DNA of 29,203 bases from positions 1 to 29,203 of the forward strand of contig JBAXWY010000035.1 in assembly GCA_037128175.1 (NCBI GenBank). The letters are read 5' to 3'. The DNA is from Methanothrix sp. (GTDB lineage Archaea; Halobacteriota; Methanosarcinia; Methanotrichales; Methanotrichaceae). The translations under genes and the position numbers were made by a program. Every line of letters begins with the position of its first letter. The first letter of the stretch is position 1. Of the stretch, positions 1 to 29,203 are shown one piece after another. A model generated the notes under the pieces. The model had not been told where the DNA came from, ran no database searches, and saw only the letters and a list, made by a program, of their open reading frames with translations.

Positions 1-102
1 AATGATTATATATAAAACCTTATCCTTAGGTTTATATCAGCCCAGCTGTACTAGGACGCTCAAAAGTATATTAAAGCAAGCAGGCCTAATGGAGATTCAG
101 AG

Positions 103-318
103 ATGACAAAATATACCATTATCATTGAATCAGGTGAAGAGAATTACTCCGCATACTGCCCGGATCTGCCTGGCGTGGTCGCTGCGGGCGAAACCGAGGA
201 GGAAGTTCTTCTGTTGATGAAAGAGGCTATAGTGTTTCATATGGAGGGACTTATGGAAGATAACATTCCCATCCCGAAGCCGACCGTCATCGCAAGAAGC
301 ATAGAAGTTGCCGTGTGA
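103..318 (+). CDS. hicB: HicB-family antitoxin (short RNase H-like fold); no adjacent hicA seen
   Basis: 71 aa with the pattern Y-x-I-I-I-E...YSAYCPDLPGVVAAGETEEE...EAI-x-FH-x-EG...IP-x-P typical of HicB; GGAG RBS upstream. Confidence 0.85.
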   Translation: MTKYTIIIESGEENYSAYCPDLPGVVAAGETEEEVLLLMKEAIVFHMEGLMEDNIPIPKPTVIARSIEVAV

Positions 319-732
319 CTTACCCTTTCGGCCCCCTGGGCCAAAGCTTTGCCTTGGGGCGGCGGCACGCTGGAGGCAGTGCAAGGAAACACGGATTGCC
401 ACGAGCTGCAAGGCTCTTGCCTGAAAAAAGGGTGATCGAGCTGGAAGACATCAAGTCTCCCCCGTGAACATGGCCTCGGCATAATGGCGGCAAGGCGCGG
501 AATGTATACGACTTGATTTCGTTCCTGAATCGTGAGAATCTGTTACGATTTTGCGTGCATGGCTCCTTGCCAAGGCAAAAGAGCAGGAGGAAACCAATCC
601 TACATGATTAGATAAATACAACCAACCTTAAATTATCTTGGACTGTATTACTATTCTCGTTTTTTCCCACTATTCGAAGGATATATCTCCAAAGACCGTC
701 CCATTACAGACCGCTAGGGAGCTGACACATTC

Positions 733-894
733 ATGCAAGGTATCAAAGACAAATTTTCCCATCTGCCGGAAAATATCTCAGGATTGCGAGAGCTGGCCTA
801 CAACCTCTGCTGAAGCTGGCACCTCGAGGGCCGGGCGCTTTTCAAGCTCCGGAGTTGCCGGGGCTGGTATCTGAGCAACCACAACCCTGTAAAG
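733..894 (+). pseudogene. glgP: Interrupted N-terminal segment of alpha-glucan phosphorylase (in-frame TGA at 811-813)
   Basis: ATG 733 is in frame with 895. It reads MQGIKDKFSHLPENISGLRELAYNLC*SWHLEGRALFK...NHNPVKM, matching the conserved LP..L..LA.NLWWSW...LF...HNPV N-terminus. Confidence 0.8.
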
Positions 895-2922
895 ATGATC
901 AACCGCATGGATAGAGGTGCGCTGGATGCGGCAACATCCGACGTCCATTTCATGAGGCATTATGAATATGTGATGGCCCGCTTTGATAGCTACATGAATC
1001 CATCTAACGGCTGGTTTTGCACCCGTGTAGCTGATCCGGAAAGGTGCAAGATCGCCTACTTCTCGGCGGAGTACGGCCTGCACCATGCCCTGCCCTTTTA
1101 TGCGGGCGGTCTCGGCTTTTTGGCGGGAGACTTTCTCAAGGAGTGCAGCGACCTGGGTCTGCCTCTGGTGGCATTAGGATTCATGTACCCGCAAGGCTAC
1201 TTGCGTCAGATGATCTCGCCGGACGGCTGGCAGATGGGGGCCTGCGAGATGATGGACCGGGAGAATGCACCTATCAGGAAGATGGTGGATGCTAATGGAG
1301 ATCCCATCACCATCAAGGTGCCGGTCATGGACCCGTCTATTAATTTGGAGGTCTGGAAGGTCCAGGTGGGAAAGACCAGCCTTTATTTGATCGATACCTC
1401 CAGCGAGGCCAACGAGCCCGGGAATCGCGTCATATCCGACCGGCTTTATACCGGCGATCTGGAGCAGCGCCTGCGCCAGGAGATAGTCCTTGGCATTGGG
1501 GGCGTATGCATCTTGCGCCATCTGGGGGTGGACTATTCCGTTCTTCATTGCAACGAAGGCCATCCCGCTTTCGCCATCCTGGAGAGGATTCGGGAGAAGG
1601 TAGAGGGAGGCATGAGCTACAGGGAGGCCTTCGAGCAGGTCAAGAACACCACGGTTTTTACTACTCATACGCCGGTGCCCGCTGGCCATGATGTCTTTTC
1701 CTATCCGCTCATGGACAAGTACTTCGGCTCCTATCTGCCCACGCTGGATCTCTCCCGGGATGAGCTCTTTCGCCTGGGGACGAATCCGGCCAGGCCGGAG
1801 GGCTTTAACATGACTGCCTTTGCCCTGCGCAGCAGTGCTTACCGAAATGCAGTGAGCAAGAAGCACGGAGAGGTCAGCCGTGAGATGTGGCAGCCGCTTT
1901 GGCCAGAACTTGCCGTGGACAGGGTTCCCATTGAGCACATCACCAATGGGGTGCACGTGCCCTCCTGGATTGATCGGCGCCTGGGTGATGTGATATTCAA
2001 CCGCTACCTCGGACGAACATGGCTGGAGGAGCACGATCAACCTGCTATCTGGCAGCTGATTGACGAGATACCGGACAGCGTTCTCTGGGAGCATCATCGT
2101 TTCATGAAAGAGATGGCAATTGCCAAGATAAGAGAACGGGCCCGCAACAAGTGGCACAAATCCGGTTCGGACTCCAATAATGTCATGGCCTCCGGGGTGC
2201 TGCTCGATCCTGCAGCCCTCACTTTAGGCTTTGCCAGGCGCTTTGCCTCCTACAAACGGCCCACGCTCCTCTTGCATGATATTGCCCGTCTGACAAAGAT
2301 CGTGAGTGATACCGAAAGGCCGGTGCAGATCATCTTTGCCGGCAAAGCTCACCAGGACGACCAGCAGAGCAAGCAGCTCTTGCAGCAGGTCTTCAATGTC
2401 GCCAAGGACCAGGCATTTGGAGGGCGCATCGCCTTTGTGGAGGACTACGATGAGCTCCTGGCGCAGTATCTGGTGCATGGCGTTGATGTCTGGGTGAACA
2501 ATCCCCTGCCGCCCATGGAGGCGAGCGGAACGAGCGGCATGAAGGCGACGCTAAACGGCGTTCCGCAGCTTTCCGTCCTGGATGGCTGGTGGATTGAAGG
2601 CTACAACGGCTTGAACGGCTGGGCAATTGAGGGCGCGAGAGAAGGGCCGGACAGGGACGCGCATGATGCTGCTGCCATCTACGATCTGCTGGAGAAGGAT
2701 ATTGTGCCGCTATTCTACGATGTGGACGAGGATGGTGTCTCGCACGGCTGGGCGGCAGTCATGAAGGAGGCCATCAAGATGACCGGGCCGCTCTTCTCCG
2801 CTCGAAGAATGGCCAAGGAGTACACGGAGAGGTTCTATCGTAAAGCCCTGAACGAAGCCATGAAGACGGATCGCAGTGGGGAAAGAGGGAGCCGCAAAGG
2901 GGATATGTTCGGCGGGATCTAA
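895..2922 (+). CDS. glgP: Alpha-glucan (glycogen/maltodextrin) phosphorylase, GT35; main body, original start probably 733
   Basis: Motifs AYFSAEYG, YAGGLG, HCNEGHPAF, FTTHTPVPAGHD, ITNGVH, FARRFASYKR, and the PLP-lysine motif EASGTSGMKA. Confidence 0.93.
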   Translation: MINRMDRGALDAATSDVHFMRHYEYVMARFDSYMNPSNGWFCTRVADPERCKIAYFSAEYGLHHALPFYAGGLGFLAGDFLKECSDLGLPLVALGFMYPQGYLRQMISPDGWQMGACEMMDRENAPIRKMVDANGDPITIKVPVMDPSINLEVWKVQVGKTSLYLIDTSSEANEPGNRVISDRLYTGDLEQRLRQEIVLGIGGVCILRHLGVDYSVLHCNEGHPAFAILERIREKVEGGMSYREAFEQVKNTTVFTTHTPVPAGHDVFSYPLMDKYFGSYLPTLDLSRDELFRLGTNPARPEGFNMTAFALRSSAYRNAVSKKHGEVSREMWQPLWPELAVDRVPIEHITNGVHVPSWIDRRLGDVIFNRYLGRTWLEEHDQPAIWQLIDEIPDSVLWEHHRFMKEMAIAKIRERARNKWHKSGSDSNNVMASGVLLDPAALTLGFARRFASYKRPTLLLHDIARLTKIVSDTERPVQIIFAGKAHQDDQQSKQLLQQVFNVAKDQAFGGRIAFVEDYDELLAQYLVHGVDVWVNNPLPPMEASGTSGMKATLNGVPQLSVLDGWWIEGYNGLNGWAIEGAREGPDRDAHDAAAIYDLLEKDIVPLFYDVDEDGVSHGWAAVMKEAIKMTGPLFSARRMAKEYTERFYRKALNEAMKTDRSGERGSRKGDMFGGI

Positions 2923-3001
2923 ACAAATCATCTCCAAGGCACTCCTTTGCGAAGGGTTTATCTACCTTCATGCCAACCCGGTGGTTTCAAAGGTCATCAC
3001 C

Positions 3002-4072
3002 ATGATTTCTAAAGAGGATATTCAGGAGATTTTGAAGGGATACGATAAGAACGACCTAACCATTGCCACCATCTGCTCACACAGCAGCCTGCAAATTTTC
3101 CATGGTGCGCGCCTGGAGGGCTTCAAAACCATTGGAATTTGCATCGGTCAGCCGCCTCGGTTCTACGACGCCTTTCCCTTAGCCAAGCCGGATAAGTTCT
3201 TCTCCGTAGAGAGCTATAAGGCACTCTTGGATTATGCCGATGATCTCGTAGCCGAGAACGTGATCATAATTCCGCACGGCTCTTTGGTTGAGTATTTGGG
3301 AATCGAGAGGTTTGAGTCGCTGGCTGTTCCCACTTTTGGAAACAGGCGCGTTTTAGCCTGGGAGAGCGACCGGGAGATGGAGCGAGAATGGCTTCTCAAG
3401 GCCGGGGTAAACGTTCCCATGCGATTTGAAAAGGCGGAAGACATCGACCGGCCGGTCATTATAAAATATCACGGCGCTAAAGGCGGTCGGGGTTTTTTCA
3501 TTGCCAAGACCAAAGAAGAGCTGCAATCAAAGATGAACTCGGAGGAGAAGTACACCATCCAGGAGTTCATCTTAGGCACCAGGTATTACATTCATTTCTT
3601 CTATTCGCCCATAAAACAGGAAGGGTATCTTCTGCGCAAGGGCTCTTTGCAGATGCTGGGCATCGATCGGCGCGTGGAGTCCAATGCCGACGAGATCTTT
3701 CGCATCGGCAGCATGAAAGAGCTGGCCGAGGCTGGCATCTATCCCAGCTTTGTGGTCACGGGCAACCTGCCGCTGGTGCTACGCGAGTCTCTCTTGCCCC
3801 GCGCCTTTGAGCTGGGAGAAAGGGTCGTGGAAACCAGCCTGGAACTCTTCGGCGGGATGATCGGCGCCTTCAGCCTGGAAACGATAGTCACCGACGAGCT
3901 GGAGTTCAAGGTCTTCGAGATCTCGGCCAGAATCGTCGCGGGCACCAATCTCTATGCAAGCGGATCGCCCTACTCGGATCTTATTGAACCGGGCCTCTCC
4001 AACGGCCGGCGTATCGCCCAAGAGATCAAGTCGGCCAATGAGCGGAACCTGCTGCATGAGATTATATCTTAA
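3002..4072 (+). CDS. purP: FAICAR synthetase (formate-dependent AICAR formyltransferase), ATP-grasp PurP
   Basis: IATICSHSSLQIFHGA..EGF.T, IPHGS, GAKGGRGFF, ID.R.ESN.D, VV.GN.P.VLRESLL, FEISARIVAGTN. ATG 3002 (MISKEDI) fits the family better than the 2876 start, which overlaps glgP. Confidence 0.93.
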   Translation: MISKEDIQEILKGYDKNDLTIATICSHSSLQIFHGARLEGFKTIGICIGQPPRFYDAFPLAKPDKFFSVESYKALLDYADDLVAENVIIIPHGSLVEYLGIERFESLAVPTFGNRRVLAWESDREMEREWLLKAGVNVPMRFEKAEDIDRPVIIKYHGAKGGRGFFIAKTKEELQSKMNSEEKYTIQEFILGTRYYIHFFYSPIKQEGYLLRKGSLQMLGIDRRVESNADEIFRIGSMKELAEAGIYPSFVVTGNLPLVLRESLLPRAFELGERVVETSLELFGGMIGAFSLETIVTDELEFKVFEISARIVAGTNLYASGSPYSDLIEPGLSNGRRIAQEIKSANERNLLHEIIS

Positions 4073-4098
4073 ACCTGAAAAGAAAGGCTTATCTTGGA

Positions 4099-5310
4099 AT
4101 GGTCTCTATTGGTGCCAATATGTCAGGCCTTATTAAGACATTCCAGGAGGCCACGCTGCTCCAGTGCGGCTTTTTAGAGAAGCTGCTCGATCTGGACATG
4201 GCAAGCGTTGCTGCCTTTTCCGATTCCATGGTGGAGTTTTTGAGACCGTCGCCGGACAACAAGTTCGTTTATGGCCTGGCGGCGGGCCGGTCCGCTCTCG
4301 CTCTTTACAGCTTCTTGCAGCTTATCCAAAACCACTTCGATAACGTATTTCCGTTCACCCTGGAAGATCCCGTGCAAAGGCACTACCGCAAGGGCAAGAA
4401 TCTGGGGATAGCCATATCCGGCTCCGGAGAAACACAGGCCGTAAATAAATACATAGGTGATATCATCACTCTGGGGGGAGATATCAAGCTGATAACTGCC
4501 AATGAGAATGGAACCGCCTATAAAATGGTGAGCGAGTACGAGCGAGGATCGGTTCTGGTGTTCACGGCCCGGACAAAACAATCCACGGATAAAGATACGA
4601 GGTCGCGGCTCTCTCCCATGGGCACGGAGTTTGAGTTGCAGGTACTGGCCTTTTTAAATGCACTTTTCAGAGATATCCAGTCCCGGCTGAAAGATGTTTG
4701 TGATCCTACCTGTCCGGAATACCGCACCACAATAAAGGACTTTGAAGAAAACGCTCGCCTTATCTCCCAAATGGATCCCGAGCATTTGGAGTACTGGTTT
4801 GGCAGGCTGCTGCCTCGCAGTGGAAGATACATTATCGGAGGCGTGGGAAGATCCGGCCTGGTGGCCCGCGCTTTTGAGATGAGGTTCACCCATTTAAACA
4901 AGATCAGCTACTGGGAGAGAGATTTCAATACGCCCAGCTTTCAGATAGGAGACGTTTACATTCCCATAACCGGAATTGGCAACACCTATGAGGCCTTGGA
5001 GGGAACGGTCACGGCTCTGAAAATGGGCGCTGATGTGATGCCAATTACCGCCAATCCCTCATCGCGACAGGTACTGATTCTTAAAATGCATGGCAAGGAG
5101 AAGGACATTGCCGTGATACCTGTAAAGCCGGAATACAGAGATCTCTTCAGCGGAGACACCAGCTCCACCACCTGGCTGATGTCCGAATATACTAAATTCA
5201 GAAATCCTATCTTTGAGATCAATGCATCCGTGTTCACCAACAGCGTGGTGGCTGTGGGCGCGGAGTTTTTGGGCATCTTGGAAACGGGCATGAGAAGGAT
5301 GCACGTGTAA
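4099..5310 (+). CDS. Tandem SIS-domain protein, two divergent 6-phospho-3-hexuloisomerase (Phi/HxlB)-like domains
   Basis: Domain 1: AGRSAL, ISGSGET, ITAN, SPMGTEFE. Domain 2: GVGRSGLVARAFEMRFTHL, ITGIGNT, ITANP.S, FE, MRRMH. Start may be ATG 4120. Confidence 0.75.
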   Translation: MVSIGANMSGLIKTFQEATLLQCGFLEKLLDLDMASVAAFSDSMVEFLRPSPDNKFVYGLAAGRSALALYSFLQLIQNHFDNVFPFTLEDPVQRHYRKGKNLGIAISGSGETQAVNKYIGDIITLGGDIKLITANENGTAYKMVSEYERGSVLVFTARTKQSTDKDTRSRLSPMGTEFELQVLAFLNALFRDIQSRLKDVCDPTCPEYRTTIKDFEENARLISQMDPEHLEYWFGRLLPRSGRYIIGGVGRSGLVARAFEMRFTHLNKISYWERDFNTPSFQIGDVYIPITGIGNTYEALEGTVTALKMGADVMPITANPSSRQVLILKMHGKEKDIAVIPVKPEYRDLFSGDTSSTTWLMSEYTKFRNPIFEINASVFTNSVVAVGAEFLGILETGMRRMHV

Positions 5311-5418
5311 ACTTCGCCTTTTGGGGATTGGAAATGGCATGATTCCGGGCTCAAATAGGCGGAGAAGCCCGGTTCATGTTCATCCCTTTGCAAAGAACAC
5401 ACACTGCCGGCAAAAACG

Positions 5419-5570
5419 TCAACCATGTCGTTTTCCCGTCAAGAGACAATCTCCCCAGTAGAAGACCCATACATCGCAGGATGAACCACCTGGAAAGGTG
5501 CATTTGCCATCTTCATATATATTTCCAAGTATATATTTCCAAGGCTAATGCATTTAGCGATAGCAGGGCC
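5419..5570 (-). pseudogene. Remnant of a DUF333 (putative hemolysin-like, 4-Cys) domain, frameshifted by a 14-bp tandem duplication
   Basis: Removing one copy of TATATATTTCCAAG (5516-5529/5530-5543) gives minus-strand GPAIAKCISLGNIYEDGKCTFPGGSSCDVWVFYWGDC, matching the NPA..C...G....G.C.FPDG..C..W.F.RG.C pattern. No start codon found. Confidence 0.6.
5516..5543. repeat. Exact 14-bp tandem duplication TATATATTTCCAAG x2
   Basis: Read directly from the sequence. Confidence 0.95.
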
Positions 5571-5616
5571 AATAGACTGGTATGTTAACAAAAACTGATA
5601 ACTACTTATAGTCAGA

Positions 5617-6045
5617 TTGCTACATATCTTTAGAGGTTATTTAGGAGGGATCATAATCCGAAACGCTTTGTTAATATTGGTTTTGGTTTCCTTTGTAGCA
5701 GTCATATCTACATCGCAAGGGCAAGCTTGGGGTCTTAGTCCCGATGCAGGAGAAGCTTCCTCTGGTGGGTATGGCGAGACGTCGATCACCTACTCATCAT
5801 CCGGTTACTCCAGTGATCAAGGACCAGGATACTCATTTAATACCGTACCACGCGAAACCAAAACAATAGTCGCTCCGCCTCAGACGATTCAACCAGGCAC
5901 TACCAGTCCGGCTGCTCAGACCTTCCAGGCGCCAGAGGACACTGGACAGCAAGCAGCACTTACATACAACATTTTAGCCAACCAACCAGTTGCAGTCTTC
6001 TATGCTCAGGCCATACAGCCCTGGCAGACCTTCGTCTCTATATAA
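5617..6045 (+). CDS. Putative secreted Ser/Thr/Pro/Gln-rich protein, possibly a truncated pseudogene
   Basis: Signal-peptide-like RNALLILVLVSFVAVISTSQG. The RBS AGGAGG (5643-5648) is followed by ATA (5653) rather than ATG. The ORF ends abruptly. Confidence 0.5.
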   Translation: MLHIFRGYLGGIIIRNALLILVLVSFVAVISTSQGQAWGLSPDAGEASSGGYGETSITYSSSGYSSDQGPGYSFNTVPRETKTIVAPPQTIQPGTTSPAAQTFQAPEDTGQQAALTYNILANQPVAVFYAQAIQPWQTFVSI

Positions 6046-6082
6046 ATTATCATTGTCTGCAATCTAAGCAAAGGTGAAAGAA

Positions 6083-6793
6083 ATGAATGCTAAGTTGGTG
6101 ATGACATCGGTGGTGTTTGCCGTCTTTATTTTTTTGTCGGCAACCGCCTTAGCTCAGCCTGACCCGTACGATCAATATCCTTCCGGGCCTGATTATCCTG
6201 GACCGGATTATCCATCTGATCCAAATTATCCTGGATCGGATTATCCAAACTACCCCACAGACCCCTACAATCCCGGACCTCAACAGGGTCCTGTGACCGT
6301 TCCTGGATCGAGTGGCGGCGATGGAGGACACCCGTCTGACGGACCAAGCAGCTCACAGCCTCTTTCTACACCATCAGGTTCCAATACCGAGGCCCTGAGC
6401 TATTCTGAAGGGCAAGCTCTTAGCCAGCAAGAGGTGGCAAGCAGCGGAATGATGGCCTCAGGAAGTGGAATGGCCTCTGCCGACAGATCGATGGCTTTTA
6501 TGATGGTAACCGGGCTGCAGATCTGGACCCGATACAATGGAATGTGGACAACAGATCCCGCGTCGGTCTTCTTCTGGAGAAGCACCAGCATTCTGTCTAA
6601 CAACGATCAGGCTCAAACCGTGTGGTCCTGGGAGCGATATCCCAATGGGCAGCAGATCTGGCGCAACCTGGGTTACAGAATGCCCGGATACTTCCATGGT
6701 CGATTCATTGGTGATGCCCGAGGCTGGCACCAGCTGGCCATGTGGAGCAGCAGATCCGGCTGGAGCAATGTGGTCTGGATCTACGTAAGGTGA
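6083..6793 (+). CDS. Secreted/surface protein with P-D/N-Y-P repeats, Ser/Gly linker and Trp-rich C-terminal domain
   Basis: Signal peptide KLVMTSVVFAVFIFLSATALA; repeats PDYP/PNYP; C-terminus WHQLAMWSSRSGWSNVVWIYVR. AAGGTGA RBS before ATG 6083 (alternative start GTG 6074). Confidence 0.75.
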   Translation: MNAKLVMTSVVFAVFIFLSATALAQPDPYDQYPSGPDYPGPDYPSDPNYPGSDYPNYPTDPYNPGPQQGPVTVPGSSGGDGGHPSDGPSSSQPLSTPSGSNTEALSYSEGQALSQQEVASSGMMASGSGMASADRSMAFMMVTGLQIWTRYNGMWTTDPASVFFWRSTSILSNNDQAQTVWSWERYPNGQQIWRNLGYRMPGYFHGRFIGDARGWHQLAMWSSRSGWSNVVWIYVR

Positions 6794-6805
6794 AATAAGA
6801 ATCGC

Positions 6806-6847
6806 GGAGGAGATTTAGGAGTTTCAACTCTCTGGGCTCCTCCTTTA
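6806..6847. terminator. Stem-loop between convergent genes (possible terminator)
   Basis: GGAGGAG (6806-6812) pairs with CTCCTCC (6837-6843), with an inner GAGTT/AACTC pair and a following T run. Confidence 0.5.
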
Positions 6848-6874
6848 TTCATTTAGATATAAACGATTTTAATC

Positions 6875-7678
6875 TCAAAGCCCCCCAAACCTCTGCACAT
6901 GCTCCCAGGCTTTGTGCTCCTGCGGGAATTGATCCTTTCGAGAATAGATGGAAGCATCCATCCGCCCAAAGAGCTTTCTGTCCACTCCCACCGGGCAGAC
7001 TTTGATGCATATCCCGCAGGGCGATATTCCCCGCTGGTTCAGCTCGGCGCTGTGGGCGGTGCAGCTTTTCTTGTCCGTGAGCCCTTGCGGATAGTCCTTT
7101 TCATCCAATGCATTCGCCGGGCACATCTTGACGCAGCGCATGCAGCGGGTGCACAGTCTTTCATCGAGGAGCGGATCGGCTGGAAGCTTTGCTGCTGTGA
7201 AAACTGAGCCGAAGCGCACGCGTGGGCCAAACTCTCGCGTGAGCAACATATTGTTTGTCCCGAAATTGCCCAGACCCGCCAGGAGGGCTGCGTGCCGGTG
7301 GGAGAAGAAAGCCATTGGATTTTTCAGCAGGGCCTTGATGCCGAAGTAGCCGTCCCGAGGAACGAAGACGGACGGGTGGCCCATATCGCTCAGATAATTG
7401 GCCAGGCGGTAAGTGTACTGGTCCAGCAGGCTGTTTACGGTGTTGTACAGCTCCCGGTAATAAATGGAGGGTGACGTCTCCAGCACGGGCAGACTGACGG
7501 GAAGGCCAATGACTATTACCGATTTCGCCTGGGGAAATATGGACTCTGGATAAAACTCCTCCGGCATCCAGGGCACAAAGGGTGGATCCTTCCAGCGCTC
7601 TACGCTCGCCACACCCATCAAAGGTATCTCCATCTTCTTGCATCTTTTCCGGACAACTCTCAATAGATCTTCGCTCAT
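6875..7678 (-). CDS. Epoxyqueuosine reductase (QueG)/reductive-dehalogenase-like 2x[4Fe-4S] protein
   Basis: P.AKSVIVIG, FSHRHAALLAGLGNFG.N.ML...FGPRVRF.SVFT, CTRCMRCVKMCPA, CGICIKVCP. Start probably ATG 7678 (MSEDLL). Confidence 0.82.
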   Translation of the reverse strand: MSEDLLRVVRKRCKKMEIPLMGVASVERWKDPPFVPWMPEEFYPESIFPQAKSVIVIGLPVSLPVLETSPSIYYRELYNTVNSLLDQYTYRLANYLSDMGHPSVFVPRDGYFGIKALLKNPMAFFSHRHAALLAGLGNFGTNNMLLTREFGPRVRFGSVFTAAKLPADPLLDERLCTRCMRCVKMCPANALDEKDYPQGLTDKKSCTAHSAELNQRGISPCGICIKVCPVGVDRKLFGRMDASIYSRKDQFPQEHKAWEHVQRFGGL

Positions 7679-7781
7679 TGTAGTGACTTTATTCTTATCA
7701 TTATTATATGTTATCGAAGGCAAATGTTATATAGTTTTTCACGCTTAATGCTGATATAAATGCGAATAACGTGAGGCGAAT

Positions 7782-8258
7782 ATGATCGATGCCGACAAGG
7801 AGAAGCTGGAAAATATAATAAAAAAATATGATGGAAAGGAAGGTTTCTTGATCCAGTTGCTCTTAGATTTGCAAAGCGAGCTGCATTGGATCTCCAAAGA
7901 AACCATAAGGGAGCTTTCCTTGAGGCTTAAGATTCCAGCAAGCCAGATATTCAGGGTGGCGAGCTTCTACAAAGCGATGAATCTCTCGCCAGTAGGCCGG
8001 CATAAAGTATGCGTTTGCATGGGAACCGCCTGCCAGGTGCGAGGCGCTCAGAGATTGCTGGATACAACCGAGTCAAAATTGGGCATAAAATCAGGGCAGA
8101 CTACGCCGGACAATAGCTTCACGTTAAATCGGGTCAACTGCCTGGGATGCTGCGCCATCGGCCCGGTAATAGTAGTAGATGACGATTATCACGGCCGGGT
8201 GGACTCCAAGAAGGTAGAGAAAATATTGGGGCAGCTTTTGATAGTTAGTACTAGATAA
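7782..8258 (+). CDS. NuoE/HydC-like [2Fe-2S] subunit
   Basis: VASFY, VCMGTACQVRGA, VNCLGCCAIGPV. Confidence 0.92.
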   Translation: MIDADKEKLENIIKKYDGKEGFLIQLLLDLQSELHWISKETIRELSLRLKIPASQIFRVASFYKAMNLSPVGRHKVCVCMGTACQVRGAQRLLDTTESKLGIKSGQTTPDNSFTLNRVNCLGCCAIGPVIVVDDDYHGRVDSKKVEKILGQLLIVSTR

Positions 8259-8273
8259 GAAAATGGGGAATAG

Positions 8274-10247
8274 ATGGCAATACTTACATCAATTCAGGAT
8301 CTGGAGATCTTGAGAGATGAAATCGAACGCAACAGAGACCCCAGGAGAAAAGAGGTGGCAATCTGCACCGGCACCGGGTGTCTGGGCCTTGGTGCACGAA
8401 AGGTGGTCAGCGCCTTTGAAAGAGAGATTGAGAAAAGGGGTCTGGAGAGGGATATTCATATTAAGGAGACGGGATGTCCCGGCTTTTGCGAAAAGGGAAC
8501 TCTGGTAGTTGTATATCCAGAGGGAATCTATTACATGGGAGTGCAGCCGGATGATGTGCAGGAGATCGTGGAGGAGACCATTCTCAAAGGCGAGCTGGTG
8601 GCGCGCCTTCTTTACACAGATCCTGCCACCGGCCAAAAAGCAATACGGGAAGATGATATCCCATTTTATAATCATCAGATGCGATTTTTAATAAAAAATA
8701 ATATACAAATAAATCCCAAAAATATATACGACTACATCGCCCTGGGCGGTTATGCCGCTCTGACCCGTGCCTTATCGCAGATGACACCACTTGGGGTGAT
8801 TGAAGAGATTAAAAAGTCCGTTCTCAGAGGCAGGGGCGGAGGCGGATTTCCCACCGGGAAAAAATGGGAATCGACGGCGCAGTCTCCCGGCCAGCCCAAG
8901 TACGTGATCGTAAATTGCGATGAAGGAGACCCGGGTGCCTTCATGGATCGCGCTCTCATGGAGGGCAATCCGCATAGCGTTTTGGAGGGGCTGATGATTG
9001 GAGCCTATGCGGTTGGAGCGCATACTGGCTACATCTATGTGCGTATGGAGTATCCTCTGGCCGTGGAAAATGCCAAATTCGCCCTGCATCAGGCCCGAGA
9101 GCTGGGGCTTCTCGGCGAGAACATACTGGGCAGCGGATTTGATTTCGACGTATCCGTGCATAGGGGCGCGGGAGCCTTTGTCTCCGGAGAGTCAACCGCT
9201 CTCATGAGCGCCCTGGAGGGCAAAGTGGGCGAGCCCCGGCCCAAGTACGTACATACCTCGGAGTGTGGCGTCTGGAATCGACCGAGCGTCCTCAACAATG
9301 TGGAGACCTGGGCCAATATCCCTCTCATCATCAACCGGGGGGCCGAATGGTTTTCATCCATTGGAACGGAAAAAAGCAAGGGAACCAAGATCTTCTCGCT
9401 GGTCGGAAAGGTCAACAATACCGGTCTTGTGGAAGTTCCCATGGGCATGAGCCTGGCCGACATAATTTACAAGATAGGAGGCGGCATCCCTGGCGGAAAA
9501 AAGCTCAAAGGAGTGCAGACAGGAGGGCCCTCGGGAGGAATAATTCCGGCCCGGCATTTGCAGACCCCGGTTGATTTCGACGAGCTTACGAGCCTTGGCT
9601 CCATGATGGGCTCAGGCAGCATTATTGTCATCGACGAGGAGACCTGTGCTGTCGATTTGGCCCGCTACTTTGTGGACTTCCTATGCGACGAGTCCTGCGG
9701 CAAGTGCCTGCCCTGCCGGGAGGGCCTGTTACGAATGCGAGAGATTCTGGACGGCATAGTTTCCGGCAAAGGGCAGGAGGGCGACCTGCAAATTCTTAAG
9801 GAAATAGCCGACCTGATGAGAAAGACGTCGCTGTGTGCATTGGGCCTCACAGCCGTCAATCCGGTTTTAAGCACATTGTCCCACTTTCCCGATGAATATG
9901 CGGCCCATATAATCGAGAAAAGGTGCCCCTCTCTGGCTTGCAAAGCTCTTGTTTCGTATTATATCGAGCCGAAGGTCTGTATCGGCTGCGGCCTGTGCCA
10001 GAAGAACTGTCCAGAAGGAGCAATCGAGGAAGAGGAGGGCAGCAACTGTGTCATAGATCAATCCCACTGTACCAGATGCGGCATTTGCTTCGATGTCTGT
10101 CCGCCCAAAACCCGCGCAATCAAGAAGGTCTCCCCCGTACTTTCCCCGTCTTTTTCTTCTTCTTCCTCTTCTTCCTCTTCTTCCTCTTCTTCTTCCTCTT
10201 CCTCTTTGACCCGTTTAGGAAAGGCAAAAAGTGGTGATAAGGCATGA
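8274..10247 (+). CDS. NuoF/HydB-like FMN/NAD(P)H-binding subunit with N-terminal [2Fe-2S] and C-terminal 2x[4Fe-4S] domains
   Basis: CTGTGC...GCPGFC, LRGRGGGGFPTGKKW, NCDEGDPGAFMDR, GAGAFVSGESTAL, NNVET, GGPSGG, ESCGKCLPCREG, SLCALG, CIGCGLCQKNCP/CTRCGICFDVCP. Confidence 0.93.
   Translation: MAILTSIQDLEILRDEIERNRDPRRKEVAICTGTGCLGLGARKVVSAFEREIEKRGLERDIHIKETGCPGFCEKGTLVVVYPEGIYYMGVQPDDVQEIVEETILKGELVARLLYTDPATGQKAIREDDIPFYNHQMRFLIKNNIQINPKNIYDYIALGGYAALTRALSQMTPLGVIEEIKKSVLRGRGGGGFPTGKKWESTAQSPGQPKYVIVNCDEGDPGAFMDRALMEGNPHSVLEGLMIGAYAVGAHTGYIYVRMEYPLAVENAKFALHQARELGLLGENILGSGFDFDVSVHRGAGAFVSGESTALMSALEGKVGEPRPKYVHTSECGVWNRPSVLNNVETWANIPLIINRGAEWFSSIGTEKSKGTKIFSLVGKVNNTGLVEVPMGMSLADIIYKIGGGIPGGKKLKGVQTGGPSGGIIPARHLQTPVDFDELTSLGSMMGSGSIIVIDEETCAVDLARYFVDFLCDESCGKCLPCREGLLRMREILDGIVSGKGQEGDLQILKEIADLMRKTSLCALGLTAVNPVLSTLSHFPDEYAAHIIEKRCPSLACKALVSYYIEPKVCIGCGLCQKNCPEGAIEEEEGSNCVIDQSHCTRCGICFDVCPPKTRAIKKVSPVLSPSFSSSSSSSSSSSSSSSSSLTRLGKAKSGDKA
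10155..10205 (+). repeat. TCT/TCC microsatellite encoding 17 consecutive Ser near the NuoF C-terminus
   Basis: Pure pyrimidine run of TCT/TCC codons, read directly. Confidence 0.95.
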
Positions 10248-11719
10248 CCAGGTTGAAAATCAAGATCGATGGTCATGCGATTGAGATGGATGCTGGTCAG
10301 GCCACTATCCTGGAGGCGGCTAGGCTTGCCGGCATCCACATCCCGACGCTATGCCATCATCCTTCTCTCAAGCCCTATGGGTCTTGCCGGCTGTGCACTG
10401 TGCAAATCGTTAAAAATGGCCGGAAAAAGTTTGTCACCGCCTGCAACTATCCGGTAGAGGAGGGCCTTGTTGTAATTACCGATTCTGCGGAAGTGGCAGA
10501 CATCAGGAAGATGATCCTGGAGCTTCTCATAGCCCGATGCCCCCAGGAGAAGAGATTGCAGGAAATGGCCGGAGAATATGGGATTTTCAAGACACGCTTC
10601 TTGCCGGGGGATAAAAATTGCATCCTCTGCGGACTATGCTACCGGATCTGCGATGAGCTGGTGGGCGTCTCGGCCATAAATGCTCAAAATCGAGGAGTTT
10701 CCAGGGATGTAGATACGCCCTATGGAGAATTATCGGAAGACTGCATTGCATGCGGGGCCTGTGCCCTGGTCTGTCCCACGAAGTCCATACTGGAAAGAAA
10801 AAACATTTACCCGCTCTCCTCTGTCGATATCAAAGAGATGGAAGAGGAATTCCTGTGCGGAACGATTGATAATGATTTGGGTGTCAACAGGGAAATGTTT
10901 GCCGGCAAGAGCAACATTGAGGGGCAAGATGGAGGCATGGTAACCGCAATTCTCCAGCAAGGAATTGAGATGGGGCTCTTAGATGGGGCGGTGGTAGCCC
11001 AAAAAAATAAAAGCTGCGGCGCGAATGCTGCTTTTGTTGGTGAAACTGAATCGATTTGGCAGGCAAAGGGGACAAAATACGTGCGCGTCTCCGTCATCGC
11101 CCCGCTCCTGGAGGCCTTGAACCAGGGCAAAAGGAGAGTTGCCGTTGTCGGCACGCCCTGCCAGATCCGAACGGTCAGAAAATTGCAGAGGCAGGGCTAT
11201 TTTAATGATAAATTTCTGGACGCAGAAATATTTCTTATCGGCCTCTTCTGTTTCGAAAGCTTCGATTATGAATCCCTTAAAAGCCGCATGGGAGAGCTTT
11301 TCGGCGTAGATCTGGATAAGGCCGAAAAGATGCAGATTGCCAGAGGGAAATTCATAGTGACAGTAGGCGGCAAAGAGCACTCCTGCCCGGTGCGGGAGCT
11401 TAAGAACCAGGTGAGGGCAGGCTGCCCGTTTTGTGGTGATCTGGTCAACCGGCTGGCAGATATTTCCATAGGCTCGATTGGAAGCGCGGAAGGATACTCC
11501 ACGGTGATCGTCAGATCGGAGCGTGGGGCGCGGCTGTTGGAAGCGGCGTCGTTTGACCGAAAAGAGATAGACCGAGAAGAGATCATCAAGCTGGCTGCAA
11601 TTAAGAAGAAAAATGCAGATAAAAAATTTGCAGGGATCGTGGCCGGTCTGCCGGAACGATTTGAGACGGAGAAGAGGGAATGTGCAACTGTTTGCAGCAA
11701 TTTTGGAATATTATCTTGA
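10244..11719 (+). CDS. Fusion of NuoG/HydA-like N-terminal Fe-S domains ([2Fe-2S] + 2x[4Fe-4S]) and an FrhB/FdhB F420-binding domain
   Basis: IPTLCHH...GSCRLC...TAC; CILCGLCYRIC; CIACGACALVCPT; then QDGGMVTA, GTKY, VGTPCQI, IGLFCFESF, GCPFC.D....ADISIGSIG...GYSTVIVRS. ATGA overlap with the upstream gene. Confidence 0.9.
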   Translation: MTRLKIKIDGHAIEMDAGQATILEAARLAGIHIPTLCHHPSLKPYGSCRLCTVQIVKNGRKKFVTACNYPVEEGLVVITDSAEVADIRKMILELLIARCPQEKRLQEMAGEYGIFKTRFLPGDKNCILCGLCYRICDELVGVSAINAQNRGVSRDVDTPYGELSEDCIACGACALVCPTKSILERKNIYPLSSVDIKEMEEEFLCGTIDNDLGVNREMFAGKSNIEGQDGGMVTAILQQGIEMGLLDGAVVAQKNKSCGANAAFVGETESIWQAKGTKYVRVSVIAPLLEALNQGKRRVAVVGTPCQIRTVRKLQRQGYFNDKFLDAEIFLIGLFCFESFDYESLKSRMGELFGVDLDKAEKMQIARGKFIVTVGGKEHSCPVRELKNQVRAGCPFCGDLVNRLADISIGSIGSAEGYSTVIVRSERGARLLEAASFDRKEIDREEIIKLAAIKKKNADKKFAGIVAGLPERFETEKRECATVCSNFGILS

Positions 11720-11770
11720 ATCTCATTTCGCTCGAAAGATCTATACAGGAACAGGCCCAAACCCTGGTTC

Positions 11771-12082
11771 ATGGACTACTCATTCAAGCGAGGTTTCAAG
11801 CCCGATCTGGAGCGAATTCAAAAGGCTCTGGAAGAGGAGTTTCCGACAAAGATCAAGCAAGAGGACGGCAAACTTCTGCTCAGCTATGGAGCTCTTAAAA
11901 GCATTTGTGTGTCGATCACCGGCAAGAAGCTCACCGTGACCACAGAGTCGGTAATAGGTGCCAGCGACGAGCAAGCCATGGATACCAACAAGCACTTCCG
12001 AAATTTCCTGGAAAAAGCTACAGGCTACAACGCCAAGCAGAGGCTGCAGATGGCAAAAAAAGAGGTAACCAAAGGAGCCTGA
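11771..12082 (+). CDS. Conserved archaeal protein, DUF5611-like
   Basis: MDYSFKRGF..., SYGAL, FRNFLEKATGYNAKQR pattern recalled from this archaeal family. Confidence 0.7.
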   Translation: MDYSFKRGFKPDLERIQKALEEEFPTKIKQEDGKLLLSYGALKSICVSITGKKLTVTTESVIGASDEQAMDTNKHFRNFLEKATGYNAKQRLQMAKKEVTKGA

Positions 12083-12488
12083 TTGATGGGCGAGACAATC
12101 TTGCTGACCAAGGGTGACGTTAGGCCTCTTTCACTCACTCCAGCTTTGCGATCTATGCGGCTGCCTTTTGCGCCAGCACGACTGAGACTTGGCCTCATCG
12201 TACTCTTCTCGCGAATTGATGAATGAGCTCTTCGGTCTCGCTCTGCGGTGCATATCATACACTTCGATGGAGGTGTCATTTGCTCCCCGGCCAATGAGGC
12301 TATGTAGCTCCCGGAGCGCCTTCCTCCACGCGCGGGCTCGACCTCGAAGGGAGGAGAATTGCGCTTATTCAGGACGATCATAAAAACTACAAGATATAAT
12401 ATGATTATTACTTTTCTGAGATAGAAAAATTTTCAGATCCTGCTCCAGGCATGAATTTATAAGCTTGAAAAACTCAGGGCATCTTTAT

Positions 12489-13724
12489 ATGAGTGAAACA
12501 TCGGCCATTTCTGGTCAAGAGACCATTCAGGAGTCCTTCGTAAAGAGGATAAACGCTCTGCAGTCCGACAACAAGAACCTCGCCGAAGAGCTGGAGACAA
12601 CCAGGATGGAGAGGGAAGAGGTAAGAGCAAAGCTCTTCGAGTCCCTCATTGCCAACAAAAAATATCTGCGAGAGGTTGAGCGGCTGAAGAAAGAGAATAT
12701 ACTCCTCAAGAGGATGCCGCTGTTCCTGGCAACGGTTATGGAGATGGGGTCGGACTATGTCCTGCTCAGGCAACACGGCAATAATCAGGAGTTCATCACT
12801 ACCGCTCCGCCAGAGCTGACGGGGATAATCCAGACAAATTCTCGTGTGGCCATAAACAACTCTCTCACAATCGTTCGCGTCCTGGACCGTTCCGTGGATG
12901 TCCGGGCCAAAGTAATGGAGCTGATAGAGGCGCCCGATGTATCCTACGAACAGGTGGGCGGTCTGGAAAGCCAGATTCAAGAGATCAGGGAAACCGTGGA
13001 GCTGCCGCTCACGAATCCTGCTATCTTCAAGGAGATCGGCATAGAGCCACCCAGAGGCGTACTGCTCTACGGATTGCCGGGAACGGGCAAGACCATGCTC
13101 GCCAAGGCTGTAGCTCACGAATCCAGGGCCACTTTCATCCACATGTCCGGCTCGGAGCTGGTGCACAAGTTCATAGGAGAAGGCGCGCAGCTTGTTCGCG
13201 ATATCTTCCAGATGGCGCGCGAGAAGGCCCCCAGTATCATATTCATCGATGAGATCGACGCTGTGGGAAGCATCCGTACTCATGACGGCACCACGGGAAG
13301 TGCCGAGGTCAACCGCACTATGATGCAGCTTTTGGCGGAGATGGACGGATTTAGAACCAGGGGTGACATCAAGATCATCGCGGCCACGAACAGAATCGAT
13401 ATCCTGGATCCAGCTCTGCTGCGGCCAGGTCGCTTTGACAGGATCATTGAGATTCCCATGCCTTCCGCGGTTGGACGGCTCAAGATCCTGGAGATCCATT
13501 CCCAGAAGATGAAGAAGGATGAGGATGTGGATCTGGCGGAGATTGTCAAAGTCACCGAGGAAGCAAGCGGTGCCGACCTCAATGCCATTGTGGTTGAGGC
13601 AGGCATGAATGCTCTTCGTAGGGGCGCATCTTCGGTTGCCAAGAGTGATTTCGAGGTGGCAATCAGAAAGGTGCTCGGGGATGAGGTTGAAGGATCAGAA
13701 GAAGCCCTGCGGATGTTCTCTTAG
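12489..13724 (+). CDS. pan: Proteasome-activating nucleotidase (AAA+)
   Basis: N-terminal coiled coil, P.VSYEQVGGL..QIQEIRETVELPL, Walker A GLPGTGKT, Walker B IIFIDEID, ATNR.D.LDPALLRPGRFDR, C-terminal MFS (HbYX-like). Confidence 0.95.
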   Translation: MSETSAISGQETIQESFVKRINALQSDNKNLAEELETTRMEREEVRAKLFESLIANKKYLREVERLKKENILLKRMPLFLATVMEMGSDYVLLRQHGNNQEFITTAPPELTGIIQTNSRVAINNSLTIVRVLDRSVDVRAKVMELIEAPDVSYEQVGGLESQIQEIRETVELPLTNPAIFKEIGIEPPRGVLLYGLPGTGKTMLAKAVAHESRATFIHMSGSELVHKFIGEGAQLVRDIFQMAREKAPSIIFIDEIDAVGSIRTHDGTTGSAEVNRTMMQLLAEMDGFRTRGDIKIIAATNRIDILDPALLRPGRFDRIIEIPMPSAVGRLKILEIHSQKMKKDEDVDLAEIVKVTEEASGADLNAIVVEAGMNALRRGASSVAKSDFEVAIRKVLGDEVEGSEEALRMFS

Positions 13725-13750
13725 GCGGCAGTAAGCCGCTATTATTTTTA
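13725..13750 (+). terminator. Short hairpin plus T-rich tract after pan
   Basis: GCGGC-AGTAA-GCCGC followed by TATTATTTTT. Confidence 0.5.
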
Positions 13751-13866
13751 ATCCTTCTGATTTTCTATCTGCATTCCTCTGGGCGGTCTGCGGATCGTCT
13801 GCAACTCTGTATTGTCCTGAGAAGTCAGGAAACGTTTAAGTATTCTTTTTCCGATTCCATGCTCTG

Positions 13867-14790
13867 ATGAATCTTACAGCAATGGCAGGCATGACCGATC
13901 CGATTCTTCTGGCAAACTGGCTTCAACAAGCTGTGGATTCAACGACGGGCAGACATGTTGACCTGGTTTTTATCCAGATTCTGGCAAATACCATCAGCAG
14001 CATAGATTTAGCATCTACTTTTTTAAATATATTTTTTATAATAGTGATTGCACTTTTGACTCGCACCGCCGTTCGCATCGTAGACCGCATGCTGGTGAAT
14101 TATATTCCCACGGTGGTGAGCAAAGTGCAGATGAAGATGGACGAGACCATGCAGCTCATGATGCGTAGATTGGTTTCCGCCACTATCTACGTTATCGGCC
14201 TGATGCTTATCATCTATCAGATACCGCAGCTACAAAGCCTCGTCACCGCCGTACTCGCCGGCGCGGGTATCGCGGGTCTGGCCATCGGCTTTGCCGCCAA
14301 GGACTCTCTCTCCAACTTCACATCCAGCATCTTCATAGCTGTCTTCCAGCCCTTCCGGGTGGGTGATTCGGTGGACTTTCGGGGTGAATACGGCCAGATA
14401 GAGGATTTGACACTGAGGCATACGGTAATCAGAACTACCGACAACCGAAGAATCATTGTTCCCAATAGCGTTATGAGCATGGAGCCAATCATCAACTGGT
14501 CCATCAGGGATCCGGAGATAACCTGGATGGTGGACTTCGATTTGGAAAAGGCTTCCGACATCGACAGGGCCCGGGAGATTATCATAAAGGTTGCTCAGAG
14601 CCACCCCATGGTGCTGAAGGATAAGCCGCTAAACGTGCTGCTCATGAACTCCAGGTACTCGGAGCTGACGCTGCGCCTCGAGGTTCCTGTCCCCGGCAGA
14701 AACGTGGCAAAGGTTATCGGCTGCGATATTAGAGAGGCCGTCAAAAAGGAGTTCGAGGTAGCGGGGATACCACCAGCGCCCACGCCTTAA
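13867..14790 (+). CDS. mscS: Small-conductance mechanosensitive channel (MscS family)
   Basis: Transmembrane helices, AGIAGLAIGFAAKDSLSNF, PFRVGD, G.IEDLTLRHT.IRT.DN..I.VPNS. Confidence 0.93.
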   Translation: MNLTAMAGMTDPILLANWLQQAVDSTTGRHVDLVFIQILANTISSIDLASTFLNIFFIIVIALLTRTAVRIVDRMLVNYIPTVVSKVQMKMDETMQLMMRRLVSATIYVIGLMLIIYQIPQLQSLVTAVLAGAGIAGLAIGFAAKDSLSNFTSSIFIAVFQPFRVGDSVDFRGEYGQIEDLTLRHTVIRTTDNRRIIVPNSVMSMEPIINWSIRDPEITWMVDFDLEKASDIDRAREIIIKVAQSHPMVLKDKPLNVLLMNSRYSELTLRLEVPVPGRNVAKVIGCDIREAVKKEFEVAGIPPAPTP

Positions 14791-14897
14791 TTTGGCTTTT
14801 TAAATGCATTCAACAAAAATACGTATCTATATCAATTAGGCATTTTCATAGATGCTGAGCACAAAGATATTTATCGTTCATTGCCAATAGTGAAACT

Positions 14898-15086
14898 ATG
14901 GATATTGAGGCTGAGGTCGTGGAGATGAAGCAAATGCTCATTGACATCTCTAGAAGGATTGATGACGTGCTTGACGAGAGCATGACCGAAGAACTCATGA
15001 AGCTATCTGAGGAATCTATTCTGGAACTGTATGAGGATGAACCGGACCTCTATAGCGTCGCAGACTTAAAGGTAAGATACAAATGA
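14898..15086 (+). CDS. Putative antitoxin partner of the MazF/PemK toxin
   Basis: Small acidic 62-aa ORF ending EPDLYS..DLK..Y; ATGA overlap with the toxin gene. Confidence 0.7.
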   Translation: MDIEAEVVEMKQMLIDISRRIDDVLDESMTEELMKLSEESILELYEDEPDLYSVADLKVRYK

Positions 15087-15412
15087 AGGGAAAAATCATC
15101 CTGATACCTGTCCCTTACACAGATTTAACTGCTGCAAAGCTGCGGCCTGCGCTGGTCATCTTTGAGGGAAGGCGGGATTTGATTGTGGCCGCCATAACAA
15201 CGACAATGTTCAATGTATTTCCTGAATGGGATGTTTATATCGGCACGGAAGATCCAGAGTTTTATCAAACTGGCTTGAAGGCAGCATCCGTCCTAAAGCT
15301 GACCAAAATCTCAACTGTTCGCAAAGATCTGGCAGAAGGCGAGATAGGGAAGATCGATGGCGATCTGAGAGATGAAGTCAATCAAAAGATGAAGAGAATT
15401 TTCGAGATATGA
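15083..15412 (+). CDS. PemK/MazF-family toxin (endoribonuclease)
   Basis: KG.IILIPVPYTDL...KLRPALVI, AAITT, TGLK..S..K..KI.T. Confidence 0.88.
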   Translation: MKGKIILIPVPYTDLTAAKLRPALVIFEGRRDLIVAAITTTMFNVFPEWDVYIGTEDPEFYQTGLKAASVLKLTKISTVRKDLAEGEIGKIDGDLRDEVNQKMKRIFEI

Positions 15413-15541
15413 TGAAGCTTAGCCTCTAACCATTCATGTCTCCATGGCTGAAAAGTCGTGGCTCAATTGAAACGCCCATGAGCCCAGGCAGGGACTCACA
15501 CAGGACGGATGGAAAACAAGATCTATTGACATTATGAATTC

Positions 15542-15559
15542 AGTTTCCCATGGGAAACT
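15542..15559. repeat. Perfect 18-bp palindrome AGTTTCCCATGGGAAACT
   Basis: Self-complementary, in the intergenic region between convergent genes. Confidence 0.9.
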
Positions 15560-15697
15560 ATTGTATCTTGCTCGCAAGCAACAAACAGGGTGTGCTTTCC
15601 ATGACTAAAAAGCCGTAGCCTGGAAAATGCTGTTTTTTTATTCCAGAGGTACAAATCCACCCTGTGGAGGAATTGCATCCGATAATCCATCTAACTT

Positions 15698-16324
15698 CTA
15701 GATCCTTCGCCTGCGTGCCGAAAAAATTTCCTGAAACTTCAAAATCTCATCCCTTACATTCTCTTTGGCAACGACGCATGATATGGCGCACAGGCCGTCT
15801 GCCCCTGCTCTGACGACCTCGCCGGCATTGGAATAATTGATGCCGCCAATTGCGATCAGGGGAATCTCTACCCGGGCTCGGAGCTCTTCAATCAGTCTGA
15901 TGCCGGCGGGCTTTCCTGCATCAGGTTTTGTCGCCGTCTGGAAGATGGGCGAGACTCCCAGATAGTCGGCTCCCATGCTTTCCGCCTGCAGGGCTTCGGC
16001 AAGGCTATGGACAGTAACGCCGATGATCCTCTCCTGCCCCAGCAGTTTGCGGGCGACAAGGCATGGCATATCGGATTGGCCCAGATGGACGCCATCGGCA
16101 TCTGTTGCAAGGGCAATGTCTACACGATCGTTGATAAGAAAGATCGAGCCCGAGTCCCGGCATATCTCCCGCAGCCGCACGGCTTCCTCGTACATCTGCC
16201 GGGTTTCCGCGTTCTTGTTTCTGTACTGGACAACTTCCACCCCGCATGCTACGGCCTGCCGCACATCGCTTGAGTTCCCGGCCCGGCTTAATTCGGAGTC
16301 GGTTATGAAGTAGTATCCTTTCAC
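15698..16324 (-). CDS. thiE: Thiamine-phosphate synthase
   Basis: VQYRNK, INDRVDIALA..ADGVHLGQSD, DYLG..PIF.T.TK, AIGGI. Confidence 0.95.
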   Translation of the reverse strand: MKGYYFITDSELSRAGNSSDVRQAVACGVEVVQYRNKNAETRQMYEEAVRLREICRDSGSIFLINDRVDIALATDADGVHLGQSDMPCLVARKLLGQERIIGVTVHSLAEALQAESMGADYLGVSPIFQTATKPDAGKPAGIRLIEELRARVEIPLIAIGGINYSNAGEVVRAGADGLCAISCVVAKENVRDEILKFQEIFSARRRRI

Positions 16325-17115
16325 ACTTCGATCCTCTGCATACTCTTTACCGTTTCTGCATCAAGATTGTAAACGGCATCAAACAGCATTTCCTTGAAGC
16401 TGCCCGGCCCCTCTGCCTTTGCGGCCGCTATTTCTGCGGCTACCTCGTAGCAGACAAGACCGGCCACACAGGCAGCAACACCATCTTTTTCCACAGCGGC
16501 AAAGGTGCCAATAACTGAAGTGGCCATGCATCCCGTGCCCACAATATTTGCCATCATGATGTGGCCGTTCAACACCCTTACCACTCTTTTTTTATCGGCA
16601 ACAATATCCTCTTTGCCGGTGATAACCACGGTGCAGTTCCTTTTTTCGGCCAGGTCTCGCGCTACCTCCATCAGGTTCTTCTCAACCGCCGAGGCATCCA
16701 CGCCCCTGGTAGAAACGCTCTCCCCTGCCATGCGAGCTATCTCGGAAGAATTGCCCTTTATGATGCTCACCCTCACTTCATCCAGGATCTCAAAGCATTT
16801 ATCATCGCGAAATTTTGTGGCTCCAGCCCCGCAGACATCAAGGACCACAGGTATTCCCTTTTGGTTGGCACTTTTTCCGGCAAGGATCATGGCATCGACA
16901 AAATCAGTTGTCAGAGTGCCGATATTCAAAACCAGAGCGCAAGATATGCCTGCCATTTCGGCGACCTCTTCTCTGGCATGAGCCATGACCGGAGAGGCTC
17001 CAAATACCTTTACGATATTGGCACAGTCGTAAATAGTCACCCAGTTCGTCAGGTGGTGTATGAGCGGCTTTTCCTTTCTCACTCTTTCCAGGCAATCTGA
17101 TGCAATGCTTTTCAC
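16321..17115 (-). CDS. thiM: Hydroxyethylthiazole kinase
   Basis: PLIHHLTNWVT...AN, GASPVMA, NIGTL, IIKGN.SEI, GTGCM. GTG 17115 follows a GGAG RBS; overlaps the thiE start. Confidence 0.95.
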   Translation of the reverse strand: MKSIASDCLERVRKEKPLIHHLTNWVTIYDCANIVKVFGASPVMAHAREEVAEMAGISCALVLNIGTLTTDFVDAMILAGKSANQKGIPVVLDVCGAGATKFRDDKCFEILDEVRVSIIKGNSSEIARMAGESVSTRGVDASAVEKNLMEVARDLAEKRNCTVVITGKEDIVADKKRVVRVLNGHIMMANIVGTGCMATSVIGTFAAVEKDGVAACVAGLVCYEVAAEIAAAKAEGPGSFKEMLFDAVYNLDAETVKSMQRIEV

Positions 17116-17255
17116 GGGTAGTCTCCATTTTCTCAATCTAGTATCAAGTTAAAATGTTTTTCTGTTCACATCTCACATTGAAGTGATTAGAGCAAGATGC
17201 TTATACGTTAAAAAACTTAATTATGATGATAGTTATCCATAGTAGAGGGATTCTT

Positions 17256-18824
17256 ATGGGATGTAGAGAAGAAAATGCTGTAAAGATTAAGAAACTCAAA
17301 TCACTGATCTGTGTGATATTCGCTGTGCTTTGCCTCATGGCAGAATGTGCTGTAGCAGAAGACACACAGAAAGGATTGGGCGCTATAAAGACTGAGGGAG
17401 GATATGTCTCGGGGATAAACCAGAGCGGACTACTCATATACCTGGGGATTCCATATGCAGCACCTCCAACTGGAGATCTAAGGTGGAGGCCGCCGGAGGC
17501 TGCCAAGCCCTGGGAAGGCGTCTACAAGGCCGATAGGTTCGGCCCGTCCTGTCCCCAGGCTGTCTCAAAAGACTTTGGACCTGAGTGGTACCCGGGGAAC
17601 ATGAGCGAGGACTGCCTCACTATGAACATCTGGACTCCTGCCGCCAATTCCAGCGAAAAGCTGCCGGTGATGGTCTTTATCTACGGAGGGGCATATATCA
17701 GGGGATCTAGCGCTCTCCCACTCTATAATGGGACCGCCCTGGCTAAGAAAGGCGTTATCGTGGCTACGTTCAACTATAGGGTCGGCGTTCTCGGATACCT
17801 GGCTCATCCACAGCTCTCCAAGGAGTCACCTAACAACACCTCAGGCAACTACGCCCTTCTTGACCAGGAGGCAGCCTTGAGGTGGATCCAGAGGAACATT
17901 GCTGCGTTTGGGGGAGACCCTGGTCGCGTCACCATCTTCGGTGAGTCAGCAGGAGCTGCCAACATAGTCAGCCAGCTTGCAATACCCCAGAGCAAAGGGC
18001 TATACAGCCAGGCCATCGTCGAGAGCGGCGGAGTCTGGTCTAATGGCCCGGCAATTCTAGGTTACAGAACAAAGGCTGAGGCAGAAGAGTACGGCCAGAA
18101 ATTCGCCGAGAGCCTGGGATATTCCGGGTCTGATGCCATCCAGAAGATGCGCAACATGAATGCCTTTGACCTGGTAAATAGCACGCCGAATGTGTGGAAT
18201 TCGACATTCTGGGGTTTCCACAACGTGGCCTTCAAGACCACCATTGACGGATGGCTGATTCCAGAGGAGCCGCAGGATATCTTCAGGCAGGGTCGGCAAA
18301 ATCCGGTCCCACTCATGATCGGATCCAACGCCGATGAAGGAACTCTGCTGGCTGCCAAGACAAACATGACCGCAGAGGATTACTGGAAGTTTCTGCAGGA
18401 CAGCTTTGGACCGGATGCCTTCAAGATGCTGGCCAGGTACCCGGCCAGGAACGATTCAGAGGTCCAGTACCGGATAGAGAGGATTGCCACAGATATCGAC
18501 TTTGCCCTGGCGTCCAAGTTCATTGCCGGCTCTATGGCCAACCTCAACCAGAGCACATACCTGTATAAGTTCACCTATGTTCTGCCCGGCCAGTCCTATG
18601 GCGCATACCACACCAGCGAACTCTACTTCGTCTTCAGGCCAAGCTACTGGAAGGCGGACCCAACCAGCAGCGCTGTTTCGGATTACGTCGTGGACATGTG
18701 GACCAGATTTGCCAAGACGGGCAATCCCAATGGTGGGATTAATGTGACCTGGCCACAATACAGCAATGAGAAAGACCAGTATCTCGACATTGGAGTGGCT
18801 CATGTAGTTAAAACCGGATATTAG
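17256..18824 (+). CDS. Secreted type-B carboxylesterase (alpha/beta hydrolase)
   Basis: LGIPYAAPP.GDLRWRPP, SEDCL..NIWTP, IYGGAY, NYR.G, nucleophile FGESAG, NADEG, GAYH.SEL. Hydrophobic signal peptide. Start uncertain (17223/17256). Confidence 0.92.
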   Translation: MGCREENAVKIKKLKSLICVIFAVLCLMAECAVAEDTQKGLGAIKTEGGYVSGINQSGLLIYLGIPYAAPPTGDLRWRPPEAAKPWEGVYKADRFGPSCPQAVSKDFGPEWYPGNMSEDCLTMNIWTPAANSSEKLPVMVFIYGGAYIRGSSALPLYNGTALAKKGVIVATFNYRVGVLGYLAHPQLSKESPNNTSGNYALLDQEAALRWIQRNIAAFGGDPGRVTIFGESAGAANIVSQLAIPQSKGLYSQAIVESGGVWSNGPAILGYRTKAEAEEYGQKFAESLGYSGSDAIQKMRNMNAFDLVNSTPNVWNSTFWGFHNVAFKTTIDGWLIPEEPQDIFRQGRQNPVPLMIGSNADEGTLLAAKTNMTAEDYWKFLQDSFGPDAFKMLARYPARNDSEVQYRIERIATDIDFALASKFIAGSMANLNQSTYLYKFTYVLPGQSYGAYHTSELYFVFRPSYWKADPTSSAVSDYVVDMWTRFAKTGNPNGGINVTWPQYSNEKDQYLDIGVAHVVKTGY

Positions 18825-18918
18825 GCATTCGGCATTTAGGATTATCCTGTGTCCAGAAGGACGCAGGATTTTTTAATTTAATCTTGTGTTTCTGGCAGCA
18901 TACTCTGCCTTGACGGGC

Positions 18919-19173
18919 TCAGTCGCATTGGATGCTTGTAAGATTATTGAACATCAGATTGACTGTTGCATTGCCTGTTGCACTTATGGTCAAATTTCCA
19001 ATCGCGTTTGTGGATATGTTCCCTGTTTTGACTGATGCATTCTCTGTGGAGTTATCCGCGGCGTTCTCTTTGGCGTTCTTGGTTTGAGCGGCTCCAATCT
19101 CACCGAAAGCAATTCCCAGAGAGGACGATATCAGTACAGCAAGGATTACAGCTCCAATTGGTATTTTGTTCAT
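18919..19173 (-). CDS. Small secreted Asn/Thr-rich protein with multiple N-glycosylation sequons
   Basis: GAGGTG RBS before the ATG; signal peptide; sequons NST, NAS, NIS, NLT, NAT, NLT. Confidence 0.6.
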   Translation of the reverse strand: MNKIPIGAVILAVLISSSLGIAFGEIGAAQTKNAKENAADNSTENASVKTGNISTNAIGNLTISATGNATVNLMFNNLTSIQCD

Positions 19174-19370
19174 ATTTACACCTCTTTTGCTTTAAGGCTG
19201 CATTAAGACTCAGAACTAATTTAAACTTTCTCTCATCCTATTTCATATGTTTCTGGCTGGTCATGCCTGCGAGATTGCCCTGGAAGATGAAACAACATTT
19301 TATAGCCAAGGAAAAAACAATGTACAGATGCTTTAGATACTAGCAATTTGGTTTTGAGGTATCAGTATCT

Positions 19371-20384
19371 ATGGATTTTTCATTCAAGGTTAAGGGCTGG
19401 GTGGAGCTGGAGGGAAGACGGCTTAGCGATAGCGAAGCCAGGGCAATTCTCGTGCAAAATCCGGCGGCGATCTTTAGATTTGGCGGTGAGTTCTTTTTGG
19501 AATGGAATGGCTGCCGGGCACGCGATCATTTCGGGATCATGCCGGGAGACTGTCCAGCGGGGGCAGTGGTCTGCAGCGGCAAAGAGATGGGAAGAGTGGA
19601 TCCCAAATATCCTCTCATGGATCTGGATGAGGCCATAAGTATTGCCGTGCAGCTTCGTAGCGATGACGGCGTTGTGGCCCTCTCGGGAGGCGTGGACTCG
19701 GCACTGATCGCCCGGCTGGCCGGCAGAGAGTGTGTTGTGGTGGGAATTGCCGGCTCACATGACATCATGCATGCAGCCCAGGTGGCAGAGGAGTTTGGCC
19801 TGACCCTTCATCAGCACTTAATAGATCCGGCATCAATCGAAGAGGCCCTGGCCCAGGTTCTGGCAGTTATTCCTAAGATTGATCCGGTGAATGCATCCAT
19901 TGCCACAACGCTATATTTTGTCTGCCAATGGGCCGGGCTGCATGGCGAGACGCGCATCCTGGCCGGGCAAGGTGCGGATGAGCTCTTTGGGGGATATTCC
20001 CGCTATTTGCAGACGGAAACCTTAGCATCGGATCTGGAGAAGGATTTCCTGGGATTTCCCCTGCAACTGGCCAGAGATCAGGCCGTGGCCGGGCTGCATG
20101 GCGCATGCTTCTCTTTGCCCTACATGGACTATAGAGTAGTAGTAGCTGCCAGGGATATTGCGCCGGAAATGCTGGTACGAGATGGGGTGCGCAAGAGACC
20201 GCTGCGAGCGGTTGCCGGGCGGTATATGTCGCCAGCAATTGCCCAATATGAAAAGAAGGCCATGCAATACGGCAGCGGTGTCATGAAGGAGATACAAAGA
20301 CAGGCCGCCCGCAAGGGTTACAAGAGATCGCTGCAGGATTATCTGCTGGAAATCTGCAAAAAGGAAGGCCTGGATATTGGATGA
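19371..20384 (+). CDS. Asparagine synthetase-related protein (synthetase domain, vestigial glutaminase domain)
   Basis: PP-loop LSGGVDS, GQGADELFGGY, PYMD, RKRPLR, KKAMQYGSG; N-terminus retains only RDHFGIMP. Confidence 0.85.
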   Translation: MDFSFKVKGWVELEGRRLSDSEARAILVQNPAAIFRFGGEFFLEWNGCRARDHFGIMPGDCPAGAVVCSGKEMGRVDPKYPLMDLDEAISIAVQLRSDDGVVALSGGVDSALIARLAGRECVVVGIAGSHDIMHAAQVAEEFGLTLHQHLIDPASIEEALAQVLAVIPKIDPVNASIATTLYFVCQWAGLHGETRILAGQGADELFGGYSRYLQTETLASDLEKDFLGFPLQLARDQAVAGLHGACFSLPYMDYRVVVAARDIAPEMLVRDGVRKRPLRAVAGRYMSPAIAQYEKKAMQYGSGVMKEIQRQAARKGYKRSLQDYLLEICKKEGLDIG

Positions 20385-20600
20385 TATGGGATGATACGGG
20401 CTGGCCTGCCCTCAATCGATCACCTCTTTTAAAATGGAGTAAAATTTGTCCTTTGCCCTTCTCTCTATCCAGGGCTTGTGCCCACAATCCTCCAAGACAA
20501 TGAACTGAAAGTGCTTCAATGTGGCCTACAGAGGCTCGCATACGCCCCTGGCTGGATGCGGGTCCCAATCACCGTGGATGGCAACGACCGGCAAAGCTAA

Positions 20601-21650
20601 TCATAATGCCATTGCTACCAGATCAACCAGATCGATTACCTTTTCACCGGCCCCCGCATCTCTCAGATTTCTGACGCAAAGAGGACAGGAGGTGACGATG
20701 TAGTCTACCCCCACAGGAACGTCTTCTAGCCTCCTTTTGGCCATCTTCAGAGATAGATCCTTGTAGCCGGCCCGAACCCCGCCCCCGCCTCCGCAGCATC
20801 TGGCCGCCTTTCCTGACGCTTTCATCTCTTTGAGACGGCAGATGGCTTCGATAACCTGGCGCGGCTGCTCATAGATCTGGTTATGCCGGCCCAGATGGCA
20901 GGGATCATGATAGGTTACAGTAAGATCCAGTGGATTGATACCTATTTCCGAGATTCTCTGTGCTAAGAACTCCGGGACGCTCAGCACACGAAAATCCTGG
21001 GGGTAGCTCTTCTTAAGTGTAGTGTAGCAGCCTGCGCAGCCCGTAATTACAGTTCCGGCTCCCGTCTCTGCGATCTGCCTGCAGTTCTCATCCACAAATC
21101 GCCTGGCATCAAATCCGGTACGCAGCAATGGCGAGCCGCAGCACTGCTCATTTGGGAGCATTGTTGCCCCAAAACGATGCAGAAGTGCAAAGGTATTGGC
21201 CGCGGTCTCGGTATAACGGTAGGAGTTCATGCAGCCGGCAAAATAGACATAGTCTGCCTTTTTTGTGAGAAGGCTTCTGTCTGTCAACCAGGATAGCCGG
21301 TCTTTTGCGTCGCCAAAAGTGTTGCCGCTCGCAAAGATATTTCGGCAAAGATCAGCTTGCTGGCATGTCATCGCTCCATTGGAGACAAGCAGTCTTCTGG
21401 CGCTCTCAATCATCTCTGGTGGGTTCACGCCGGCCGGGCAGTTTTCCGTGCATATCCCGCAAGTGGTGCAGGTATTCAGGCTGTCTAAAACCTGCGAGTC
21501 GGGCTGAAGGCCACAAGTGAGTCCCTTTAGGATCATAATGCGCCCCCTGGTATTGGCTGACTCCCAACCGGACTGCTCGAAGACTGGGCAGAAGGTGCGA
21601 CAGGTTCCGCATCGCACACATTGATTGATCGCCAATAGATCGAGATTCAT
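20601..21650 (-). CDS. GlcF-like Fe-S oxidoreductase (2x[4Fe-4S] + two CCG domains)
   Basis: CVRCGTCRTFCP, CTTCGICTENCP, FAGC, CCGSP, YHDPCHLGR, CCGGGGG, SCPLC. Confidence 0.88.
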   Translation of the reverse strand: MNLDLLAINQCVRCGTCRTFCPVFEQSGWESANTRGRIMILKGLTCGLQPDSQVLDSLNTCTTCGICTENCPAGVNPPEMIESARRLLVSNGAMTCQQADLCRNIFASGNTFGDAKDRLSWLTDRSLLTKKADYVYFAGCMNSYRYTETAANTFALLHRFGATMLPNEQCCGSPLLRTGFDARRFVDENCRQIAETGAGTVITGCAGCYTTLKKSYPQDFRVLSVPEFLAQRISEIGINPLDLTVTYHDPCHLGRHNQIYEQPRQVIEAICRLKEMKASGKAARCCGGGGGVRAGYKDLSLKMAKRRLEDVPVGVDYIVTSCPLCVRNLRDAGAGEKVIDLVDLVAMAL

Positions 21651-23024
21651 TCAAAGCCCCATCTTTCCTGGATTTAAGATCCCCTGGGGGTCCAGTGCTC
21701 TTTTTATGGATTGCATCACAGAAAATGCCTCTGTTCCGACTTGCTCCGGCAAATACTCCGCTCGAGCCAGGCCAATGCCGTGCTCGGAGCTGACTGTTCC
21801 GCCTAGCTCCATAGCCGCTCTATGAATTCTATCCGCGGCGAGTCGCAGCTTCTCCCATTGCTCTTTATTCATGACATCTATGAAGAGGGCTACATGCAGG
21901 TTCCCGTCTCCAATATGGCCGTATTTCATGGCCGGGATATTTAGCTCTGTGGTGATCTGTTGCACCTTTTTAATCAAAGCGGGAATCTCCTTAATAGGCA
22001 CGCCTACATCCTCACCCATATAGATGCGGGTTTTCGTGGGATCAAGCCGGGATATGGCAGCACCTACCAGTCTTCTGGCCGCCCAGATGCTGTCCATCTC
22101 CGGGCCTACAGCTAATCTCACACTTTTGGCCGTAGGTTGGCAGATCTCACAGATTTGCCGGGCAGCCTCAGCGGTTGAACTTTCCGTTCCATCCACTTCG
22201 AATAAAATTACATCTCCGTCCTCGGGTATGGCAAGTAGCGCATCGCAAAGTTTCAGGACCTGCAGAGTTGTTCTGTCCAGTATCTCGCAGGCAGAGGGGG
22301 TGATGCCGTTTGAAAATATCCTTATTACTGCCTGGCCGGCGATTTCGGCCTCAACAAAACATGCCAGCACAAGTTTTCTTGTACTTGGCAAGGGGGCTAT
22401 TTTCAGTCCGGCTCTGGTGATGATTCCCAACGTTCCTTCCGATCCCACAAAGAGACGGGTAAGATCGTACCCAGCAGATGATTTGAGCACCTTTTTACCG
22501 GTATGAATGACACGGCCATCTGCCAGCACCACCTCTAAATCAAGGACGTAATTTCTCACAGTTCCATATTTGACGGAGCGCATGCCGCTGCTGTTGTAGG
22601 AAATCATTCCACCGAGGGTGCACATGGCCAGGCTTCCCGGATCGGGCGGGAAAAAAAATCCGTAGGGCAACAGGGCAAAATTGAGCTTTTCAGCTACTAC
22701 ACCAGGCTCAACGATGACCTGCTGGTTTTCAATATCTATTTCCAATATCCTGTTCATTCCTGACATGTCCAGGACAATGCCTCCTCTAACCGGAGAGCAT
22801 CCGCCGGCAAGCCCGGTGCCCGCCCCCCGTGCCGTGACGGGGATAAGGTGTTCGCCGCATAGCCTTAGGATGCATGAGACCTGGCTCGTGCTCTCCGGTC
22901 GCACAACAAAGTCGGGCAGGCCAACGACTTGAGATGCGTCGCCTGCGTAGCAACACCTTTCGCCAGGAGAGGCAGATACCCTGTCTCCAACAATCTCTTT
23001 TAGCTCACGCAGAATATCTGTCAT
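21651..23024 (-). CDS. GlcD/D-lactate dehydrogenase-like FAD-linked oxidoreductase
   Basis: RGAGTGLAGG, FFPPDP.S, TLGG, KYG, GYDLTRLFVGSEGTLGIIT, GHIGDGNLH, EHGIG, DP.GILNPGK. Confidence 0.92.
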   Translation of the reverse strand: MTDILRELKEIVGDRVSASPGERCCYAGDASQVVGLPDFVVRPESTSQVSCILRLCGEHLIPVTARGAGTGLAGGCSPVRGGIVLDMSGMNRILEIDIENQQVIVEPGVVAEKLNFALLPYGFFFPPDPGSLAMCTLGGMISYNSSGMRSVKYGTVRNYVLDLEVVLADGRVIHTGKKVLKSSAGYDLTRLFVGSEGTLGIITRAGLKIAPLPSTRKLVLACFVEAEIAGQAVIRIFSNGITPSACEILDRTTLQVLKLCDALLAIPEDGDVILFEVDGTESSTAEAARQICEICQPTAKSVRLAVGPEMDSIWAARRLVGAAISRLDPTKTRIYMGEDVGVPIKEIPALIKKVQQITTELNIPAMKYGHIGDGNLHVALFIDVMNKEQWEKLRLAADRIHRAAMELGGTVSSEHGIGLARAEYLPEQVGTEAFSVMQSIKRALDPQGILNPGKMGL

Positions 23025-24872
23025 AAAGATTCAGGCCACTCACTTTCATCTGGGATGAACGCCATATCGATATAAAGATTCGCTGCAAAAAGATTTTCTT
23101 CTCGAAGTCTCTCTTGTGCTTAAACTCTAACTTTTCTTCGTGGTATGATTTTCATACAAAAATAACTATGTTAAAGTTTATATCTTGATTATAATTTTAA
23201 ATATTATTTTTTAATAATTTAACAAATCTTAACTATTTATTAAATAAAAATTATATATACAAAACAAACCTGTTTGTTTTATAATAAAAACATTTTTAGA
23301 GTATAACTAAACATAATCGATTTAAAGTATTCATAAATGTATAACTTAATAAAATCAATCGTATATTAAAATAGAAAACGCCCACATTACAAATTTATAA
23401 TTATTATAATTATAATAATTTCATATAAAAAAAGTTAACTGATTTTAACTTTAAATTTAGAAAATTTTATAAATACTAATTAGGTACAACAATCCTATAT
23501 GTTGCTAGTGCGATTATTATTTATAAAATTAAAATGATTTTGAGTAAAGAAACATTCTATTCTATTAGTTTATAGGAATGAGTCTAACTAGAAATGCTCT
23601 TTAATTGTTGAAGTGGTTATTTATGTCGCAAAGCATGAGGGTGGGCGGAGAGAGGGGCATATTCATAGAGTATATGGAATGAGCCTGTTGGCAAAATCCC
23701 TGACATCATGGGTGTGCAAATATTTGTGCTTATAGTTTATAGAATCAAAGTGAAATCACGGGCTTTTCTCGCATCTACCTAAGTGTTCTCATTGAAACCA
23801 CCGAATTTAAAAATATATTTTGAAATTTAAAATAATATATTATTAGTAAACTATTTATCATAATTACTATTATTTTTTAAACTAAATTATTTTTAATTAT
23901 TATTATTTTGAAGAATTTAAGTACATATTATTAGTACACTTTATATAAATTATTATTTAATTAACATAGTTTTCTCAAAATTTGAAATTAATTTTTTTAA
24001 AATATTGTTAATATTCAAAACTGCGATTTTTAAAGTGAAAATCAATCCCACGATTAAAAAGTGAGAGATCGATTTATAATCGCAAAATGCCATCCACTAC
24101 ATTTTTGTAAGCCTTCAGCGACCATCTTGCCAAATATCCCATTTGTTCTTTGTCTCCAGAATTTCTCCCCGGTTCTCAATGCTCGCTGTGCCGTCGCATA
24201 GAAAAGGTTGATGTAGATGACCATAGCAGATGCGTGCCACAGATCGGGATTTTCTGGGAGGGTCGTGGGCTATTTCGCTTCAAAGCTCCTACTGTATGGG
24301 ATCTTCACGACAATATGCTAACTTTATGAAATGCTAAATAGATCAGTTGGGGTTAGGCTAAGAAGATAGATTGATATAAATAATTATACTTATTCGCGTT
24401 TTAATAAATGATCAAAACTGATAAATACTATCAATATTAACTCAGTAGATCTAGTTATTCAAGCTGTTGTATTCCTGGAGCGAGCGCCTGGGCTATGAAA
24501 CTCCTAGAATAGCTTGGCTTATTTTTAGATGATAATATATAAATTATTATTGAGGATTCCTATTAACCTATAATTTTAATGGAGCACACAATCACACATA
24601 TACTATTATAGTGAATACTATATAGTGAAAAGCTCAACGATGGTTAAAGAGTGGATTTAAGTATAAAAAATATATAATATAAATAATACTTGTAAGTTCG
24701 AAGGAGAACGTATCTCTTATCGATTACAATGAAGGTGATATCCGTGTGGCTCGATAGGGTTAGGTGGAGTATGAAATCCATAGTATTAGGCCTTAAGCCG
24801 TATAGGCTCGGTGCGGTCCGTGCAGATGTTAGGAATATTGAAGCCATTTCCAATTCGGGGAGGAGTTGACCG
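23025..24872. promoter_or_regulatory. ~1.85 kb AT-rich intergenic region between divergent glcD-like and tail-sheath genes, with several inverted and direct repeats
   Basis: No credible ORF of 60 aa or more; alternating extreme-AT and mixed-composition blocks; TATA-like runs at ~24654-24685. Confidence 0.6.
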
Positions 24873-27176
24873 ATGCCTTCCATCCTGAGTTATCCCGGCG
24901 TGTATATTGAAGAGCTGGAAAGCGGAGTTAGAACCATTGCAGGAGTAGCAACATCCATTACTGCATTTGTGGGATACGCTCCTCAAGGGCCCCTCAATGA
25001 GGCAGTCCGCATCTTCAATTTCGGTGAATATGAGCGCAACTTCGGGGGATTGCATAAAGACAGCGAGATAGGCTATGCAGTGCAGCAGTTCTTTATAAAT
25101 GGAGGAAGAGACGCCTATGTGGTGAGAGTTGCTCAAGGATCTGGAAAAGCCAAAGTAGTCCTTAAAAATATCCTTATTGGAGATAGCCAAGACGATGTAC
25201 TAAATGTAGAAGCACTAAATTCTGGCGCCTGGGGCAACAATATCCGCATGGATGTGGATTATGCCACTAGCAACCCTGATAGCACTTTTAATTTAACCGT
25301 GAGCCAATTCGAGAAGAGAAACGGCAAGCAAAGCATAATTCAAACTGAACTTTTCCGCAACCTCAGCATGAACAGCTATTCGTCTACATTTGCGCTATCG
25401 GTAGTGAATAGTTCTTCAAAGATGATTAGAATAGAGCGCTCCAATTTTATCTACCAGAATATGGGTTACAGCCTTAGCAAAAAATTAAGCAACCCCGATT
25501 TTTCACTAAACGAACAAACGAAAAATATCGAATTGATTTTAGATGGAAGCGAACGAATTACTCTGGAGCTAGGCTCCCCTTTGCCTACAAAAATAGATGA
25601 ATTAAAACAAGCTTTAAACGATGCGATACAAATTGCCGCACCAGGCAAACTTGAAGCTATCAGGACAGATGCTACAGGGAATCTCGAGATTAAAGGTGAT
25701 TTTGTAAAATTGAATTCACTAACTAAAGTCGAGAATTCTTCAGTAGAGGTTCTTACTGCAGCGGCAAATGATGCGGCGAAAGCTCTGGGCTTGGGCCTTG
25801 CCAACGGCGGTCGCGAATCAGAAGGTGCCAGTGCTTACCGTCCTGCCCCCACAGGTACAATTAGCGGAGACATAGCAGCTAAGCTAGGAACTACGACCAA
25901 AGGAAATTTGCAGATAGATGTCCTGACTAATCCCCCTTCTTCGACGCCTTTGACTGCAACGATTAATCTCAGTGATAATACTGCTGTCGGCCCTGATTTG
26001 GCCGCCTGCCTGCAGGATAAAATCCGCAAAGTTTTAGATCTGAACAATAAGAGTTATGCTGCGCTTGAGTATGCCACAGTAACGTTCAATGGATCGATAA
26101 TTCGTGTAGTACCCAGTGCTGATACGCCAAATGCCACTATTACCCTAGGCGGTGAGGTAGGAACATTTGCCGAGTTTTCTCCGCAAAAAGGATACACCAA
26201 CATCCAGCAATACAGTTTAGGCGTGGGCGCTGAATCATGCGCACAGACTAACGCATCTTCTGGAGCAGACGGCATGCCGCCTTCAGATGCTTCCATAATT
26301 ACAGGAAGCTATGAAGAAAAAACTGGAATTTACGCTTTACGTGATGTAGATTTATTCAATCTCCTAGTGATACCGCGAGCCTCAATGCTGAATTCTGCTC
26401 CTGCAAATGAGGTCATTACAAAAGCCATCGCATTTTGTGAGGAGCGCCGTGCTTTCTTCCTCATAGATCCACCTCAAGTTAGCAGTATGTCTGTCATAAA
26501 GACTTGGGTTGAGTCCATCGCTGCCAGCAAAAACTCAGCAGTCTATTTCCCGCGCATTATGGCCTCAGATCCCCTGGATCAGTCCAGGGTTAGGCCCATG
26601 CCTGCCTCCGGGGCCATAGCCGGCATCTTCGCTCGCACCGATGCCGAGAGAGGCATATGGAAAGCTCCTGCTGGAATTGATGCAGTCCTGAAAGGTGTGC
26701 AGGCACTATCTTACAAGATGACTGATCTGGAGAATGGCGTACTCAACGTTGAAGGGATCAACTGCCTGCGCACATTCCCGGTCTACGGCTCCATCGTTTG
26801 GGGAGCGAGGACCAGGATGGGGGCCGACGCCAGGACCAGCGAGTGGAAGTACATTCCCGTCCGCCGCCTGGCGCTCTACATCGAGGAAAGCCTCTACCGC
26901 GGTACTCAATGGGTGGTATTTGAGCCCAATGACGAACCTCTGTGGTCTCAGATCCGGCTCAACATAGGGGCATTTATGCACAACCTCTTCCGCCAGGGGG
27001 CCTTCCAGGGCAGGTCGGCAAGGGAGGCTTACTTTGTCAAATGCGATAAAGAGACTACCACCCAGACGGATATCGATGCAGGCATTGTAAACATCCTTGT
27101 GGGGTTCGCCCCGCTCAAGCCCGCCGAATTCGTGGTGATCAAAATCCAGCAGATGACCGGTCAGATGCAATCATAA
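24873..27176 (+). CDS. Contractile tail sheath protein (eCIS/Afp-like) with a large central insertion
   Basis: YPGVYIEE, TSITAFVG...GP, FF.NGG..AYVVRV, YFP.I...DP, GA.AG..ARTD..RG.WKAPAG, GINCLR.FP..G..VWGART, WKY.PVRR, W.VFEPND..LW, GFAPLKPAEFV. GGAGG RBS. Confidence 0.95.
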   Translation: MPSILSYPGVYIEELESGVRTIAGVATSITAFVGYAPQGPLNEAVRIFNFGEYERNFGGLHKDSEIGYAVQQFFINGGRDAYVVRVAQGSGKAKVVLKNILIGDSQDDVLNVEALNSGAWGNNIRMDVDYATSNPDSTFNLTVSQFEKRNGKQSIIQTELFRNLSMNSYSSTFALSVVNSSSKMIRIERSNFIYQNMGYSLSKKLSNPDFSLNEQTKNIELILDGSERITLELGSPLPTKIDELKQALNDAIQIAAPGKLEAIRTDATGNLEIKGDFVKLNSLTKVENSSVEVLTAAANDAAKALGLGLANGGRESEGASAYRPAPTGTISGDIAAKLGTTTKGNLQIDVLTNPPSSTPLTATINLSDNTAVGPDLAACLQDKIRKVLDLNNKSYAALEYATVTFNGSIIRVVPSADTPNATITLGGEVGTFAEFSPQKGYTNIQQYSLGVGAESCAQTNASSGADGMPPSDASIITGSYEEKTGIYALRDVDLFNLLVIPRASMLNSAPANEVITKAIAFCEERRAFFLIDPPQVSSMSVIKTWVESIAASKNSAVYFPRIMASDPLDQSRVRPMPASGAIAGIFARTDAERGIWKAPAGIDAVLKGVQALSYKMTDLENGVLNVEGINCLRTFPVYGSIVWGARTRMGADARTSEWKYIPVRRLALYIEESLYRGTQWVVFEPNDEPLWSQIRLNIGAFMHNLFRQGAFQGRSAREAYFVKCDKETTTQTDIDAGIVNILVGFAPLKPAEFVVIKIQQMTGQMQS

Positions 27177-27188
27177 GGGAGGTATTTA

Positions 27189-27716
<528 letters not shown>

Positions 27717-27719
27717 AGC

Positions 27720-28574
27720 ATGAATGAAGCGGTAGACGTAACCCTGCCTAGCGGCTGCTGGATAGAGGAGAAATGCCACAAAAGTGCCTCCTTACGTCCT
27801 TTTTGCGGAGACGATGAGGCCATCTTGCTTGAAGCAGGTGGTGTCCTCCTTCCGGCCCAGTGGACAACGGCTTTGCTGGCTCGATGCCTGATCCAGCTGG
27901 GCACGCTTAACAAATTCACTCTCGAAACGGTCCGATCGTTAAATGTGGGCGACCGGGAAGCTCTATTGCTTCACCTGCGTCGCATCACCTTGGGAGACAG
28001 TCTTTCCTGCCTGGTGGTCTGTCCGGCAAAAGGCTGCAGTGAGAAGATTGACCTGGACTTGAAGGTGAGTGATTTGATACTCCCTCCTTACTCTGATGTT
28101 CAACCATTGTATGATATATCATTAAGCGAAGGGGAAAAAACCTACAAGGTAAGTTTTAGGCTGCCAAGAGGAGGCGATCAGGAGGCAGTTGCCACATTGG
28201 CCAGGACATCTCAGCAGGCTGCGGAGGATCTATTGCTGAGCAGGTGCGTGCAGAGCATAACTGCAGAGGATGGTGATGCTGTTGCCATTTCGCCGGAAAT
28301 TGCCACGAGAATTTCGAGCGCTATGGCTGATCTTGACCCCCAGGCGGAGCTGAAGTTGAATCTGCGCTGTCCCGCATGTGGGGGTAGCTTCTCGGCACTC
28401 TTCGACACTGCCAGCTACCTATCTCAAGAGCTTGCCGGACATATGGAGAACATCTACAGGGAGGTTCATCTGCTTGCTTTCTATTATCATTGGAGCGAGG
28501 CTGAGATCATGAGCATGCCTTCCCAGAAGAGGCAACGATACCTGGAGCTTTTGGCTAATGCTCTAGGGGAGTAG
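27720..28574 (+). CDS. Tail/baseplate assembly chaperone-like protein (two C-x2-4-C units plus a C-terminal YHWS motif)
   Basis: L.VGDR..LLL.LRR.T.G....CP..C; FRLP.G.DQ; DPQAE..L...CPACG; EVH.LA..YHWSE.EI..MP...R.RYL. Confidence 0.75.
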   Translation: MNEAVDVTLPSGCWIEEKCHKSASLRPFCGDDEAILLEAGGVLLPAQWTTALLARCLIQLGTLNKFTLETVRSLNVGDREALLLHLRRITLGDSLSCLVVCPAKGCSEKIDLDLKVSDLILPPYSDVQPLYDISLSEGEKTYKVSFRLPRGGDQEAVATLARTSQQAAEDLLLSRCVQSITAEDGDAVAISPEIATRISSAMADLDPQAELKLNLRCPACGGSFSALFDTASYLSQELAGHMENIYREVHLLAFYYHWSEAEIMSMPSQKRQRYLELLANALGE

Positions 28575-28576
28575 TG

Positions 28577-29173
28577 ATGTCAGGAGACTTTATCGGCAAT
28601 CTGGTAAGACGCAGTGCAGGGATAATTCCTGCGGTTCATGTGCAGCCGGCGGCAAGAACGTATTTCACTCCCGGCTTTGATCTTTCCCCTTTGCCCAATC
28701 AAGTGCATGGTATCTCAACAGACCGTGAATCAACCTTGAATGAGCAGGAGATGGATAATCCTGTAAATCCGACAGCGGTTTCTTCTCAATTGGAGAACTT
28801 TGAAAGGACCGAAAAGGGTTCTGATACATCTAGCTCGGGCGAAAATACCTATCCTGGTCTGAGAGCCTCCAAATTGAAGATTGCTCGTGATGATTATGGC
28901 AAGCTCGATTTCAATTTAGCAAAAAACGATGTTGAGCTAACCAAGGAAATCATTCCAGAAAATGCAAAACCAGCGAATTCCCATAAATCTCTTCCTTCCT
29001 CCTTTCCAATGAATGGAGCAGTAATCCAAGCAGATACAAGTGCAACAGACAGCCATTCAATAGGCATTGAAGATATCATTCACAAATCAGAATATTTGGA
29101 AAAGATCGATATCTTTGACGATCCGGAAAAAACCATAGCATTAGATCTGCCTACATTCCGCACTTTTGGTTGA
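28577..29173 (+). CDS. Hypothetical protein of the tail locus (conserved-looking N-terminus, then low complexity)
   Basis: Translationally coupled to the previous gene (TAGTGATG); N-terminus DFIGNLVRRSAG...V.P, remainder Ser/Asp/Asn-rich. Confidence 0.6.
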   Translation: MSGDFIGNLVRRSAGIIPAVHVQPAARTYFTPGFDLSPLPNQVHGISTDRESTLNEQEMDNPVNPTAVSSQLENFERTEKGSDTSSSGENTYPGLRASKLKIARDDYGKLDFNLAKNDVELTKEIIPENAKPANSHKSLPSSFPMNGAVIQADTSATDSHSIGIEDIIHKSEYLEKIDIFDDPEKTIALDLPTFRTFG

Positions 29174-29203
29174 TAATTCCAGAATTTCCTTCTCGTAAAT
29201 ATC

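Follow-up and report, generated by a model that had tools for sequence, protein, structure and literature searches.

The question raised by this locus, which lies in a window of 29,203 nucleotides (positions 1-29,203 of contig JBAXWY010000035.1, Methanothrix sp.), is which enzyme is formed by two HydABC-like subunits and a third subunit in which a NuoG/HydA-type N-terminus is fused to an FrhB domain. The initial annotation proposed a complex exchanging electrons among F420, pyridine nucleotide and ferredoxin. The present analysis favours, with a probability of roughly 60%, an F420-Bfu, i.e., a soluble BfuCBA heterotrimer in which an FrhB module takes the place of the H-cluster domain. The proposed step from architecture to function is supported, while its NADP(H) component is weakened, NAD(H) being the expected pyridine nucleotide by analogy, and bifurcation stands as an inferred property. 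The enzyme type is not new: it was predicted in print by Schut et al. (2022, Front Microbiol 13:946711; PMC9304861) as ‘F420-Bfu’, a Type 1 Bfu, from two sequences in some Methanosaetaceae, an independent proposal of the same enzyme and reaction that speaks for the reading favoured here. The prior bioinformatic mention that the initial annotation had allowed for does exist, with the same chemistry, and, as it had also indicated, no biochemical characterisation of F420-Bfu was found in the literature searched.

The three genes are located on the + strand at window positions 7782-11719 in the order bfuC-bfuB-bfuA (Table 1), as initially read, and are tightly coupled, with a 15-nt gap between bfuC and bfuB and a 4-nt ATGA stop/start overlap at the bfuB/bfuA junction. 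A GTGAGG Shine-Dalgarno-like motif lies 5 nt 5' of the bfuC ATG, and the region upstream of this gene, bordered by a divergent gene on the opposite strand (6875-7723), is a putative promoter and ribosome-binding site. Metatranscriptome contigs (short, 92-99% alike) mapped onto the genes in all four of four runs and provide weak support for the F420-Bfu reading, these being assembled environmental libraries in which DNA carry-over or close relatives are possible. In Kyte-Doolittle analysis, 19-residue hydrophobic segments do not exceed 1.5 in any of the three subunits; the MscS channel encoded in the same window reaches 2.39, which favours a soluble complex. The NuoE-like, long NuoF-like and NuoG/HydA-FrhB assignments were borne out by Pfam and NCBIfam domains whose scores are far beyond chance, and the same searches returned no H-cluster, NiFe or molybdopterin domain in the three genes, as had been claimed. 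According to Pfam, the full set of InterPro-equivalent domains by which BfuB, BfuC and BfuA are defined (definition from PMC9304861) is present.

Table 1. Features of the bfuCBA locus (window coordinates).
Feature	Coordinates	Strand	Description
bfuC upstream region	7722..7781	+	AT-rich, TATA-like stretches; read directly from sequence
bfuC	7782..8258	+	NuoE/HydC-like subunit, 158 aa; C1 [2Fe-2S]; Pfam PF01257
bfuB	8274..10247	+	long NuoF/HydB-like subunit, 657 aa; FMN/NAD(H) site and predicted ferredoxin-reducing end
BfuB thioredoxin-like [2Fe-2S] domain (B5)	8346..8576	+	aa 25-101; C31, C36, C68, C72
BfuB FMN/NAD(H)-binding domain	8808..9323	+	PF01512 (Nuo51 FMN domain), 149.9 bits
BfuB B1 [4Fe-4S] and Zn-site region	9645..9941	+	PF10589 aa 461-545, 105 bits; alignment
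BfuB C-terminal 2x[4Fe-4S] ferredoxin domain (B3, B4)	9957..10106	+	Fer4 matches, aa 562-611
TCT/TCC trinucleotide repeat, poly-Ser tail of BfuB	10149..10206	+	Tandem Repeats Finder
bfuA	10244..11719	+	491 aa; NuoG/HydA-type N-terminus fused to FrhB-type F420/FAD domain
BfuA [2Fe-2S] domain	10250..10486	+	Fer2_4 PF13510 aa 3-81, 55.4 bits
BfuA 2x[4Fe-4S] ferredoxin domain	10613..10786	+	Pfam aa 124-181
BfuA FrhB domain	10898..11563	+	FrhB_N PF04422, 45.9 bits; FrhB_C PF04432, 135.1 bits

BfuB and BfuC agreed with the bifurcating Bfu/HydABC family in every sequence test applied, i.e., domain set, cluster ligands, Zn-site His/Cys, and the residues diagnostic of bifurcating as opposed to non-bifurcating beta subunits. 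The NuoE domain of BfuC, of the thioredoxin-like [2Fe-2S] type, scored 164.9 bits (E 1.3e-48), and its C1 ligands C79, C84, C120 and C124 are kept in 20/20 aligned sequences including E. coli NuoE, and in all 19 BfuC. The N-terminal [2Fe-2S] domain and the C-terminal pair of Fer4 motifs initially noted in BfuB were both recovered, the former with a Pfam score barely above the cut-off (25.0 versus 24.8 bits) and an E value of 6.3e-20 against the NCBIfam 2Fe-2S ferredoxin model, as was the DEGDPGAFM motif (aa 216-224); a GAGAF motif that includes F302 and an SLBB domain were also found. The B1 [4Fe-4S] ligands are C475, C478, C481 and C521, while C458, H545, C551 and C556 constitute the Zn site (formerly ‘B2’), with roles taken from PMC9304861 and PMC11829005. 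The latter site had been annotated as H-x4-CP-x3-C; it is real, but its spacing was off by one, the actual arrangement being H545-x5-C551-P-x3-C556. These ligands, those of B3 and B4 (C569/572/575/579 and C599/602/605/609) and those of B5 are kept in 11/11 aligned F420-type BfuB, and E. coli NuoF lacks the Zn-site features as well as those of B3/B4 and B5. The low-complexity poly-Ser tail is lineage-specific, being present among the 11 sequences only in the window protein and one other.

The Losey criteria place BfuB with the bifurcating type (A222/M224, F302 and GGPSG at 417-421), the corresponding positions in E. coli NuoF being T/K, Y and GGAGT. Two changes may count against the F420-Bfu reading: F420-type BfuB have Ser in the motif GAGAFV(C/S)GE, where HydB has Cys, and Val at the position equivalent to C476 of NiFe-HydB. 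In comparisons with the chains of solved structures, the closest solved relatives of BfuB are all bifurcating enzymes: the HydB/NfnB chains gave E values of ~1e-177 to 6.5e-222, led by 7t2r_B and 8a6t_B (both 6.5e-222) and followed by 9mqx_B (2.1e-212), and then by 7q4v_B, 9bov_B (1.5e-191), 7p5h_B, 9n5u_B (5.1e-188) and 8oh5_B (1.9e-177), whereas non-bifurcating Nqo1/NuoF chains scored ~1e-100 (Nqo1 2fug_1, 5.5e-105 only). The initial inference from architecture to function held in every test applied.

In BfuA, the [2Fe-2S] ligands C37, C48, C51 and C67 are invariant in 15/15 sequences, and the eight Cys of the ferredoxin domain (C126/129/132/136 and C167/170/173/177) are likewise invariant in the alignment. 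This domain forms the junction of the two fused halves, where PDB matches from both sides overlap: that to 9mqx_A, the short A subunit from a Bfu complex of known structure and best match to the N-terminus (E 6.8e-42), extends over aa 5-180, that to 8rja_E over 126-469, and that to Fsr over 165/167-456. The FrhB part, with E values of 1.5e-39 to Fsr (7npa_A) and 2.8e-38 to FrhB (3zfs_C), is predicted to hold FAD, an F420 site and a [4Fe-4S] cluster (C306, C336, C394, C397), and its core motifs are invariant in 15/15 sequences. Full-length BfuA relatives in Methanothrix are 77-90% identical.

On the basis of these features, a hydride would be exchanged between F420H2 or F420 and the FAD of the FrhB domain, and single electrons would pass from the FrhB [4Fe-4S] cluster through the two [4Fe-4S] clusters of the ferredoxin domain and the BfuA [2Fe-2S] cluster to the B1-FMN-C1 ‘flavobicluster’ made by BfuB and BfuC. 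The latter would split or merge two electron pairs, with FMN as the site for NAD+/NADH and the C-terminal B3/B4 clusters as that for ferredoxin. The proposed reversible net reaction, 2 F420H2 + NAD+ + 2 Fd(ox) <-> 2 F420 + NADH + 2 Fd(red), would make BfuCBA the F420 analogue of the NfnABC transhydrogenase, and our own arithmetic from the potentials in PMC9304861 suggests that it is near equilibrium, leaning to F420 reduction. We infer from sequence that BfuCBA would form a complex, use F420 specifically, prefer NAD over NADP, depend on ferredoxin and bifurcate with this stoichiometry; its physiological role would probably be to link the F420, NAD and ferredoxin electron pools.

The domain and synteny survey and the B-subunit phylogeny suggested at the outset showed that the cassette is patchy in the Methanotrichaceae, being present in 48 of 104 other genomes and missing in 56, including five near-complete ones, so that an acetoclastic lifestyle does not require it. 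In ANME-1/Methanophagales it is common (36/54 sampled genomes), and it also occurs in Bathyarchaeia and relatives; all host lineages found are archaeal, and two BfuA subtypes were distinguished. Of 20 fetched loci, 18 keep the order C-B-A; in 40/42 informative named loci BfuA immediately follows BfuB, and no conserved fourth gene was detected across the 20 loci. The BfuB of the F420 cassette clades with Dehalococcoidia-type BfuB.

Several other readings were weighed against F420-Bfu. Since the potentials of F420 (-360 mV) and NAD (-320 mV) are similar (PMC9304861), simple hydride-equivalent exchange without coupling is possible, and non-bifurcating HydAB/HydABC relatives are known (PMC7311640); a plain diaphorase-type F420H2:NAD+ oxidoreductase, with the additional clusters of BfuB in a structural or accessory role, is nevertheless unlikely, given that BfuB is of the bifurcating type by all three residue criteria, in its extra Fe-S domains and in its nearest relatives of known structure, and that Fno already covers F420/NADP exchange in this genome. 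Fno and a standalone ferredoxin-FrhB protein, also encoded, could serve as a source of F420H2 and NADPH without the cassette, which is therefore not the sole conceivable F420H2 route. It is distinctly improbable that the FrhB-type domain acts on a non-F420 substrate or is a FAD/Fe-S electron entry for another partner: the closest characterised homologs (Fsr, FrhB and FpoF) are all F420 enzymes, and the invariant core motifs and exclusively archaeal hosts argue in the same direction. The FrhB fold alone is nonetheless no proof of F420 use, as PF04432 also matched proteins in control genomes without F420 (Synechococcus and Bacteroides); moreover, the FrhB part scores under the NCBIfam equivalog cut-offs for FrhB (163.4 versus 331.5) and FpoF (158.8 versus 475), and the F420 site of Fsr itself is only ‘presumably located’, no F420-bound Fsr structure having been obtained (PMC10229431).

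A further reading, in which a single BfuBC core is common to two interchangeable A modules, F420-BfuA and a NuoG-type FdhA, with formate as a fourth pool, is prompted by another contig that encodes a bona fide FdhA (923 aa; TIGR01591, 824.9 bits) with a full NuoG/HydA-type N-terminus and a PyrK-like partner, while BfuB is the only NuoF-type protein (PF01512 match) in the genome. A second BfuB type occurs in 25 other Methanotrichaceae genomes, and in the three such loci with an A-type neighbour, paralogous NuoG/molybdopterin-like and PyrK-like genes directly follow their own BfuC-BfuB. However, this second-type BfuB forms a clade distinct from the F420 type, the FdhA and PyrK-like proteins of the present genome share only 36% and 48% identity with members of those clusters, and FdhA could make do with its PyrK-like partner, which renders a shared core quite unlikely. 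Docking of BfuCBA to the membrane Fpo-like complex, for which it would be an input (N-) module feeding F420H2/NADH electrons to the respiratory chain, would accord with the NuoEFG homology, with the membrane-bound Nuo-type Bfu clusters predicted in bacteria (PMC9304861) and with the Methanothrix Fpo-like complex without FpoF discussed in PMC12072023. It is very improbable, as BfuA has neither the C-terminal NuoG (molybdopterin-like) domain nor the His-ligated cluster region, neither the window nor any of the 20 loci has fpo/nuo membrane genes next to the cassette, and the cassette proteins score below the NCBIfam NuoF and NuoG equivalog cut-offs.

Among known systems, the bifurcating HydABC [FeFe]- and HydABCSL [NiFe]-hydrogenases (7p5h, 8a6t, 7q4v, 7t2r) provide the closest BfuB relatives of known structure; BfuB keeps all of their cluster and Zn-site ligands, and the hydC-hydB-hydA gene order of hydrogenases is that of the window cassette; unlike them, the window genes encode no H-cluster or NiFe subunits, and BfuA lacks the His-ligated [4Fe-4S] cluster. 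The complex 9mqx, which we take to be a tungsten aldehyde-oxidoreductase Bfu, supplies the best solved match to the N-terminal part of BfuA, but its 247 aa A subunit is a stand-alone adaptor to separate catalytic subunits, whereas BfuA carries its catalytic FrhB domain fused. This likeness fits BfuB clade 45 of Schut et al., in which the Wor, Por, Bam and F420 types fall together (PMC9304861). With FrhB, FpoF and the N-terminal half of Fsr, BfuA has in common the two FrhB Pfam domains as well as the four Cys of the [4Fe-4S] cluster and the motifs of the FAD region, and Fsr and FpoF also have a 2x[4Fe-4S] ferredoxin domain directly upstream of the FrhB domain, an order that in Fsr wires FAD to downstream clusters (PMC10229431); those proteins are joined to a hydrogenase, membrane complex or sulfite reductase, while the FrhB domain of BfuA is joined to a NuoG-type [2Fe-2S] domain and the BfuBC core. 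That core is shared with NfnABC/Nfn-Bfu (Caldicellulosiruptor saccharolyticus 9bov, Thermococcus sibiricus 9n5u, Sporomusa ovata Stn 8oh5), which is experimentally bifurcating and follows the same logic of coupling a mid-potential hydride carrier to NAD and ferredoxin (PMC9304861, PMC11829005), yet uses for NADPH a GltD/NfnB-like FAD domain on an A subunit of ~960-1180 aa with many more clusters, unlike the FrhB domain of the far shorter BfuA. Chadwick et al. (2022, PMC9012536) described FrhB8 ‘NuoF-Trx’ clusters, almost exclusively in ANME, in which FrhB paralogs adjoin divergent NuoF and ‘thioredoxin’ genes; the bfuC-bfuB-bfuA cassette was found here in named ANME-1/Methanophagales records, and the two are equated by that description, not by its sequences, the passages concerned neither naming the cluster Bfu nor linking it to Methanothrix. 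The nearest precedent is the F420-Bfu of Schut et al., for which the reaction of NADH and reduced ferredoxin to F420H2 was proposed: the subunit set, with an F420-reducing FAD domain on BfuA replacing the H-cluster domain, the host family and the substrates (NADH, ferredoxin, F420) are the same, and the account given there reveals no difference in kind (PMC9304861). New relative to that prediction are the distribution beyond the Methanosaetaceae, extending to ANME-1/Methanophagales and to Bathyarchaeia and relatives, the synteny, and the clade placement of BfuB.

The three plus-strand genes at window positions 7782..11719 were confirmed, with the domains assigned to them by the initial annotation, through ORF analysis and Pfam/NCBIfam searches. 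The bfuC and bfuB genes are separated by a 15 nt spacer, while bfuB and bfuA overlap by 4 nt (ATGA). The 60 nt upstream of bfuC, as read from the sequence, show a high AT content and TATA-like stretches; GTGAGG occurs 5 nt before the ATG.

Genes of the cassette, with window coordinates
Gene	Position	Strand	Product
bfuC	7782-8258	+	158 aa, NuoE-type thioredoxin-like [2Fe-2S] protein
bfuB	8274-10247	+	657 aa, NuoF/HydB-like
bfuA	10244-11719	+	491 aa, NuoG/HydA-type part and FrhB domain in one ORF

BfuC matches PF01257 with 164.9 bits (Pfam). BfuB consists, in order, of a thioredoxin-like [2Fe-2S] domain, the Nuo51 FMN domain, SLBB, the NuoF Fe-S domain and a C-terminal 2x[4Fe-4S] domain (aa 562-611), with scores above the Pfam cut-offs for PF01512 (149.9 bits), PF10531 (32.5), PF10589 (105) and PF00037 (29.8). 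Its N-terminal domain (aa 25-101) scores 25.0 bits against a cut-off of 24.8 in Pfam and matches the clostridial 2Fe-2S ferredoxin model of NCBIfam at E 6.3e-20. The DEGDPGAFM motif that had been read in BfuB is present at aa 216-224; the His/Cys site reported for the same protein is likewise real, but its spacing is H545-x5-C551-P-x3-C556 and not H-x4-CP-x3-C, i.e., the description was off by one residue. BfuA carries an N-terminal NuoG/HydA-type [2Fe-2S] domain (aa 3-81; PF13510, 55.4 bits) and a 2x[4Fe-4S] ferredoxin domain (aa 124-181; PF12838, 35.4 bits), followed C-terminally by FrhB_N (PF04422, 45.9 bits) and FrhB_C (PF04432, 135.1 bits), both above their cut-offs. On the Kyte-Doolittle scale, no 19-residue stretch of the three subunits rises above 1.5, compared to 2.39 for the MscS channel encoded in the same window, which makes a soluble complex the expectation.

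The window, contig 35, belongs to a genome of 2.96 Mb (98 contigs, 99.8% complete), and the neighbours of the cassette are unrelated housekeeping genes encoding a DUF5611 protein, a PAN-like AAA ATPase, MscS, ThiE and ThiM (Pfam/NCBIfam). Divergent from bfuC lies a gene for a 282 aa QueG/reductive-dehalogenase (RdhA)-like Fe-S protein (6875-7723, minus strand); elsewhere, an ORF comparable in size and encoded opposite to the cassette lies upstream of it only in genome G074 of the same genus, and the gene is thus placed outside the conserved cassette. A TCT/TCC trinucleotide repeat (10149-10206) encodes a run of 17 Ser near the BfuB C-terminus. Among the 11 aligned F420-type BfuB sequences such a Ser-rich tail occurs only in the window and G074, the others being Pro-rich, and BfuB of close relatives (95% identity) measures 645 aa versus 657 aa in the window, which suggests that the repeat length varies between relatives. 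Further downstream, a minus-strand pair (20601-23024) encodes a GlcD/D-lactate dehydrogenase-like FAD-linked oxidase (457 aa) and an HdrD/GlcF-like protein with Fer4 and CCG domains (349 aa). The region 23001-29173 comprises a 1-kb stretch of very low G+C content (0.236) followed by phage-tail-like contractile apparatus genes, including those for a sheath (767 aa), a T4 gp19-type tube and a T4-type baseplate protein, and could be what remains of a prophage, or else encode a contractile injection system.

The closest solved relatives of BfuB are NiFe-HydB (7t2r_B) and Thermoanaerobacter kivui HydB (8a6t_B), both at E 6.5e-222, followed by 9mqx_B (E 2.1e-212) and, down to 1.9e-177, by Acetobacterium woodii 7q4v_B, C. 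saccharolyticus NfnB 9bov_B, T. maritima 7p5h_B, T. sibiricus NfnB 9n5u_B and 8oh5_B. In contrast, the non-bifurcating Nqo1/NuoF is matched at ~1e-100 and over the core region only. By sequence, BfuB is accordingly nearest to the B subunits of structurally solved enzymes for which bifurcation has been demonstrated experimentally. An alignment of the window BfuB with ten other F420-type BfuB sequences and Escherichia coli NuoF shows that the ligands of the B5 [2Fe-2S] cluster (C31, C36, C68, C72), the B1 [4Fe-4S] cluster (C475, C478, C481, C521) and the B3/B4 clusters (C569/572/575/579 and C599/602/605/609) are kept, as is the Zn site (C458, H545, C551, C556; 11/11 F420-type BfuB), while E. coli NuoF lacks the B5, B3/B4 and Zn-site features, the latter with respect to all four residues. 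The C1 ligands of BfuC (C79, C84, C120, C124) are kept in 20/20 sequences. According to Li et al. 2025 (PMC11829005), the minimal bifurcation site is a ‘flavobicluster’ composed of B1 [4Fe-4S], FMN and C1 [2Fe-2S], with Zn at the position formerly named ‘B2’; at the sequence level, bfuB and bfuC fully encode both this flavobicluster and the Zn site. The conserved His that, together with Cys, marks the B2/Zn site is described as absent from non-bifurcating homologs in PMC9304861. A Val at the position of NiFe-HydB C476 was considered as a possible defect of a ‘B2 cluster’ and dismissed, because the site is now assigned to Zn with Cys3His ligation in the same study by Li et al.

Two published definitions point in the same direction. 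Losey et al. 2020 (PMC7311640) list as marks of bifurcating beta subunits A/E and M in the NADH region, F near FMN, GGPSG in SLBB and extra Fe-S domains, and at all of these the window BfuB is of the bifurcating type (A222/M224, F302, GGPSG at 417-421, N- and C-terminal cluster domains), whereas the corresponding residues of E. coli NuoF are T/K, Y and GGAGT, and the extra cluster domains are missing from it. Schut et al. 2022 (PMC9304861) define the Bfu family by the domains of BfuB, BfuC and BfuA, the last with at least one 2Fe-2S and one 4Fe-4S ferredoxin-type domain, and all three subunits conform to this definition in Pfam. Every membership test for the Bfu family that can be applied to sequences supports the interpretation originally proposed, i.e., a HydABC/Bfu-like complex with an F420-binding FrhB module.

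The composite nature of BfuA is evident from its matches to solved structures. Residues 5-180 find their best match in the 247 aa short BfuA of complex 9mqx (E 6.8e-42), while the part from aa 126/165 onward matches FrhB-family chains, i.e., Fsr 7npa_A (1.5e-39), FrhB 3zfs_C (2.8e-38) and 8rja_E, the last over aa 126-469; since the matches from both sides overlap in the ferredoxin domain, this domain is identified as the fusion junction. Across 15 BfuA sequences from distant hosts, twelve ligands (four [2Fe-2S] Cys and eight ferredoxin-domain Cys) are invariant, and so are the FrhB-cluster residues C306, C336, C394 and C397 and core FrhB motifs such as QDGG (228-231). The NCBIfam equivalog levels of FrhB and FpoF are not reached by BfuA (TIGR03289, 163.4 vs 331.5; NF040616 FpoF, 158.8 vs 475), and judged by these cut-offs its FrhB part is a paralog distinct from the hydrogenase FrhB and the membrane-complex FpoF. 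Binding and turnover of F420 by BfuA are predicted by analogy, from homology to Fsr and FrhB and from the archaeal hosts. Full-length BfuA homologs with 77-90% identity occur in Methanothrix sp., the nearest named record being a Methanothrix MAG (89%).

Other assignments of the operon were weighed against these data. A NuoEFG module (N-module) of Complex I was rejected: the NuoF model TIGR01959 gives 457.4 vs 558.65 and the NuoG model TIGR01973 gives 78.3 vs 470, and a molybdopterin-like domain is missing. A hydrogenase or formate dehydrogenase operon was ruled out as well, given that neither an H-cluster, nor a NiFe, nor a molybdopterin domain was found in the three genes by Pfam/NCBIfam, in line with what the initial annotation had observed. 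BfuA is without an H-cluster domain in Pfam, and its FeFe_hydrog_A6 score in NCBIfam reaches 130.8 where 765 is required, the best stretch being residues 5-102; in a pairwise comparison with the NuoG-type FdhA of its own genome, BfuA lacks a region of ~54 residues containing the His-ligated [4Fe-4S] cluster. That this FdhA also makes use of the BfuBC core is a possible, if unlikely, alternative. The fdhA locus (contig C16 of the window’s genome, 1954-6839) encodes the NuoG-type FdhA (923 aa; TIGR01591, 824.9 bits), a PyrK/NfnA-like FAD/NAD protein (310 aa) and a formate/nitrite transporter, with no BfuC or BfuB beside FdhA, and the genome has one NuoF-type gene according to a genome-wide profile search. 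We assign a probability of roughly 90% to the reading as a complex of the Bfu family that carries an FrhB module; that this complex truly bifurcates or confurcates electrons among F420, NAD and ferredoxin is somewhat better than an even bet.

In the proposed mechanism of F420-Bfu, the enzyme predicted from the cassette, a hydride would be exchanged between F420/F420H2 and FAD in the FrhB domain of BfuA, single electrons would pass over the four BfuA clusters to the B1-FMN-C1 site, NAD(H) would react at the FMN of BfuB, and low-potential electrons would leave or enter via C1 and B3/B4 to ferredoxin, as in NfnABC/HydABC. Judging by its ligand sets, the complex would contain FMN and FAD, ~30 Fe (3 [2Fe-2S] and 6 [4Fe-4S] clusters) and Zn. 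Using the potentials given by Schut et al. 2022 (PMC9304861), i.e., -360 mV for F420, -320 mV (~-280 physiological) for NAD and -420 mV (~-500 physiological) for ferredoxin, simple arithmetic for the conversion of 2 F420H2 + NAD+ + 2 Fd(ox) to products yields ~+4 kJ under standard and ~+12 kJ under physiological conditions, from which it follows that the reaction lies near equilibrium and leans to F420 reduction. This agrees with the proposal of Schut et al. that F420H2 is formed from NADH and reduced ferredoxin.

F420-Bfu is not the sole conceivable F420 reducer of the organism, since its genome also contains a standalone ferredoxin-FrhB protein and Fno (230.7 bits vs 149.8). The former is the second of two FrhB-family genes detected genome-wide (contig C19, 6596-7807, minus strand) and encodes 403 aa, with a ferredoxin-type region at the N-terminus besides a full FrhB domain; the protein scores at the ‘F420-reducing hydrogenase beta’ subfamily cut-off (270.6 vs 269) and below the FpoF equivalog (193.7 vs 475). 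Paralogs of this kind, with ~35% identity to BfuA, are present in nearly all family genomes, and recent Methanothrix models of direct interspecies electron transfer (DIET) invoke a standalone FrhB rather than the F420-Bfu complex (PMC12072023); the FpoF-like 403 aa protein is probably the ‘FrhB’ of those models. For the NiFe hydrogenase large subunit, a genome-wide PF00374 search returned nothing beyond a 33-bit partial match to a 609 aa ORF on another contig, which is taken as a putative Fpo/Nuo D-type subunit.

Among the 104 other family genomes, a BfuB-like gene is found in 72, of the F420 type in 47 and of a second type in 25. The F420 type accompanies 47/48 of the BfuA-positive family genomes, while genomes with the second type, whose BfuB is 48-55% identical to that of the window, possess F420-BfuA in 0/25 cases. 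No clear case of both types together was encountered in the 104 genomes, although G073 has an extra 187 aa fragment (47% identity); these are plain counts over related, non-independent genomes. The layout of the second type is known from four loci among the 25 genomes: in L134 (G057:C1) and L135 (G002:C1), Pfam places a NuoG/molybdopterin-like protein of 745-788 aa and a PyrK-like one of 284-288 aa behind BfuC-BfuB, L136 (G012:C17) has the same layout judging from ORF sizes and tblastn only, and L137 (G001:C136) carries a second-type BfuB without an adjacent A-type gene. FdhA and the PyrK-like protein of the window’s genome share 36% and 48% identity, respectively, with the members of this second-type cluster.

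Using a fused BfuA ortholog with a best E-value of at most 1e-80 as the criterion for presence, the cassette was detected in 48 of the 104 other family genomes (37/58 of the window’s genus and 11/46 of other genera), a count from which G037, with only a 106 aa contig-edge fragment, was left out. Near-complete family genomes without an ortholog include G057 and G099 (one contig each), G078, G088 and G023. The cassette is thus optional in Methanotrichaceae, which offers natural comparisons of genomes with and without it. In a phylum sample of 400 genomes, the same criterion gave 42 positives, distributed over families f13 (36/54), f10 (2/5), f30 (2/3) and f1 (2/12), with 0/326 in the remainder; identical sequences link f13 to records named Methanophagales and ANME-1. 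Matches of the unfused ferredoxin-FrhB type only were returned by another 12 genomes of f13 and by one of f8. The best 80 loci of named genomes comprise 45 with fused BfuA, hosted by Methanothrix/Methanotrichaceae, Methanophagales/ANME-1, Bathyarchaeia (11 records), Ca. Methanolliviera and unclassified Halobacteriota, and 35 with short BfuA only, 34 of them bacterial (mostly Dehalococcoidia, Anaerolineae and Desulfobacterota) and one from Methanophagales. The fused proteins fall into two subtypes, labelled here type I (49-90% identical to the window BfuA) and type II (~39-45%, with a different linker).

The gene order C-B-A was observed in 18/20 loci fetched, the exceptions being L044, which is cut by a contig end, and L038, which has no adjacent BfuB, and no fourth gene was conserved beside the cassette in these 20 loci. 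BfuB lies directly upstream of BfuA in 40/42 informative named loci, six of which are common to both sets. Of note, the two exceptions in the latter set, L095 and L099 from Bathyarchaeia, have BfuA first and BfuB ~0.5 kb downstream, in an ORF of 813-814 aa that is ~160 aa longer than usual and, on this basis, may be a fusion with BfuC. In L038 (G181:C46, ANME-1-type), a full-length type I BfuA has no BfuB or BfuC within 6 kb upstream and a contig end ~0.3 kb downstream. In G081 (C1:430637-434080), bfuB and bfuA each match as two adjacent pieces with 77-97% identity, which points either to frameshifts or decay within the cassette or to a long-read assembly with indel errors.

BfuB trees were computed with FastTree (90 rows) and with an IQ-TREE mixture model (47 rows), both rooted on the very long branch of E. 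coli NuoF. Both place all F420-linked BfuB in one clade (99*) together with BfuB that accompany a short BfuA in Dehalococcoidia and in a few other cases, and both recover the Bathyarchaeia BfuB as a clade of their own (99*). BfuB of Methanotrichaceae and one f10 genome form a clade (99*), and the ANME-1 type I sequences are its sister clade (99* in IQ-TREE). In FastTree the F420-linked BfuB constitute one set at 94 (unstarred), including one archaeal short-A row, while in the mixture-model tree they are not split out within a 99* clade to which six bacterial rows and that archaeal short-A row also belong. The Chloroflexota-like nuoEFG reported by Qi et al. 2021 (PMC8407382) in one Bathyarchaeia MAG would fit this picture, should it be the same cluster.

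Evidence at the RNA level takes the form of assembled contigs; six libraries match part of the stretch, of which four, from four studies, were examined, and bins without cover carry no meaning. All four libraries (4/4) contain short contigs, 92-99% alike, on cassette genes, touching all three genes in three libraries and only bfuB and bfuA in library X19. Since such contigs cannot show transcript, operon, strand or level, the evidence is weak, and what it shows is that cassette sequences of close relatives are present in RNA libraries.

Provided that the prediction for F420-Bfu holds, this would be the first Bfu-type electron-bifurcating enzyme acting on coenzyme F420, and would join the three soluble redox pools, in methanogens as well as in methane-oxidising archaea, independently of hydrogen. 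The formation of F420H2 is described as unresolved for Methanothrix, a major global methane source (PMC12072023), for Bathyarchaeia (PMC7886697) and for ANME-1, where ferredoxin re-oxidation is likewise reported to be open (PMC9012536). A far-reaching reading, which we regard as rather unlikely, is that F420-Bfu constitutes a shared and laterally spread redox hub of hydrogenase-poor archaea, linking ferredoxin, F420 and NAD in three lineages, with a cassette that was assembled once. Under this reading the complex may serve CO2 reduction during direct interspecies electron transfer in Methanothrix, the disposal of reduced ferredoxin in reverse methanogenesis in ANME-1, and the supply of F420H2 to the H4MPT Wood-Ljungdahl pathway in Bathyarchaeia, while BfuA itself may have arisen when a Dehalococcoidia-type short BfuA and an FpoF/Fsr-like ferredoxin-FrhB protein were joined at their common ferredoxin domain.

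The prospect of a prior bioinformatic mention, which the initial annotation had allowed for, proved well founded. Among the Bfu types of Schut et al. 2022 (PMC9304861) is an ‘F420 dehydrogenase, 2 sequences’, and the F420-Bfu prediction is assigned there to Type 1 and BfuB clade 45; that study reports its occurrence in part of the acetoclastic Methanosaetaceae and its absence from bacteria, and calls none characterised. The feature of Type 1 F420-Bfu, an FrhB-type FAD domain on the same polypeptide as the BfuA N-terminus, is present in the window. In the literature searched, the term ‘F420-Bfu’ was encountered in Schut et al. 2022 alone, the later Bfu papers found there being without mention of F420, and no report of a biochemical characterisation turned up, as had been supposed. 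As the interpretation coincides with this published prediction, the finding is already known, as a prediction, and the window contributes one further ortholog of the predicted enzyme. What is added is a wider host range, the cassette being far more widespread than the two published sequences, together with the cassette-like behaviour of optional genes, the alternative Bfu cluster of sister genomes, the competing F420-related genes of the same genome and a probable identity with clusters known under another name.

With respect to known systems, the ferredoxin-then-FrhB order of BfuA is that of Fsr, in which an N-terminal 2x[4Fe-4S] ferredoxin domain precedes the F420H2-oxidase domain and electrons leaving FAD reach the clusters of the ferredoxin domain through that of the oxidase domain (Jespersen et al. 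2023, PMC10229431). Furthermore, Chadwick et al. 2022 (PMC9012536) described ‘FrhB8’ paralogs, nearly all of them in ANME genomes, that neighbour genes for divergent NuoF and thioredoxin, and, going by this description, the ANME ‘FrhB8 NuoF-Trx’ clusters and F420-Bfu are probably one enzyme.
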